From an uncultured Mycoplasmatota bacterium (lineage in GTDB: Bacteria > Bacillota_I > Bacilli_A > RF39 > UBA660): a stretch of DNA of 64,000 nt. Within the stretch, counting starts at the first letter, position 1, and each line of letters opens with the position of its first letter. The notes beneath the pieces were generated by a model, which was not told where the DNA came from, did not search any database, and worked only from the letters and a program-made list of their open reading frames with translations. The stretch lies in NCBI GenBank assembly GCA_946497955.1, contig CAMMMH010000004.1:12314-76313 (forward strand), written 5' to 3'. The position numbers were made by a program, and so were the translations under genes. Shown in pieces: positions 1 to 64,000 of the stretch.

Positions 1-351
1 CAAAAACTTTTTGATATTATAGATAGAGATATATTTGAAACAACCTTTTTAGAATCAGTAAAATGTTATCCTTTAGAACGAAAAAATTTAAAAACGTGTT
101 CTAAGAACTGTAAAAACATTATGCTAAAACAACTTGAATTGTTGAATCCAAAGCTAATCATTACTTTAGGAGAATTTCCAACTAGAAACTTACTTAATTT
201 TAAGTTTAATAAATTTCAAGATGTAGTAGGAAAAATATATGAAGTTGATGGATATAAAATTTTACCAATATATCATCCAAGCCCAATATCTCCTAAAAGC
301 TACAAGGGTAATTTGCCAATATTTGAAAAATTAAAAAATGAGGTGATTTAA
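1..351 (+). CDS. uracil-DNA glycosylase superfamily (family 4-like) protein, C-terminal part; 5' end lies outside the window
   Basis: Frame 1 is open from base 1 (QKLFDIIDRD...) and continuous with the tracked ORF 121-351. 'LIITLG' and 'ILPIYHPSPISP' resemble UDG-superfamily motifs. Confidence 0.5.
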   Translation, partial: QKLFDIIDRDIFETTFLESVKCYPLERKNLKTCSKNCKNIMLKQLELLNPKLIITLGEFPTRNLLNFKFNKFQDVVGKIYEVDGYKILPIYHPSPISPKSYKGNLPIFEKLKNEVI

Positions 352-352
352 T

Positions 353-1015
353 ATGACAACTAATGGTTATGTTAAAATGTGGGATAATTGGTCTAAAAAA
401 CGTTATAGTATTCCAGTTTATGATTTATGGTTAGATGAATATAAAGATATTTTAGATAAAAATAAAGATAGCGAAATTTTAGATTTAGGCTGTGGTATAG
501 GTGCTGACACTTTATATTTAATAGAAAGAGGATATAACGTTTTATCTTGTGACTTTTCTAAAGAAGCTTTAAAGAGCGTTGAAGATAATATTCCTAATAG
601 TAAAACAATGTATTTAAATATGTTAGAGAAGTTTCCAATTGATAGTGATACATATTCTTTAATTATAGCAGATTTATCTTTACAGTATTTTAATAATCAA
701 GATACTATACATATAATGAATGAAATAAAAAGAATATTAAAAACGGATGGAATACTGTTAGCACGAGTTGCTTCTGTTAATGATTTTAATTTCGGAGCGG
801 GTGTTGGTGAAGAACGAGAGAAAAACTTTTATTTTGAAGGAGATTATACAAAAAGATTTTTTGATTTAGAAGATGTTAATAGGTACTTTGGAATCATTGG
901 TTCAGTTGAGGCAGAAGAAACGTCTATGACTAGAGATGAAGATGAATATTCAAAACCTAAAATATTATATAAAGTTAAAGTCAAAAAGAAAGGAAATAAT
1001 AAAAATGAATTTTAA
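353..1015 (+). CDS. class I SAM-dependent methyltransferase
   Basis: Motif I 'ILDLGCGIGADTLYL' and the acidic 'DFS' / 'IIADLSLQYF' post-motifs typical of the Rossmann-fold MTase family. Confidence 0.75.
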   Translation: MTTNGYVKMWDNWSKKRYSIPVYDLWLDEYKDILDKNKDSEILDLGCGIGADTLYLIERGYNVLSCDFSKEALKSVEDNIPNSKTMYLNMLEKFPIDSDTYSLIIADLSLQYFNNQDTIHIMNEIKRILKTDGILLARVASVNDFNFGAGVGEEREKNFYFEGDYTKRFFDLEDVNRYFGIIGSVEAEETSMTRDEDEYSKPKILYKVKVKKKGNNKNEF

Positions 1016-1763
1016 AGTAAATGATTATGATAAATTTGCAGAGAAAAGACACTTTGAAGTGACGAATGGAATGAAAAAGTCATTACGATTTGTAGAAAAA
1101 CCTATGATGTTATCTATGATTCCCAATATTGAAGGTAAAAGAGTCCTTTTATTAGGCTGTGGAACTGCTGAAGAAAGTGAGATGTTAAGTAAATATAATC
1201 CTAAAGAAATAACAGGTATTGATATTTCAGAGAAATCAATAGCTATTGCTAAAGAAAGCTATCCTAATTGTAACTTCTATGTAGGAGATATGATAAATCT
1301 TCCTTTTAAAGAAAATGAATTTGATTTTATTTTTAGTAGTTTAGCAATTACTCATGTAGAAGATAAAGATAAAGTCTTTAAAGAATTATATAGAGTATTA
1401 GATGAAAATGGTCAAGTTTTATTTTCTGTTGGTCATCCTATGAGATTTGCTACTGAAAAAATTAATTATAATGATAATAATTTTCATGTTATAGGATTTG
1501 AAGCTGGTAGTGATGGAAAACAAGTACTAGGAAAATATATGTCCCATACAAAACAAGTAAATCATTTTAAAGATAATGAGGTATTAGAAGAGTTTATAGC
1601 TCCACCATCATATTATTTTGAGATACTTAAGAACAATAACTTTGTAGTTGAAGATTTTAAAGAATCAAGATGTATTGATGAATGTAAAGAAATAGATGAA
1701 GCATATTATAATAGATTTCATGAGATACCACAGTTTATGGGATTTTTAGCTAAAAAAAACTAA
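1005..1763 (+). CDS. class I SAM-dependent methyltransferase
   Basis: 'VLLLGCGTAEE', 'GIDISEKSI' and 'FDFIFSSLAITHV' MTase motifs. Start moved to ATG 1005 (MNFKVN), which follows an AAAGGAAA SD and avoids an 80-nt overlap with the upstream gene. Confidence 0.75.
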   Translation: MNFKVNDYDKFAEKRHFEVTNGMKKSLRFVEKPMMLSMIPNIEGKRVLLLGCGTAEESEMLSKYNPKEITGIDISEKSIAIAKESYPNCNFYVGDMINLPFKENEFDFIFSSLAITHVEDKDKVFKELYRVLDENGQVLFSVGHPMRFATEKINYNDNNFHVIGFEAGSDGKQVLGKYMSHTKQVNHFKDNEVLEEFIAPPSYYFEILKNNNFVVEDFKESRCIDECKEIDEAYYNRFHEIPQFMGFLAKKN

Positions 1764-1799
1764 AGAGTAAATTATTAATTTAAAAGGAGATGATTAAAT

Positions 1800-2552
1800 A
1801 TGTTTTTTAAAGACAAAATTTATTTAGTAACAGGTTCTACCTCTGGTATAGGTCAAGGAATTGCAAAGGAATTATTAGAAAATGGAGCAAAAGTTGTTAT
1901 TAATTATGCTCATAATGAAGAAAATGCAAATTTAACAAAAAATATGTTTAAACAGTTTAAAAAAAATACTTTGTTTATAAAAGCAGATGTTTCAAATGAA
2001 GCTGACGTTAAGAATATGTATAAACAAATTGAAGAAAAGTTTGGAGGATTGGATGGTATAGTCAATAATGCAGTATATGACAAGATTTTTTCCATTGAAG
2101 ATTTAACTGCAGAGGAATATAGAAAAGAATTGAGTGTTAATGTTGTTGGTAGATGGTTATGTATAAAATATGCAATCCCATTATTAAAGAAATCCAAAGT
2201 TCCAAGAATAATAAATATAGCATCTAGATTAGGTACTAAACCAATAGATGATTCTGTAGCATACTGTACAAGTGAAGCTGCCACTATTATGCTAACTAAA
2301 TGCTGTGCATTAGAATTAACACCTAAATATAATATTAAAGTAAATACTGTTAGTCCGTCTATGACTCTAACGCCTCTAGCTAAGAAAAGTTATTCTGAAG
2401 AAGAAATAAAGGAGACCTCATCAAAAAATCCAAGTGGTAGATTGGGAGAAGTAAGTGATATAGTTCATACAGTATCATTCTTATTAAGTGACAAAGCAGA
2501 TTATATTAATGGCGAAAATATAAATGTTAATGGTGGCATACTTTTAAAATAA
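1800..2552 (+). CDS. short-chain dehydrogenase/reductase (SDR) family protein with atypical active site
   Basis: 'VTGSTSGIGQGIA' NAD(P)-binding motif and 'NNAV'. The expected YxxxK reads 'YCTSE', so Glu replaces the catalytic Lys. Confidence 0.8.
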   Translation: MFFKDKIYLVTGSTSGIGQGIAKELLENGAKVVINYAHNEENANLTKNMFKQFKKNTLFIKADVSNEADVKNMYKQIEEKFGGLDGIVNNAVYDKIFSIEDLTAEEYRKELSVNVVGRWLCIKYAIPLLKKSKVPRIINIASRLGTKPIDDSVAYCTSEAATIMLTKCCALELTPKYNIKVNTVSPSMTLTPLAKKSYSEEEIKETSSKNPSGRLGEVSDIVHTVSFLLSDKADYINGENINVNGGILLK

Positions 2553-2632
2553 TCAAATATTAATCTTTAATAGAATATTGATTTAAGTAACATATTTTTA
2601 TTAGATTTACGCAATTTTGAGGAGATGTAATT

Positions 2633-3430
2633 ATGGAACATGTAATGAAACTATATGAATCTAGTTTTGAAGATTTAAAGTCTGGAAGGAAAAAAAGGGA
2701 ATATCGTTTAAATGATGAAAAAAGAAAGTTAGTAAGAGTTGGAGATACAATTAAATTTTTAAAACTTCCAAATTTAGATGAAGAATTTATTGTCGATGTT
2801 AATAAAATTGAAAAATTTGATAATTGGTATGAATGTTATGCTAAATACTATGATGAAGATTTTAAGGATAAATATGATAGTATTGAAGACGTCGTACAAG
2901 ATACTTATGATGGAGGTTATTATACAAAAGAAGAAACCGAACAAAATGGATGTGTAGTTTTTTCAATTAAAAAACATCGCATTGCTCATTTAAATGCAAC
3001 TGCTTGTTATTTGAAAAAAGATAATAAAGTTTTAATGATTAAATTTACTAAAAAGTGGGGACAAGTCTATGCTCCTCCTGGTGGAAAATTCGAAGAAGGA
3101 GAATCACCATTAGACTGCTTAATTAGAGAATATTATGAAGAGACAGGTTTAACTTTGATTAATCCAAAACTACAGGGAATATCCTATTGGAAAGACTCGG
3201 CAGAAGGAATTATATTTGTATATACAGCTGATGATTATAAAGGAGATTTATTATCTGCATCAGAAGAAGGCATATTAGAATGGATAAAATTTGAAGATTT
3301 AGAAAAACTAAAACAGTTTGACCAAAATCAAAAATTCACTCCATACTTATTTAAAGATGAGTTATTTGAAGGTAAATTTTTACTTGATAATAAATGCAAA
3401 GTTTTAGAATACCATATTAGAACAATGTAA
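2633..3430 (+). CDS. ASCH domain - NUDIX hydrolase fusion protein
   Basis: The N-terminal ~110 aa are ASCH-like (SFEDLKSGRKKREYRLNDEKR...GDTIKF). The C-terminal half has a canonical Nudix box 'GGKFEEGESPLDCLIREYYEETGL'. GAGGAG SD lies upstream. Confidence 0.7.
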   Translation: MEHVMKLYESSFEDLKSGRKKREYRLNDEKRKLVRVGDTIKFLKLPNLDEEFIVDVNKIEKFDNWYECYAKYYDEDFKDKYDSIEDVVQDTYDGGYYTKEETEQNGCVVFSIKKHRIAHLNATACYLKKDNKVLMIKFTKKWGQVYAPPGGKFEEGESPLDCLIREYYEETGLTLINPKLQGISYWKDSAEGIIFVYTADDYKGDLLSASEEGILEWIKFEDLEKLKQFDQNQKFTPYLFKDELFEGKFLLDNKCKVLEYHIRTM

Positions 3431-3456
3431 CTAATATTTAAAGGAGGGCAAATTGA

Positions 3457-4191
3457 ATGACTAAAAAAGTTTTAATAACAGGTGGAGGAACAGGTATTGG
3501 AAAAGCTATTGCAAAAGCATTTTATGAAAAAGGTTATGAGGTATATATTTTAGGTAGAAGAAAAGAGAAACTAGAAGAAGTCTGTAATGATACTAATAAT
3601 TCTATTAATTATTTTATCTGTGATATTAGTAATAATAACGACATTAAACAGATTATAAATGAATTAAATAATATTGATACCTTAATAAATTGTGCAGGGA
3701 TAATTAGTAGTGGTGAAGAAAAAGAAAAATATGATTATTTTGAATTAAATAATATTATTGATACTAATCTAAAAGGAACTATAAGTATGTGTTTGCAGAT
3801 AATTGATAAATGGAAAGAAAACAACATTAAAGGAAATATAATTAACATTGGTTCAATAGTAGCGAATAATGGTTCAAAATATTTTCCTATTTATTCAGCA
3901 AGTAAAGCAGGAATAATTGCTTTTTCAAAATCTATTGCTTCTAGATATGGTGAACTAGGTATTAGATGTAATGTTATTTCTCCAGGTGTTATAAAGACTC
4001 CAATGTCATATATTGAAACTCCAGACTTCGATAATTATATAGAAGATATAGAAAATAATACCCCATTAGGACGTTTAGGTAATCCTGATGATATAGCAAA
4101 GGTAGCCTTATTTTTGGACAGTGAAAATTCTCTATTTATAACAGGCCAAGATATAATAGTAGATGGTGGTTATACACTAAGTCAAGAATAA
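3457..4191 (+). CDS. SDR family oxidoreductase
   Basis: 'ITGGGTGIGKAIA', 'NCAG' and a canonical 'YSASKAG' (YxxxK) motif. Confidence 0.85.
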   Translation: MTKKVLITGGGTGIGKAIAKAFYEKGYEVYILGRRKEKLEEVCNDTNNSINYFICDISNNNDIKQIINELNNIDTLINCAGIISSGEEKEKYDYFELNNIIDTNLKGTISMCLQIIDKWKENNIKGNIINIGSIVANNGSKYFPIYSASKAGIIAFSKSIASRYGELGIRCNVISPGVIKTPMSYIETPDFDNYIEDIENNTPLGRLGNPDDIAKVALFLDSENSLFITGQDIIVDGGYTLSQE

Positions 4192-4240
4192 AAACATATA
4201 AAATAGCATTAAATATACTACATAAAAACTGCTAACTTTC

Positions 4241-5044
4241 TCAGTTAACAGTTTTCTTTTGTATAAATTTCTCAAGTAAACAAATAAGATAATAGAATAA
4301 GAAAGCTAAGACACCTAGAACAATAACAGAAGCAATGACAAGGTCTATATTAAATACTTGAGTACCATACATTATTAGATATCCAAGTCCTTTTTTTGAT
4401 ACAAGCAATTCCCCCATTATGACACCTATATAGCACATGCTCACATTAATCTTAAGATTATTAATAATATTAGATAGATTAGAAGGAATAACTGCCTTCA
4501 TAAATATCTGTATTTTACTAGCACCTAAACTTCTAAGTAAAGTAATATAGTTACTATCAGTTTCTTTAAAATTATGATAAACATTTATAATAGACAAGAA
4601 TAAAGAGATTAATAAAGCCATAAAGATAATAGAATTAGTACTAGCACCTACCCAAATAATAATTAAAGGTCCAAGTGCCACTTTAGGTAGAGAATTTAAA
4701 ACAGTTAAATAAGGATCAAGTATCTTCGCTAATCTCTTAGAAAACCAAAATAGAGTAGAGACTAACAAGGAAATAATTGTAACTACTAAAAAGCTAACTA
4801 CTGTCTCATATAAAGTAATACCTATATGTACTAATAAATCATTATCAGTGAATAGACTTCCTAAAGTTTTAAGTACTAGACTAGGACTAGATAAAAGAAA
4901 AGTATTAATAAGATTAAATCTTGCTAATAGTTCCCATCCTAAAATGAACACTAGTAATATTAATATTTGAAAACTAATAACAATAATTTTTTCTCTTTTT
5001 TTCTTTCTTAAAAATTCTTTATGTTCCATACTATAACTTGACAT
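4241..5044 (-). CDS. ABC transporter permease (NitT/TauT / SsuC-like family)
   Basis: About six hydrophobic segments and an EAA-like loop 'SLGASKIQIFMKAVIPS'. Its start overlaps the stop of the upstream ATPase fragment. Confidence 0.8.
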   Translation of the reverse strand: MSSYSMEHKEFLRKKKREKIIVISFQILILLVFILGWELLARFNLINTFLLSSPSLVLKTLGSLFTDNDLLVHIGITLYETVVSFLVVTIISLLVSTLFWFSKRLAKILDPYLTVLNSLPKVALGPLIIIWVGASTNSIIFMALLISLFLSIINVYHNFKETDSNYITLLRSLGASKIQIFMKAVIPSNLSNIINNLKINVSMCYIGVIMGELLVSKKGLGYLIMYGTQVFNIDLVIASVIVLGVLAFLFYYLICLLEKFIQKKTVN

Positions 5045-5366
5045 CTAAATCTCTCCATATCGCTTCATAATAGTAATTAAATTCTTTTTCTTTTCTATTA
5101 TTAAATGGAGTAGAACGATTTTTATAATTAATATCATAAATCTTTTTAACAACACAAGGCCTTTTGGTAAGTACTACAACTTTATCACCTACGCTCAAAG
5201 CTTCTGATAAATCGTGAGTTACCATAATAGCAGTTTTACCTAAGTCTTTAACCATTTTATAAACATCATCTGCAAGCATTACTCTAGTCATGGCATCGAG
5301 TGCAGAAAAAGGTTCATCTAAGAGTAATATATCAGGTTTAGTAGCAAGTGTCCTGATTAGAGCAAC
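5031..5366 (-). pseudogene. ABC transporter ATP-binding protein, C-terminal part (split by element 1)
   Basis: The minus-strand frame reads ...TVALIRTLATKPDILLLDEPFSALDAMTRVMLADD...VTHDLSEAL, covering Walker B, D-loop and H-loop. It lacks Walker A and the signature motif, which are found at 19124-19549. Confidence 0.9.
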
Positions 5367-5386
5367 TGTTTGAATATTGTTAAGAC
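5367..5386. repeat. left terminal inverted repeat / att arm of element 1
   Basis: TGTTTGAATATTGTTAAGAC is the imperfect reverse complement of 19111-19130. The outer 10 bp (TTGTTAAGAC / GTCTTAACAA) match perfectly. Confidence 0.8.
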
Positions 5387-6240
5387 ATAGTACTTTCTAA
5401 CTTTTTATTATCATCTATATATTGATAATTAAGATTATTATTTTTACTAATAACATTCTCTCCAAGTTTTTCTTCTATATCTTTTCTCGTATTACTAGCA
5501 ACTTCGCCACCTGCTTTAGCAATCTTCCTATTTTCACTTAATCCGTAAGGTTTATGCTTTTTAGCAAGCTCACGAGTTGTAATCTCACCTATATCTGCAA
5601 GTAATACTTCTATGTCACTCATATTATCTCTTAAAGATTCTTTTCTAAGACCTTTAAACTCCTTATATTCTTTAGCAGTCATACCAGACCATTCTCTATA
5701 AATATCATTAGTAAGAATGGCATATTCTAAATTACTGTCAACACCATTATCTTTCCATACTTCAGTAAGTTTCTTTCTATCCTGGATACCTTTAATTCTT
5801 TTAATAATCCAATCTTCATCATATCCTTTAGCTCTATAAGTATCAATTGCTCTTTGAAATGCAAGAGAAGGATCAAAAGTTTCATCAATTCTTTCACTAC
5901 CAAGTTTAGCAAGCCACCCTTTTATAGGCTCAGCATTTTTACTAGGTATTGATTCAATAATTCTAAACATCCCCTCAATATCAACAACATCAGTTAAACG
6001 ATATTTACCATCTTGAGCTTTTAATTTTAAAGCGTTACAATTAGTAACGGTTTCATTTCCTTCATCTTTAAGACGCTTTTTTAATACTCTCCAATAAGTT
6101 TGTGGATTAGTACTACCTGTCAAAACTCTAACTATATCAACTACACTAATATAGTATTTTTCTTTTTCATTATCCCAAACAGTTCTAATTGTTTCATTGT
6201 TAAATAACTTATTTACAATATGCATTTTATCTTGATTCAT
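5380..6240 (-). CDS. Bro-N domain / DinD-like (DNA-damage-inducible protein D family) protein
   Basis: 'IRTVWDNEKEKYYISVVDIVRVLTGSTNPQTYW...LKLKAQDGKYRLTDVVDIEGMFRIIESIPSKNAEPIKGWLAKLG' matches the Bro-N/DinD pattern. Start placed at ATG 6240 after a GGAAGGAA SD. Confidence 0.7.
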   Translation of the reverse strand: MNQDKMHIVNKLFNNETIRTVWDNEKEKYYISVVDIVRVLTGSTNPQTYWRVLKKRLKDEGNETVTNCNALKLKAQDGKYRLTDVVDIEGMFRIIESIPSKNAEPIKGWLAKLGSERIDETFDPSLAFQRAIDTYRAKGYDEDWIIKRIKGIQDRKKLTEVWKDNGVDSNLEYAILTNDIYREWSGMTAKEYKEFKGLRKESLRDNMSDIEVLLADIGEITTRELAKKHKPYGLSENRKIAKAGGEVASNTRKDIEEKLGENVISKNNNLNYQYIDDNKKLESTMS

Positions 6241-6613
6241 ATATAATTCCTTCCTTTTCTTTATAATCATACTAACAGCTTAAAACCAAATATTAATTCA
6301 ATAACCATAAATATATCTTTAATATCAACAACAGCAGTGTTACAATATTTACTGCCAGACGATTTAATTATAGTTGTCTAATAATACTAGACAACTCAAA
6401 AACTTTCTCTTTTTTATTAATTTACTTTCCCTCTTAAGTATCACTTCCTTTCCTCCAAAATATTACTTGTTTTAGTTAGAGAGAATTCTTGCAAAATTAC
6501 CAAACACTTTATATCTCCATTAAAAAATAAGATAATATAAAAAACGCGACATCTATCACGTTTAATTTTTACCATCTCTATTAATATAATATGCAGTTAA
6601 ACTATTTTTTTCT

Positions 6614-8173
6614 TCAAAAATTCCACTTTATTTTTATAATTCTAATATTATCTTTAACTTCACCTACATAAATTTTATCTATAAACTCATTAACAATAAC
6701 TCTATTAAGATTATCTAGCTTTTTATATTTAGTGATTATTTTATTATCAAAATCTTTGATATTCTCTTTATAAATGCTAATCTTTTTATTAACATTATCT
6801 AACTGTTTAGAATATCTACCCTTATTATCTTCATAACTACTTACTAAAGTCTTAAACATCTCTAGTGAAATAACACCATTTACTTTATCTTCATAAAGAT
6901 TCTTTAAATAGTTTTTAGACTCATCTATTTTTCTCTTAATACTAACTAACTCACTTTCTAAAGATATTAACTTTCCCTTATATATTTCATTATATTTTTT
7001 ATTTATCTTTTCTTTTAATAACTCTTCATCATAAAATTTATCTAATAGTTTATTAACTTCAAGAAGAACAATACTCACTAACTTATCATATCTAATTGAT
7101 GACTTATTAGAGCAGGTACTATTATTAGAACACACTAAATACTCATGCTTTGAAGAGTTTTTCTTTCTTAAATAATGCTCACATTCTAAACAAAAAACTT
7201 TACCAGAAAACAAATGAACAGTACTACTACCTCTAGGTTTAGTCCTATTTTTCATCTCCCTTTGTACTTTATTAAATGTATCCTCATCAATAATCGCTTC
7301 ATGAGTATTAGGATAACTTATCCATAAACACTTATCTTTATTAATAATTTTATGATTCTTATAACTAACAGTAGTTCTTTTACCCTGTACAAGCTTACCT
7401 AAATAAACTTCGTTTTTAAGTATCGTCTTAATAGCATTACTATTCCATTTAATATCTTCACGAGCTTTATTACTAACCACATTTAACTTTATACCTTGTC
7501 TATATTTATGAAGTGATGGACTTGGTATATTTTTATCATTTAAGTATTTGGCAATAGCAGAGTAGCCATAGCCTTTTAAATAAAGATTAAAGATATCTTT
7601 AACTACTAAACAAGCTCCTTTATCAACAACTAATTTATTATTATTAGAACTATCTACTAAATAACCAAAAGGAGCGAAAGGGGAGATAAACTCACCCTGT
7701 TTCATCTTAGAATTAAAAGCACTTCTAATATTATTAGAAACATCCTCTAAATACCATTCATTAACAAGACCATTAATCTGTCTAGACTTCTTATTACCAG
7801 GATTTTCTGTATCAGCATTATCAGATAAACTAATAAATCTAACATTCCACTCTTTAAACTTATTATTAATATATCTCTCTACAATCTCCATATCCCTTGA
7901 AAATCTAGATTGACTCTTACACAAAACAATATCAATCTTACCATTTTCACAGTCATTAATTAATCTTTCAAACTCTGGTCTATAAGTACCTGCTCCAGAT
8001 AAATCTTCATCACAGTACTCACCAACTAAATTATAACTAGGGTTATTATTAATAACCTCCATTAACATATGTCTTTGATTTTTAATAGATTCACTATCGT
8101 CTAATCTATTTAACTTATCTTTATCTTCAATAGAAAGCCTTAAATAAATAGCTACCTTAAAGACCTCTTTCAT
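6614..8173 (-). CDS. large serine recombinase (resolvase N-domain + recombinase domain + Zn-ribbon + coiled coil)
   Basis: 'VAIYLRLSIEDKD' contains the catalytic Ser. Also present are 'SRFSRD', the recombinase-domain motif 'APFGY', a Cys cluster 'CLECEHY...CSNNSTC' and a Lys/Glu-rich coiled-coil tail. Length 519 aa. Confidence 0.9.
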   Translation of the reverse strand: MKEVFKVAIYLRLSIEDKDKLNRLDDSESIKNQRHMLMEVINNNPSYNLVGEYCDEDLSGAGTYRPEFERLINDCENGKIDIVLCKSQSRFSRDMEIVERYINNKFKEWNVRFISLSDNADTENPGNKKSRQINGLVNEWYLEDVSNNIRSAFNSKMKQGEFISPFAPFGYLVDSSNNNKLVVDKGACLVVKDIFNLYLKGYGYSAIAKYLNDKNIPSPSLHKYRQGIKLNVVSNKAREDIKWNSNAIKTILKNEVYLGKLVQGKRTTVSYKNHKIINKDKCLWISYPNTHEAIIDEDTFNKVQREMKNRTKPRGSSTVHLFSGKVFCLECEHYLRKKNSSKHEYLVCSNNSTCSNKSSIRYDKLVSIVLLEVNKLLDKFYDEELLKEKINKKYNEIYKGKLISLESELVSIKRKIDESKNYLKNLYEDKVNGVISLEMFKTLVSSYEDNKGRYSKQLDNVNKKISIYKENIKDFDNKIITKYKKLDNLNRVIVNEFIDKIYVGEVKDNIRIIKIKWNF

Positions 8174-8289
8174 TCTAAACTCATCTCAAGAGTAGTAATA
8201 ATTCTATATAATTTATCATTAATTAATTTTCTTAACTCATTATCACTAATAGATTTATCATATTCACATGAAACATTATAAGAACACAT
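8170..8289 (-). CDS. 39-aa ORF translationally coupled to the recombinase (not in the ORF track)
   Basis: GAGGAG SD, then ATG at 8289. Product MCSYNVSCEYDKSISDNELRKLINDKLYRIITTLEMSLE. Its TGA overlaps the recombinase ATG as ATGA. Confidence 0.4.
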   Translation of the reverse strand: MCSYNVSCEYDKSISDNELRKLINDKLYRIITTLEMSLE

Positions 8290-8338
8290 AAAAAATCACT
8301 CCTCATTAATCTATATTAAAAAAAGAAGTGATTTATTA

Positions 8339-9160
8339 TTAAACAGAAACATGAATAAAACTATTCAAATAATTTAATACAATATCAATCGCTTCGTCTA
8401 CAGGTATTCCTAGCCAATTATTATTAGCTAGACTCAATATTCTCTTATAACCTGTATTATTTAAAATATTTGTTATTCTATTAATAATATCACTTATATT
8501 GTTTTCCTTCATATTCTTATCATTAAATATTAATAGTTCAAAACATTTAAGTAATTTGCTTTTATCAAGCATTGTATTTTTTATTAAATAACAGAAATCA
8601 AATATATCTTTATATCTCGTTGATCTTATTCCAAATTTTAATAAAGATTTCAATTTTTCTGTAAAGATCTGTTCTTTAGAATTAACAAGTAAACTTACTT
8701 CTTTATCAAGTATGGTTAAATCGAAAAACAACTCATCTTGTTCTATCTCCAAATACTTATTAACTCCTATATCTAATTTTGTGTTTATAATATTATTAAA
8801 TTTATCTTTAATTGATATATTTAATCTTTTACCATCATAGTCTTGATGCTGTAGTTTTTCTATATTTCCTATTATTTCAATAGTTATACCATCATTAACA
8901 GTATTTAATATATTAATAAATTTAACTATTGATGTATTATCTAATGAATATCTAATAAAATCTAAATCTAAATCTCTAGTTGCTCTACGAATATCTTTAG
9001 ATATATTATGTATTACAACTCCACCTTTAATAGTAATATTATTCTTAAAATTGCTCTTATAAATTTTATCTAATATAATATCTTGGCACACCTTAGAAGA
9101 CGCCTCTATTCTTTTATACCCTAATTTTACATATTTATCTGTTAAATCGTTTAAATTCAT
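8339..9160 (-). CDS. abiEii: AbiEii/AbiGii-family nucleotidyltransferase toxin (type IV TA / abortive infection)
   Basis: The N-terminal 'ITIKGGVVIH...RRATRDLDLDF' matches the DUF1814 NTase motifs (KGG...R.T.DLD.). It directly abuts the AbiEi-like gene with no gap. Confidence 0.75.
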   Translation of the reverse strand: MNLNDLTDKYVKLGYKRIEASSKVCQDIILDKIYKSNFKNNITIKGGVVIHNISKDIRRATRDLDLDFIRYSLDNTSIVKFINILNTVNDGITIEIIGNIEKLQHQDYDGKRLNISIKDKFNNIINTKLDIGVNKYLEIEQDELFFDLTILDKEVSLLVNSKEQIFTEKLKSLLKFGIRSTRYKDIFDFCYLIKNTMLDKSKLLKCFELLIFNDKNMKENNISDIINRITNILNNTGYKRILSLANNNWLGIPVDEAIDIVLNYLNSFIHVSV

Positions 9161-9742
9161 TTAAAATACCTCATCCATTAAAATTTTATAAAATTTTTCA
9201 CCCTCTTTAAAAACATTTAAATATTCTTCAATTAATGACATATCTAACTCATCAATAATCTTCCTATAATTTGTTATAATTTCTTTATATAAATCATATC
9301 CAATTTTATTTTTATAACGTACTAAGTCAATTAGTAATCTTTCTTTATTATATATTTTTATAGTTACTCCTTCGTATTCATATGAAGTTATTCCTAATAT
9401 ATATAATTCATCTTTCATTCTAATTTGTTTAATTTCATTATTATTAATATTAGTGGAATTCCTACTAGTACATAATGTAATCTTTTCTGGAATGACATCT
9501 GTAAATCCATAATAATAATAAGCTGATAGACCACTAACTACAGCATAAGGATACTTTTTCTCTATTATAGATAGATAATGAATATTTGGTTGTTCGGAAT
9601 ATATCCCACTTTCTATTTTATAAATAGATTTGTTTTTTAAAGCCTTTTTTAAATTATAGTCTGATTTAAATTTCTTTATTACCTCATTATAATTATATAA
9701 CACTCTTACCACCTGATATAATTTTAAAGTAAAAATCACCAT
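9161..9742 (-). CDS. abiEi: AbiEi-family antitoxin / transcriptional regulator
   Basis: 'YKIESGIYSE...YAVVSGLSAYYYYGFTDVIPEKITLC' resembles the AbiEi_4 pattern, and the gene is paired with AbiEii. An alternative start is GTG 9703, preceded by an AGGTGG SD. Confidence 0.65.
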   Translation of the reverse strand: MVIFTLKLYQVVRVLYNYNEVIKKFKSDYNLKKALKNKSIYKIESGIYSEQPNIHYLSIIEKKYPYAVVSGLSAYYYYGFTDVIPEKITLCTSRNSTNINNNEIKQIRMKDELYILGITSYEYEGVTIKIYNKERLLIDLVRYKNKIGYDLYKEIITNYRKIIDELDMSLIEEYLNVFKEGEKFYKILMDEVF

Positions 9743-9833
9743 TAGTCAATAGAAATGGTGGCTTTTACTTTAAAAATGTAACGAAGACTAACCAATATAA
9801 TAAAAGAAGTGATTTAGTACTTAAAAATAAATA

Positions 9834-10448
9834 TTAATTATTAAGAACTTTCATAATCTCATCATCACTAATAGGTCCATGTCTTTGAATATTTATATCA
9901 TCACTAGTAAGATCAACTATTGTACTAGCTTCTCCAAAAGAAACATCACCCATAACCATACCATCAAGAGTAGGGCATTCTTCTTCTATCTCATCTAAAC
10001 TTCTACATACATTCATTCCCGATTTATTAGCACTCGTTAAAAATAAAGGACTTCCAACTTTATCAATTAGTTCATTTAAGAATTCAGATGGAATCATCCT
10101 AATAGCAAGTTCATCTGTCTCTCTTGTACCAACATTATTAATATATGAAAATGCCTCAGGCCTTTTATTTAAGACTAAAGTAAGAGGTCCAGGCATAAAA
10201 GCTTTAATTAGCTTAAAAGCACGCTCATCAACAGCTGCTATACTTTTAATTTGTTCTAAATCTTTACAAAGAACAGGAAAAGACTTATTAGAAGGACGAT
10301 GTTTAACTTTTACAAGGTTTTGATAAGCCTTACTAGAATTAATCCTCGCACATATTCCATAAACAGTATCAGTAGGTATACTAATAACCCCATCATTTTT
10401 AAGAATAGTTGAAACTTCTTCTATTTCACTTTGTTTATATCGCTTCAT
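9834..10448 (-). CDS. L-threonylcarbamoyladenylate synthase family (TsaC/YrdC-domain-only) protein
   Basis: 'ISIPTDTVYGICA...K.RPSNKSFPVLC...PGPLTLVL...IRMIPSEF...GSPLFLTSANKSG' are YrdC/Sua5-domain hallmarks. At 204 aa there is no Sua5 C-terminal domain. Confidence 0.8.
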   Translation of the reverse strand: MKRYKQSEIEEVSTILKNDGVISIPTDTVYGICARINSSKAYQNLVKVKHRPSNKSFPVLCKDLEQIKSIAAVDERAFKLIKAFMPGPLTLVLNKRPEAFSYINNVGTRETDELAIRMIPSEFLNELIDKVGSPLFLTSANKSGMNVCRSLDEIEEECPTLDGMVMGDVSFGEASTIVDLTSDDINIQRHGPISDDEIMKVLNN

Positions 10449-10582
10449 AAATTCACCTCTGTTTAAAGATTTGTATCACTCTCTAATAAGACTTGCAAGC
10501 AATGTTGAAAGAAAAACACAGATATTGCATTTATCTATCTTGAATGATAATATAAAATTAATCTAGAAGAGAGTGTGTTGAT

Positions 10583-11326
10583 ATGTTAAAAAATATTGCA
10601 GGAACAACTATAAAAATAAAGTTCAAAGATGAAATGATAGAACTTCCAAAAAACGCAAAAAAACAAATTAATATTTTTTGGAAACAAAGTAAGGAAAGTA
10701 ATCCTAGTCTTTTTAATGGTGAACTAATTTGTGTAAGTGAATATAAGGAATCAAATGACTTAATAGAGATTACTTGTAAAAGAACATCTTATGCTCATCA
10801 TTTATATGATGAAAGAGTAGGACTACCTAAAGAATATGGGTGTCATAACTTAGTGGTAGGATGCCTATTAGAAACTAGTGATAATTATTATGTAATAGGG
10901 GAAATGACAAGTAATACTTCAGTTCCTAATTATCTACAAATACCAGGAGGTAATGTTGATAATACTGATATTAAAGAAGGTAGAGTAGATATATTAAATG
11001 CTCTAATAAGAGAATGTAGAGAAGAAGTAAATATTAATTTACAAGATAAAAATATGGTAGATAGTTTTGGAATAAAATATATAAGTCTACCAAATGAAAA
11101 ATCTAATGCTTACTTAATTATCGCTAAAGGTAATTTAAAAAAGACTAAAAATGAAATGCTTGAATACTACAAAGAATATTTAAAATACTTAAAAGATAAT
11201 AATTTAGAAGTAGAATTTTCTAACATACACTTTATAAATAAAAATAAAGCTCTAGAAGAATTAAATAACTTAAAAAATCCTAAAAGAAATTATTTAGAAG
11301 ATTTATTAGAAATAGATAGTAAATAA
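10583..11326 (+). CDS. NUDIX-family hydrolase (divergent Nudix box)
   Basis: 'IPGGNVDNTDIKEGRVDILNALIRECREEVNI' contains REUxEE (RECREE), with a longer-than-canonical spacer before it. Confidence 0.55.
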   Translation: MLKNIAGTTIKIKFKDEMIELPKNAKKQINIFWKQSKESNPSLFNGELICVSEYKESNDLIEITCKRTSYAHHLYDERVGLPKEYGCHNLVVGCLLETSDNYYVIGEMTSNTSVPNYLQIPGGNVDNTDIKEGRVDILNALIRECREEVNINLQDKNMVDSFGIKYISLPNEKSNAYLIIAKGNLKKTKNEMLEYYKEYLKYLKDNNLEVEFSNIHFINKNKALEELNNLKNPKRNYLEDLLEIDSK

Positions 11327-11339
11327 TAAAAAAAGATAG

Positions 11340-12662
11340 TTATTTTATATTTTTACTATCTTCTTTTTTAACAAATTGATGTCCTGCAGTTACTTCGATT
11401 GCTTTGTCAATAAAGTTATTAATATTCTCTTTATATAATAATAGTACTTTCTTAGTAGTTTCAATAACTTCTTCTTCCTCAATACATAAAAAATCTGCAA
11501 TTGATTCTGTAGAAAAGTATTTATTATCAACATAACCTAGTCTTAAACAAATAATAATTGCTTCTTTAACCGATAAAGTGTTAAGCACATCACTAAATTT
11601 TAAACTTTTCATAATATCTAATATTTTTATATAATCATCTTTTATTGATAAAGGCTGTGTTTTTTCATCAGTAGTGTTAACACTATGTTCTAAAGACATT
11701 CCATCTTCGGTATCTTGAACATTTCCTTTTTTACCTAAACTTGATAACATACTTCTCATTTTGGGCATAAGCCACCCATAAAATCTAGATGATTTATTTT
11801 TATCAAAATCATCATTTTTAACAGGAGTTTCCAAATCATATCCATATCTAGAATATAATAATTCTTTTTCACTATCTGAAAGTCTTGAAATAACGTCATT
11901 AATTTCTTCTTTACTATATTTATTAAAATATTCATATATATTTTTTAATTTTCTAGGCATTTTGCTTTCCTTCCTATCTCTAATTCTTTTTTCACTAATT
12001 TCATCTACAATTCCTAATTTAATTAATTCTTTTTTAATTCTAATTACATTTTTTTTAATTAATTCATATACATAATTGTGAGAAATTTTAAATTTTTTTG
12101 CAATTTCACTTTGAGTATATACTTTATCATCATTAAAGCCAAAATAAAGTGATATAATTTCTCTATCTCTATCAGGTAATTTATTAACTAGTTCCCTAAC
12201 TACTTTATTAGTATCATAGATTTCAAACTCTTCGACGAAACCAACAGTTTCATCAATTAGAGCATCCTCTAAGGTAAATTCCTTCACGTCACTATCATTT
12301 TTTAAGTATCCATTTAAACTTTTATTAGATATATGTTTTTTCTCTTTTTGCAAAAAATTATTAATTTCATATCTGATACACGTACCAGCATAAGTAGAAA
12401 AATTTATATTTTTTTCGATATCAAAAGTATCTACACCTTTTATTAATCCTAAAAAACCAACAGCTACAAGCTCTTCTTTATCATATGGATTATTATTATA
12501 TTTCTTTAACACAGTACTTAAAACAAGCCTAATGTTATGTGTAATGACTATTTCTCTAGCTTCTAAATCACCATTACGATATTTTTTTATATATTCAATA
12601 ACTTCATCATTTTTTAAAGGAGCAGGTAAATCACAAGAAATAAATAATTTGTTGTCTAACAT
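11340..12662 (-). CDS. sigma-70 family RNA polymerase sigma factor with ~210-aa C-terminal extension
   Basis: Region 2-like 'REIVITHNIRLVLSTVLKKY...ELVAVGFLGLIKGVDTFD'. Region 4-like 'DREIISLYFGF...TQSEIAKKFKISHNYVYELIKK'. The extension has two further region-4-like segments (SDSEKELLYSRYGYD; SVKEAIIICLRLGY...STESIADFLCI). Confidence 0.7.
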   Translation of the reverse strand: MLDNKLFISCDLPAPLKNDEVIEYIKKYRNGDLEAREIVITHNIRLVLSTVLKKYNNNPYDKEELVAVGFLGLIKGVDTFDIEKNINFSTYAGTCIRYEINNFLQKEKKHISNKSLNGYLKNDSDVKEFTLEDALIDETVGFVEEFEIYDTNKVVRELVNKLPDRDREIISLYFGFNDDKVYTQSEIAKKFKISHNYVYELIKKNVIRIKKELIKLGIVDEISEKRIRDRKESKMPRKLKNIYEYFNKYSKEEINDVISRLSDSEKELLYSRYGYDLETPVKNDDFDKNKSSRFYGWLMPKMRSMLSSLGKKGNVQDTEDGMSLEHSVNTTDEKTQPLSIKDDYIKILDIMKSLKFSDVLNTLSVKEAIIICLRLGYVDNKYFSTESIADFLCIEEEEVIETTKKVLLLYKENINNFIDKAIEVTAGHQFVKKEDSKNIK

Positions 12663-12728
12663 AATAACCTCCTTTAAATTTATATATACAATACCACAAA
12701 TATATTAGTTTTACAATATAAGTTTTTC

Positions 12729-12782
12729 TTGACGATTGAATACATATTCAACTATAATATAAATAGTTGAGTAAATATTCAA
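12729..12782 (+). promoter_or_regulatory. cad operon promoter with two ArsR/SmtB-type inverted-repeat operators
   Basis: -35 TTGACG (12729-34) and -10 TATAAT (12753-58). A perfect IR TTGAATA-CA-TATTCAA (12736-51) lies between them. A second IR TTGAGTA-AA-TATTCAA sits at 12767-82. Confidence 0.65.
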
Positions 12783-12816
12783 CCATAAACAAATAATATA
12801 AATAGGAAGTGATAAT

Positions 12817-13179
12817 ATGTCTAGAAACGAATTTTCATGTGATTGTAATATCATTCATAAGGAAGCAGTGGATAAGGTATTAAATAAAATGCCTTCAGAA
12901 AATACTTTTAATCATCTAGCAGATTTATTTAAACTAATAGGTGATACAACAAGATGTAGAATACTTTTTTCACTCGATCAAGACGAAATGTGTGTATGTG
13001 ACTTAGCCAATGTTTTAAATATGACTAAATCAAGTGTTTCTCATCAATTAGCAACCTTAAGAAGAAGTGGAATAGTTAAATGTAGAAGAAGTGGTAAAGA
13101 AGTATATTACACTCTAGATGATGACCATATTGTTAAATTATTTGAAATAGGACTAGAACATATTAATCATAAAGGATAG
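12817..13179 (+). CDS. cadC: ArsR/SmtB-family metalloregulator (CadC-like)
   Basis: N-terminal Cys pair 'CDC', the 'EMCVCDL' metal site and the wHTH 'KSSVSHQLATLRRSGIV'. It sits immediately upstream of a Cd/Zn-type P-type ATPase. Confidence 0.8.
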   Translation: MSRNEFSCDCNIIHKEAVDKVLNKMPSENTFNHLADLFKLIGDTTRCRILFSLDQDEMCVCDLANVLNMTKSSVSHQLATLRRSGIVKCRRSGKEVYYTLDDDHIVKLFEIGLEHINHKG

Positions 13180-13194
13180 AAAGAAGGAAAGAAT

Positions 13195-13419
13195 ATGAAA
13201 GATTATAAATTTAAAATAGAAGGATTAGACTGTGCTAACTGTGCTAACGAATTAGAAGAGTCACTAAGAAAGATTGACTTAATAGAAAATGTCTCTATTA
13301 GTTTTATGATGGAAAGACTTACTTTTAGTTGTAATGAAGATAACTTAAATAGTGCCTTAAAACAAATTAAAAAAACTATAAAAAGAGAAGAACCTGATGT
13401 TACAATTGAGGAGGTATAA
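13195..13419 (+). CDS. stand-alone heavy-metal-associated (HMA) domain protein
   Basis: 'GLDCANCANELE' CxxC ferredoxin-like fold motif. The ORF ends 2 nt before the ATPase ATG, which has its own GAGGAGG SD. Confidence 0.75.
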   Translation: MKDYKFKIEGLDCANCANELEESLRKIDLIENVSISFMMERLTFSCNEDNLNSALKQIKKTIKREEPDVTIEEV

Positions 13420-13421
13420 TT

Positions 13422-15275
13422 ATGACTAAAAAGATGAAGAGAAAGTTAATTAGGATTATTATATCTTTTATCTTATTAGTAATAGCATTTATCTTAAAAT
13501 TAGATAACACTATTATCAATAACATTTTATTTATTACATCGTACATAATAGTAGGTTATGACATCATCTTAAAAGCTTTAAGAAATATAACAAGAGGAAA
13601 GGTTTTTGATGAAAACTTCTTAATGACTATTGCCACTATAGGAGCCTTTTTTATAGGAGAGTTTCCTGAAGCAGTAGCAGTAATGCTTTTCTATCAAGTA
13701 GGAGAACTATTTCAAAGTTATGCTGTTGATAAATCAAGAAAATCAGTTTCAGAATTAATGGATATAAGACCAGATTATGCCAATCTTTATCAAAATAACA
13801 AGACTGAAAGAGTAGATCCTAATAAAGTCAAAGTTGGGGATATTATCTTAATAAAACCAGGAGAAAAAATACCTTTAGATGGTATAGTAGTAGAAGGTAA
13901 CTCTCATCTTAATACTCTTGCTTTAACAGGAGAATCTATGCCAAAAAGTGTAACTGAGACTGATGAAGTATTAAGTGGATGTATTAATAATGAAGGAATA
14001 CTAAAAGTTAAAGTAACTAAAGAGTTTGGTGAATCTACTGTTAGTAAAATCTTAGACTTAGTAGAAAATGCTAGTAGTAGAAAATCTAAATCAGAAAACT
14101 TTATCAGTAAATTTGCTAAATATTACACTCCAATAGTTGTAATAATCGCTATTCTTCTTGCATTTATTCCACCTATAGTATTAGATACTAACTTTAAAAC
14201 TTGGATATATCGTGCTTTATCATTCTTAGTTGTTTCATGTCCTTGTGCCTTAGTAATATCAATACCCCTAAGTTTTTTTGCAGGAATAGGTGCGTCATCT
14301 AGAATAGGAGTTTTAGTAAAGGGTAGTAACTATTTAGAAGCCCTTGCAAACACTGAAATAGTTGTATGTGATAAAACAGGAACTCTAACAGAAGGAATCT
14401 TTAAAGTCCAAAAAGTTAATGCTATAGATTACTCAAAGGAAGATTTATTAAAATATACAAGTTATGCAGAGAACTATTCTAACCATCCTATCGCCTTATC
14501 TATTAAAGAAGCTTATGGTAAAGATATTAATGAAAAAATAGTTACTAAAACTAAAGAACTTAAAGGTAAAGGAGTTATTGCCAAAGTAGATTCTAAAGAA
14601 GTTCTAGTAGGTAATGAGAAATTAATGGAAGAGTATAATATTGACTATAAAAAGAGTAATGATATAGGAACTGTTATTTATATCGCTATTGATAAAACTT
14701 TCGCCGGATCTATCACTATCTCTGATAAGATAAAAGAAGATGCTTATAAAGCAGTTAAAGAATTTAGAAGAAATAATGTTAAGAAAATAGTAATGTTAAC
14801 AGGAGATAGAGAAGAAATTAGTAAAAATGTCTCAAAAGAATTAAAGCTAGATAATTACTATGCTGAACTACTTCCTCAAGACAAAGTTAAAAAAGTAGAA
14901 TCTTTAATGCAAGAAAAAAGTATAGATGGTAAACTAGTATTTATAGGAGATGGTATTAATGATGCTCCTGTTCTTGCCTTGTCAGATATTGGTGTAGCGA
15001 TGGGAGGACTTGGTAGTGATGCCGCAATAGAAGCAGCAGATATTGTTATTATGACAGATGAGCCATCTAAACTAGCAAGTGCCATTAAAATAAGTAAGAA
15101 GACGATGCAAATAGTTAAAGAAAATATAATATTCGCTATCACAGTTAAAATACTTGTCTTACTACTAAGTGCTATAGGTATCGCTTCAATGTGGGCAGCC
15201 GTATTCGCCGATGTAGGTGTTTCTGTTATCGCCATTATTAATGCTTTAAGAATATTAAGAGTAAAGAAGGATTAG
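13422..15275 (+). CDS. cadA: P1B-2-type (Cd/Zn/Pb) heavy-metal-translocating P-type ATPase
   Basis: 'SCPCALVIS' (CPC), 'DKTGTLT', 'GDGINDAP' and the TM8 motif 'ADVGVSVIAIINALRIL' (DxG, typical of the Zn/Cd subgroup). Confidence 0.85.
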   Translation: MTKKMKRKLIRIIISFILLVIAFILKLDNTIINNILFITSYIIVGYDIILKALRNITRGKVFDENFLMTIATIGAFFIGEFPEAVAVMLFYQVGELFQSYAVDKSRKSVSELMDIRPDYANLYQNNKTERVDPNKVKVGDIILIKPGEKIPLDGIVVEGNSHLNTLALTGESMPKSVTETDEVLSGCINNEGILKVKVTKEFGESTVSKILDLVENASSRKSKSENFISKFAKYYTPIVVIIAILLAFIPPIVLDTNFKTWIYRALSFLVVSCPCALVISIPLSFFAGIGASSRIGVLVKGSNYLEALANTEIVVCDKTGTLTEGIFKVQKVNAIDYSKEDLLKYTSYAENYSNHPIALSIKEAYGKDINEKIVTKTKELKGKGVIAKVDSKEVLVGNEKLMEEYNIDYKKSNDIGTVIYIAIDKTFAGSITISDKIKEDAYKAVKEFRRNNVKKIVMLTGDREEISKNVSKELKLDNYYAELLPQDKVKKVESLMQEKSIDGKLVFIGDGINDAPVLALSDIGVAMGGLGSDAAIEAADIVIMTDEPSKLASAIKISKKTMQIVKENIIFAITVKILVLLLSAIGIASMWAAVFADVGVSVIAIINALRILRVKKD

Positions 15276-15277
15276 AT

Positions 15278-17458
15278 ATGAAGAAAATAGTTTTAAAAAT
15301 AGGGGGAATGACTTGTAGTGCCTGTTCATCAGGCCTTGAAAAATATTTAAACAAACAAGTTGGAATAACTAGTGCCACTGTTAATCTAGTCTTATCTATC
15401 GCTACTGTTTACTATGAAAATATAACAGTCAAAGATATCGAAAGATATATTAAAGAAGCAGGTTTTACCAGTCTAGGCGAATTTAAGGGAATAGAAGATA
15501 AAGTCACTAATGAAACTGATAAGATAAAATTAATTCTTTTAGGACTATTAATTATCTTTATGATGTATATATCTATAGGAAATATGTTAAACCTCCCAAG
15601 CATCCCTTATCTTAATCACAAATATCCTCTTGTTTTATCCACAACTCTGTTGATAATTACTTTCGTATATTTAATTTATGGACTAGATATTATAAAAAGT
15701 GGTATAAAGAATTTACTCCATAAGATGCCTAACATGGATACCCTTGTTATGTTTAGTGTCATCTTTAGCTTTCTCTATAGTCTTTATAGTTACATAAATA
15801 TCTTACAAGGAAATAACACTTTACTTCATAATTTATATTTTGAATCTACTTGTATGGTAATTTACTTTATTAAACTAGGTAGAGTATTAGAAGACTCTAG
15901 TAAAGATAAAACTAAAGATGCTATTAGAAAGTTAGTACAAATAACTCCTACTTATGCCACTATAAAAAAGAATGATAAAGAGTTAAAAGTAACTATCGAT
16001 GAAGTAGAAGTAGGAGATACATTAATTTGTAAAGCAGGAGAAAAAATAGCTGTTGATGGCACTGTTACTAAGGGTAAAACCTATGTTAATGAAAGTTTTA
16101 TCACAGGAGAAAGTGCCCCAGTTTTAAAAGAAAAAGGTTCAAATGTCATCGCTGGTTCTATTAGTTATGACGGACTTATTGAATATACTGCCAAGAAAAT
16201 AGGGAAAGACTCTACCATCTCAGAAATAGTAAAACTAGTAGTAGAATCTACTAATACCAAAACTAAAATACAACGTCTTGCCGACAAAGTAAGTGGCATC
16301 TTTGTTCCTGTTATTTTAATAATTGCCTTCTTAACATTTATAATCCAGATACTTATAGGTCTATCTTTAGAAGAATCACTAATTCATATGGTAACAGTCT
16401 TAGTAGTCGTTTGTCCTTGTGCCTTAGGACTTGCCGTACCCCTTGTTGTAGTTGTAAGTAATGGACTTTGTGCTAAGAAAGGCTTATTCTTAAGAAATAG
16501 TGAAGTCTTAGAGAAAGCTAAAGATATTGATACTATTGTCTTTGATAAAACAGGAACCCTTACCTATGGTAATTTAAAAGTCTTTAAAACTTATAATTAC
16601 TCTAACTATAAAGATAATGATTTAATTAATATTGTATCTAATATAGAAAATAACTCCTCTCATCCTATAAGCACAGCTTTTAAAGTTAAAAAGAAGTTAG
16701 TTGTAACTGATTTTAAAACTTTAGATGGTAAAGGGGTAAAAGCAAGTATTAATAACAAAGTTTATTATTTAGGAAATAATACTTTATTAAAAGATTTAAA
16801 AATAAAAGATAATCATAAAGAAGACTATAATAATTTAATAAATAATGGCTGTAGTATTATCTATGTAATAGAAGAAGGTATTGTTATTGGTCTAATAGGT
16901 GTAAAAGATATAGTTAGATCTAATATAAAAAATGTTATAACTGAGTTTAAAGATAATAATATAGAAGTAATTATGTTAACAGGAGATAATGAAGTAACTG
17001 CTGAGTCTATTGCAAAAGAGTTAGGTATAACTAAAGTAATATCTAATGTCTTACCAAAGAAAAAAGCCTCTGTTATTAAAGACTTAACTAACAAAGGTAA
17101 AAAAGTAATAATGGTAGGAGATGGTATTAATGATGCCCCTGCTTTAGTAAATGCCACTATTGGTATAAGTGTTAATGATGGGACAGATGTTGCTATGGAC
17201 TCTGCTGATGTCATCCTTATGAATAACGATATTTCTAATATTTTAGACCTTATTAAAATAAGTAAAAAAGCATATCTCATCATTAAAGAAAACTTATTCT
17301 GGGCTTTCTTCTATAATTTACTTATGATACCTATCGCTATTGGATTATTAGAAAACTATGGAATAAGCATGAGTCCTATGTTTGCAAGTATTGCTATGAC
17401 TATAAGTAGTTTAACTGTAGTTATAAACTCTTTAAGACTTAGTAAAATGAATTTGTAA
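15278..17458 (+). CDS. copA: P1B-1-type copper-translocating P-type ATPase
   Basis: N-terminal HMA 'GMTCSACSSGLE', 'VCPCALGLA', 'DKTGTLT', 'GDGINDAP', TM7 'FYN' and TM8 'AMTISS' (MxxSS), which are Cu(I) signatures. Confidence 0.85.
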   Translation: MKKIVLKIGGMTCSACSSGLEKYLNKQVGITSATVNLVLSIATVYYENITVKDIERYIKEAGFTSLGEFKGIEDKVTNETDKIKLILLGLLIIFMMYISIGNMLNLPSIPYLNHKYPLVLSTTLLIITFVYLIYGLDIIKSGIKNLLHKMPNMDTLVMFSVIFSFLYSLYSYINILQGNNTLLHNLYFESTCMVIYFIKLGRVLEDSSKDKTKDAIRKLVQITPTYATIKKNDKELKVTIDEVEVGDTLICKAGEKIAVDGTVTKGKTYVNESFITGESAPVLKEKGSNVIAGSISYDGLIEYTAKKIGKDSTISEIVKLVVESTNTKTKIQRLADKVSGIFVPVILIIAFLTFIIQILIGLSLEESLIHMVTVLVVVCPCALGLAVPLVVVVSNGLCAKKGLFLRNSEVLEKAKDIDTIVFDKTGTLTYGNLKVFKTYNYSNYKDNDLINIVSNIENNSSHPISTAFKVKKKLVVTDFKTLDGKGVKASINNKVYYLGNNTLLKDLKIKDNHKEDYNNLINNGCSIIYVIEEGIVIGLIGVKDIVRSNIKNVITEFKDNNIEVIMLTGDNEVTAESIAKELGITKVISNVLPKKKASVIKDLTNKGKKVIMVGDGINDAPALVNATIGISVNDGTDVAMDSADVILMNNDISNILDLIKISKKAYLIIKENLFWAFFYNLLMIPIAIGLLENYGISMSPMFASIAMTISSLTVVINSLRLSKMNL

Positions 17459-17531
17459 TTGACAAAATAACACATCATGTTGACACTCAATAATTCTTAT
17501 GATATGTTGATAAAAATGGAGATGTAAATCA

Positions 17532-18224
17532 ATGATAGAAAAAGTAAAATATCAAGTAAGTGAATTATTAAATAAAGATAAATCTGGCCACGGAATGGAT
17601 CATATAAATAGAGTTTTAGAGTTATCTTTGAGATTTGCTGAAAAAGAAAAAGCAAATAAAGATATTGTTTCTCTAATAGCATTACTTCATGATGCAGATG
17701 ATTATAAGCTATTTGGAATGGACAATGCTAGAAATTTAACTAATACTAAAAGAATTATGAATGATTGTAATATAGATAAAAACATACAAGACCAAGTATG
17801 TTGTGCTATTAAAAATATTGGATATAGAAAAAGACTAAAAGGTTACGCACCAACAACACTAGAAGGAAAAATAGTATCTGATGCTGATATGTGTGATGCA
17901 TTAGGTGCCCATGGTATTTTAAGAGATTATAAGTATGTTATGGAATATGGAAAACCATTTTTTGACAAGAAAATATTTCCAACTGAAGATACAAATAAAG
18001 ATAAATCTCTTGAGAAATGTTCTAATAGTTGTGTATGTCACATATTTGAGAAAATATTAAAACTTAAATATTTAATGTTAACAGAGTCAGGAAAAGAAGA
18101 AGCTAAATCAAGGCATCAAATTGTTGTAGAATTTTTATATCATTTTTTTGATGAAGAAAATGTTCCAGAATGGACAGAGTATTTAAATGAGTATTTGAAA
18201 AATATAAATTATATGTTAAACTAA
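17532..18224 (+). CDS. HD-domain phosphohydrolase
   Basis: 'GHGMDHINRV' and 'ALLHDADDYK' supply the H...HD metal ligands. Confidence 0.7.
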   Translation: MIEKVKYQVSELLNKDKSGHGMDHINRVLELSLRFAEKEKANKDIVSLIALLHDADDYKLFGMDNARNLTNTKRIMNDCNIDKNIQDQVCCAIKNIGYRKRLKGYAPTTLEGKIVSDADMCDALGAHGILRDYKYVMEYGKPFFDKKIFPTEDTNKDKSLEKCSNSCVCHIFEKILKLKYLMLTESGKEEAKSRHQIVVEFLYHFFDEENVPEWTEYLNEYLKNINYMLN

Positions 18225-18244
18225 TAGGCACAGGAGGTACATTT

Positions 18245-18466
18245 ATGGAAAAACTTACACAGGAAGAACTTAATATAATATTAGAAAATATTAATCATAA
18301 TATGGCAGAATATGATAAAGATATAAAAAGAAAAATGGAACACTCAGACAAAGTAGAATTAGATATGTATAAAGTAAATCCTGCATTTTTGAATCAAGGA
18401 AATACTGATACAGCTAGTAATACACATAGTAGAGTGAAAAGAATAAAACATAGAAGTAGATTTTAG
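18245..18466 (+). CDS. hypothetical protein (73 aa)
   Basis: ORF with a GGAGG SD. No recognisable motif. Confidence 0.35.
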   Translation: MEKLTQEELNIILENINHNMAEYDKDIKRKMEHSDKVELDMYKVNPAFLNQGNTDTASNTHSRVKRIKHRSRF

Positions 18467-18557
18467 TCTATTTCTTTTTTTGTTATGAGTAAAACAAAAC
18501 TGCTTGACATTAAGTTACTCCAGTGATACTGTTATATCAAATGAGGAGGTAACAAAT

Positions 18558-19076
18558 ATGAAAAGATTAAATTCATTCCTTTATACCAAAGGGAAATTTG
18601 GTAAAGGTTGTATAAGAAGTGTTGATACTAACAATGAATATTTATATTCTAAGGCAATGTATAAGACAAAAATAAAAAAAGAAGATCTTCCAGATGATTA
18701 TATTGAATTTAGGAGTGGCACTATACGATATATGACAGGATATTTAAAAACAAGTGGAGTTGTTGATATAGACTATACATATTTTTTAGAAAATCATATA
18801 TTTAAAGATGATTATTTATATATATCGTATAAAGGAAAACTAAAGAAAGAAAAAACGTCATATGGAAGAGAACGTATTGTTAATTATGATATCTGTATCT
18901 GTGATAATGATATTATACCTATTTTACATGCTATAGAAAAGAATTCTAATATTAATATAGATAAAGTTAAAGAAAAAATATATTATAAAGTATCTTGGTA
19001 TAAAGAAAATTGTAAAGATGAATATACAAGAGAATTTGGTAATAGAGATATAGATATATTTGAAGAATATAAATAA
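18558..19076 (+). CDS. hypothetical protein (172 aa)
   Basis: Start moved to ATG 18558 after a GAGGAGG SD. No recognisable motif. This is the last gene before the right end of element 1. Confidence 0.45.
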   Translation: MKRLNSFLYTKGKFGKGCIRSVDTNNEYLYSKAMYKTKIKKEDLPDDYIEFRSGTIRYMTGYLKTSGVVDIDYTYFLENHIFKDDYLYISYKGKLKKEKTSYGRERIVNYDICICDNDIIPILHAIEKNSNINIDKVKEKIYYKVSWYKENCKDEYTREFGNRDIDIFEEYK

Positions 19077-19107
19077 CTTAGTAATTAATTTTTACTAGGT
19101 TATTTTT
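19077..19107 (+). terminator. rho-independent terminator just inside the right att arm
   Basis: 8-bp stem CTTAGTAA / TTACTAGG (one G-U pair), 7-nt loop, followed by TTATTTTT. Confidence 0.55.
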
Positions 19108-19110
19108 CGT

Positions 19111-19130
19111 GTCTTAACAACACTCAACCA
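19111..19130. repeat. right terminal inverted repeat / att arm of element 1
   Basis: GTCTTAACAACACTCAACCA matches the reverse complement of 5367-5386 at 17/20 positions. Confidence 0.8.
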
Positions 19131-19549
19131 ACTCTTTGTCTCATACCACCAGATAAACTCCTAGGAAACTTATCAATAAACTCACTTAAACCATAAGTAT
19201 CAAGTAATTTTAAGACATAAGCTTTATCTTCCATACTTACTTTACCTTTTAATTTAAGACCCAATAGACAGTTATCTAAAATATTAAGCCAAGGAAATAA
19301 ACTATCTTTTTGAAGCATATAACCAAGCTTTATATCTTCCTTAGAAAACTTTATATCACCACTACTTTTTGTTTCTAAATTAGCAAGTATTGATAACAGT
19401 GTACTTTTACCACATCCACTTGGTCCTACAATTACAATAAACTCTCCCTCATTAACACTAAGATTGATATCTTTAATCGCTTCTATTTCACCACTTTTAT
19501 CTTGATAATTTTTAGATAAATGTGTAATTTCTAAAATATCATTTTTCAT
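19124..19549 (-). pseudogene. ABC transporter ATP-binding protein, N-terminal part (split by element 1)
   Basis: Walker A 'GPSGCGKST', a Q-loop and the signature 'LSGGMRQRV'. Two element-derived codons later (V-G) there is a stop. Walker B is missing and is found at 5031-5366. Confidence 0.9.
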
Positions 19550-20089
19550 ACATCAAGTCACTAAATGGAACTTTACTATCTAATTCTCCTGCATTAATCA
19601 TAATATCTTGTAAGTGGTCAAATTCTTCTTCACTAAACTCAGTTGTTTTAGACCATGCATCAATAGATCTATAACGCTCTACAATCTTTGTTAAATCATC
19701 AATTGATGTATCAGGGAATTGATCTATTATCGCTTCTGCTATCTTCTCATCAGAACTATTATGAACAAAGTCAATTCCCTTTTGAATCGCTTTCTCAAAG
19801 TTATCAATTAGTTCTTTGTTCTCATTTAAATAACTATCTCTTGCAAAGAAAGCAGTATAAGGAACAACACCACCAAGTTCACCTAAACTTGCAACAACAT
19901 AACCATAACCTTCTTTTTCTAACTCTAAAGCATTAGGTTCAAACAAAGCGACAAAGTCACCTGTCCCTCCAATAAAGGCACTACTCATAGCAGAGAAAGC
20001 TACAGAAGTATCAATATTAACATCCTTCTTAGGGTCAATTCCAGCATCGCTTAAAGCCCATTCAAGAGTCATTTCAGGCATACCACCTC
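19539..20089 (-). pseudogene. NMT1/ThiY/SsuA-like ABC substrate-binding protein, C-terminal part (split by element 2)
   Basis: The frame is open from the junction: (stop)GGMPEMTLEWALSDAGIDPKKDVNID.... There is no signal peptide or N-terminal lobe. The complementary N-terminal part is at 23084-23548. Confidence 0.85.
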
Positions 20090-20108
20090 ATCGGTAGTTA
20101 AACTTATA
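20090..20108. repeat. left terminal inverted repeat / att arm of element 2
   Basis: Contains GTTAAACTTATA (20097-20108), the reverse complement of 23085-23096. Confidence 0.8.
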
Positions 20109-20153
20109 ATACTTTTATTTATTAAAATACATAAAATTAATTAGGTGGTTAAA

Positions 20154-20255
20154 TTGAAAATTATAAATATATTTAATGAAAATGGTAAGACATTACAACA
20201 AATAATAGAAGAGTTTTTAATAGACTATTATATGGAAAGTGAATATGAAAAGTAA
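20154..20255 (+). CDS. 33-aa ORF overlapping the recombinase start (not in the ORF track)
   Basis: AGGTGG SD, then TTG at 20154. Product MKIINIFNENGKTLQQIIEEFLIDYYMESEYEK. Its stop at 20253-55 lies inside the first codons of the recombinase ORF. Confidence 0.35.
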   Translation: MKIINIFNENGKTLQQIIEEFLIDYYMESEYEK

Positions 20256-21807
20256 AACATTTAATGTCGCTTTTTATATTAGATTATCTCGTGAAGATGG
20301 TGACAACTTAGAAAGTGAAAGTATCATAAATCAAAGAGATTTATTACATATATTTTTAGAGAAAACAGAAGAAAAATTAGTTTATATAGATGAATATGTT
20401 GATGATGGTTTTACTGGTTCTAATTTTGATAGACCTTCTTGGAAAAGATTAATTAAAGATTTAGAAAATAATAAAGTTAATACTATTATAACTAAAGATT
20501 TATCTCGTATGGGTAGAGATTATATCTCTATGGGGGAATATATTGAAAGAATATTCCCTGAGAAAGGTATAAGATATATTGCCATAAACGATGATATTGA
20601 TACTCTCCATGAAACACCAGGATTAGAGTTTTTACAATTTAAATTAATGTTTAATGATTACTATTTAAAAGATACATCTAAAAAGATTAGAAAAGTTTTG
20701 AGATCCAAAAAGGAAAGAGGAGAGTTTCTAGGTTTTAAAGCCCCTTATGGTTATCTAAAAGACAAGAGTGATAAACATAAACTAATAGTCGATGAAAACG
20801 TTAGACCAATTATTAAAAAAATGTTTCTTTTAGCATATACCGGTAAAAGCCCAAAACAAATAGCAGATATCTTCTCAAAAGAACATATTCCTACACCTAG
20901 TGTTTATGCTAATCTAAATCGTGGTATAAATAATCCTACTTATAATATATGGTGCCCTAGGACTATTGAAGAAATGCTTACTAACGAAACATACATTGGT
21001 AATATGACTCAAGGAAGAAGAAAAAAGTTAAATTATAAGTCTAAAAAAGAAATTAGAACACCGAAAGAACAATGGATAATAAAAGAAAATACTCATGAAG
21101 CGATTATTGATAAAAAGGTATTTGATACAGTAGGAGAATTACTTAAGAAAAACAAAAATAAACCTACCGGCAATAATATTATGTTACTTTCTGGTTTTAT
21201 GAAATGTAGAGAGTGTAATCATAAAATAGGAATAAATAAAAGTAGTGATGGTAAAAGATACTACACACATTGTTCTTATTATACAGCCCATTCTAAATAT
21301 GGTTTATGTACTCCTCATAGCCTTAATTATAAAAAACTAGAAAATCTCGTTTTAGAGGAGATTAGAAAACTGTGTAAAGAGTATGTAGATAGTACTACTT
21401 TTAAAGAAAGGATAGAAGAAGCTAGAAAGAAAAATGATATTAAGGTTAAAAAACAAGTAGAAATTAATATATTAGAAAAAAAGATTAGGACTAACAATGG
21501 TTATATAGACAAAGTATATGAAGATAAGTTAAATGGTAATATCGATATAGAGATGTTTAATCGTCTAACTATTAAATATAAAGATGAAATAATCTCTTGG
21601 AAAAAAAGAATAGAATCTATTGAAAAGGAAATTTCCACTCTTGATAAAGTAGATACTGATAAAGAAAGAAAAGATATACTTGAAAAAGTAAATGAATATC
21701 TAGCCTTAGAAAAACCAACTAGAGCCTTACTAGTAAACTTAATTGATAAGATACTTATAAGTGAAGATAAAACAATAGAAATTCACTATAAATTCAAACT
21801 ATATTAA
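20245..21807 (+). CDS. large serine recombinase
   Basis: 'VAFYIRLSREDGD' contains the catalytic Ser. Also present are 'SRMGRD', 'APYGY', a Zn-ribbon-like 'CRECNH...CSYYTAHSKYGLC' and a coiled-coil tail. It is homologous to, but clearly divergent from, the 6614-8173 recombinase. GTG 20239 is an alternative start. Confidence 0.9.
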   Translation: MKSKTFNVAFYIRLSREDGDNLESESIINQRDLLHIFLEKTEEKLVYIDEYVDDGFTGSNFDRPSWKRLIKDLENNKVNTIITKDLSRMGRDYISMGEYIERIFPEKGIRYIAINDDIDTLHETPGLEFLQFKLMFNDYYLKDTSKKIRKVLRSKKERGEFLGFKAPYGYLKDKSDKHKLIVDENVRPIIKKMFLLAYTGKSPKQIADIFSKEHIPTPSVYANLNRGINNPTYNIWCPRTIEEMLTNETYIGNMTQGRRKKLNYKSKKEIRTPKEQWIIKENTHEAIIDKKVFDTVGELLKKNKNKPTGNNIMLLSGFMKCRECNHKIGINKSSDGKRYYTHCSYYTAHSKYGLCTPHSLNYKKLENLVLEEIRKLCKEYVDSTTFKERIEEARKKNDIKVKKQVEINILEKKIRTNNGYIDKVYEDKLNGNIDIEMFNRLTIKYKDEIISWKKRIESIEKEISTLDKVDTDKERKDILEKVNEYLALEKPTRALLVNLIDKILISEDKTIEIHYKFKLY

Positions 21808-21861
21808 TGAAAAATATAGGTAAATATGGTAAAATATTAACAAGAGAGAAGGTGGTATCTT

Positions 21862-23049
21862 ATGAAATGTATTTTAATGAATAAAAATACTGAAGTGTTA
21901 GTATGTGAGTATAATACTAATTTAAATGTATTTGATAAAATGTATGAGATTATTAATATTGATTATGCACCATTAATATTAAAAAAATACTATGAGGAAG
22001 ATAAAGATACATTAGCATTATTAAGAAGATTAACTGAATGGTTTAAAGGAAGAGGTATCCCATCGTGGAGAGATAAAATAGATTTACTATTACATCGTCT
22101 TAACATTGAAACTGCTGAGGAATTATTAGATAAAGCTTTTGGTTTATCTTTATCAGATCAATACTGGATAAAACCTTATGATAGTAATTTGAAGTATGAT
22201 GATATTAACTTTTTTGATAATGATTTTGATTATGCTGAATTTTTAGAAGCTTCACTTTCACTTAATAGTAAGATAGTAAAAAAAGAAACTTCTCTTAAAA
22301 CACCTAATAATACTACTGATGGTATGTTAAAAAAAGCATGGATTATTGAAAATGGTACGAGATATTTATTAAAAGGTGGTTATAAAAACGAAATATTACA
22401 ACCATTTAATGAGGTTTTAGCATCTATGATATGTGATAGATTAGGTTTTAATCATGTCCCTTATACCTTAGATGTATATAAAGATACCGTAGTATCTAAA
22501 TGTCCTTGTTTTATAACTAAAGATACCGAACTTATTACCGCTTATCAAATAAAAAACAATATGAAAAGATATGATAGTGAAGAAGATTACGAAGAATATA
22601 TTAAATGCCTTGAAGAAAATGGTATTCCTAATGTTAGGGAAAAAATAGAAAATATGTATATCTTAGATTTTCTTATAATGAATGAAGATAGACACTTAAA
22701 TAATTTTGGTATTATAAGAGATGTTAATACTCTAAAATGGTTAGATGTCGCTCCTATATTTGATAATGGTATGGCTTTAAATGTTCAAAGTTATGATGAT
22801 GAAGAATTAATCATATCAGGTATGGGTAGATTATTTTATGAGATTAAGCCCTTTGATGAAATAATCAAAGTAGTTCATAATATTAAAAGAATAGATGTAT
22901 CAAAACTATCAGATATACCAGAAGAATTTGATAAACTATTACATAAGTATCAAAGTATTACCAAAATGTCTGATAAAAGAATATATAGATTATGTGTTCT
23001 TTTAAATAGACAAATAAATAAACTAAAGAAAATAATTGAGGAAGCCTAA
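21862..23049 (+). CDS. HipA-like serine/threonine kinase domain protein
   Basis: 'LDFLIMNEDRHLNNFGII' is the HipA catalytic-loop type (D.H..N.). 'APIFDNGMAL' is the second conserved segment. No HipB-like HTH gene is adjacent. Confidence 0.65.
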   Translation: MKCILMNKNTEVLVCEYNTNLNVFDKMYEIINIDYAPLILKKYYEEDKDTLALLRRLTEWFKGRGIPSWRDKIDLLLHRLNIETAEELLDKAFGLSLSDQYWIKPYDSNLKYDDINFFDNDFDYAEFLEASLSLNSKIVKKETSLKTPNNTTDGMLKKAWIIENGTRYLLKGGYKNEILQPFNEVLASMICDRLGFNHVPYTLDVYKDTVVSKCPCFITKDTELITAYQIKNNMKRYDSEEDYEEYIKCLEENGIPNVREKIENMYILDFLIMNEDRHLNNFGIIRDVNTLKWLDVAPIFDNGMALNVQSYDDEELIISGMGRLFYEIKPFDEIIKVVHNIKRIDVSKLSDIPEEFDKLLHKYQSITKMSDKRIYRLCVLLNRQINKLKKIIEEA

Positions 23050-23083
23050 GATTAGGTTTCCTTTAATATCAAGGGAAAATACG

Positions 23084-23548
23084 TTATAAGTTTAACAGGA
23101 GATGTCCCGCTCTACCACCAATAATGGTCTTACCAACTAAATCATCAAGTGTAAAATCTTTAATATCTTCACGTGCTACAATAAATGAACCATCTTTCTG
23201 AGTTAATCTTGCAAAAGTCTTAAGATAATCTTTTTCACCACCATTATATACATAAATAGTCGCTTCACTTCCTGCAAAACCAACATCAGCATCTCCTGCA
23301 AGTACCGCTGCACTTACTTTATCCGCCCCATTTGCAAGACTAAGTTCAATATCAATTCCCACATCTTCAAAATAACCTTCTTCAATCGCTACATACATAG
23401 GTGCATAGAAAATAGAGTGTGCTACTTCAGCAAGTCTTACAGTCTCTAAATCCTTACTATCATCCTTCTTATTAAAGTTAAATAATACAGCACAAGCTCC
23501 TAAAAATATAACTAAAATAACACCAATATAAATAATTGTCTTTTTCAA
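23084..23548 (-). pseudogene. NMT1/ThiY/SsuA-like ABC substrate-binding protein, N-terminal part (split by element 2)
   Basis: The signal/lipoprotein-like N-terminus 'VILVIFLGACAV' is followed by 'RLAEVAHSIFYAPMYVAIEEGYF'. After ...TIIGGRAG it runs 6 element-derived codons (HLLLNL) to a stop. Confidence 0.85.
23085..23104. repeat. right terminal inverted repeat / att arm of element 2
   Basis: Contains TATAAGTTTAAC (23085-23096), the reverse complement of 20097-20108. Confidence 0.8.
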
Positions 23549-23678
23549 ACTAAAATCCTCCTTTCAGTTCAAAGTATTATATGTAATTAATTTATATTGG
23601 CTACACTCTATCAAAAATAAGTTGCAGTAGATAGTAACATATGGTAAAATATGGCTAAAGAAGTAGGAGTATATTATT

Positions 23679-24149
23679 ATGAACAGTAACATTTATAGTG
23701 ATAGAGATATTAAACTAACAGATAATATCTTAAAAATAGGTTATGCGACCATTAGTCTTTCAAGTGTTTCAAGTGTCCATACATTTCCAGTCCCTAGACA
23801 TTCTCTTTTAGCAGGTCTAAAAGAATGGTTCTATGGTTTAATATTTATGATAATAATTTGTGCTATCTTTAGACAAATATCTATATTAGGAGATATTTAC
23901 ATTCTTACTATCTTTATTTTAATAGGTTATAATATATATGAACATAGAAAAGTCTATTTAGGCTTAGAAATATGTACTACTGGAGGTCAAAGCTATAAGA
24001 TTAAATCAGAAGATATTGTTTTAATTACAAAAATAGAGAGGAATTTAACTGAATTTATGGAAGAGAATAATCCTGGTTATAACATAAATGTAAATAACAG
24101 TATTATAAACAATGGTAATAACAATAAAAATATGGTGGTGCATAAATAA
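23679..24149 (+). CDS. hypothetical membrane protein with Asn-rich tail
   Basis: Two central hydrophobic helices (FYGLIFMIIICAIF; IYILTIFILIGY). C-terminus 'NINVNNSIINNGNNNKN'. An extended -10 (TGGTAAAAT) lies upstream. Confidence 0.5.
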   Translation: MNSNIYSDRDIKLTDNILKIGYATISLSSVSSVHTFPVPRHSLLAGLKEWFYGLIFMIIICAIFRQISILGDIYILTIFILIGYNIYEHRKVYLGLEICTTGGQSYKIKSEDIVLITKIERNLTEFMEENNPGYNINVNNSIINNGNNNKNMVVHK

Positions 24150-24418
24150 TGATTAATAATAGTATTATAAATATAGGAGATAACAACATCAATACAATTA
24201 CTAATAATATAGATTATGACAAAATATCTGAAGAATTAAGAATACTCCTAGACCATTATAAAGATGAAATCATAAAAGAAGCTTTAATATATAGCAAGAA
24301 CAAAGATAAAAATAAACTAATTAGTTGTTTAAAGAAACTATCAAAAGAAGCTTTAGAGATAATAAAACATTTATCTTTAACAACTCTAGAAAAAATAATA
24401 GAACAAAATTTATTTTAA
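24149..24418 (+). CDS. hypothetical protein, translationally coupled to the previous ORF
   Basis: TAATG overlap with the upstream stop. The N-terminus 'MINNSIINIGDNNIN' repeats the upstream protein's C-terminal motif. Confidence 0.45.
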   Translation: MINNSIINIGDNNINTITNNIDYDKISEELRILLDHYKDEIIKEALIYSKNKDKNKLISCLKKLSKEALEIIKHLSLTTLEKIIEQNLF

Positions 24419-24511
24419 AATAAACAAGCATATACGAGTTTTCGTAAACTTAACCTAAAAGCTTGTTTTTTTATAATTATTATATATAATAAATGTAACT
24501 GGAGGTAATTT

Positions 24512-24796
24512 ATGAATATACAAGTATTAAATGAACTTATGAGATTAAATGGTATTCCAAGTTATTTTCAATTATCAAAAGAAACTAACATTCCTTATAC
24601 AACTTTATTAGACCTAGTAAGAGGTAAAGGAGAAAAGCTTAGCAACATAAAAACAATCGCTGACTTTCTAGGAGTTAAAATGTCTTACTTATTAGATGAA
24701 CCTAGAAAAATAATTACTATTAATGAGCGAAATAATGTTGTTATTGAAAAGGAAAATGGCTATAACTCAGTACTATCTAATTTACTTTCTAATTAA
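24512..24796 (+). CDS. HTH (XRE-like) DNA-binding protein
   Basis: 'QLSKETNIPYTTLLDLVRGKGEKLSNIKTIADFLGVKMSYLL' is a helix-turn-helix pattern. Confidence 0.5.
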   Translation: MNIQVLNELMRLNGIPSYFQLSKETNIPYTTLLDLVRGKGEKLSNIKTIADFLGVKMSYLLDEPRKIITINERNNVVIEKENGYNSVLSNLLSN

Positions 24797-24830
24797 AACT
24801 ATGATAAAATAAGACTGGATGGTGATTAAC

Positions 24831-25841
24831 ATGAGTTTTTTCAGTAAATTAAAAGATAAATTTATAAAAAAAGAAGAAAAAGAACCTAAAGAAGAGAAGG
24901 AAAGCTTAGAAGTCTATGATAAAGGACTTACTAAAAGTAGAAATACTTTCTCATCACGTCTTTTAGATTTAACTAAACGCTATAATAAGATTAATGAAGA
25001 ATACTTTGAAGAGTTAGAAGAAATATTGATTATGGCTGATATTGGTGTTAATACTGTTATGAACTTTATGGACAAATTAAGAAAAAGAGTAAAAGAAGAA
25101 AAGATAACAGACCCAGAATTTTTAAAAGAGGTCATAGTAGATGAATTATTTATTATCTATGTAAGTGGAGAAGTATTATCTACTAATTTAAAAAGAAGTG
25201 ACTCTAATCCTACAGTTTATTTATTTGTAGGCGTTAATGGTGTAGGTAAGACTACCACTATCGCTAAGCTTGCCAGTAAAGAAAAAGAGAAAAACAGAAA
25301 AGTTCTTTTAATAGCAGGAGATACCTTTAGAGCCGGAGCGACTAAACAATTAAAAGAGTGGGCAGAAAGAATTGGCGTAGACTTCTATGGAAAACATGAA
25401 GGAGTAGACCCTGCTAGTGTTATTTATGAAGGATTAGAATATGCCATAAATAATGATATTGATACAGTTTTAATAGATACAGCAGGAAGACTTCAAAATA
25501 AAACTAACTTAATGATGGAACTAGAAAAGATTAATAGAGTAATTAAAAAGGTAATAGATAGAGCCCCAGATGAAACTCTCCTTGTAATAGATGCCACAAC
25601 AGGACAAAATGGTATAAGCCAAGCGAAAGCTTTTAAAGAAATAACAGACCTAACAGGAATTATTCTAACTAAACTAGATGGAACTGCTAAAGGTGGAATA
25701 GTTCTAGCGATTAAAGAAGAAGTAAACCTACCTGTTAAATATATAGGATTAGGTGAAACTGCTAAAGACTTACAAGAGTTTGATATCGAAAAATATATTT
25801 ATAGTCTATTTAAAGACTTTATGGAGGATAAAAATGAGTAA
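24831..25841 (+). CDS. ftsY: signal recognition particle receptor FtsY
   Basis: 'FVGVNGVGKTTTIAKLA', 'DTAGRLQNK' and 'TKLDGTAKGG' SRP-GTPase motifs after an acidic N-terminal region. Start placed at ATG 24831. Confidence 0.9.
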   Translation: MSFFSKLKDKFIKKEEKEPKEEKESLEVYDKGLTKSRNTFSSRLLDLTKRYNKINEEYFEELEEILIMADIGVNTVMNFMDKLRKRVKEEKITDPEFLKEVIVDELFIIYVSGEVLSTNLKRSDSNPTVYLFVGVNGVGKTTTIAKLASKEKEKNRKVLLIAGDTFRAGATKQLKEWAERIGVDFYGKHEGVDPASVIYEGLEYAINNDIDTVLIDTAGRLQNKTNLMMELEKINRVIKKVIDRAPDETLLVIDATTGQNGISQAKAFKEITDLTGIILTKLDGTAKGGIVLAIKEEVNLPVKYIGLGETAKDLQEFDIEKYIYSLFKDFMEDKNE

Positions 25842-26136
25842 AAGTGTAGTACAACTAAACCCTAAAGCTAAAAAACAACAAGAAAAAAGCTTTAGTTATT
25901 TAAAAGTCTTAATAATATTACAATTCTTTTTAACAATTGGTCTAATCATCTTTGGTATTGTTACTATCTTTAAAACAGACCTTCTATACATCTTTGAAAT
26001 ACTTTTAGGTATTACACTCTTAGTTATGGGCCTAAATAATTTTCTAATCTATAAAAGAAGAAACTTAACAATTCTTTATATCATAATAGGACTAGGTTCT
26101 ATTGTTCTAGCCATATTAAAACTATTAGGATTATAA
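25834..26136 (+). CDS. small membrane protein (100 aa)
   Basis: Three hydrophobic helices. ATG 25834 overlaps the ftsY stop. The 81-nt upstream extension in the track lies inside ftsY. Confidence 0.5.
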   Translation: MSKSVVQLNPKAKKQQEKSFSYLKVLIILQFFLTIGLIIFGIVTIFKTDLLYIFEILLGITLLVMGLNNFLIYKRRNLTILYIIIGLGSIVLAILKLLGL

Positions 26137-26137
26137 A

Positions 26138-26437
26138 ATGGAAGAGTTAGTACATTATACCTTACTATATGATATTTATGGTAGCCTTTTAACCGATAAA
26201 CAAAAAGAATACTTTGAAGATTATTACTTTAAAAACTTATCTTTAAGTGAACTTGCCTCTAAATATAATATCAGTAGAAATGCTATCCATAAACAAATTA
26301 AAGAAACTATAAAAAGAATAGAAAATTATGAAGCTAAATTAAAGTTAGCCAAAAAGAATGAGATGTTAGAAAATATTATTAAAAAAACAAGTGATGAAGA
26401 GATAAAACGTAAATTACAAGAAGTAATTTCCCTATAA
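26138..26437 (+). CDS. ylxM: YlxM/UPF0122 family putative DNA-binding protein
   Basis: 'LLYDIYGSLLTDKQKEYFEDYYFKNLSLSELASKYNISRNAIHKQIK' is the sigma-region-4-like YlxM pattern. The position after ftsY matches Bacillus synteny. Confidence 0.8.
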   Translation: MEELVHYTLLYDIYGSLLTDKQKEYFEDYYFKNLSLSELASKYNISRNAIHKQIKETIKRIENYEAKLKLAKKNEMLENIIKKTSDEEIKRKLQEVISL

Positions 26438-26498
26438 CTCTTGTCACTTTTTTAATTTAACGATATAATTTACTTATAGAATAAAGGAGAGTTGTTAT

Positions 26499-28706
26499 AT
26501 GTTTGATAAAATAATCTATATTAGTGATCAAGGTGCTAATATTAAACTAAAAGAAGGCGAAGAAGTAGCAATTAACTTAATGAACCTACATTTAATATTC
26601 GAAGATAAGGATAAGACAATCTTAGGAGAAGTAGATGATCTAGAAGATGGCATTGTCAAAGCAAGGTTTCTAGGTGAAATAACAAATGGACGTCTAGTTG
26701 GAGGTGTCTTAAGAAAACCATCATTAGATGCTAAGATAAGAGTAATTAAACAAGAAGAAATACCTCTAATAACAGGAGAAGATAAAACAGGATATATGCC
26801 TTTTGGAGTTAGTCCTTATTATAATGATTTTCCAGTATACTTAGATGTTAATAATTTCTTTAGTAATCACTTCGCTATCTTTGGTAACAGTGGTAGTGGT
26901 AAATCTTGTGGTATCTCAAGAATAATGCAAAACATGTTTGAAGATCAAAGACTATTTCCATATAAATCAAATATCTTACTATTTGATTCATCTGGAGAGT
27001 ATTACAATGCTTTTAAAGACTTAAGTAAAATAAATCCTAACTATAATTATCGTTTTATTACTACTAATGAAGTTGAAGGAAAAGGAGAGCCATTACGTCT
27101 ACCAATCTTTTTACTTAATGAAGATGATCTTACTCTTTTATTACAAGCGACAGAACATTCACAATTACCAATTATTGAAAGAATGTTAAAACTAGCAAGA
27201 ATCTTTGCAAGTACAGGAGTAGATGCTAATAAATATAAAAATCATTTAATCGCTAAAGCAATTATGACTATTCTATATACAAATCAAACTGCACCAAATA
27301 AAAGAAATGATGTTTTCTCAATCCTTAATAGTTGTTCTACTGATCAGTTTAATCTAGAAGCCCCTGTCCAAGGAATAGGATATGTTAGAAAATTTAGAGA
27401 GTGCTTCTTAATAGATTCACATGGACAGTTTTCTGAAAGCGTTTTATTAACAGAATATGTATCTAGTTTTATAAATGATGAATATGATAATTTTGAACCA
27501 CGTAAAGATTGCTATTATACTCTAGATGACTTAGAGAAAGCTTTAAACTTTACCCTAATTAGTGAAGGATGGCTTAGAAATGAAAATACTTATGGAGATT
27601 CAGTTACCTTAAAAGTAAGACTACATTCTCTAATTACTTCAAGTAATTCTAATTTCTTTAAATGGGATAAAGGTACATACATTTCACTTGAAAGTTACTT
27701 ATCAGATTTAATGATTACAAATGGTAAAAAGTATCAATTAGTAAATATTAATTTAGATGATGTAGATGATGATTTTGCTAAAGTTATAACAAAAATATAC
27801 TCAAGACTTTTATTTGAATTTACTAAAGGTTTAAAACAAAGAGCAAGTATTCCTTTCCATATTCTAGTAGAAGAAGCTCATAGATATATTCAAAATGATA
27901 AAGATAGATTTTTAATAGGATATAATATCTTTGAACGTATCGCTAAAGAGGGACGTAAATATGGACTTATCTTAGGATTAATTACACAAAGACCAGTAGA
28001 GATGTCTGATACCGTTATCTCACAATGTTCAAACTTCTTAATCTTTAAGATGAACCATCCAACAGATGTAGAATATATTAAGAAAATGGTACCAAATATC
28101 TCTGATGAAATAGTAGAAAAACAAAAGAGTCTACAATCAGGAACATGTTTAGCCTTTGGTAGTGCCTTTAAAATACCTTTAATAGTTAAATTAAAGATGC
28201 CTAATCCAATGCCAATGAGTGGTAACTGTGATGTAGTAAGAATTTGGGATGGACATAGTGCTGGACAAACTCAGAGTACAGAAGTAAATAATGTTCAACA
28301 ACAAGCTACTACTAATGCTATTAATCAAATAAATAATATTACAAACAATGTATCAAGTGAAAGAGTAGAGAATAATACAGCAAATGAACAGAGTAATGTT
28401 AGTGATGTCCCTCTACAACAACCTACTAATGTTGGTATACCAGAACTTAATCCAAGTAATTTAGGAATATCAAGAGAAGAGACAACACCAGTAAATAATG
28501 GACCAATAAATAATATTCCAACAGATATACCAGGGATACCTAAGGAAGGGGAACATAGGACAACCTTTAATATAGGAGTAGATGAGCCTACTAATATTAG
28601 TAATCCTAGTTTAGATATTTTAAATAATAGAACACCAGAACAAACAACATCTCCATCTACTAGTCCTATTCCAGAGCTTAATATAAATAATAATGAAACT
28701 TTATAG
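26499..28706 (+). CDS. HerA-like (DUF87) ATPase with long Asn/Pro/Thr-rich C-terminal tail
   Basis: N-terminal barrel-like region, Walker A 'GNSGSGKSCG', Walker B 'HILVEEAHRYI' and 'EGRKYGLILGLITQRPVEMSDTVISQCSNFLIFKMNHPTD', typical of HerA. The last ~170 aa are low-complexity, with IPELN occurring twice. Confidence 0.75.
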   Translation: MFDKIIYISDQGANIKLKEGEEVAINLMNLHLIFEDKDKTILGEVDDLEDGIVKARFLGEITNGRLVGGVLRKPSLDAKIRVIKQEEIPLITGEDKTGYMPFGVSPYYNDFPVYLDVNNFFSNHFAIFGNSGSGKSCGISRIMQNMFEDQRLFPYKSNILLFDSSGEYYNAFKDLSKINPNYNYRFITTNEVEGKGEPLRLPIFLLNEDDLTLLLQATEHSQLPIIERMLKLARIFASTGVDANKYKNHLIAKAIMTILYTNQTAPNKRNDVFSILNSCSTDQFNLEAPVQGIGYVRKFRECFLIDSHGQFSESVLLTEYVSSFINDEYDNFEPRKDCYYTLDDLEKALNFTLISEGWLRNENTYGDSVTLKVRLHSLITSSNSNFFKWDKGTYISLESYLSDLMITNGKKYQLVNINLDDVDDDFAKVITKIYSRLLFEFTKGLKQRASIPFHILVEEAHRYIQNDKDRFLIGYNIFERIAKEGRKYGLILGLITQRPVEMSDTVISQCSNFLIFKMNHPTDVEYIKKMVPNISDEIVEKQKSLQSGTCLAFGSAFKIPLIVKLKMPNPMPMSGNCDVVRIWDGHSAGQTQSTEVNNVQQQATTNAINQINNITNNVSSERVENNTANEQSNVSDVPLQQPTNVGIPELNPSNLGISREETTPVNNGPINNIPTDIPGIPKEGEHRTTFNIGVDEPTNISNPSLDILNNRTPEQTTSPSTSPIPELNINNNETL

Positions 28707-28795
28707 AAAGAAGGTAATAAATATGACAAATTTAGTTTATCAAGGTAAAATAAATCGTCATTTTTCTAAAGCTTTGTGTTTACGATGTGTTACCT

Positions 28796-28804
28796 GGGGG
28801 GGGG
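28796..28804. repeat. G9 homopolymer tract
   Basis: ...GTTACCTGGGGGGGGGCAGTTT... has nine consecutive G in an otherwise very AT-rich intergenic region. It lies inside a 29-codon ORF (28723-28812). Confidence 0.95.
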
Positions 28805-28856
28805 CAGTTTAATAAGTATCTAAGTAATAAAATTACTTTCTTTCGTTATGACTTAA

Positions 28857-28886
28857 AAGAATAGAGGATAATTCTATTCTTTTTTG
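28857..28886 (+). terminator. rho-independent terminator / attenuator upstream of the 28915 gene
   Basis: Stem AAGAATAG / CTATTCTT, 9-nt loop, then TTTTTGTGTG. Confidence 0.6.
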
Positions 28887-28914
28887 TGTGTAATAATGAA
28901 AGGAGTAATAAAGA

Positions 28915-30750
28915 ATGAAAAAGATATTATTAGAAACAAGTTTTAGTAAGATATATATGATAGTAATGATTATAATAACTCTATTAATATTAGGAGGGTA
29001 CTTTTCTTATGCGATGTTTACAGTATCAAAAGAAAAGAGTAATGCTATTAGTATAGTAACAGGTAATTTAACTTATGAGTTATTAGTAGATGGAGAAGAA
29101 GAAAATACCTTAACAGTACCATCTAATACAGTAAAAGACTTTACCATTACCTTAAGTAACCCTAATAATAGAACAACAAGATTTAATTTTTATTATGTAG
29201 GTTCTTTAGCATCTAATACTAAAGTAGGTTACATAGTAGAAGCTGGAACAAACACATTTCCAGATGAGAAAGGAATAAATCTAGAAAAAGAAGGTACAGT
29301 AGGTTCAAGTAATACCTATATAATAAGAGTAATAAATAATTCAGGAAAAAGTGTAACAGTTAATTTAGGAGTAAGTGTAGGCCTAGACTATAATGATTTA
29401 AGTCTACCAGAAAATGGACATCTATTTGAAGAGATAAAATATAAAGGAGAAGTAGGAACAGTTGTATTAAGTAATATAAGTAAAGATAATATATTTGATG
29501 ATGGAGTAGATACTTTTACAACTGGACAGTATCCCAACAATTATGTCTGGTATAGTGGTAAGTTATGGAGAGCGGTATCTGTTAATAATGAAGAGAAGAC
29601 TGTTAAACTAGTAACACAATGGGATATAAGTGCAATTTCATATGATAATGATAGTAGTGCCTTTGAAGGAAGTTATATGGAAGAATGGTTAAATGATACA
29701 AGTGTAGATGGCTTTTTAGGTAATTTAAGAGAACCAGATAAGTTTATAGTAACAGATGCAGTATGGGATGCGACAATGGATGATAGAACTTTGGGAGAAA
29801 TAACAAGACCTAATGGAGAGACGACAGTAACAGATGCTGTAGGACTACTTAATCTGTATGAATATCAAACAAGCTATCATGGAACAAACTCTAGTAATGG
29901 ATATTTAAATAATGGAAGTTCTTGGAAAAGTTTGACTCCTTATAATTCTAGTATGACCTTTGAGATTGATATTAATGGTGCTGTATCAAATAATGGTGTA
30001 ACATATTCTATAGGTATACGTCCTTCAATAAATTTAAAATCAGAAATAAAGATAGTAGATGGAGATGGCAGTAGTGATAATCCATATAGATTAGAAGGTG
30101 ATAATGATGTTAATTTAGGAGGTGTAAAACTAAATACAAGATATAGTGGTGAATATATAAGTTTTGGAACAGGAGAAAATAGTCTATATAGAATAGTAAG
30201 TCATGAAACAGAAGGGTTAACAAAGATTACTAGTGCAGAACCATTAAAGGAAAATGGAACCTTTAAAACTATGACTTTTGGAGATAGTGTCTATTATTCA
30301 AGTACAAATACAATAGGAAGTTTTCTAAATGGAGAATATCTAAATAGTGGTACTTATTTAACAAGTGAACAAGTTAATATGATAGAAGATAATACTGTTT
30401 GGTACTTAGGAACAGTAGGACAAGGTAATAATTATATATTAGCAAAGTATAAAGATGTTAATATGAGTAATTTAACTACTAATATTACTACTGTAAAAGT
30501 TGGATTATTAAGATTAGGAGAATTAATGAGTTCACAATTTAGCAAAAATGCAAATAACATAGTATATTGGAATATTACACCAACGGGTAGTGGTTTGTAT
30601 ATATGGAGTATTAGACAAAATAGTGGAGCCTTTGTTTTTCTTGCCTCAAATGCATATGGCATCAAACCAGCTTTTAATCTAAAATCAAATGTGATAATAA
30701 CAGGAGGAGATGGCACCCTACAAAACCCATTCACTCTAGCCCTTGAATAA
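28915..30750 (+). CDS. secreted/anchored protein with TasA-type (SipW-like) signal and two repeated beta-rich modules
   Basis: N-terminal TM region followed by 'GGYFSYAMFTVSKE', which resembles the AYFTD-type signal. Two modules end in 'GIRPSINLKSEIKIVDGDGSSDNPYRL' and 'GIKPAFNLKSNVIITGGDGTLQNPFTL'. Confidence 0.55.
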   Translation: MKKILLETSFSKIYMIVMIIITLLILGGYFSYAMFTVSKEKSNAISIVTGNLTYELLVDGEEENTLTVPSNTVKDFTITLSNPNNRTTRFNFYYVGSLASNTKVGYIVEAGTNTFPDEKGINLEKEGTVGSSNTYIIRVINNSGKSVTVNLGVSVGLDYNDLSLPENGHLFEEIKYKGEVGTVVLSNISKDNIFDDGVDTFTTGQYPNNYVWYSGKLWRAVSVNNEEKTVKLVTQWDISAISYDNDSSAFEGSYMEEWLNDTSVDGFLGNLREPDKFIVTDAVWDATMDDRTLGEITRPNGETTVTDAVGLLNLYEYQTSYHGTNSSNGYLNNGSSWKSLTPYNSSMTFEIDINGAVSNNGVTYSIGIRPSINLKSEIKIVDGDGSSDNPYRLEGDNDVNLGGVKLNTRYSGEYISFGTGENSLYRIVSHETEGLTKITSAEPLKENGTFKTMTFGDSVYYSSTNTIGSFLNGEYLNSGTYLTSEQVNMIEDNTVWYLGTVGQGNNYILAKYKDVNMSNLTTNITTVKVGLLRLGELMSSQFSKNANNIVYWNITPTGSGLYIWSIRQNSGAFVFLASNAYGIKPAFNLKSNVIITGGDGTLQNPFTLALE

Positions 30751-30780
30751 AAAAATTATCTATTCTTATGCTAGAAAAAT

Positions 30781-30813
30781 AAAGTACTTTTATTGTAAAA
30801 GTACTTTTTCTTG
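30781..30813 (+). terminator. rho-independent terminator
   Basis: 12-bp stem AAAGTACTTTTA / TAAAAGTACTTT, loop TTG, then a T-rich tail. Confidence 0.75.
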
Positions 30814-30849
30814 TGGTATAATTTAAACTAGAAAGAAGGGTTGATAGTT

Positions 30850-32088
30850 ATGAACTTTAAATCACTACTAAAAAATGAACATTTACTATCAATCCTTCAT
30901 AAGGTCTTAATGAATGAAACTACTAAAAACAAAGTATCTAATGCTTCTATTAATGGAGAAAGTTATAGTTATAATAGATATTCTCTATTAATAACAATGG
31001 ATATAGTAATAAAATATCAAATTATAATTAATGATGAAACTTATAATAATTATTTCTTAAATAAATTAGATACTATTACTAATAATTATATTAATCATGA
31101 AGACTTAATCATTAAAGGTAACTCTTTACTAATCGATTTAGTCTCTAATAAATTAAATGTAAATACTACTAAAACTGAAGATAAAAAAGAGATACTTAAA
31201 TATATCTATGATAAATACATAGTTAATGGTTACTGCTTCCATAGTTTTCCTTCTATCTTTAAAGAAAAAACAGAAGAAGTAGGATTAACCCAGGATATAG
31301 ATATTAAAGAGTTAAATGATTTAAAGAAAATAGACTATATTTTTTCTAATCATAACTATAAAAATATTATATCAAGAGACTTAAAAGAGAAAAGTAGAGC
31401 GATATATATAACAGATTCCCCTGCTATGGCTTATTACTATGCTTTTAGAAGCCCTGAATATATGGCTGAGATTACTTCTCTTAGTAAATATTATAATTAC
31501 CTTAAAGACTATAATAAAGACGCTTTTTATCTTAAAGACTATCATAAATGTAAAAGTAATCTAGCATCCCTTTGTCAACATGTTAATATGACTACTAAAG
31601 AAGAAACAACTATTCTTAAGACCTTTGATAAAAGGTGGAAAGCTCTTAATTTATCTGAATCACTTCCTTGTATTGCCTTTATTAAAAGAAGTGATTTAGC
31701 AAAGGATTATTTATCTAATATCGATGATATTATTAATAGTGTCGATACTATAGATTTAAATATCTTAGTATCTAAAATTACTGATAGTAAGTATCCTATT
31801 ATAAAAAGATATAGTAATATTAATTCTTTAGATTTAACTGTTATTACTATGCCTAGTTATAGAGAAATAAGGAATAATAAATTTATAATTAAAGATAAAC
31901 CTAAAACAGTAGCAGCACCTATTACTAGAGAAGCCTATCAAGAAGAAAAAGTCAAAAAAGAAGGATTCAACTTTAATTATAAAAATGCTTTTAGTTATGG
32001 AAATGCCAATGTAGTTGCCTTAACAGGACTTCTCTTAATAACATTAGGTATGACTTTAACTATAATTATAAATGTATTAGGAGGTTAA
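30850..32088 (+). CDS. hypothetical tail-anchored membrane protein (412 aa)
   Basis: A single C-terminal TM helix 'VVALTGLLLITLGMTLTIIINVL'. No recognised domain. ATG 30850 preferred over TTG 30841. Confidence 0.5.
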   Translation: MNFKSLLKNEHLLSILHKVLMNETTKNKVSNASINGESYSYNRYSLLITMDIVIKYQIIINDETYNNYFLNKLDTITNNYINHEDLIIKGNSLLIDLVSNKLNVNTTKTEDKKEILKYIYDKYIVNGYCFHSFPSIFKEKTEEVGLTQDIDIKELNDLKKIDYIFSNHNYKNIISRDLKEKSRAIYITDSPAMAYYYAFRSPEYMAEITSLSKYYNYLKDYNKDAFYLKDYHKCKSNLASLCQHVNMTTKEETTILKTFDKRWKALNLSESLPCIAFIKRSDLAKDYLSNIDDIINSVDTIDLNILVSKITDSKYPIIKRYSNINSLDLTVITMPSYREIRNNKFIIKDKPKTVAAPITREAYQEEKVKKEGFNFNYKNAFSYGNANVVALTGLLLITLGMTLTIIINVLGG

Positions 32089-32090
32089 AC

Positions 32091-33029
32091 ATGAAAGATA
32101 TTAAAATAGTATTTATGGGAACACCTGACTTTGCTGTCCCAATCTTTAAAGCCCTTGCCGATAACTACAATGTCGTTGCAGTTGTTACCCAACCAGATAA
32201 AAAGGTTGGTAGAAAACAAATTTTAACACCAACTCCAATTAAGGAAGCTAGTGCCCTATATAATATACCGGTATTACAACCAGTTAAGATAAGAAATGAA
32301 TATGAGGAAGTATTAAAGTATGAACCTGATATGATAGTAACTTGTGCTTATGGACAAATATTACCTAAAGAATTACTTGATTATCCTAAATATAAATGTA
32401 TTAATGTTCATGCTTCACTACTACCTAAATTAAGAGGAGGGGCCCCTATTCATCATGCTATTATGGATGGTTATGATAAGACGGGTATAACTATTATGTA
32501 CATGGACGTTAAAATGGATGCAGGAGATATTATTAGTCAGACTGAAACTGCTATCACTAAAGATGATACCCTAGGTTCACTTCATGATAGATTAAGTGAA
32601 ATGGGTAAAGATTTATTATTAGAAACTCTACCTAATATAATTAGTGGTAATATTAATCCCATTAAACAAGATGAAACTGAAGTTACTTATGGCTATAACA
32701 TTACTAAAGAAGATGAGAAGATTGACTTTACCAAAACAAACATCCAAGTAGATAACAAAGTTAGAGCCTTAAATCCAACTCCAGGTGCTTATACAACTTT
32801 AAATGGTAAAAGAATGAAAGTATATGATGTAAGACTTAGTGACAGATATTATGCTAATACACTTCCTGGAACAATAGTTGGCTTTGAAAAAGATGGTATT
32901 AGAGTCGTTACAGGTGATAAAGAAATAATACTAACAGATATCGCTATAGAAGGTAAGAAAAGATGTTTAGTAAAAGATTACTTAAATGGTATAGATAAAA
33001 AAGAATTGTTAGGAGTAGTATTAAAGTGA
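32091..33029 (+). CDS. fmt: methionyl-tRNA formyltransferase
   Basis: 'IVFMGTPDFAVP', 'NVHASLLPKLRGGAPI' and the C-terminal Fmt domain. Confidence 0.9.
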   Translation: MKDIKIVFMGTPDFAVPIFKALADNYNVVAVVTQPDKKVGRKQILTPTPIKEASALYNIPVLQPVKIRNEYEEVLKYEPDMIVTCAYGQILPKELLDYPKYKCINVHASLLPKLRGGAPIHHAIMDGYDKTGITIMYMDVKMDAGDIISQTETAITKDDTLGSLHDRLSEMGKDLLLETLPNIISGNINPIKQDETEVTYGYNITKEDEKIDFTKTNIQVDNKVRALNPTPGAYTTLNGKRMKVYDVRLSDRYYANTLPGTIVGFEKDGIRVVTGDKEIILTDIAIEGKKRCLVKDYLNGIDKKELLGVVLK

Positions 33030-33769
33030 AAGAAAAAAAGAAAAAGGAAGAAAATAAATATATCAAGTTTATTAAAGATTTATATCAAAGTAAAAGAGGA
33101 AGAGCCGTACTTTTCTTTATCTTTTATTTTATCTTTTTCTTCGTTTTGATATCTCTAATAAGAACAAATTATAATAGTAATAGAACTGTTGATACATCTA
33201 ATGATAATAAAGTTAATACTGAATATAAATTAGATGGTATCGAAAGTGGTAATTATCATTTTACAAGGGAAGAAAATATTAATGGAGTAGTAACTAACTT
33301 TACAGGAGATAAAAATGATGACAAAATAGAAGGAGTAATGACTAGTAATAATACCTTCTATAATTACTTTATCTATGGTAATATTAATCTAATAAAGACT
33401 ACTGATAAATACGAAGTAACTAGTGAATTATATCACTTTAATAATATTACTGATGATAACAATATATCTAAATTCTTAGAAAAAGCTTATCTAGTGTCTA
33501 AAACAGAGTATGAAAGTGGTAATACTTCTTATAACTATGAGATAACTACAAATACTATAGACTCTATTATTAATAATACTAACCTTGACATTGCCGATAT
33601 TCCTAATAAAATAACCTTAGAGACTAATGAAGAAGATGAAGTAGTTAAAATTACTTATGATTTAACTAGTTATTCTACATATATTAACAATATGCCTCCT
33701 ACAACAACAATCACAGTTAGTTATTCTAATTTTGGGGAAATAGAAGATATAGAAATACCAGAAAGTTAA
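33026..33769 (+). CDS. hypothetical N-terminally anchored protein
   Basis: Lys-rich N-terminus, then the TM helix 'AVLFFIFYFIFFFVLISLI'. Asn/Thr-rich ectodomain. Overlaps the fmt stop. Confidence 0.5.
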   Translation: MKEKKKKEENKYIKFIKDLYQSKRGRAVLFFIFYFIFFFVLISLIRTNYNSNRTVDTSNDNKVNTEYKLDGIESGNYHFTREENINGVVTNFTGDKNDDKIEGVMTSNNTFYNYFIYGNINLIKTTDKYEVTSELYHFNNITDDNNISKFLEKAYLVSKTEYESGNTSYNYEITTNTIDSIINNTNLDIADIPNKITLETNEEDEVVKITYDLTSYSTYINNMPPTTTITVSYSNFGEIEDIEIPES

Positions 33770-33835
33770 GATAGCTTATACTAAAATAATATTTATAAGA
33801 ATAAGAAAAATTTGATTTTAATAAAGGAGAAACTT

Positions 33836-34582
33836 ATGAAAAAGAAAAGAAGTATTAAAAAGATTATCATTGGTATTGTAATAGCAGTTGTCATATTTTT
33901 AGGATTGATATTCTTTATGGCATATAAAGAATTACAAGAAGAAGATATTTTAAAACAAGAAATAATTAATTACAGTAATAAAGACTTAGCGACAGATGAT
34001 TATTCTATTAAGGTTAAAACAACAGGAGATAGAGCCTATGTAGAAGAAGCAGTTAAAAAGTATTATAAGAGTCTATCAGATAGTGTTAAAGCGATAAATA
34101 GTTATTTAAATGATGAAGAATTAACTAATATATTAACTATTAATAGTCTAAGAAATGATAGTCCTAATTACACAAAGAGTCATGCTCTTATAAGCAATAC
34201 TAAAAGTAAAGTAACAAAAGAGTTAAAAAATATTAGTAGTCTCTGTGAAGAAGATACTATTAAAAACTTAATAGATAAAGATAAACTTAGTGATAGTGAA
34301 TATTATTATGATTTTTATCTAGACCTCATGTATACTAAAAAAGATTTAGAAACACTTAAGAGTACTAAAGAACAAATGGAGACTCTATCTAATAATTTAA
34401 ATGAATTCTTAGATAAAGTAGATGAAATACTAACATTATTAGAAACTAATGCTAATTATATAGAGTATACTGATACAGATATTTATATTAGTGATGATAA
34501 TATCTTAAATGAATATAATAACTTACTTAATGAGTTAACAAACCTCGCTAATAATATGGCAAATACAGAAAGTGATATTTAA
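33836..34582 (+). CDS. hypothetical N-terminally anchored coiled-coil protein
   Basis: AAAGGAG SD, then ATG 33836. TM helix 'IIIGIVIAVVIFLGLIFFMA'. Confidence 0.5.
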   Translation: MKKKRSIKKIIIGIVIAVVIFLGLIFFMAYKELQEEDILKQEIINYSNKDLATDDYSIKVKTTGDRAYVEEAVKKYYKSLSDSVKAINSYLNDEELTNILTINSLRNDSPNYTKSHALISNTKSKVTKELKNISSLCEEDTIKNLIDKDKLSDSEYYYDFYLDLMYTKKDLETLKSTKEQMETLSNNLNEFLDKVDEILTLLETNANYIEYTDTDIYISDDNILNEYNNLLNELTNLANNMANTESDI

Positions 34583-34739
34583 TCATTTTCTGTATATTTA
34601 AGTAGAAGTTGTATTTTACTTAATACTTTGCCTGCTTTCTGTTATAATATGCTTATTTACATAGCAAAATTTGGAGTTAAAAAGAAAAAACATAAATAAA
34701 AATTAATATGATAGACTATATGTAAGGAGAGTATAAGGT

Positions 34740-36227
34740 ATGGAAGGAAAAAATAAGGAATTATTAGAGCAGTTAATGGAAAAAACAAAATCAACAGCTC
34801 TTACACTTTTTGATGATGATGTCGACCTAAGTTGTCTGATTGGAAGAATTTATTTATTGCTAGAAGACGTAGTTGAGGATAAACATTCTATAAAAATGGA
34901 CCTATTTGAAGAGTGTTATAAATATTATACTGATTATTATAAAGAAAAGAAAGAAGCTTTAGAGAAAGAAAGTACAAAAGAAGAAAAAGAAAACAAAAGT
35001 GAAGCAGTAGCTAGTAGTGTAGATGGAAATAAAGGAAAAAATGAAGTTGAAGTTAATGTTAATAATCAAGTAGATTATATTCCTGTGGATTGGCAAGGCT
35101 CTATTTATGGTGATAATGGGTTCTTTTCTGAATTTAGTAGTATGGGATATAATAAGCACTTGTACCATGTTGCTAATATAGGTAATGCTAAAAATAATGT
35201 TAAGATTTATTATGATGCGAATAATAAAGAAACACCTTACATATTAGAAGTACCTTTAAAACAAATTCAAAATAGAATTTGTACTCATAAGGATATGGAA
35301 CGTGGAGGACATAAATATAATTACTTACGTTTTAGGCTACCTAAATCTATAGTAAACAGTAATTTATCACTTAGTATAGATAGTAAACTACATTTATTAG
35401 ATGGTAGTGATTTATATGATGCTCTTCATGATGCAAATAAAAGTCATCACGGCATAGATAATGAAATGAAACAAATTATGTTACCTTATTCTAATAGAGA
35501 AATAAAGAAACCATCAGAATATGATTTAACTTTTTCTAAAATATTAAAAGAATATTTTTATGATGATGCTGACGTTGTTGACAACTGGTATGCCCGTTTA
35601 TTTAATTCACTTGAGGAAATAGGTTTTAGTGATGTTGAATCAAATTTAATGATTAATGTAATAAAAAGTAATGATATCCCAACTTTAGATGTCAAAGATG
35701 CAATATATTTAAGTAATATTTTAGAAGAAAGTAATATTAATTTTATGATAGGAATTAATGTTGAGCCTCAGTCTAAAAACACAATTAATTTGAAACAAAT
35801 AGCTCGAGCAAATTATGATGTTTCAAAAGGATTTGACGAAAAACAAAACTATGGCAATCTTACCAGAGGTTATGGAAACTGTTCTTATCCTGTTTTTAAT
35901 ATTAATACTGGACCTAGTATAGACAATGCTTTAGTTTTGACATTAGAAAATGGTTTAAGTTCTAAAGAAAATATAGAAGCATTCTATTATCATATTCAAA
36001 ACTATGATGTAAAAAAACTTATGGAAGAAGTTATTAAAGGAAGATATTATGGTAATAAAAATAAGATAGAGACTATTGAATATTGGTATAACAGATATTT
36101 AGAAGTTGAAAATAAGGTTGCTAAACATCTAGAAGAGTTATATCAAGCTAAATATGGTATGAGTTTTGTAGGAGAAGAGAATATTAAATCTACTACTTCA
36201 AAAGAAAGTGGTTTTACTCATCGTTAA
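34740..36227 (+). CDS. hypothetical cytoplasmic protein (495 aa), orphan
   Basis: Stand-alone unit with its own extended -10 (TGTTATAAT, ~34640), an AAGGAG SD and a strong terminator. No motif recognised. Confidence 0.55.
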   Translation: MEGKNKELLEQLMEKTKSTALTLFDDDVDLSCLIGRIYLLLEDVVEDKHSIKMDLFEECYKYYTDYYKEKKEALEKESTKEEKENKSEAVASSVDGNKGKNEVEVNVNNQVDYIPVDWQGSIYGDNGFFSEFSSMGYNKHLYHVANIGNAKNNVKIYYDANNKETPYILEVPLKQIQNRICTHKDMERGGHKYNYLRFRLPKSIVNSNLSLSIDSKLHLLDGSDLYDALHDANKSHHGIDNEMKQIMLPYSNREIKKPSEYDLTFSKILKEYFYDDADVVDNWYARLFNSLEEIGFSDVESNLMINVIKSNDIPTLDVKDAIYLSNILEESNINFMIGINVEPQSKNTINLKQIARANYDVSKGFDEKQNYGNLTRGYGNCSYPVFNINTGPSIDNALVLTLENGLSSKENIEAFYYHIQNYDVKKLMEEVIKGRYYGNKNKIETIEYWYNRYLEVENKVAKHLEELYQAKYGMSFVGEENIKSTTSKESGFTHR

Positions 36228-36243
36228 TAATAATTATGCCATT

Positions 36244-36281
36244 AAATATCAAATGATATATGCATTTGATATTTTCTTTTT
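36244..36281 (+). terminator. rho-independent terminator
   Basis: 12-bp stem AAATATCAAATG / CATTTGATATTT, followed by TCTTTTT. Confidence 0.75.
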
Positions 36282-36331
36282 ACTTTTTCATGCTTATCAG
36301 TTATAATATTTAAAGAAAAGAGAGTGATAAA

Positions 36332-37639
36332 ATGTTTGAAAGCTTAGGAGATAGATTACAAAATGCTCTACATAAGATAAAAGGGTATGGTAAAATTACT
36401 GAAGATAATATCGGCGATATGATGAAAGAAATAAGGCTAGCTTTGCTAGAAGCCGATGTTAATTATAAAGTAGTTAAAGAATTTGTTAATAATGTTAAAG
36501 AAAAAGCTTTAGGAGAAGAAGTTAGAACTAGTATTAAACCAGGAGATTTATTTGTTAAGATAGTTAAAGATGAATTAACTGAATTACTAGGAGGAGACTC
36601 TGCGCCTTTAAACCTTAATGGTAATCCTGCCATACTTATGTTAGTAGGACTACAAGGTAGTGGTAAAACTACAACTATCGGAAAACTTGCCAATTACTTA
36701 CGTAAGAAAAAAGGTAAAAAGCCTCTAATGGTCGCTTGTGATGTTTATAGACCTGCTGCCATTGACCAGTTAAAACAACTAGGAAAAGAACTTAATATTG
36801 AAGTTTATAGTGAAGGTAAAGGTAATCCTGTAGAAATAAGTAAGAATGCCATTAACTATGCTAAAGAAAATGGTTATGACTATGTCCTAATCGATACTGC
36901 AGGACGTCTTCAAATAGATGAAGCTTTAATGGATGAGTTAGAAAATATTACTGCAGCGGTGTCTCCACAAGAAACATTACTTGTAATAGATGCAATGATG
37001 GGTCAAGATGCTATTAATGTTATAACAGGCTTTAATGATAAATTAAAACTAACAGGAGTAATACTAACTAAATTAGATGGTGATACTAAAGGTGGAGTTG
37101 CTCTATCCGTAAGACATTTAACTAATGTACCTATTAAATTCATTGGTGTAAGTGAAAAACTAGATGGACTAGACTCATTTGACCCAGAACGAATGGCAGG
37201 ACGTATTCTTGGAATGGGAGATATCGTCTCTTTAGTTGAACAAGCAGAAGCTGCTATTGATGAAAAAGAAGCTGAAAAAACTGCTAAGAGAATGCAGCAA
37301 GGTAAGTTTGATTTAGAAGACTTCTTATCAACACTAAAACAAATAAAAAAACTAGGACCACTTGAAAACATCTTAAAATTAATACCAGGTGCTAAAAAGA
37401 TGGGATTAACTAATGTAAATATTCCCCCTAAACAAATGGCTCATATCGAAGCGATAATTCTTTCTATGACTAAAGAAGAAAGAAGAAATCCATCTATTAT
37501 TAAAGCATCTCGTAAAACCAGAATTGCCAAAGGTTGTGGATTATCAGTATCAGAAGTAAATAAACTATTAACCCAGTTTGAAAATATGAAAAAAATGATG
37601 AAACAAATGAAAAATGGTAACTTTAAAATGCCATTTTAG
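36332..37639 (+). CDS. ffh: signal recognition particle protein Ffh
   Basis: 'LVGLQGSGKTTTIGKLA', 'DTAGRLQID', 'TKLDGDTKGG' and the Met-rich M domain. Confidence 0.95.
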   Translation: MFESLGDRLQNALHKIKGYGKITEDNIGDMMKEIRLALLEADVNYKVVKEFVNNVKEKALGEEVRTSIKPGDLFVKIVKDELTELLGGDSAPLNLNGNPAILMLVGLQGSGKTTTIGKLANYLRKKKGKKPLMVACDVYRPAAIDQLKQLGKELNIEVYSEGKGNPVEISKNAINYAKENGYDYVLIDTAGRLQIDEALMDELENITAAVSPQETLLVIDAMMGQDAINVITGFNDKLKLTGVILTKLDGDTKGGVALSVRHLTNVPIKFIGVSEKLDGLDSFDPERMAGRILGMGDIVSLVEQAEAAIDEKEAEKTAKRMQQGKFDLEDFLSTLKQIKKLGPLENILKLIPGAKKMGLTNVNIPPKQMAHIEAIILSMTKEERRNPSIIKASRKTRIAKGCGLSVSEVNKLLTQFENMKKMMKQMKNGNFKMPF

Positions 37640-37699
37640 GCAAATAATTTATACACAAATTTCCTAAGTGAATATCTTAATACTAGAGGAGGAAAGTGT

Positions 37700-38041
37700 A
37701 TGTTATTTAATAATCAAGCTATCGATATGAATTCTACTATCGATGGTAATAATAATGTCGTTGACCAAGATATGAATATTGATATCAATATGAACAATAA
37801 TAGTATGGGAATGGGCCAAAATAATATGGAAATGATGGATAGCCAATCTCCAATCATTGAACCAGTACAAGAGCGTCAAATAAATAGAACTTTCGTTCAT
37901 CAAGTACCTCACGTATGCCCAATCCATACAAGAATAGTTAATCATCACATTTTCAAACATACTTATTGTCCTAGATATACTTGCTGTGAAGAAAATGTTT
38001 GTTGCAATATTGACCAAGGTTCATGTTGTAACTTTCGTTAA
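37700..38041 (+). CDS. cotD: CotD-family spore coat protein-like
   Basis: The C-terminal half 'IIEPVQERQINRTFVHQVPHVCPIHTRIVNHHIFKHTYCPRYTCCEENVCC' fits the His/Pro/Cys-rich CotD pattern. The N-terminal half is Asn/Met-rich. Confidence 0.6.
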   Translation: MLFNNQAIDMNSTIDGNNNVVDQDMNIDINMNNNSMGMGQNNMEMMDSQSPIIEPVQERQINRTFVHQVPHVCPIHTRIVNHHIFKHTYCPRYTCCEENVCCNIDQGSCCNFR

Positions 38042-38044
38042 AAG

Positions 38045-38067
38045 CCAAGATAACCATCTTGGTTTTT
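38045..38067 (+). terminator. rho-independent terminator
   Basis: Stem CCAAGAT / ATCTTGG, loop AACC, then TTTTT. Confidence 0.7.
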
Positions 38068-38081
38068 ACATGACTAAATTT

Positions 38082-38103
38082 AAAATTATCAATTGATAAT
38101 TTT
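38082..38103. promoter_or_regulatory. perfect 22-bp palindrome overlapping the -35 of the toxin-antitoxin promoter (candidate operator)
   Basis: AAAATTATCAA|TTGATAATTTT. TTGATA (38093-98) serves as the -35, and TATTAT (38116-21) follows after 17 nt. Confidence 0.6.
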
Positions 38104-38139
38104 AATATCTTATGTTATTATAATTACAGGTGATGAATA

Positions 38140-38460
38140 TTGGATGTTACAGCAATAATAAATTTATTACATAAGTCAGTCTCTAACAAAGATTATGATT
38201 TTGTTCCTACTGCTAAAAATAGAAACTCTAGAAGAAAATATGGACTAACTTTGTATGATATTGAAGATTTTTTAAAATCTATTACTGAGGAAGATTTAGT
38301 AAGTGGACCAGAGATAGATAGAGATATGCCTAGTGAAAAAGTATATATTTTCATGAAAGAAATAATTACAGGAGTAACTTTCTATGTTAAAATAAAAAAA
38401 GATAGTAAAGTTACTTATGATAGGATAAAAATATTATCTTGTCATGAAGCTGAGTATTAA
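38140..38460 (+). CDS. MqsR-family toxin-like protein
   Basis: TTG start after an AGGTGA SD. '...LTLYDIEDFLKSITEEDLVSGPE...KVYIFMKEIITGVTFYVKIKK...IKILSCHE' parallels the MqsR layout. It lies upstream of an MqsA-type HTH gene. Confidence 0.55.
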   Translation: MDVTAIINLLHKSVSNKDYDFVPTAKNRNSRRKYGLTLYDIEDFLKSITEEDLVSGPEIDRDMPSEKVYIFMKEIITGVTFYVKIKKDSKVTYDRIKILSCHEAEY

Positions 38461-38475
38461 TTAGGAGGGATTACC

Positions 38476-39423
38476 ATGAAAAATAATAACTTAAGAGTTA
38501 GAAAAGTCAAAGTGCAAGTTAAAGACAAAATTATTTCTTATGATGAGTATTATTTAGTAGATGAATTTGGTGAAGAAATATTTAATAGAGAGATAGAAAT
38601 AGAAAATGATAATAGATTATATAATACTTATAAAAAACAAAAAAACTTATTAACAAGCACAGAAATAAAAGAAATAAGAAAAAAATACGGATTAACACAA
38701 AAAGAATATGCTTTTATTATAGGAGTGGGCGAAATAACTATTCATCGTTTTGAAAAAGGAGCGATTCAAACAGAAGCAGTTGATTCTATAATGAGATTAT
38801 CAAATAATCCTAATAATATGTATTTTCTACTTTTGAAAAACAAAAATAACATAACCGACTCATTATATAAATCAACTTTAAATAAAGTACAAGAATTAAT
38901 GACATTAAAGAGACATGAACTTATAGATATAAATGCATTTGATAAAAAACTATTATCCTTTAAAGAAGAGAATGCAATTGATGTAGCAGAAAATATTATA
39001 AAAATATATAACGAAAAAGTTGATAAATTGGTAAAAGAATATAATATTGTTCCTGAATATATAACCAATTTAAAATTACAAAAATTATTATATTATGTTC
39101 AAGCTATTAGTTTACAAGTCTTTGAAAAACTAGCTTTTAAAGAAAAAATAATGGCATGGTCATATGGGCCGGTTGTGAATGAAGTATATCAAAAATACAA
39201 AGAAAATCATAGCAATGAAATTAAAATTGACGGAAAAGTTAAAAAAATATCAAGTGGTTTAGAAAAAGTAATTAATGAAGTTATCGATAGTTACGGAAGT
39301 ATGGAGGCAAACAAGTTAATTGATTTTACCCATGAGGAAGAACCATGGAAAAATACAGAAATAAATAAAGAAATTAAAACAGATATAATAAAAGAATACT
39401 TTAATAAAGTTTATGAAGTTTAA
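38476..39423 (+). CDS. MqsA-like HTH antitoxin fused to a Panacea (DUF4065/SocA-like) domain
   Basis: 'LLTSTEIKEIRKKYGLTQKEYAFIIGVGEITIHRFEKGAIQTEAVDSIMRLSNNP' is an MqsA-type XRE HTH, with no Zn-binding cysteines. The C-terminal 'LKLQKLLYYVQAISLQVFEKLAFKEKIMAWSYGPVVNEVYQKYK' is the DUF4065 hallmark. Confidence 0.75.
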   Translation: MKNNNLRVRKVKVQVKDKIISYDEYYLVDEFGEEIFNREIEIENDNRLYNTYKKQKNLLTSTEIKEIRKKYGLTQKEYAFIIGVGEITIHRFEKGAIQTEAVDSIMRLSNNPNNMYFLLLKNKNNITDSLYKSTLNKVQELMTLKRHELIDINAFDKKLLSFKEENAIDVAENIIKIYNEKVDKLVKEYNIVPEYITNLKLQKLLYYVQAISLQVFEKLAFKEKIMAWSYGPVVNEVYQKYKENHSNEIKIDGKVKKISSGLEKVINEVIDSYGSMEANKLIDFTHEEEPWKNTEINKEIKTDIIKEYFNKVYEV

Positions 39424-39531
39424 ATATTAATAATATATTCTTATTTACATGTTAAAAAATGTCTAATTATGTCATATCACTTGTAAAATATTCTTTATAA
39501 TTATAAGATAATAATAAGGAGTGTGATACAA

Positions 39532-39738
39532 GTGAATTATCCATCTATTGATAAATTACTTAATATTGTAAGTTCTAAGTATGAATTAGTTCATATCGCT
39601 GCAAGACGTAGTAAAGAAATGACTAAAGATGAACACTATCAACTAGCCTTAAACCAATATAAATGTGAAAAAAATATTGGTAGAGCCTTAGAAGAGATAT
39701 TAGAGGGAAAATTAAAAGTAGTTGAAAAAGAAAACTAA
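39532..39738 (+). CDS. rpoZ: DNA-directed RNA polymerase subunit omega
   Basis: 'YPSIDKLLNIVSSKYELVHIAARRSKEM' is the RpoZ pattern. The start is uncertain (GTG 39523 or GTG 39532) after an AAGGAG SD. Confidence 0.8.
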   Translation: MNYPSIDKLLNIVSSKYELVHIAARRSKEMTKDEHYQLALNQYKCEKNIGRALEEILEGKLKVVEKEN

Positions 39739-39742
39739 TAAG

Positions 39743-39778
39743 AAACACATATCACAGTTTGGTATGTGTTTTATTATT
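39743..39778 (+). terminator. rho-independent terminator
   Basis: Stem AAACACATA / TATGTGTTT, then TATTATTT. Confidence 0.7.
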
Positions 39779-39827
39779 TAAATTAACTATTTAATGTGAT
39801 AGAATGACTGTAGAGGGGGAATTAATA

Positions 39828-40892
39828 ATGCTAAATGATTTATGCTTTGAAATAATAGAAACCTGTCCTAATAATTGTTTATTTTGTTCTTCTTGTTCAT
39901 CTATCAATAAAAAAAGAATGATAGATTATAAAAAGTTTAAAGAAGTAATAGATTATTTTATTAGTATAGGCGGAATAAAAGAAATATCTATATCTGGAGG
40001 AGAACCTCTATTACATCCTGAACTATTAAGGATGATTAGATATTGTAAACTAAATAATATTAAAACAGTCTTATTCACTAGTGGTATAAAACTAAGAACT
40101 AAAATGACAGAAGAAGATAAAGAAATGTTAGAGTTCAATCTAAGAAACCAGTATAAGTCATATTTATCTGAAGGTATGTCTAAAGAAGAGTTTGATATAT
40201 TGATTGCAAAGCAAATGAAGATTTACTTATGGTATAATGAAAAAACTTTTGATTCTCTATCATCATTTGACTGTAAACTATTAAAAGAAAGTGGACTTGA
40301 TAAAATTGTTTTTGACTTTGAAGCTTGGAACAAAAATGTATATGATAAAATTATGGGAACTAAAGATTTATTTGATTTAGTAACATTATCAATGATAAAA
40401 TCAAAAAGTGCTGGACTTAATACCGATGCTCATTTCATTCCTACAAAAATTAATTACAAAGAACTCGCTGATATTATTGAAATGCTTAATGTTGCAGAGT
40501 TTGATGAGTTAAGCATTCTTAATTTTGTTCCCCAAGGAAGAGGTAAAACAAATGAAGATTTACTATCTTTAACAGAAGAAGAATTTAGAGAGTTTCTTGA
40601 AATCTATGAAAAATGTAAAAATGAATTTAAAGGAAATTTACGAGTAGGTATCCATTTACAAGAAGAAGATACTCATAAGTGCACAGCAGGTTTATCTAAA
40701 CTAGTTATTAAATATGATGGAACAGTTTTACCATGTGCAGCCTTTAAAGAATATGATTTAAAAACACTTAATAGTATGGGAATAAAAACACCTAATATCT
40801 ATACTAATTTAGAAGAAGTAGAAATACATAGTGGTACTAGAAAGAAGCCTTTATGTAAACAGTTATATCATTTTAATAAAGTAATTAAATAA
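39828..40892 (+). CDS. radical SAM protein with C-terminal Cys-containing (twitch/SPASM-like) region
   Basis: 'CPNNCLFC' (CxxxCxxC), 'SISGGEPLL' and the C-terminal 'HKCTAGLSKLVIKYDGTVLPCAAF'. Start at ATG 39828 after an AGAGGGGG SD. Confidence 0.75.
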   Translation: MLNDLCFEIIETCPNNCLFCSSCSSINKKRMIDYKKFKEVIDYFISIGGIKEISISGGEPLLHPELLRMIRYCKLNNIKTVLFTSGIKLRTKMTEEDKEMLEFNLRNQYKSYLSEGMSKEEFDILIAKQMKIYLWYNEKTFDSLSSFDCKLLKESGLDKIVFDFEAWNKNVYDKIMGTKDLFDLVTLSMIKSKSAGLNTDAHFIPTKINYKELADIIEMLNVAEFDELSILNFVPQGRGKTNEDLLSLTEEEFREFLEIYEKCKNEFKGNLRVGIHLQEEDTHKCTAGLSKLVIKYDGTVLPCAAFKEYDLKTLNSMGIKTPNIYTNLEEVEIHSGTRKKPLCKQLYHFNKVIK

Positions 40893-40902
40893 GGAGAAAA
40901 AT

Positions 40903-41652
40903 ATGAAAATAGAAAAGTTTAAGAAAAGACCTAATGGTCTATATACTATATATTTAGATAATTTTAATAGTTATGACTTCTATGAAGAGATAATATTAAA
41001 GTATGAGTTACTAATAACTAAGACTATAGAAGAAGATGAACTTAATAAGATAATTAAAGATAATAAAAACTATGAAAGTTATTATGAGGCCCTAAAGACT
41101 TTAAAAAGAACTATTAAAACTAAAGAAGAGATAAGAAAGCTCTTAACTGAAAAAAAATATAGTAAAGAAAGTATATCCTTTGCTATCAACACTTTAGAAA
41201 AACAAGGTTATATTAATGATAAGAACTATGCTAAAAGTTATGTTCATAATGCTATTATAACTACTAATAAAGGCCCTAAAAAAATAGAGCAGGAATTAAT
41301 TAAAAAAGGAATAACTTCTCTTGATTATAATGAAGCCCTAGATGAGTTTACGACCATCTTAGAAAAAGAAAAAATAGAGAAGTTAATCTCTAAGAAAATA
41401 AAATCTAATCATAATAAGAGTGCTAAAGTCTTAAAACAAAAACTAGGGCTAGATTTAATCAATAATGGTTTTCACCAAGATATAATAAAAGAAGTATTAA
41501 ACTCTACTGTTATAGAAGAAAATAATGATATTGCAAAAAAAGAATATCAAAAGTATTATAATAAATTAAGTAAAAAATACTCTGGTAAGGAACTAGAGTA
41601 TAAATTAAAACAAAAGATGTATAGCTTAGGTTTTAAGATGCCAAAAGAATAG
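40903..41652 (+). CDS. recX: recombination regulator RecX
   Basis: Repeated three-helix modules '...EEIRKLLTEKKYSKESISFAINTLEKQGYINDKNYAKSYV...GPKKIEQELIKKGI'. Confidence 0.75.
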   Translation: MKIEKFKKRPNGLYTIYLDNFNSYDFYEEIILKYELLITKTIEEDELNKIIKDNKNYESYYEALKTLKRTIKTKEEIRKLLTEKKYSKESISFAINTLEKQGYINDKNYAKSYVHNAIITTNKGPKKIEQELIKKGITSLDYNEALDEFTTILEKEKIEKLISKKIKSNHNKSAKVLKQKLGLDLINNGFHQDIIKEVLNSTVIEENNDIAKKEYQKYYNKLSKKYSGKELEYKLKQKMYSLGFKMPKE

Positions 41653-41680
41653 AGATAACTTTAATTGCTATCTCTTTTAT
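41651..41680. terminator. bidirectional terminator between convergent genes
   Basis: Stem AGAGATA / TATCTCT, with a T-run on the plus strand. Confidence 0.55.
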
Positions 41681-41683
41681 TAA

Positions 41684-42376
41684 TTAGGCTATCTTCTTAG
41701 ATTTTTGATGCCCTTTATATTTGTTTCTTGTATCTATTATATAGTTTTTACTATCTTCTATAACTTTTCTACCTATTACTAGCAAATCATCTTTTTCAAT
41801 TCCATAAGCTTTAAGCATAGTTACGAATAAAGGAGCAGACCAAGCTTCACTTTCATCCTCTTTAACAATCGCTCTTTCAAATTCATAAGGTGTATTTATA
41901 GTTCTTTGCATAGAAGAATACTTTACTAATAGACTAAGCTCTCTTATTTGTAAAATATCAAATAAATCATTAGTATTAGCTTTTCCATTTTCTTTAAGGT
42001 AATTATGCAATATAGTAGTTGCTTTTATTATATGGTCATTACCTTCAATACCATATTCATGATTTACCATTCTAACAAAAGCTTTTGCCCCTGTTATCAT
42101 TCTTGTACATTTACTCCATGCATAAAGAAGTTCTAAAGAATCATTACCTTTAATTTCGTCTTCAACTATTTTATTACGTAATTTCTTTTTTGTTTTATCA
42201 TCACATGGTTTTTGAAGCTTAATGGCTTGTTCCTCTATTCCATTTTTTATAATATCTCTCCAAATAAAGAAATCCTCTGTTGTTTTAATATATGGAAATT
42301 CTTTAAAATCTTTTTCTACTTGTTCATAAATAGGAATTAATCTTTGCTTAGTTTCTTCAGTTATATCTTTTCTCAT
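41684..42376 (-). CDS. hypothetical protein (230 aa)
   Basis: Long ORF with an SD (AAAGGGATGA). No recognisable motif. Confidence 0.5.
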   Translation of the reverse strand: MRKDITEETKQRLIPIYEQVEKDFKEFPYIKTTEDFFIWRDIIKNGIEEQAIKLQKPCDDKTKKKLRNKIVEDEIKGNDSLELLYAWSKCTRMITGAKAFVRMVNHEYGIEGNDHIIKATTILHNYLKENGKANTNDLFDILQIRELSLLVKYSSMQRTINTPYEFERAIVKEDESEAWSAPLFVTMLKAYGIEKDDLLVIGRKVIEDSKNYIIDTRNKYKGHQKSKKIA

Positions 42377-42488
42377 AATATCATCCCTTTCTTTTCTTGT
42401 GTCGCATATTATACTACAAAAACTTTATTTTGTCAAAAAAGAGAAGTAACATAAACAGTACTTCTCTTAAATATTAAATTTTTTATTT

Positions 42489-43493
42489 CTAACTAGCAGT
42501 TGAACTATTATTAACACTATCTAATAGTTGTTGCATTAAATCATCATAATCTTTCTTTAGACTATCATCATTAAACTTAATACCTGCTTCTTCTCTAATA
42601 GCAATCAAAGCATTATATCTTAAAGATGCATCTTCATTTAGTTTATCATCAGCAAGTGTTTTTATAATATCATCTTTAACTTTCTTTAGTTTAGGTTTAC
42701 TTTTCTGATCAACTTTAAGAATTATATGATAACCAAAACTAGACTTAACAGGCTCTTCTGTATATTTTCCTTTTTCAAGGTCAATTGAGGCATTTAAGAA
42801 AGCTTCATCCATATTATCATCTCTATTGAAGTAATCAATTAAGCCTCCATCACTAGCACTACCAGTATCATCAGAATACTTTTTAGCAAGTTTTGCAAAA
42901 TCTGCTCCATCATCTAATTGTTTAATTAAGTCTTCTGCTTTCTTCTTAGCTTTATCTTCAGCTTCTTGTTTTTCTTCAGTAGACATATCATCATTAGTAT
43001 CAGGTTTAATTAAGATATGTCTAACTTTAATATCACCGATAACTTCATCATCATAGTATTTTTGGATCTCATCATCAGTAACACTATTCTTTACATAGTC
43101 TTCAATTGCTAAATTCCTCTTATATTCAAGTGATAACATATCTCTTAACTCATCTTCATCTTCAACACCTAAATATTGCTTTATAGCAGCTTGAAAAGCC
43201 TCATCATCATTATTATATTGACTCTTCATCTGTTCAATCTGAGAATTAATTGTTTCTTTTTCAGTATCATCAGTTTTATACTTCTCATCAAATAATTGAT
43301 GATCTATCATATCAACTAAAACACTAATACCATATTTATCCCTTAATTCTTCATATAGAGCATCTGCTGTAATCTTTCCTTCATCAGTTTTAACTACTGT
43401 ATTGTTATCTTTAAGTTCAGCCTTATTTCCACAACCAGTAACTAAAAGACAAATTGCAAGAAGAGAAGCAGTCGCTTTAACTATTTTTTTCAT
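42489..43493 (-). CDS. prsA: foldase lipoprotein PrsA (parvulin-type PPIase)
   Basis: Lipobox 'LLVTGCGN' and parvulin core 'VRHILIK...GGLIDYF...SFGYHIILKV'. Confidence 0.85.
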   Translation of the reverse strand: MKKIVKATASLLAICLLVTGCGNKAELKDNNTVVKTDEGKITADALYEELRDKYGISVLVDMIDHQLFDEKYKTDDTEKETINSQIEQMKSQYNNDDEAFQAAIKQYLGVEDEDELRDMLSLEYKRNLAIEDYVKNSVTDDEIQKYYDDEVIGDIKVRHILIKPDTNDDMSTEEKQEAEDKAKKKAEDLIKQLDDGADFAKLAKKYSDDTGSASDGGLIDYFNRDDNMDEAFLNASIDLEKGKYTEEPVKSSFGYHIILKVDQKSKPKLKKVKDDIIKTLADDKLNEDASLRYNALIAIREEAGIKFNDDSLKKDYDDLMQQLLDSVNNSSTAS

Positions 43494-43631
43494 TTAATTT
43501 CCTCCTTATCAGTTCATTAAATATCATAGCATTAACTTAACTAACTTGCAAATAAATAAAGCAAATTTATCACACTTTTTTATTAATTACCATAAAATAA
43601 TGTGAACACTAGAAAAAAGGAGGATTAAGTT

Positions 43632-43712
43632 ATGGGTAATTGTAATTCAAGCAGTGCTATAGTTCTAGTATTATTTATCTTACTAGTTATAATTATAGGT
43701 GCCTATATCTAA
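43632..43712 (+). CDS. YjcZ-like tiny transmembrane (sporulation) protein, 26 aa (not in the ORF track)
   Basis: AAGGAGG SD. Product MGNCNSSSAIVLVLFILLVIIIGAYI; the 'ALIVVLFILLIIVG'-type core is characteristic of the tiny-TM YjcZ family. Confidence 0.6.
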   Translation: MGNCNSSSAIVLVLFILLVIIIGAYI

Positions 43713-43734
43713 GATATAATAAGGAGGTGTAAAA

Positions 43735-43863
43735 ATGTCTTGTTCAAATAATCAAACAGTAACTACAAGCTGCTGTACATCTAGACCAAGAAATAGTTTT
43801 GTAATCATAATTGTATTATACATCTTACTAGCTATTATCTTAGGTTCTTGTATGACTTATTAA
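43735..43863 (+). CDS. YjcZ-like tiny transmembrane protein paralogue, 42 aa (not in the ORF track)
   Basis: AAGGAGG SD. Product MSCSNNQTVTTSCCTSRPRNSFVIIIVLYILLAIILGSCMTY. Confidence 0.55.
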   Translation: MSCSNNQTVTTSCCTSRPRNSFVIIIVLYILLAIILGSCMTY

Positions 43864-43945
43864 TTAAGAAGCTCTTTATTAGAGTTTCTTTTTGTATTAT
43901 ATAAAGAAAATTGTTAATAATAATATAGAAAAGAGCGTGATACTT

Positions 43946-44446
43946 ATGTATTATTATTTAAATAATTTTCTTTTTTTCGCTATCCTAGGATTTATTTATG
44001 AAAATATATTACAGTTAATATTTACAGGAGATTTTACTAGTAATCCTTTTTATGGACCTTGGATGCCCATATATGGCTTTGGAGTAATTATCATGATTTT
44101 TTTAACTAGATTAATATTTAATAATTTAAAGATAAAAAGATGGCAGAAAATAATTCTTTTATTTATAAGTGTAACAGTTATATTAACAATTATAGAATTA
44201 GTAGGAGGATATTTAACAGAGTTTATTTTCCATAAAAGTTTTTGGGATTATACAGATATGAAATATAACTTTGGTAAATACATATCTTTAGAAGTAAGTC
44301 TAGTATGGGGTACAGCATGTCTCATATTTCTTTATATAGTAAAACCTCTAACAGATAAATTTATCGAAAAAATCCCTAAGTTTATTTCTATTATTCTTCT
44401 AGTTCTAATCATAATTGACTTTATCTTTAGTTTCTTCTTAAAATAG
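43946..44446 (+). CDS. polytopic membrane protein (putative 'ABC-transporter type IV'/CmpB-like family)
   Basis: 'FLFFAILGFIYENILQ...GPWMPIYGFGVIIM' matches the pattern of that family. Four to five TM helices. Confidence 0.5.
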   Translation: MYYYLNNFLFFAILGFIYENILQLIFTGDFTSNPFYGPWMPIYGFGVIIMIFLTRLIFNNLKIKRWQKIILLFISVTVILTIIELVGGYLTEFIFHKSFWDYTDMKYNFGKYISLEVSLVWGTACLIFLYIVKPLTDKFIEKIPKFISIILLVLIIIDFIFSFFLK

Positions 44447-44527
44447 AATATAATCGCAAAAATACGAAAAATAAAAAGTTTTGCGACTCTAGCCGTAAAA
44501 CTTTTAACTATGAGTAAAGTAAACTCT

Positions 44528-44926
44528 CTACTCAGTTTTTAACTTTTCATAAACATCTTTAATATCACTAACTTCGCTACTATCATAAGTACATTTAAAA
44601 CTATCACTATTATATCTTGGTATTAAATGAATATGATAGTGTTTAACATCTTGACCATAATCATTATTTTGACAAATAGTTAAACCATCAATATTAAGTT
44701 TTTCTTTTAAGATAGGATAAATCTTAGTCTTAATAGTATCAATCATATAAGTAATAACTTCATTAGGTGTACTAAATAAATTTTCATAATGTTCTTTAGG
44801 TATTACTAAAGTATGACCATCACTATTAGGATTAACATCTAAGAAAGCTAGAACTTTATCATCTTCATATACTTTATAAGATGGAATATCTCCTTTAATT
44901 ATTTTACAAAATAAACAATTATTCAT
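44528..44926 (-). CDS. HIT-family (histidine triad) nucleotide hydrolase
   Basis: 'CLFCKIIKGDIPS' and the triad 'HYHIHLIPR'. Start at ATG 44926, preceded by a GAAGGAGG SD. Confidence 0.85.
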   Translation of the reverse strand: MNNCLFCKIIKGDIPSYKVYEDDKVLAFLDVNPNSDGHTLVIPKEHYENLFSTPNEVITYMIDTIKTKIYPILKEKLNIDGLTICQNNDYGQDVKHYHIHLIPRYNSDSFKCTYDSSEVSDIKDVYEKLKTE

Positions 44927-45578
44927 ATGTTTTTCCTCCTTCAACTATCTTTATTATACCATTATTATCAAAAGTAACACTATAATTATTTGTATTTAAG
45001 CCATTACTTAAGGCAATACTATTAAAACTATTAATTAAATTGTTAAGATAAACATCATCTAAACTATCAACTTTAACATAATAACTAACAGAGTAGTATC
45101 CTGTATTATAAATATTACCTTCTAAGATATCTATCGCTTCAGCTTTGCTATACTTATCTAAATCTTTAAACTCTATCTTAATGTTTTGAAAGTTAGTATT
45201 TTTAAAAATCTCTTTATATTTATCTAAAACCTCTTTACTAGCATTCTTCAACACTTCTTTACCTTTTACATAATTCTCTTTATAATTATCAGTTATCTTA
45301 TTATTTAAAGAAGTAATAGTAAAATTTAACTCTTCATAATCTTTATTATAATAAGTAATACTATAACTATTATCATCTTTACTATATTTTAAGTCTCCAC
45401 AAGATACATCTAAACCCTTATAGTTTTCTTCATAATAAGTATTAATATCTTCTTCTACAGTCTTAGACTTTATACTAGGTACTTTTTCTCTAACAATAAT
45501 AATACCAAAAAAGATAATTACAAGGCCAAAAAGCAATGCTTGTCCTAACATTAAACTATTCATTTTTCTTTTACTCAT
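44919..45578 (-). CDS. hypothetical N-terminally anchored protein
   Basis: TM helix 'ALLFGLVIIFFGIIIV'. Start moved to ATG 45578 (MSKRKMN). Confidence 0.5.
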   Translation of the reverse strand: MSKRKMNSLMLGQALLFGLVIIFFGIIIVREKVPSIKSKTVEEDINTYYEENYKGLDVSCGDLKYSKDDNSYSITYYNKDYEELNFTITSLNNKITDNYKENYVKGKEVLKNASKEVLDKYKEIFKNTNFQNIKIEFKDLDKYSKAEAIDILEGNIYNTGYYSVSYYVKVDSLDDVYLNNLINSFNSIALSNGLNTNNYSVTFDNNGIIKIVEGGKTYE

Positions 45579-45718
45579 ATAACTCACTATCCATTCATTT
45601 ATTATTTTACCAAAACCTTTAAATATAAGCAATTATGTGTTATACTAAGCATGTCTTTTAACATAAATATTGACAATTTAATAATATATTTTATCATACA
45701 ATTAGAAAGGGTGATAAT

Positions 45719-46480
45719 ATGTTTAAAATAGATAAGTTGAGTGTATTAATAAAAGATACTGATAGAAAGATTTTAAAAGACTTTTCTCTTACCATAAATG
45801 ATGGAGAAATACATGCTATTATGGGACCTAATGGCGTAGGTAAGAGTACTTTATCTAAAGTAATAATGCACCATCCTGATTATGTTATTAATGCTGGTAC
45901 CATTACTTATAATGATAAAGTTCTTAATAACCTAACTACTGATGAAATAGCAAGACTAGGAATATATTTACTTATGCAAGACCCATCTATTATTGATGGT
46001 GTAAGTAATAGTGAAGCTTTAAGAACTGCTTTAAAAGAAAGAGGTAGTGATACTAATTTATATACTTTTATTACTAAGATGAAAAAAGAATTAGACTCCC
46101 TAAATCTACCAAAAGATGTTATGCATAGGTCTATTAATAAAGGTTTATCTGGTGGTGAAAGAAAGAAAAATGAAGTCTTAGGACTAAAAGTCTTAACACC
46201 TAGTTTTATTATTTTAGATGAATTAGATAGTGGACTAGATGTAGACAGTCTAAAAGTAGTTGCCAAAAACATTAATGAATATTTAAAAGAACATCAAGAT
46301 ACCAGTGTCTTAATTATTACTCATTATAGTAGAGTTCTAGATTTAATTAAACCAGATTTTGTTCATGAAATGAAAGATGGTAAGATAATCAAAACAGGAG
46401 ATATTACTCTTGCCAAACAAATAGAAAAAACAGGTTTTACTGGGGTAAATGAAGTGGAGTCAAGTGAAAATCATGAATAA
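45719..46480 (+). CDS. sufC: Fe-S cluster assembly ATPase SufC
   Basis: 'GPNGVGKSTL', 'LSGGERKKNE' and 'ILDELDSGLD'. First gene of the sufCDSUB order. Confidence 0.9.
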   Translation: MFKIDKLSVLIKDTDRKILKDFSLTINDGEIHAIMGPNGVGKSTLSKVIMHHPDYVINAGTITYNDKVLNNLTTDEIARLGIYLLMQDPSIIDGVSNSEALRTALKERGSDTNLYTFITKMKKELDSLNLPKDVMHRSINKGLSGGERKKNEVLGLKVLTPSFIILDELDSGLDVDSLKVVAKNINEYLKEHQDTSVLIITHYSRVLDLIKPDFVHEMKDGKIIKTGDITLAKQIEKTGFTGVNEVESSENHE

Positions 46481-47144
46481 TATATTATTAGATAGTACAG
46501 TTTGTTTTAATAAAGAAGGTACTTTTAAACTAGAACTAGATAAAGATACTACTATTAATATTGAAAGTGATAATGTAAAACTATATCTTGTAACAAAAAA
46601 TAATATAAAAGTTGATTTTAATATTAAAAGTTCTACAACTATTTATAATATTACAGAAGAAAGTATTACTGTTAATATTAATATCTATAACAAAGCTAAA
46701 CTAGATTTTTATAATATGACTGTTACTGATAAAAAGATAACTAATGAAGTAAATGTTTATCATCAAAATAAAGAGACTATAAGTAATGTTATATGTCATG
46801 GTATTAGTTATGATAAAGGAGATTTAAAGTTTAGTGTTAATGGCTATATTAAAAAGGGTATGATAGGTTCTATTTGTAATCAGTCCAGTAGAATAATTAA
46901 CTTAGATGAGGGTAAGAGTTTAATAGAACCAAATCTCTTTATCGATGAGTTTGATTCTGTTGCCAATCACTCTGCCTATACAGGCCCCTTTGATAATAAG
47001 TTATTATTCTATTTAGAAACAAAAGGAATAAGTAAGAAAGAATCTTTTAATCTTCTTTTAAATGGATTTATGAAGATGGTAGAGTTACCTAAAGATTATG
47101 AGAGTGTACTTGATAATATTTTAGATAAAGTAATGAGGAGGTGA
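46473..47144 (+). CDS. sufD: Fe-S cluster assembly protein SufD (short form)
   Basis: Beta-helix-like repeats, C-terminal 'ANHSAYTGPFDNKLLFYLETKGISKKES' and its position between sufC and sufS. Confidence 0.7.
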   Translation: MNNILLDSTVCFNKEGTFKLELDKDTTINIESDNVKLYLVTKNNIKVDFNIKSSTTIYNITEESITVNINIYNKAKLDFYNMTVTDKKITNEVNVYHQNKETISNVICHGISYDKGDLKFSVNGYIKKGMIGSICNQSSRIINLDEGKSLIEPNLFIDEFDSVANHSAYTGPFDNKLLFYLETKGISKKESFNLLLNGFMKMVELPKDYESVLDNILDKVMRR

Positions 47145-48346
47145 TTATTATTAATCGTGAAGATTTTCCTATTTTAAATAATGATATAATATATTTTGAT
47201 AATGGAGCGACTACTCTAAAACCTAAATGTGTAGTTGAAGCGATGAATGATTATTACTATAATTATGGAGCAAATATTCATAGAGGAGATTATAAAATAT
47301 CTTTAAGAGCAAGTGAAGAATATGAAAAAGTTAGAGATAAAGTAAAAGACTTTATAAATGCTAAAAGTAGTAAAGAAATAGTTTTTACAGCAGGTGATAC
47401 AGATTCTCTTAATAAGATAGTCTTTGGCTTTATGAAAGATTATTTAAACGAAGGTGATGAAGTCTTACTTACAAAAAGTGAACATGCCTCAAACGTCTTA
47501 CCTTGGTTAGAGTTATCTAAAGAAAAAAAGATAAAGATAAGTTATATACCTTTAAATGATAATCATGAATTAACTCTAGAAGCTTTAACTGATACTATAA
47601 CAGATAAAACTAAAGTAATCTCTATCGCTCATATTACTAACGTTGTAGGAGATGTAAGAAATATTCATGAGATAAGTAAAATCGCTCATAAAAACAATAT
47701 AATATTAGTAGTAGATGGTGCCCAAAGTGTTCCTCATATGAAAACAGATGTTATTAAAGACGATATTGACTTTTTAACATTTTCAGTTCACAAAATGTTA
47801 GGACCAACTGGAGTAGGGGTACTTTATGCTAAAGAAGAATATTTAGAAAAGATGAGACCTATAGAATATGGGGGAGGCATGAATCAATATTTTGAAGTAA
47901 CAGGAGAAGTAGAGTATAAGAGCATTCCAACAAGATTTGAAGCTGGAACTCCTCCTATCGCTGAAGTAATAGGATTAGGCTCTGCCATTGATTATTTACA
48001 AACAATTGGTATGGATAAAATCTATGAATACGAAAAAGAACTAAAGAGATATCTTGTCTCTAAACTAGAAAGTAATACTAAAGTAATTTTATATAACAAA
48101 AGTACTGATAGTGGTGTCCTAGCATTTAATCTAGAAGGAATATTTAGTCAAGATACAGCCATTTACCTAGACCATTATAATATCTGTGTAAGAGCAGGTA
48201 ATCATTGTGCCAAAATCTTAAAAGATGAAATAAATATTAAAAATACTTGTCGTATCAGTTTATATTTTTATAATACTAAAGAAGAAATAGATAAGTTAGT
48301 AGAAGTCTTAGAAAAGTCTGATGATTTATTTAAAGTAATATTGTAG
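47141..48346 (+). CDS. sufS: cysteine desulfurase SufS
   Basis: 'FDNGATTLKP', PLP site 'FSVHKMLGPTGVG' and active-site loop 'RAGNHCA'. The start codon is uncertain (see findings). Confidence 0.9.
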   Translation: MIIINREDFPILNNDIIYFDNGATTLKPKCVVEAMNDYYYNYGANIHRGDYKISLRASEEYEKVRDKVKDFINAKSSKEIVFTAGDTDSLNKIVFGFMKDYLNEGDEVLLTKSEHASNVLPWLELSKEKKIKISYIPLNDNHELTLEALTDTITDKTKVISIAHITNVVGDVRNIHEISKIAHKNNIILVVDGAQSVPHMKTDVIKDDIDFLTFSVHKMLGPTGVGVLYAKEEYLEKMRPIEYGGGMNQYFEVTGEVEYKSIPTRFEAGTPPIAEVIGLGSAIDYLQTIGMDKIYEYEKELKRYLVSKLESNTKVILYNKSTDSGVLAFNLEGIFSQDTAIYLDHYNICVRAGNHCAKILKDEINIKNTCRISLYFYNTKEEIDKLVEVLEKSDDLFKVIL

Positions 48347-48355
48347 GAGGTATTT

Positions 48356-48787
48356 ATGGATGCAGAATTAAAAAGAGAAATAATACTAGATAATTATAAT
48401 AATCCTTATCATAAAGGACTAAAAAATGAAAGTGGTTATAAAAAAGCGAATACTAATAATGAATCTTGTATTGATAATATCGATATAGAACTAAAAATAG
48501 AAGATGGTAAGGTAGTAGATGCTAACTTTGATGGTGAAGCATGTGCAATCTCAACTTCTGCTACCTCTATTTTCTTAAGAAAAATAATAGGGAAGAGTGT
48601 TGATGAAGTTAAAGATTTAATAGAAAACTATGAACATCTAATCGATGAAAAAAATTATGATGAAGAAAAATTAGGTGAACTTATGGCTTATGACACTATC
48701 TATATGCAACCTAATAGAAAACACTGTGCCCTTCTTCCTGTCGATACAATTAATAAGATTCTAAAGGAGGAAAATAGTGGAGATTAA
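48356..48787 (+). CDS. sufU: Fe-S cluster assembly sulfur-transfer protein SufU
   Basis: 'NPYHKG', 'SCIDNI', 'GEACAISTSATS' and 'RKHCALLP'. Confidence 0.85.
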   Translation: MDAELKREIILDNYNNPYHKGLKNESGYKKANTNNESCIDNIDIELKIEDGKVVDANFDGEACAISTSATSIFLRKIIGKSVDEVKDLIENYEHLIDEKNYDEEKLGELMAYDTIYMQPNRKHCALLPVDTINKILKEENSGD

Positions 48788-50087
48788 GGGACTAACCAAA
48801 GAGAATATTTTAAAAATATCAGAACATAAAAAAGAAGCAGATTGGGTCAAGGATTATCGATTAAAGTCATATGAATATTTTGAAAAAATGAATAAAGACT
48901 TGCCTTTTGGGCCTAAGTTTAAACTTAACTTTGATGATATTATTTACTATAAGAGTGCAACTGATGAATTAACTGATGACTGGTCTAAAGTAATGAAGCC
49001 AATTAAAAGTGAATTAGATAAACTAGGTGTCCTTGAAAGTGAACAATATATGGCTGGTATGGGTGTTCAATATGAAAGTGAAGTAATCTATCATAATATG
49101 CTTAAAGAACTTACTGACAAAAAAGTAATCTTTACATCAATTGATAATGCCATTAAAGAGCATCCTGACCTTGTTAAAAAATACTTTGGCAAGATAGTTA
49201 AAAACACAGATAATTTATACGCAGCCTTAAATGGTTCTGTATTTTCAGGAGGAAGTTTTATTTATATACCACCTCATACTAAACTAGATAGACCACTACA
49301 AAGTTACTTTAGAATTAATAGTAAAGGAATGGGGCAGTTTGAAAGAACTTTAATTATTGTCGATGATAATAGTGAACTTCATTATATCGAAGGATGTACC
49401 GCTCCTACTTATGCTACTTCATCACTTCACGCTGCCGTTGTTGAAATCTATGTTGGAAGAAACAGTAAATGTCGTTATACTACTATTCAAAACTGGGCTC
49501 CTAATGTTTATAACCTAGTTACTAAAAGAGCCTTAGTCGAAGAAAATGGTACAATGGAGTGGATTGATGGTAATATCGGTAGTGCTTTAACTATGAAATA
49601 TCCTTGTTGTATCTTAAAAGGAGATAATTCTACTGGTACTTGCATTAGTATCGCTGTCGCTAGTAATAATCAAATCCAAGATACAGGAGCTAGAATGATT
49701 CATTTAGGTAAAAATACTAACAGTAAGATAATCTCTAAAAGTATTGCAAGAGGTGGAGGTAATGCCACATATCGTGGAGATGTTAAGATTAAAGAAGATG
49801 CCACTAACTCATACTCTATGATAAAATGCGACACTTTAATACTAGATAAAGATAGTGTAAGTGATACTATACCTACAAATATAGTCTCTAATAACACTAG
49901 TACTATTGAACATGAAGCGACTGTTTCTAAGATAAATGATACTAATATTTTCTATTTAGAAAGTAAAGGAATACCTAAAGAAACTTGTGAAGAATTAATC
50001 GTTTTAGGCTTTCTAGAAGAGTTTAGAAAAGAACTACCTATGGAGTATGCTGTAGAACTAAATCAACTTTTGAAAAAAAACTTGTAA
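48777..50087 (+). CDS. sufB: Fe-S cluster assembly scaffold SufB
   Basis: 'FSGGSFIYIP', 'ERTLIIVDDNSELHYIEGC' and 'EHEATVSKI'. GTG start after an AAGGAGG SD. Confidence 0.9.
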   Translation: MEIKGLTKENILKISEHKKEADWVKDYRLKSYEYFEKMNKDLPFGPKFKLNFDDIIYYKSATDELTDDWSKVMKPIKSELDKLGVLESEQYMAGMGVQYESEVIYHNMLKELTDKKVIFTSIDNAIKEHPDLVKKYFGKIVKNTDNLYAALNGSVFSGGSFIYIPPHTKLDRPLQSYFRINSKGMGQFERTLIIVDDNSELHYIEGCTAPTYATSSLHAAVVEIYVGRNSKCRYTTIQNWAPNVYNLVTKRALVEENGTMEWIDGNIGSALTMKYPCCILKGDNSTGTCISIAVASNNQIQDTGARMIHLGKNTNSKIISKSIARGGGNATYRGDVKIKEDATNSYSMIKCDTLILDKDSVSDTIPTNIVSNNTSTIEHEATVSKINDTNIFYLESKGIPKETCEELIVLGFLEEFRKELPMEYAVELNQLLKKNL

Positions 50088-50238
50088 TTTTGCAAATTCA
50101 AGACATTTTAGCTTCGAATTTTTAAAAAGTCCCTAGTGAAAATTGAAAATTGAGAGCAAAAAAGTCTTGAATTTTTAATTTTCTCTTTTTGCATAGATTT
50201 TAAAACTGTGCTACCTTAGTTGCGAAAGGAGGAATTGT

Positions 50239-50586
50239 ATGTTAAATAGCTTAATTTTAGTAGGCCGTCTAACTAAAGATATCGACATTAAAGAAACAGA
50301 ATCTGGTAAGAAAGTAGGCACTCTTTCTTTAGCAGTACCACGTTCTTTTAAGAATATGGATGGTGTTTATGAGACTGACTTTATAAACTGTACTCTTTGG
50401 GAAGAGAAAGCTAAACTTACTAAAGAGTATTGTAAAGTTGGAGATATTGTAGGTATTAGAGGACGACTTCAAAGTAATATTATTAAGACAGAAGAAGGCT
50501 CAAGATACTTTTTAGAAGTAGTTGCAGATAAAGTCACTTTTCTGTCAAATAAGAAGAAAAACAATGTCAAGAATACCGATAATTAG
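50239..50586 (+). CDS. ssb: single-stranded DNA-binding protein lacking the acidic C-terminal tip (SsbB-like)
   Basis: OB-fold 'LILVGRLTKDIDIKETESGKKVGTLSLAVPRSF...DFINCTLWEEKA'. It ends '...KKNNVKNTDN' with no DDD(I/L)PF tail. Confidence 0.75.
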   Translation: MLNSLILVGRLTKDIDIKETESGKKVGTLSLAVPRSFKNMDGVYETDFINCTLWEEKAKLTKEYCKVGDIVGIRGRLQSNIIKTEEGSRYFLEVVADKVTFLSNKKKNNVKNTDN

Positions 50587-50687
50587 CCATTTTTAGACTT
50601 ATTTTTCAATAATTTTGAATTTTTAGTTGACTTTTGCTATTAAAAAGATTTATAGTTTAGTAAACAATTAATTAAGGAGAGACAAAT

Positions 50688-51044
50688 ATGCTTTTAAGTA
50701 AACGTTTAAAAGAGTTGCGTATCTCAAACGGATTAACGCAACGAGAGTTGGGCGAGCGTGTAAATGTTACAAAAGTAAGTATTTGTTGTTATGAAAACGG
50801 CACAAGAGTCCCAACTTTAGACACATTAACTAAATTAGGAAAGGTATTAGATGTAGATGTTGATTATCTATTAGGCTATGATAATCCTGTTAAGCCTAAA
50901 GGTAAAAATAAAAATATTACTAGTATGGCTAAAGAAGAGATAGACTTCATTAAAGAATTAAGAGAAATAGAATCTCTTCATCAATTAATATTAGAAGATC
51001 CTAAAAAGGCTCTTGAGCTTATAAGTAAGAGGTTAGCTAACTAA
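50688..51044 (+). CDS. XRE-family HTH transcriptional regulator
   Basis: 'LKELRISNGLTQRELGERVNVTKVSICCYENGTRVPTLDTLTKLGKVLDVDVDYLLG'. Confidence 0.8.
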   Translation: MLLSKRLKELRISNGLTQRELGERVNVTKVSICCYENGTRVPTLDTLTKLGKVLDVDVDYLLGYDNPVKPKGKNKNITSMAKEEIDFIKELREIESLHQLILEDPKKALELISKRLAN

Positions 51045-51133
51045 TCTCTTTTTCTATTATAGAAAATGTAAAATATTGTGAAGTCTCTTGTAATTATAAT
51101 TTTTTTTAACTATTATTAAATTAGGTGATGATA

Positions 51134-52357
51134 ATGATATTAGATATAATAAGTAAGAAAGCTAATAATTATGAACTAACTAAAGAAGAATTAGAAACGA
51201 TTCTTTTGGGATATTTAAATGATGAAGTAAAAGACTATCAAATGAGTGCTTTTCTAATGGCAATATGTATTAATGATATGAGCGACAGTGAGGTATTCGC
51301 TCTTACTGATATTTTTATTAAAAGTGGAGATATCCTAGATTTAAGTTTTATAGATAAAATTAAAGTAGATAAACACTCCACAGGTGGCGTAGGAGATAAA
51401 ACTACTTTAATCGTCGCACCTTTGGTAGCAAGTTGTGGAGTTCCCGTTATTAAAATGAGTGGCAGAGGCTTAGGTTATACAGGAGGTACTATAGATAAGT
51501 TAGAGTCAATTCCTGGCTTTAAAGTAGATTTAACAGAAGAAGAGATAAAAAAACAAGCCCAAGATATAGGAATTGTTATAACTAGTCAAACTAAAGACCT
51601 TGCCCCTTTAGATAAAAAAGTATATGCCCTTCGTGATGTAACTGCAACTACTAATTCTATACCTTTAATCGCTAGTAGTATTATGAGTAAAAAAATAGCA
51701 GGTGGAGCGGATAAGATAGTTATAGATATTAAAGTAGGAAATGGAGCTTTAATTAAAACAATAGAAGAAGCTGAAAGATTATCTAGCTTATTAATTAAAA
51801 TAGGTACATATTATCAAAAAGAAGTTAGAACAGTTATATCTAATATGGATAGACCTCTAGGACATAACATTGGTAATAAATTAGAAGTCATAGAAGCTCT
51901 TGATGTTTTAAAAGGAAATGCTAAAGGAGAACTTCTAGATTTATCTCTTAAATTAGCTAGCGAAATGGTATCTTTAGGCAAAGAGATTTCTGAAAAGAAA
52001 GCTAGGGAAGAAGTTGTTGAAAATTTAGAAAATGGAAAAGCGTTAAATAAATTTTTAGAATTTGTTAAATATCAGCATGGTAATATTGATAAATTAGAAG
52101 TAGATGCTAAAGTCTACAATATAAAAGCTAATAAAAATGGCATATTAAAAGATATTAATGCTTTAGCAATTGCCAAACTAAGTGAAAAATTAGGAGCAGG
52201 AAGGAAAGATAAGGATGACAAAATAGATTATAATGCAGGAATTGTTATTAAAAAAGAAATAGGTGACAAAATAAAAGAAGGAGATATTTTAGCCAGTTTG
52301 TATACAAATATTGACAACAAAGAATTTAATCTTGAAAGAATCTTTGAAATTTCTTGA
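51134..52357 (+). CDS. pdp: pyrimidine-nucleoside (thymidine) phosphorylase
   Basis: 'MSAFLMAI' and 'DKHSTGGVGDKTTL'. Start at ATG 51134 after an AGGTGA SD. Confidence 0.9.
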   Translation: MILDIISKKANNYELTKEELETILLGYLNDEVKDYQMSAFLMAICINDMSDSEVFALTDIFIKSGDILDLSFIDKIKVDKHSTGGVGDKTTLIVAPLVASCGVPVIKMSGRGLGYTGGTIDKLESIPGFKVDLTEEEIKKQAQDIGIVITSQTKDLAPLDKKVYALRDVTATTNSIPLIASSIMSKKIAGGADKIVIDIKVGNGALIKTIEEAERLSSLLIKIGTYYQKEVRTVISNMDRPLGHNIGNKLEVIEALDVLKGNAKGELLDLSLKLASEMVSLGKEISEKKAREEVVENLENGKALNKFLEFVKYQHGNIDKLEVDAKVYNIKANKNGILKDINALAIAKLSEKLGAGRKDKDDKIDYNAGIVIKKEIGDKIKEGDILASLYTNIDNKEFNLERIFEIS

Positions 52358-52404
52358 AAAAAATAATTCCTTTTGTTATACTCTATATAAGGTAAGGTGA
52401 TTAT

Positions 52405-53700
52405 ATGAGTTCTAAAATGAATCAGAGAAGTCAAATAAAGAAAAGTAAAACTAAAAGGAGCGAAGATAAAATGGAGAAGGCCATGAATGACGTAAAAAAA
52501 ATAGGTATTATATCTTGTTGCCTAGTAGCAGTATTACTGGTAATAGGAGTGTTTATTGATGCTGATGAAAGCTATGCTGCAGGATTCTTAGAACAACTAC
52601 CAGATAGCTTCTATTCAGGAAAGACTACAGAAATGCAACATTTAATAAGTGATATATCATTACCAAGAGAATTTTATGGAACTAGTGGTAATGATAGATT
52701 GAGTTACATTTATTGTATGGATCATCGTCTTGGCATGATAGGTGCTACTGTAGATAATCCAAGCCTTGCTCATTTATATGAGAAGGGGTCATCTGTTAAA
52801 TCAAGTTTTAGTTTAGGAGAAAGTGGACGCAGTACAACTTATAATGGCTTGATTTATATCCTACAAAACGATACTATTACAGGAGATGGAGCTACTGATT
52901 ATTACATTACTCAACTTGCTGTATGGTGGTATTTAGATAGAGCAAATGGTTTTGATGATGATTACAATTATACTTCTTATGATTTATCTAGTGCTACAAC
53001 TAGCGAAGAAAATAAATATGATAGTGGTGGTAATTATACTTTCTATAACAATATATCAGCAGCTGATAAAGACACAATTGCAGCCGATTCCAATTATGGA
53101 CAATATGTAGTTAACTTAGTAAATGGTGCAGTTGCTAATCAAAATAATTATAATGGCAGTCTTGGTACTCAAGATATTACAATAGATACATCTAATATTA
53201 CATATACAATAAATAATGATTACTTAGAAACTAATGTAATTAGACCTACTAGTACTAATGCTAGTCTTGAAAGTTATTCAATTCAAATTAATAATTCTGT
53301 TGGTAATGTAGAAATACTTGATGAAAATAATAATCCACTTAGTGCTAATAATATTAGTGCTACTCAAGGATTTAAACTAAGGGTACCAATTAGTGAAGTT
53401 CAAACTGAAAATTTTAAAGCAAACATTACAGTTGTAGGATATTTTTCAAACTTTTATGACGCTTATGTTTATAATCCTAATCCAACTGATCACTCTGGAG
53501 TACAATTACAAAGAGCTTTACTTGGTCTTATTGAAAGACCATCAGCTCCTACAACAATTGATTTAGAAGCACCAACGATACCAGTTCCTAATACTAATAG
53601 TACATCTTACTTAATTTATGGAATTGGTGCACTAATTGTAATAGCAGGTATTGTCTTAATAGTTGTGGCTAAAAGACCAAATAATGCAAAGAAAAAATAA
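52405..53700 (+). CDS. surface-anchored adhesin with thioester (TQXA-type) domain and non-canonical sorting signal
   Basis: N-terminal signal/TM region, 'YIYCMDHRLG' (Cys) plus 'YYITQLAVWWY' (TQxAxW). The C-terminus reads 'PVPNTNSTS', then a hydrophobic helix, then 'KRPNNAKKK'. Confidence 0.65.
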   Translation: MSSKMNQRSQIKKSKTKRSEDKMEKAMNDVKKIGIISCCLVAVLLVIGVFIDADESYAAGFLEQLPDSFYSGKTTEMQHLISDISLPREFYGTSGNDRLSYIYCMDHRLGMIGATVDNPSLAHLYEKGSSVKSSFSLGESGRSTTYNGLIYILQNDTITGDGATDYYITQLAVWWYLDRANGFDDDYNYTSYDLSSATTSEENKYDSGGNYTFYNNISAADKDTIAADSNYGQYVVNLVNGAVANQNNYNGSLGTQDITIDTSNITYTINNDYLETNVIRPTSTNASLESYSIQINNSVGNVEILDENNNPLSANNISATQGFKLRVPISEVQTENFKANITVVGYFSNFYDAYVYNPNPTDHSGVQLQRALLGLIERPSAPTTIDLEAPTIPVPNTNSTSYLIYGIGALIVIAGIVLIVVAKRPNNAKKK

Positions 53701-54343
53701 AAACATAAAAAGCCAACTCTTTAAAGTTGGCTTTTTCTTCCTTATAATAGGATTATTAGTGATTATTAGTAACCCTTTAAAGAAATTAAAAGAAGAAGTT
53801 TTCGAAGAAATGAGACTTGCTATTTTTCAGTCAAATATAAATAAAAATAATAATGATAACACAACTATTAATAATGTAAATACCGAAAATTTAGAGGTAA
53901 CTGTAGAAAATAATGAACAAGCAAAAGCAAATGATAAAAAAGCTAATTACTCATATATTGGAGAATTATCAATTCCTAAAATAAAACTTAGAAGAGGTTT
54001 TGTTTCTAAAGAATCTCGCTATAATAATATTGAGTATAATATAACAGTAGCTAATGAAGCTAATTATCCTGATGTTCCCCTTGGTAACTTTATCCTTATG
54101 GCTCACTCAGGTAATGCCTATATCTCATTCTTTGATAAACTATATAAATTACAAATAGGTGATGAAGCTAGTGTTAGTTATAATGCTGTTACCTATAATT
54201 ATCGCTTGACTAATATCTATAATCAAGCTAAAACGGGTACTGTAGCAATCTATCGTAATCCTAATGTTAAAACCTTAACATTAATTACTTGTACTCATAA
54301 TGATGATTATAATCAAACAATCTACATCTTTGAAGAAATATAA
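53684..54343 (+). CDS. sortase-family transpeptidase (atypical)
   Basis: N-terminal TM region, 'FILMAHSG' (catalytic His) and 'LTLITC' (TLxTC Cys). There is no Arg in the 16 residues after the Cys. Overlaps the end of the adhesin gene. Confidence 0.7.
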   Translation: MQRKNKNIKSQLFKVGFFFLIIGLLVIISNPLKKLKEEVFEEMRLAIFQSNINKNNNDNTTINNVNTENLEVTVENNEQAKANDKKANYSYIGELSIPKIKLRRGFVSKESRYNNIEYNITVANEANYPDVPLGNFILMAHSGNAYISFFDKLYKLQIGDEASVSYNAVTYNYRLTNIYNQAKTGTVAIYRNPNVKTLTLITCTHNDDYNQTIYIFEEI

Positions 54344-54364
54344 GAATAAAAAGGAGAAATGTTT

Positions 54365-54946
54365 ATGGACTTAAGTATAATAGATCAATTAATAACATTT
54401 ATAACTCTTCCCTTTCAATCTTTTTTAACGATTGAAATACTTTTAATATTCCTTCTTATTCTTATATTTTTAATATACAATGAAAAAAGACAAAATAAGA
54501 AAGTTAAATATGCTATAACTGCACTCATAATTTTTTTCTTTTCCTTACTAGCCTTTTATTTTTCAGAAGATATAGTAACAGTTCTAAGTGAAATTGTTAA
54601 AACTATTATGAGATGTTTCTATTTTCCTAATATTGTCTTTTATATTTTAACAGCGATAATCTCTTTAGTTATACTAATATATACTATCTTAAAAAATAAT
54701 CTAACTAAACTAAATAAAATTATTACCTATATTTTTACCCTTATTCATCTATACTTATTTACTAATTTTATATCACTAGCAATTATCAATAATACTTCTT
54801 TAACAAATACTGCTAATATTTATCAACATGATAATATGTTTATAATAGTTTTATTTAGCCAGATTATCTTTATAATACTAATACTTTACAAAGTAATCTA
54901 TCATTTTTGTTATATTAGACATAGTAAATTGAAAAATACAAAGTAA
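54365..54946 (+). CDS. hypothetical polytopic membrane protein
   Basis: Five to six hydrophobic helices. AAGGAG SD. Lies directly after the sortase gene. Confidence 0.5.
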   Translation: MDLSIIDQLITFITLPFQSFLTIEILLIFLLILIFLIYNEKRQNKKVKYAITALIIFFFSLLAFYFSEDIVTVLSEIVKTIMRCFYFPNIVFYILTAIISLVILIYTILKNNLTKLNKIITYIFTLIHLYLFTNFISLAIINNTSLTNTANIYQHDNMFIIVLFSQIIFIILILYKVIYHFCYIRHSKLKNTK

Positions 54947-54977
54947 AATGATATAATGTCTAGGAAGTGAGGTTATT

Positions 54978-57047
54978 ATGAAGAAAAAATTAACTAAATT
55001 CAAAGATAAAATTATTAAAAATTTAAAAAGAATAAAAGAAGAAAAGATGATAAGTAAATATTTTAAAGATAATAGACTTTTTCTTGTCTATGTTTTAGTG
55101 TGTGTTCTAAATTCTACTTTACTAAGAATATTTACAATGCCGACAATGGAAAACTATCTATCTTTTAAACCTATTGTCGCAGATATAGCAGTTGTTACTA
55201 TTATAGGTTCTTTTTCGTACCTTTTTAAAGGAAAGAAAAGATATGTTTATCTACTAGTATGGGCTATTATCTTTACAGCAATTTGTACAATTAACTCTGC
55301 TTATTATACATTCTATACATCATTTGCAAGCGTATCTATGTTATCTCTTACCCAATATATCGGTGAAGTAGGGGATGCAGTTGTAGAAAATGTCTTACAA
55401 TTAAAAGACTTAGTCTATATATTTCCTCTTATTTTCTTCATCTATTACTATCATCGTCTTGCTAAAAAAGATAAATATAAAATTTATACTAAAGAAAAAA
55501 GACTTAAGAAGTTTAAAAATACTATTATAACAGGTGCAATTATTCTTGTCTTATTTATAGTTTCTCTATCAAGTCTAGAAATAAGTAGATTTGTTAAACA
55601 ATGGAATAGAGAATATATAGTTATGAGATTTGGTATTTACTTATATCAAGGAAATGACATTGTCGCTAGTATAAGACCACAAATATCTGCCATGTTTGGG
55701 TATGACGATGCTAAGAAAGAATTTACTGAGTATTACAAAGATAGACCTAATGAACAAGATTATACAAATGAATATACTAATGTTCTTGAAGGACGTAATG
55801 TTATCGTAATCCATGCTGAATCAATGCAAGGAATCGCTATTAATAGAACATTTAATGGCGAAGAAGTAACTCCTAATTTAAATAGATTGATTAAAGAAGG
55901 AATGTACTTTGATAACTTCTATTCAGAGGTTAGTGTAGGAACAAGTAGTGATACTGAATTAACTTATAATACAAGTCTAATGCCTACTCAAAATGGTACC
56001 GCTTTCGTAAGTTACTTTGATAGAACTTATATCTCAACACCATCTTTACTTAAAGAAAAAGGCTACTATACTTTCAGTATGCATGCTAATAACGCTGACT
56101 TCTGGAATAGAAGAGCTATGCATGAGTCTTTAGGATATGATAAGTTCTATAGTAAAGAAACATATGATGTTGATAAAGATAATATTATTGGACTAGGATT
56201 ATCTGATAAATCATTCTTTGCCCAATCAGTAGAAAAGTTAAAGAAAATAAGTAAAGAACATGATAAATATTATGGTTATATCATTACCCTTACAAACCAT
56301 ACTCCATTCTCTGATACTGATAAATATGGAGAATTCCCTGTTACCATGAAAACAACTATAACTAATGAAGATGGTACAACAGAAGAAGTAGAAGCTCCAT
56401 ACTTAGAGGGCACTAAACTAGGTAATTACTTTAAATCAGTTCATTATGCTGATGCTGCTTTAGGAGAGTTCTTTAGTGAAATGGATGAAGCAGGTCTTTT
56501 AGATAATACTGTTGTAATCATATTTGGAGACCATGATGCAAGACTTCCTAGAAGTGAATTTAACTTAATGTATAATTATGACCCAGCCACTGATGATATT
56601 AAAGATAAAGATGACCCTACATATGTAGAGTATGATAGTTTCGATTATGAATTAGACCGTAAAGTCCCACTTATAATCTGGACAAAGGATGGTGCAGTTA
56701 AAGGTCAATATGATTATACAATGGGTATGTATGATGTAATGCCTACAATTGGTAATATGTTAGGCTTCTATAACAAATATGCTTTAGGACATGATATTTT
56801 TGAAACAAAAGAAAACAATATTGTAGTATTTCCTAATGGTAACTGGGTAACAGACAAGATGTATTATAACAGTCAAAAAGGTGAATATAAGCTACTTAAA
56901 GACGAAATAATTGATGAAAACTATATAAAAGAGAATAATGAATATGCTGAAAAACTATTAGATGTTTCTAATAAAGCAATTGTCTTTGACTTATTTAATC
57001 CTAATAGTGAAGAAGAGGCAAGTAAAGCCGTATCTGAAGAGAATTAG
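54978..57047 (+). CDS. ltaS: lipoteichoic acid synthase family protein (LtaS-like sulfatase-domain enzyme)
   Basis: Five N-terminal TM helices plus an extracellular sulfatase domain ('IVIHAESMQG', 'GTSSDTELT', 'TLTNHTPF', 'IFGDHD'). Confidence 0.85.
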   Translation: MKKKLTKFKDKIIKNLKRIKEEKMISKYFKDNRLFLVYVLVCVLNSTLLRIFTMPTMENYLSFKPIVADIAVVTIIGSFSYLFKGKKRYVYLLVWAIIFTAICTINSAYYTFYTSFASVSMLSLTQYIGEVGDAVVENVLQLKDLVYIFPLIFFIYYYHRLAKKDKYKIYTKEKRLKKFKNTIITGAIILVLFIVSLSSLEISRFVKQWNREYIVMRFGIYLYQGNDIVASIRPQISAMFGYDDAKKEFTEYYKDRPNEQDYTNEYTNVLEGRNVIVIHAESMQGIAINRTFNGEEVTPNLNRLIKEGMYFDNFYSEVSVGTSSDTELTYNTSLMPTQNGTAFVSYFDRTYISTPSLLKEKGYYTFSMHANNADFWNRRAMHESLGYDKFYSKETYDVDKDNIIGLGLSDKSFFAQSVEKLKKISKEHDKYYGYIITLTNHTPFSDTDKYGEFPVTMKTTITNEDGTTEEVEAPYLEGTKLGNYFKSVHYADAALGEFFSEMDEAGLLDNTVVIIFGDHDARLPRSEFNLMYNYDPATDDIKDKDDPTYVEYDSFDYELDRKVPLIIWTKDGAVKGQYDYTMGMYDVMPTIGNMLGFYNKYALGHDIFETKENNIVVFPNGNWVTDKMYYNSQKGEYKLLKDEIIDENYIKENNEYAEKLLDVSNKAIVFDLFNPNSEEEASKAVSEEN

Positions 57048-57061
57048 AGGGGAGAAAAACT

Positions 57062-57679
57062 ATGAAATTAAAGAAAAAAGTAAAAGTAATACTAGTAATA
57101 GCAATTCTTTTAATAGTAGCAGGATTAGGCTTCCTTGCCTATGAAAGCATAAAACCTAAAGCTGTTAAAACGGCGACAGTTGAAAATGAAATAAAAGATT
57201 ATGGTTATACCCTTAAATCTACAAGAAATGCTAGATATAAAGAGGCATTTCAAGAATTAAAAGACATTTTAAGTAAGAAAAATGTTGATGAAGAAGCCTA
57301 TCTTAAACAAATAAGTAAAATGTTTATAATGGACTTTTATACCTTAGATGATAAACTTGCAAATACAGATGTTGGTGGTATTGATTTTGTTCATACTAAT
57401 GCTAAAACTAACTTCTTAGAAAAGAGTGAAGATACAGTTTATAAGTATGTAGAAAATGATATTTATGGTAATAGAAATCAAAAATTACCAGAAGTTACTG
57501 ATGTAACAGTTGAAAATATAGAAAATATAGAATATACTATAGGAACAGATTTTACTGATGATAATGCTTATCAAGTAGAAGTTTCTATAAAATATAAAGA
57601 AGATATGGATTATCCTACTAAAGCAACTCTTACTTTTGTTCATGAAGATAATAAGCTATCTTTAGTAGAAGTAGAATAA
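57062..57679 (+). CDS. hypothetical N-terminally anchored protein
   Basis: TM helix 'VILVIAILLIVAGLGFLAY'. No recognised domain. Confidence 0.5.
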   Translation: MKLKKKVKVILVIAILLIVAGLGFLAYESIKPKAVKTATVENEIKDYGYTLKSTRNARYKEAFQELKDILSKKNVDEEAYLKQISKMFIMDFYTLDDKLANTDVGGIDFVHTNAKTNFLEKSEDTVYKYVENDIYGNRNQKLPEVTDVTVENIENIEYTIGTDFTDDNAYQVEVSIKYKEDMDYPTKATLTFVHEDNKLSLVEVE

Positions 57680-57711
57680 TATCTTCTTTTTCTTTAATAG
57701 GGGGAATTTAA

Positions 57712-58518
57712 ATGAATTACAAACTAATTGCCATGAATTTTGATGGTACTCTTTTAAGAGATGATAAAACTATATCAGAAAACACAAAAAATATTTTAAA
57801 ATTATATAAAGACTTAGGTTATTTAATCGTTGGTGTAACAGCAAGAACATTAAAGAGTGCAAAAGATGTAATACCTTTAGATATCTTTAATTATCTTATT
57901 ATAAATAATGGTGTATCTATTTATAATGTAGATAACAATGAAATGATTTATCAAGGAAATATAGATAAAGACACTGCTAAAGCTATTACAGAAGAAATAG
58001 AGAGTTTTTGTGAACAAATAGATTATGTGACAGATAATATGTATTACATATATATTAATAAGAAAAATAGCAATCTTGATTTTATCAGAAATATTAGTAG
58101 TATTGAGGAAATAGATGAACCAGTGGCTAGAATGAATGCATTCTTAAAAGATATAGACAAGGTAAAAGATTATTATGAGTTAATAAGCACTAAATACGAT
58201 AATGTTAATTGCTTCATAATGCAAGACTCTGATAGCATTAATAAGTGGCTTGTAATAAATCCTAAAGGAGTAAATAAAGCGAATACTTTAAAAGAACTAG
58301 GTAAAATAGAAAATATAAGTTTAGATGAGATGATTTTCTTTGGTGATGGATTAAATGACTTAGAAGTAATGGCCGAAGTTGGCTTAGGTGTAGCGATGGG
58401 AAATGCTTTAGAAGAGATTAAAGACAAGTCAAAAGAAGTTACAGAGTCTAACAATGAAGATGGTATAGTAAAGTTTTTAGATAGAAAATTAAATAGACAA
58501 AAAGTTAAGAAACTATAG
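57712..58518 (+). CDS. Cof-type HAD-IIB family hydrolase-like protein (motif I variant)
   Basis: 'GVTARTL' and 'FGDGLNDLEVM...GVAMGNA' are Cof motifs. Motif I reads 'AMNFDGTLL', so Asn replaces the nucleophilic Asp. Confidence 0.75.
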   Translation: MNYKLIAMNFDGTLLRDDKTISENTKNILKLYKDLGYLIVGVTARTLKSAKDVIPLDIFNYLIINNGVSIYNVDNNEMIYQGNIDKDTAKAITEEIESFCEQIDYVTDNMYYIYINKKNSNLDFIRNISSIEEIDEPVARMNAFLKDIDKVKDYYELISTKYDNVNCFIMQDSDSINKWLVINPKGVNKANTLKELGKIENISLDEMIFFGDGLNDLEVMAEVGLGVAMGNALEEIKDKSKEVTESNNEDGIVKFLDRKLNRQKVKKL

Positions 58519-58536
58519 AAAAGGTAGTGATTAATA

Positions 58537-59265
58537 ATGGAAAGATTACAAAAAGTAATAGCAAATGCAGGAATTGCCTCAAGACGTAAAGCTGAAGAAC
58601 TAATTAAAGAGGGTAGAGTAACTGTTAATGGTGCAACAGTTACTGAATTAGGTACTAAAGTAACTAATAAAGATATAATTAAAGTAGATGGTAAACAAAT
58701 TGAAAAAGAAAAAAAAGTTTATTATCTACTTAATAAACCAAGAGGAATAATAACAAGTGTTACTGATGATAAGGAAAGAAAGACTGTAGTTGATTTAATT
58801 CCTTGTCATGAAAGAATTTATCCTGTAGGTAGACTTGATTATGATACAACAGGAGTATTACTACTTACTAATGATGGAGAGTTCGCCAATATCTTAATGC
58901 ATCCAAATGATAAAGTTGAGAAAGTATATATTGTTAAAGTTAAAGGTATTATTAAAGGAGATGCCATTAATACTATAAAAAACGGTGTTACAGTAGATGG
59001 TATAAGTTATGAGAGAGCTAAAGTTAAGTTAAGAAAAACAGATTATAAAACCAATACTTCTATGCTTACAGTTACTATTCATGAAGGACGTAATCATGAA
59101 GTTAAGAAGATGTTTGAAGCAGTTGGTTTTCCTGTTTTAAAACTAAGAAGAGAGCGAGAGTTTATCTTTGATTTAAAAGGCCTAAAGAGTGGAGAATATA
59201 GAAAACTAACCCCTAAAGAAGTCGCTATTGTTTATAGTTTAGAGAAAGGAAGGAAAAATGGATAA
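58537..59265 (+). CDS. rluB: 23S rRNA pseudouridine synthase (RluB/RsuA family)
   Basis: S4 domain 'RLQKVIANAGIASRRKAEELIKEGRVTVNG' and the catalytic 'GRLDYDTTGVLLLTNDG'. Confidence 0.85.
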   Translation: MERLQKVIANAGIASRRKAEELIKEGRVTVNGATVTELGTKVTNKDIIKVDGKQIEKEKKVYYLLNKPRGIITSVTDDKERKTVVDLIPCHERIYPVGRLDYDTTGVLLLTNDGEFANILMHPNDKVEKVYIVKVKGIIKGDAINTIKNGVTVDGISYERAKVKLRKTDYKTNTSMLTVTIHEGRNHEVKKMFEAVGFPVLKLRREREFIFDLKGLKSGEYRKLTPKEVAIVYSLEKGRKNG

Positions 59266-59920
59266 TATTAATTTAAATGAAATTTATAATAAATGTTTAG
59301 AGTTTATTGAACAAATAAAAAATCCAATTTTAAAGGATTGTTGTAAAAAAATATATTCTGATTATAAAGATAAACTATTTAATAAACCAGGTACAAATAC
59401 ACATCACTATTATAAAGGCGGTTTATTATATCATATATACTGTGTAACAAGAAATGCTATTACTATAACTAATTTATATGGGAATTTAGATGTTGATTTA
59501 GATTTGATTATATTTGGTAGTCTTACTCATGATATAGGAAAAACAAGAGACTTTAATGATTTTACAGATGATGAATCTTATATAATGTCTAGTGGCAATA
59601 GTGCAGACTTGTTAGGGCATTCTTATGAGGGGGCTCATATAGTTGAAACATATCTATCTAATTATGATATTGATGAACAGTTTAAAAATCAAGTTATCCA
59701 TATGATAGGTAGTCACATGAATGAATATAGTGAGTGGGGTGCCTTAGTAATGCCTAAAATGTTAGAAGTAACTATAATTAGTTATGCTGATAATATAGAT
59801 TCTCATTTAGAACCAGCTCATAAAATATTATCATTAGCTAATAAAGGTGAAAAATATAAAATTATTAATGCTCCTAGAGAGTATTATAAATCATTAAATC
59901 CTTATTATAATAAAAAATAA
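59258..59920 (+). CDS. HD-domain protein (YhaM-type HD without OB fold)
   Basis: 'HHYYKGGLLYHIYCV' and 'GSLTHDIGK'. Confidence 0.6.
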   Translation: MDNINLNEIYNKCLEFIEQIKNPILKDCCKKIYSDYKDKLFNKPGTNTHHYYKGGLLYHIYCVTRNAITITNLYGNLDVDLDLIIFGSLTHDIGKTRDFNDFTDDESYIMSSGNSADLLGHSYEGAHIVETYLSNYDIDEQFKNQVIHMIGSHMNEYSEWGALVMPKMLEVTIISYADNIDSHLEPAHKILSLANKGEKYKIINAPREYYKSLNPYYNKK

Positions 59921-59945
59921 GAGCACATTAGCTCTTTTTAATTTT
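59919..59945 (+). terminator. rho-independent terminator
   Basis: Stem AAGAGC / GCTCTT, loop ACATTA, then TTTAATTTT. Confidence 0.65.
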
Positions 59946-59956
59946 ATGCTTTTTAA

Positions 59957-60315
59957 CGATTTGGGTGTTTACACCAAAATCGTAATTAATTACATTGTTT
60001 AATTTACTCTGAACTATTTAGTTGTCTTCTTAGTTATTGGTTTCCCGATATCAGCAAAATGTTTTAATAAGTTGTTAGTCCAATGGTTTTTACTATTTTG
60101 GTGTTTACACCAAAATAGTAATTAATTGAATTATTTGTTTTATTAAGTATCTAAACTATTTAGTCGTTACCTTAATTATTTGCTTCCCGACGTTGGCAAG
60201 CCAATCTACTCATTTTGTTACTTTAGTCAATACTGACCATTTTTCCGACGTCGGAAAAATGGTTTATAAGTCGTTAATACAACGGTTTTTACTATTTTGG
60301 TGTTTACACCAAAAT
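59957..60315. repeat. array of repeated hairpin/palindrome modules in a convergent intergenic region
   Basis: The hairpin CTATTTTGGTG-TTTA-CACCAAAATAG occurs three times (59957-82 degenerate, 60093-118, 60292-315). It is interleaved with three CCGA..TCGG-type palindromes (60039-61, 60182-201, and a perfect 26-bp one at 60237-62). Confidence 0.85.
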
Positions 60316-60438
60316 TGGAGTTAATTAAATTATTACTTTTAAAATAAACAACTTAAGTCTATATATTATTTAAAATTATACAAAAAAGAAGCCAATGATA
60401 AAGCTTCTTCTAAAAATACATTTATTATTTTATTAAGA

Positions 60439-60714
<276 letters not shown>

Positions 60715-60793
60715 TTATTTTTATAATTTTGCCTACTTTAAATTTTCTTAATAGTATGATATCATTGTAATATATAGTAAAGTAGGTGATGTC

Positions 60794-61651
60794 ATGGGAA
60801 GAATGGAACGGTATGATAGTTCTAATAGAAATACTGTTAGAAGTAGAACCGAAAAAAATAAAGACCTCTATAATGATTTAGGTAGATTAGAAAAATATAC
60901 AACCCTTACAGATGTTTCTAAAATAGATGCCGTTGAATTAAGTGCTGCGAAAAAGAATTATCGTACAAGAGAAGGATATCACAGTCTAAAAGATTATGAT
61001 ATGAATATAGAAGAAAAACCTAAAGAAAGAAAAGAGTTAGATGAATTTAATTTCTTATATAATAATGAACATAAAACCTATGATATTAATAAAGTCCTAG
61101 AAGAAGCGAAAGAACTAAGAGAAAAAGATGCTTTAGAAAAGAAAAGAAAACTACATAATGAAAAATATAATATTCTAGAAAGTAGTGAAGAAGATTTAGA
61201 GAAATTTAAAGAAGAGACTAAACTAAGACATAAACCTATTGAAAATGAAGAAGAACTTGAAGAGTTAATTCATACTATTACTTCTAAAGAATTAAGAGAA
61301 GAAATAGATAAAGCAGAATCTAATGACAATAATAGCTTACTTAGTGATTTAATGGCTACTAATGTAAATGAAGAAGTGTTAAAGCCTATCGCTACTAAGA
61401 TAGAAGATAGTAAAGTAGAAGATGATACTAAGAAGTTAGATAAAGTTAAAGAAAAGACTATGTCTTTAAAAGATGAAATAGATAAATCATTCTATACTAA
61501 GAGCCTTGATTTGAGTGAAGAGGACTTTGAAAGTGATGATGAGGAAGAGGTTAAACCATCAAAGTTCATCGGTTTCTTAAAATTCTTATTCTCCCTAATC
61601 TTAATCCTTGCTGTTGGTTTTGGCGTATATTATGTAATTACAAACTTTTAA
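60794..61651 (+). CDS. hypothetical acidic coiled-coil protein with C-terminal TM anchor
   Basis: Glu/Lys-rich, ending in 'FIGFLKFLFSLILILAVGFGVYYVI'. Confidence 0.5.
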   Translation: MGRMERYDSSNRNTVRSRTEKNKDLYNDLGRLEKYTTLTDVSKIDAVELSAAKKNYRTREGYHSLKDYDMNIEEKPKERKELDEFNFLYNNEHKTYDINKVLEEAKELREKDALEKKRKLHNEKYNILESSEEDLEKFKEETKLRHKPIENEEELEELIHTITSKELREEIDKAESNDNNSLLSDLMATNVNEEVLKPIATKIEDSKVEDDTKKLDKVKEKTMSLKDEIDKSFYTKSLDLSEEDFESDDEEEVKPSKFIGFLKFLFSLILILAVGFGVYYVITNF

Positions 61652-61715
61652 AAATTGTATATCAAAACTCTTAAAATTTGTATATCAAAATCCTTAAAAA
61701 TTGTATATCAAATAT
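61647..61715 (+). repeat. three tandem 23-bp direct repeats abutting a promoter
   Basis: The core TTGTATATCAAA occurs at 61655, 61678 and 61701, an exact 23-bp period. It is followed by -35 TTGAAT (61715-20), a 17-nt spacer and -10 TATCAT (61738-43). Confidence 0.85.
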
Positions 61716-61766
61716 TGAATAAACCATAAAAATATGTTATCATCTCTATATAGAGGTGATTTCTTT

Positions 61767-63041
61767 ATGAACTTTAATAACGATGAATATATGCCACGAT
61801 TAATTGATAAAAACTTAGATGACTATTTAAAAGTTTTTGGTGCCTTATCTGTTGAAGGACCTAAATGGTGTGGAAAAACATGGACATCTTCTAAGCATGC
61901 TAAAAGTGCTGTCTATTTAGATGATGATGAAACTAAAGAAAGAGCATTACTTGATTTAGAACTGATATTAAATGAAGAACAACCTGAATTAATAGATGAA
62001 TGGCACTTAGTACCTAAAATATGGGATAAAGTTAGAAGAAAATGTGATGAAGATTCTAAGAAGGGTAAATATATATTAACGTGCTCAACAGAATTGAATG
62101 ACGAAAGAAAAAAAGAAGTATTTCATTCGGGGGCAGGTAGAATTGGTAAGATAAAGATGTATACTATGTCGCTTTATGAATCAGGTGACTCTACTGGGGA
62201 TGCATCCTTAACAGCAATGCTAGAAGATAAACAGAAAAATGTTAATGTAAAAATACCTTCCTTAAAAGAACTTGCTAACCTAATAGTAAGAGGTGGCTGG
62301 CCAAGTAATATAAAAGTAGATGCAGATAAAGTGGGATTAATACCTAAAAGTTATATAGAATCTATTCTTGATAAAGATATGAATGATGATAAAAAAAGGG
62401 ACAAAAATAAAATGAGAATGCTGCTTAAATCATTAGCAAGAAATGAATCTACAGTTGTTAGCAATGAAACACTTATAAAAGATATAGATAACTATGAAAA
62501 TGAATCAGAATTAATTGAAAGCAGAATAACTTTAAGAGACTACCTAGATGTATTAGATAGATTGCATATAATAGAAAATCAAGAAGCCTATAGTGAAAAC
62601 TATCGTTCTAAAGAAAGAATAGGTAAATCACCAAAAAGACACTTAACAGACCCCTCACTTGCTTGTGCCTCTTTAAATATGAATGCTGATAAATTACTTA
62701 AAGACTTAAAAACGTTTGGGTTTCTCTTTGAATCGCTAGTAGAACGGGACCTTAGAATATATATAGAATATTTAGGTGGACATCTATATCATTTTAGAGA
62801 TAATGTAACAGGTCTAGAAGTTGATTCAATTTTAGAGTTTTCTAATGGCGATTATGCAGCGGTTGAAATAAAACTAGGATATAATGCTATTGAAACTGCT
62901 AAGAAAGATTTACTAAAATTCTATGATAATATGATAACTAAACCTAAATTCATGTGCATAATAACAGGGAATTTTACATCAGTTGTAAAAGATAAAGAGA
63001 CTGGTATATATATTGTTCCTATAACTGCCTTAAAGCCATAG
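61767..63041 (+). CDS. AAA+ ATPase with DUF4143-type C-terminal domain
   Basis: P-loop 'GPKWCGKTWT', 'LIDEWH' (Walker B-like) and the C-terminal '...FGFLFESLVERDLRIY...' typical of the COG1373/DUF4143 family. Start at ATG 61767 after an AGAGGTGA SD. Confidence 0.7.
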   Translation: MNFNNDEYMPRLIDKNLDDYLKVFGALSVEGPKWCGKTWTSSKHAKSAVYLDDDETKERALLDLELILNEEQPELIDEWHLVPKIWDKVRRKCDEDSKKGKYILTCSTELNDERKKEVFHSGAGRIGKIKMYTMSLYESGDSTGDASLTAMLEDKQKNVNVKIPSLKELANLIVRGGWPSNIKVDADKVGLIPKSYIESILDKDMNDDKKRDKNKMRMLLKSLARNESTVVSNETLIKDIDNYENESELIESRITLRDYLDVLDRLHIIENQEAYSENYRSKERIGKSPKRHLTDPSLACASLNMNADKLLKDLKTFGFLFESLVERDLRIYIEYLGGHLYHFRDNVTGLEVDSILEFSNGDYAAVEIKLGYNAIETAKKDLLKFYDNMITKPKFMCIITGNFTSVVKDKETGIYIVPITALKP

Positions 63042-63145
63042 AGAACTAGAAAATAATAATATTTATTTTCTATTCTCTTTTATTGTGGCGAATTTTATGA
63101 TAAACTTTAAATATGAACAACAATATCGATAAGGGGGAATAGAAA

Positions 63146-63985
63146 ATGAATTTAAACTTTGTTTTAAATGATTATGTTTTAATCTGGAATCTTTTATTTA
63201 GTGCTTCTATTTCTTCTGATATTCAAAGCTTTAAACAGAAGTTGTGGAAAAACTATCGTCATAGTTATAATGAATTATATAAAGAAGAAGAATTAATATT
63301 AAAAGACCCTAAAAACTATATACCAGATGATGATACTATCTTTGATATGGTTAAAGCTAGTGATATATATAAAGAAATAAGAGAAGAAACAGAAAAATAT
63401 CGTCTAGATTTATTACATACTTGGGATAAAATAAAAAAAGACTTAAATAAAAACTTAAAAGAGATACTTAGATTTGATATTAAACTATATCATGTTTTAG
63501 TTGTTGACAAAAAGTTAGATGTTATAGGAATGAAAATACCTAAGAGTAGAAGAGTAAATACTATTACTTGGGGGAATAGAGTTGATAGTGATAACTATAC
63601 CCTTGCCATTATCAATATTATTGAACATATCGTAAGAAAAGAACTTGCTAACTATCAAGTAGAATATAAAGATATCGTTGATGCTATTATTGAACTTGCA
63701 ATAGATAATGAACTTACATCAAGAACCTTGAAAAAAAGTGTTTACTTAAGAGGAGATAGTTCTCTAAAATACCTAAAAAGACAACTATATCCTTACTTTC
63801 TTATGTACTTAGGTTATTCTAAAGAAGAGATATTAAATAGAATGATGGAAGATAAGATTATCTTTGAACTAGATAAATATACTTTTGAAAGAGGCCTTGC
63901 TACAGTTGATTTAAAGACTTTTATTAACTTTTGTATTAAGAACCAAAAACATATTTTAAAGATTAAAGAATTAGAAATAATATAG
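63146..63985 (+). CDS. hypothetical protein (279 aa)
   Basis: Long ORF with a GGGGGA SD. No recognised motif. Confidence 0.5.
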   Translation: MNLNFVLNDYVLIWNLLFSASISSDIQSFKQKLWKNYRHSYNELYKEEELILKDPKNYIPDDDTIFDMVKASDIYKEIREETEKYRLDLLHTWDKIKKDLNKNLKEILRFDIKLYHVLVVDKKLDVIGMKIPKSRRVNTITWGNRVDSDNYTLAIINIIEHIVRKELANYQVEYKDIVDAIIELAIDNELTSRTLKKSVYLRGDSSLKYLKRQLYPYFLMYLGYSKEEILNRMMEDKIIFELDKYTFERGLATVDLKTFINFCIKNQKHILKIKELEII

Positions 63986-64000
63986 GGTAGTGATTAGTAT

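Follow-up and report, generated by a model that had tools for sequence, protein, structure and literature searches.

A putative chromosomal MqsR:PanA toxin-antitoxin module with a cysteine-free MqsA-N-like domain in an uncultured Mycoplasmatota bacterium

The window analyzed here, a 64,000-nucleotide stretch of contig CAMMMH010000004.1 (assembly GCA_946497955.1, positions 12,314 to 76,313) from an uncultured Mycoplasmatota bacterium, carries a two-gene cassette in which a putative toxin gene precedes a putative antitoxin gene on the forward strand, with a gap of 15 nt between them (Table 1). The two open reading frames, together with Pfam, NCBIfam and fold matches, bear out the original prediction of a toxin-first, MqsR-like gene followed by an MqsA-HTH-Panacea partner. 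The flanks were predicted to be cotD and rpoZ; the identification of rpoZ is solid, whereas that of cotD is weak, as the Pfam Spore-coat_CotD match on the upstream neighbor (E 0.06, 14.3 bits) lies under the cutoff of 22. Judging from its sequence, the hairpin that follows likely terminates transcription of the cotD-like gene and insulates the promoter of the cassette; it was not called by the terminator scan because it contains too few G-C pairs. The same scan returned no terminator in the gap between the antitoxin gene and rpoZ, its sole call lying past rpoZ at 39742-39772, and no Rfam family reached its gathering threshold anywhere in the window.

Table 1. Positions of the cassette, its regulatory elements and its neighbors within the window
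Feature	Position	Strand	Basis or remark
CotD-like small protein, His/Cys-rich, 113 aa	37700..38041	+	Upstream neighbor, weak Pfam match
Hairpin: 13-nt arms, 92% complementary, 4-nt loop, then T-run	38039..38068	+	Inverted repeat I5
Perfect palindrome, 26 bp, arms TTAAAATTATCAA and TTGATAATTTTAA	38080..38105		Predicted operator for antitoxin HTH dimer
Promoter-like site	38093..38121	+	Promoter scan, 10/12 match, TG present
Toxin Shine-Dalgarno AGGTGATG	38128..38135	+	Read from sequence
Toxin gene	38140..38460	+	TTG start, 106 aa, C-terminus ...IKILSCHEAEY
Antitoxin Shine-Dalgarno AGGAGGG, strong	38463..38469	+	Read from sequence
Antitoxin gene	38476..39423	+	315 aa, ATG start
Cysteine-free MqsA-N-like domain, aa 1-57	38476..38646	+	AF2 strands and helix, TIGR03830, alignment
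MqsA-type XRE helix-turn-helix (HTH), aa 58-125	38647..38850	+	Pfam HTH_3, MqsA_antitoxin
Helical linker, aa 126-195	38851..39060	+	AF2 model; least conserved segment
Panacea (DUF4065/SocA) domain, aa 196-315 and stop	39061..39423	+	PF13274
rpoZ, downstream neighbor	39523..39738	+	TIGR00690, 55.6 bits

Sequence and model together suggest that the 106-aa toxin is a divergent member of the MqsR/RelE superfamily. Of the two profile searches originally proposed, that for DUF4065/Panacea gave a match above its cutoff in the antitoxin, whereas the toxin by itself stays under the cutoff of Pfam MqsR_toxin PF15723 (15.5 bits, E 0.024, cutoff 26.2) and has no match in an NCBIfam scan. Its sub-threshold match to Pfam Pox_B6 (E 3.7e-4) was set aside as compositional. 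The proposed structural kinship with MqsR was recovered by Foldseek against the PDB: the AlphaFold (AF2) model of the toxin (pLDDT 95.9) matched E. coli MqsR (3hi2_B/D) at ranks 1 and 2 with TMq 0.64-0.67, TMt 0.72-0.73, an rmsd of 2.5-3.1 Å and a probability of 1.0, albeit at an E-value of only 7e-3, and ParE, YoeB and BrnT followed; for 3hi2_B the TM scores were 0.67/0.72. A toxin profile search yielded 309 relatives, and PF15723 was matched at E<=1e-3 by 87 of the 127 remote relatives scanned (best 8.4e-10); one relative of 45% identity (P0246) has a precomputed match to it, and relatives are annotated as MqsR family toxins. When run against PDB sequences, a broad toxin profile (A3) ranked 3hi2_B first at near full length (E 0.0076), whereas MqsR was absent from the results of a narrow family profile (A1), which returned chance matches only (ITPR2, E 0.28); the MqsR link needed the broader profile and the structure search.

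Among the 127 toxin relatives, which are 22-51% identical to the window protein, two residues (K84 and H102) never vary and four others (Y82, N27, D60 and S100) hardly vary, arguing for a conserved active site. The toxicity of E. coli MqsR depends on K56, Q68, Y81 and K96, of which only the tyrosine is identical here: Y81 aligns with Y82, the K96 position is occupied by the invariant H102, K56 aligns with the variable S55, and Q68 falls inside an E. coli insertion and has no equivalent. This one-in-four identity, the sub-threshold Pfam score and the absence of MqsR from the A1 results count against assignment to the MqsR:PanA class. The first two would also suit a cassette that is no toxin-antitoxin (TA) pair at all, in which the 106-aa protein has a RelE fold but no toxicity and serves an HTH-Panacea transcription factor as partner or co-regulator, a reading to which the eight PanTs found non-toxic in E. 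coli by Kurata et al. (PMC8832971) lend some weight. Such an arrangement is nevertheless highly improbable given the invariant residues, the Pfam MqsR matches and annotations of the relatives, the toxicity and neutralization of the homologous Bacillus fungorum and Lactobacillus rossiae systems (PMC10440598), and a tight two-gene mobility typical of TA modules.

In the antitoxin, the C-terminal half had been recognized as a Panacea domain, and Pfam SocA_Panacea PF13274 indeed matches aa 201-292 over the whole model (positions 1-113 of 113; 1.1e-19, 71.8 bits, cutoff 25.7), with the motifs LKLQKLLYYVQA and AWSYGPVVNEVY present as quoted in that prediction. NCBIfam SocA_antitoxin NF047745 gave a partial match of 67.2 bits against an equivalog cutoff of 190, so the protein is not a SocA equivalog. 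The MqsA affiliation derives from NCBIfam TIGR03830 "MqsA family" (CxxCG_CxxCG_HTH; 71.4 bits, cutoff 61.8), a match that starts at antitoxin aa 28 and takes in no more of the model than positions 34-122 of 127, and from a borderline match to Pfam MqsA_antitoxin PF15731 (aa 32-101, 30.2 bits against a cutoff of 30.0). For the HTH, the antitoxin's most conserved domain across loci (mean 76.6% identity, compared with 52% for the linker), a profile search of the PDB matched the HTH of MqsA (3fmy, 3gn5) and PezA. The full-length AF2 model is only moderately confident (pLDDT 76.3, with two of five models near 47-50), and its Foldseek search against the PDB gave no match at E<=0.001, only short HTH matches (HigA2, C.Esp1396I), and is uninformative about the N-terminal fold. 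PADLOC made no call for the toxin, and its matches for the antitoxin were limited to generic HTH or RmrA-like ones, leaving a named defense system unsupported.

The single unusual point of the module is its cysteine-free MqsA-N domain. The four cysteines that bind zinc in MqsA, termed "perfectly conserved" by Brown et al. (2009, PMC2791442), had been noted as missing, and the 315-aa antitoxin contains 0 cysteines; N-terminal cysteines are likewise absent in 120 of the 120 homologues listed and in the antitoxins read from related loci. An ungapped alignment with a canonical CxxC..CxxC MqsA-type antitoxin (33% identity) places the second knuckle (C43, C46) on V28 and F31, and the first zinc knuckle is absent altogether in the window antitoxin and its clade. 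In E. coli this first knuckle provides a secondary MqsR interface via MqsA residues 2-7; with it missing and all cysteines lost, the domain might bind more weakly or be non-functional. In the AF2 model, aa 1-57 form two strands (6-15 and 18-28) and a helix (38-55) with a block pLDDT of 75-88, a layout that fits, at the level of secondary structure only, the two long twisted strands and five-turn helix published for MqsA-N. The clade, which comprises more than 160 toxin and more than 380 antitoxin sequence clusters, with gut metagenomes as their main source, and whose carriers are uncultured gut Bacilli, is predicted to keep the two-strand-plus-helix MqsA-N fold despite losing both CxxC knuckles.

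The same pair can also be read with Panacea as the neutralizing domain and the zinc-free N-terminal domain as a vestige, as in accessory-free PanAs. The loss of the cysteines and of the knuckle used at the E. coli secondary interface is consistent with this, as is the direct neutralization by Panacea in some PanATs (PMC10440598), yet we consider it unlikely. The N-terminal domain is unlike a decaying vestige, since in all related loci examined it is 42-100% identical, keeps its length and retains many invariant residues, and its hairpin-plus-helix structure is confidently predicted. Zinc-free versions of the fold neutralize toxins elsewhere, namely in PAD1 and the CapRel pseudo-zinc-finger domain. 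Moreover, in the PanA of B. fungorum, the closest tested homologue, the ZBD or ZBD-HTH neutralizes, whereas Panacea or HTH-Panacea does not (PMC10440598), so that the role of neutralizer originally given to Panacea is probably wrong. Correlating per-domain identity with toxin identity was also tried as a guide to the toxin-binding domain and rejected; with r 0.77-0.89 for all domains, every domain tracks phylogeny and none is singled out.

The palindrome upstream of the toxin gene is perfect and overlaps the -35 element, as predicted, although its length is 26 bp instead of 22 bp. The -35 hexamer TTGATA (38093-38098) falls in its right arm and is followed, after a 17-nt spacer, by a TG-extended -10 element TATTAT (38116-38121), the -10 and the spacing being conserved across loci. 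When the window, at 27% GC, was simulated 200 times with a first-order Markov model, perfect palindromes with arms of at least 13 nt arose in 5 runs (2.5%); the palindrome alone is therefore only modestly unusual, and comparative conservation carries the case. In the locus comparison it is the non-coding block of highest information, and GGTGAT of the toxin Shine-Dalgarno sequence is kept as well. Its 12-bp core TATCAATTGATA is found once exactly per locus in 40 of 40 related loci; in every one it precedes the toxin gene, usually lying 30-41 nt before the start codon. Both arms have changed symmetrically in three loci (L001, L025 and L028), and ACTATCAATTGATAGT is a symmetric variant. A search of the window for further operator copies (<=2 mismatches) gave 3 matches where 2.7 would be expected by chance, and thus no sign of a regulon. 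The operator of E. coli MqsA is an ACCT/AGGT-type palindrome, unlike TATCAATTGATA. A related operator core is recognizable in a Thermotogae phage.

The architecture had been put forward as an undocumented hybrid, which published surveys contradict. MqsR-like is the most frequent recognizable PanT domain (n=90), 343 PanAs carry an HTH, and a 2013 chapter cited in the same study describes DUF4065 as an alternative MqsR antitoxin (Kurata 2022, PMC8832971). In Dataset S1 of PMC8832971, HTH-PanAs make up the antitoxins of a toxin-first group labelled "T2, MqsR superfamily", Marinitoga piezophila included, and two MqsR:PanA pairs, from B. fungorum and L. rossiae, have been validated as toxic and neutralized, their antitoxins (WP_099686064.1 and WP_017263061.1) being described as "Panacea; ZBD (MqsA); HTH" (Ernits 2023, PMC10440598), while the H. 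frisingense PanA gave no rescue from its MqsR in E. coli (PMC8832971). With the two validated pairs and group T2 the window module shares the toxin-first operon, the MqsR-fold toxin and its C-terminal motif ...S-[FC]-H-E, the antitoxin order of MqsA-N-like domain, XRE HTH and C-terminal Panacea, and a promoter palindrome. For one such pair, on a B. thuringiensis plasmid, PGAP gives the names "MqsR family toxin" and "antitoxin SocA domain-containing protein". Both CxxC knuckles are kept in those relatives on Bacillus and C. difficile plasmids that were read, whereas the window clade keeps none (B. fungorum and L. rossiae were compared by description), and their toxins are 131-139 aa long, compared with 106 aa for the window toxin, which is below the Pfam threshold. 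Since MqsR:HTH-Panacea pairs are known, validated and automatically annotated, the locus adds little to TA cataloguing; the module is mostly ordinary, other bacteria having already yielded catalogued and tested examples of its architecture.

Like E. coli MqsR/MqsA (3HI2, 3GN5; PMC2791442), the window pair is toxin-first with a RelE-like toxin fold (TM about 0.7), and its antitoxin is predicted to combine, as MqsA does, an N-terminal two-strand-plus-helix domain with a C-terminal promoter-binding HTH-XRE. It differs in an antitoxin that lacks the zinc site and has an additional Panacea domain, and in a toxin that has His at the K96 position and does not conserve K56 or Q68. PAD1 and the CapRel pseudo-zinc-finger antitoxin domain are likewise cysteine-free, zinc-finger/ZBD-like toxin neutralizers, some of them fused to Panacea, but they pair with toxSAS toxins rather than MqsR, and their likeness to the window domain is one of topology. 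With SocA/SocB, a type VI TA system that includes the founding Panacea protein, the window antitoxin shares the Panacea domain; SocA is a proteolytic adaptor without HTH or MqsA-N (PMC8832971), and the SocA/SocB toxin is unrelated to the window toxin.

The toxin-antitoxin pair is kept in related loci, with gaps of 9-20 nt or short overlaps in nearly all, and its contexts include cotD-rpoZ, sigE-holA, a serine-recombinase element, the Marinitoga phage MPV1, and Bacillus and C. difficile plasmids. Homologues of the cotD-like gene, or 3' fragments of it, lie beside the cassette in several loci (L001-3, L015-19, L023 and L045-46), and the gene is, in relatives, a recurrent target of insertion by the cassette. 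In L045 and L046, an element of ~5.1 kb encoding GNAT, Fic, a large serine recombinase, toxin and antitoxin interrupts the cotD-like ORF close to codon 71, the antitoxin stop lying ~20 nt from the right element junction and the TA pair forming terminal cargo; in L017, cotD 3'-end repeats bracket the TA cassette together with a MazEF cassette. These arrangements, together with the phage and plasmid copies, would agree with a module that is mainly addiction or anti-phage cargo of a cotD-targeting mobile element and that persists in the window as a stranded remnant without current host function. We regard this as possible but doubtful. The window contains no recombinase, and searches around the cassette for direct repeats or a cotD 3' duplicate, including after the antitoxin, gave short chance matches only, so that nothing points to a recent insertion in this genome. 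Across six Onthousia-like genomes that share these flanks, the two genes are intact and 92-100% conserved, indicating that the cassette is stably maintained. A role as mobile cargo is compatible with the mechanism proposed below and does not exclude it.

What the analysis shows directly is which domains the two proteins contain, their fold and family links, a pairing conserved between unrelated contexts and a conserved operator. The reading that we hold to be probable is a chromosomal type II TA module of the known MqsR:PanA class whose N-terminal antitoxin domain would neutralize an MqsR/RelE-fold RNase while the HTH would repress the operon. Under this reading, for which we infer toxicity and RNase activity, the 106-aa protein would act as an MqsR/RelE-fold endoribonuclease, and the zinc-free MqsA-N-like domain would be the part of the antitoxin that binds and neutralizes it. 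The MqsA-type HTH is predicted to bind DNA as a dimer on the -35-containing palindrome and thereby to repress the operon, and the weak TTG start of the toxin gene, compared with the strong Shine-Dalgarno sequence and ATG of the antitoxin gene, would tilt the balance towards an excess of antitoxin. Panacea would more likely be a regulatory or sensor platform than a neutralizer.

The invariant operator core and the highly conserved HTH offer a ready model of DNA recognition, and the insertions into cotD in relatives hint at a route by which such cassettes spread among uncultured gut Bacilli. The zinc-ligand-free clade provides a natural comparison for what zinc gives MqsA in stability and toxin binding. 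More speculatively, and with little expectation on our part, the clade could represent a natural metal-independent MqsA-N fold in which knuckle loss may alter how the toxin is held, with Panacea neutralizing it or sensing a cue for its release; separately, the TA pair may police the excision or retention of an intervening element in a sporulation gene. If true, a metal-independent MqsA-N would contradict the view of the four cysteines as universal and structurally required.

The toxin-first cassette lies between rpoZ, whose assignment is upheld, and a gene for which the earlier cotD label is carried by a sub-threshold match. The best protein matches assign the window to Candidatus Onthousia excrementipullorum or to another, very closely related uncultured Bacilli MAG. 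The toxin and antitoxin genes are separated by a 15-nt gap harboring an AGGAGGG ribosome-binding site ahead of the antitoxin ORF. Across related loci, ~60% of the toxin genes have a TTG or GTG start codon, while almost all antitoxin genes combine ATG with a strong Shine-Dalgarno sequence, a pattern consistent with antitoxin-favoring translation in a toxin-first operon. A scan of 39424-39535, between the antitoxin gene and rpoZ, revealed no terminator-like site, the sole called terminator being located 3' of rpoZ (39742-39772), and transcription of the toxin-antitoxin (TA) genes may continue into rpoZ. In addition, a 28-nt imperfect inverted repeat (39477-39504/39508-39535, 79% complementary) covers the rpoZ ribosome-binding site and start. 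Upstream of ffh, a Pfam scan of a 495-aa ORF (34740-36227) gave nothing at E<=0.001.

Features of the MqsR-like/Panacea cassette and its immediate neighbors
Feature	Position	Details
cotD-like gene	37700-38041	upstream neighbor of toxin gene; sub-threshold Pfam match, E 0.06
Hairpin	38039-38068	probable terminator of cotD-like gene
Perfect palindrome	38080-38105	TTAAAATTATCAA-TTGATAATTTTAA, 26 bp
-35 box		TTGATA, right arm of palindrome; 17-nt spacer precedes -10
-10 box	38116-38121	TATTAT, TG-extended
Shine-Dalgarno of toxin gene		AGGTGATG, between -10 and TTG start
Toxin gene	38140-38460	106 aa; TTG start; co-directional with antitoxin gene
Antitoxin gene	38476-39423	315 aa; ATG start
rpoZ	39523-39738	downstream neighbor; TIGR00690, 55.6 bits

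The palindrome originally described as 22 bp is indeed perfect and overlaps the -35 box, but extends over 26 bp. Of 200 sequences simulated with a Markov model of the window (27% GC), 5 reached 13-nt arms, and taken alone the palindrome is only modestly unusual. The longest palindrome of the window is a perfect 28-bp one (ACCATTTTTCCGAC-GTCGGAAAAATGGT, 60236-60263); 14-nt arms were reached in 1/200 simulations. Comparative conservation is decisive for regarding the cassette palindrome as the predicted operator: TATCAATTGATA is present exactly once per locus in 40/40 related loci, each time upstream of the toxin gene and typically 30-41 nt from its start codon, within intergenic DNA that is otherwise unrelated between loci. 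The -10 box and the 17-nt spacing are also kept. Three loci (L001, L025, and L028) carry a symmetric two-arm change from AATTATCAA-TTGATAATT to AACTATCAA-TTGATAGTT, and a few others carry one-arm changes; no further operator copies were found within the 64-kb window. A related core, ACCATCAATTGATGGT, precedes the toxin gene of Marinitoga phage MPV1 (L047, 1380-1500), and a C. difficile plasmid cassette (L044, 650-805) has a related promoter palindrome, AGTATCAATTAATACT. Therefore, the half-site ATCAAT-ATTGAT may be recognized across phyla by the HTH subfamily of the antitoxin.

The HMM searches proposed with the original prediction recovered the DUF4065/Panacea domain, whereas the toxin did not reach the threshold of Pfam MqsR (15.5 bits, cutoff 26.2), and a narrow toxin-family profile found nothing in the PDB. 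Nevertheless, three independent lines assign the toxin to the MqsR branch of the RelE superfamily. First, a Foldseek comparison of the AF2 model (pLDDT 95.9) with the PDB ranks E. coli MqsR (3hi2_B/D; TMq 0.64-0.67, TMt 0.72-0.73, prob 1.0) at the top, ahead of ParE/YoeB/BrnT toxins. Second, 309 relatives were recovered when 1.84 billion representatives were searched with a profile, and 87 of the 127 scanned match Pfam MqsR_toxin. Finally, a broadened profile retrieves MqsR as the top PDB match, almost end to end (E 0.0076). K84 and H102 are kept in every one of these 127 relatives, and N27, G56, P57, D60, F71, Y82, and S100 in nearly all. E. coli MqsR toxicity requires K56, Q68, Y81, and K96; in the profile alignment, Y81 is matched by Y82 and K96 by the invariant H102, whereas K56 aligns to a variable Ser and Q68 falls within an E. 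coli-specific insertion. Catalytic equivalence with E. coli MqsR is therefore only plausible.

In the antitoxin, Pfam SocA_Panacea is matched over the entire model (aa 201-292, 71.8 bits), together with HTH_3, MqsA_antitoxin (30.2 bits, cutoff 30), and the NCBIfam MqsA family (TIGR03830, 71.4 versus 61.8 bits), the latter from model position 34. The HTH is the best-conserved domain among related loci. As anticipated, the four MqsA zinc cysteines, described as "perfectly conserved" (Brown et al. 2009, PMC2791442), are missing: the protein has no cysteine, and none was found in the N-terminal domain of the 120 homologues listed or of the antitoxins read from related loci. However, the N-terminal domain is, judging from sequence, homologous to the MqsA zinc-binding domain (ZBD), because it aligns without gaps (33% identity, 128 residues, E 2e-23) to the canonical CxxC...CxxC MqsA-type antitoxin adjoining a remote toxin relative (L042). 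The second knuckle (CxxC pair) of that protein, C43 and C46, aligns to V28 and F31, and the first has no counterpart. The AF2 model (pLDDT 76) comprises two long strands (6-15 and 18-28), an 18-residue helix (38-55), and then the HTH; a Foldseek search with the model of the whole protein gave no informative match. The annotation divides the MPV1 antitoxin (L047, 1830-2848) into two ORFs, a 63-aa MqsA-N-like piece with a single CxxC and an HTH-Panacea protein, which may reflect a frameshift or a natural separation of the neutralizing domain.

The pair behaves as a module: it is present in more than 40 loci whose flanks are unrelated, with gaps of 9-20 nt or short overlaps in nearly all. Among these loci are the cotD-rpoZ site (in six Onthousia-like genomes), sigE-holA, and a serine-recombinase element. 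More distant cassettes are carried by phage MPV1, where the genes are labeled "putative toxin" and "putative antitoxin", and by B. thuringiensis and C. difficile plasmids. In L045 (6036-11432; the same locus as L001; also L046 and L015), a ~5.1-kb element interrupts the cotD-like ORF near codon 71 and carries the TA pair together with a 58-aa ORF and genes for a GNAT acetyltransferase, a Fic protein, and a 521-aa large serine recombinase. Of the split cotD-like ORF, the 5' part forms a 46-aa ORF that ends ...FYHEIPQE before the stop, and the 3' part starts HVCPIHTH... directly past the antitoxin, whose stop is ~20 nt from the right junction in L045 and L046. This element resembles those interrupting Bacillus sporulation genes, which recombinases excise. 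In another related locus (L017), the cotD-like 3' end and terminator form three near-identical direct repeats of 165-225 bp (1006-1223, 3732-3897, and 4585-4810) enclosing one block with a Ham1-like gene, a 160-aa ORF, and MqsR-like/PanA genes and another with MazE/MazF, which looks like serial insertion at a single site within cotD. In the window, the cotD-like gene is intact, there is no recombinase, and no cotD 3' repeat was found around the cassette, which is therefore a stable resident of an apparent hot spot. A Ca. Onthousia excrementipullorum MAG (L010), 99% identical elsewhere, has an IS66-family transposase gene (485 aa, minus strand, inverted ends; L010 3350-5000, corresponding to window ~39460) inserted between the antitoxin gene and rpoZ, with TTAAAAAA duplicated at its flanks.

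The original observation is confirmed; the prediction drawn from it was right on identity but wrong in regarding the hybrid architecture as new. MqsR-like domains are the most frequent recognizable ones (n=90) among partner toxins (PanTs) of Panacea-containing antitoxins (PanAs), 343 PanAs contain an HTH, and Dataset S1 includes a toxin-first "T2, MqsR superfamily" group of HTH-PanAs with Marinitoga piezophila among them (Kurata et al. 2022, PMC8832971); a 2013 chapter cited therein had already listed DUF4065 as an alternative antitoxin for MqsR. The B. fungorum and L. rossiae MqsR:PanA pairs, described as "Panacea; ZBD (MqsA); HTH", have been validated (Ernits et al. 2023, PMC10440598). Existing annotation also covers such pairs: PGAP calls the two B. 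thuringiensis proteins "MqsR family toxin" and "antitoxin SocA domain-containing protein", and the PHROGs family phrog_10390 spans the full-length antitoxin (7.5e-49).

The two genes most likely constitute a type II TA module, in which an HTH dimer on the palindrome would cover the -35 box and repress the operon, while the toxin would act as an MqsR-like RNase bound by the N-terminal MqsA-N-like domain. Neutralization was previously assigned to Panacea, probably wrongly. A takeover by Panacea, made necessary because the N-terminal domain lacks the first knuckle and some of the secondary interface seen in E. coli, is less likely: the B. fungorum toxin is neutralized by ZBD or ZBD-HTH and not by Panacea or HTH-Panacea (PMC10440598), and the cysteine-free domain is strongly conserved in the clade. 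By analogy, this experiment on the closest studied system, whose authors suggest a sensory role for Panacea, is the best guide to the role of Panacea here. PAD1 and the CapRel pseudo-zinc-finger antitoxin domain are cysteine-free neutralizers with zinc-finger or ZBD-like topology; zinc loss alone is therefore no argument for lost function, against which the clade-wide conservation also argues. The window pair represents a variant of a known, validated TA class, apparently distinguished by a zinc-free, N-terminally shortened MqsA-N domain (the validated PanAs being compared by description), whereas the plasmid-borne relatives read from Bacillus and C. difficile retain CxxC...CxxC, and by a shorter and more divergent toxin subfamily.
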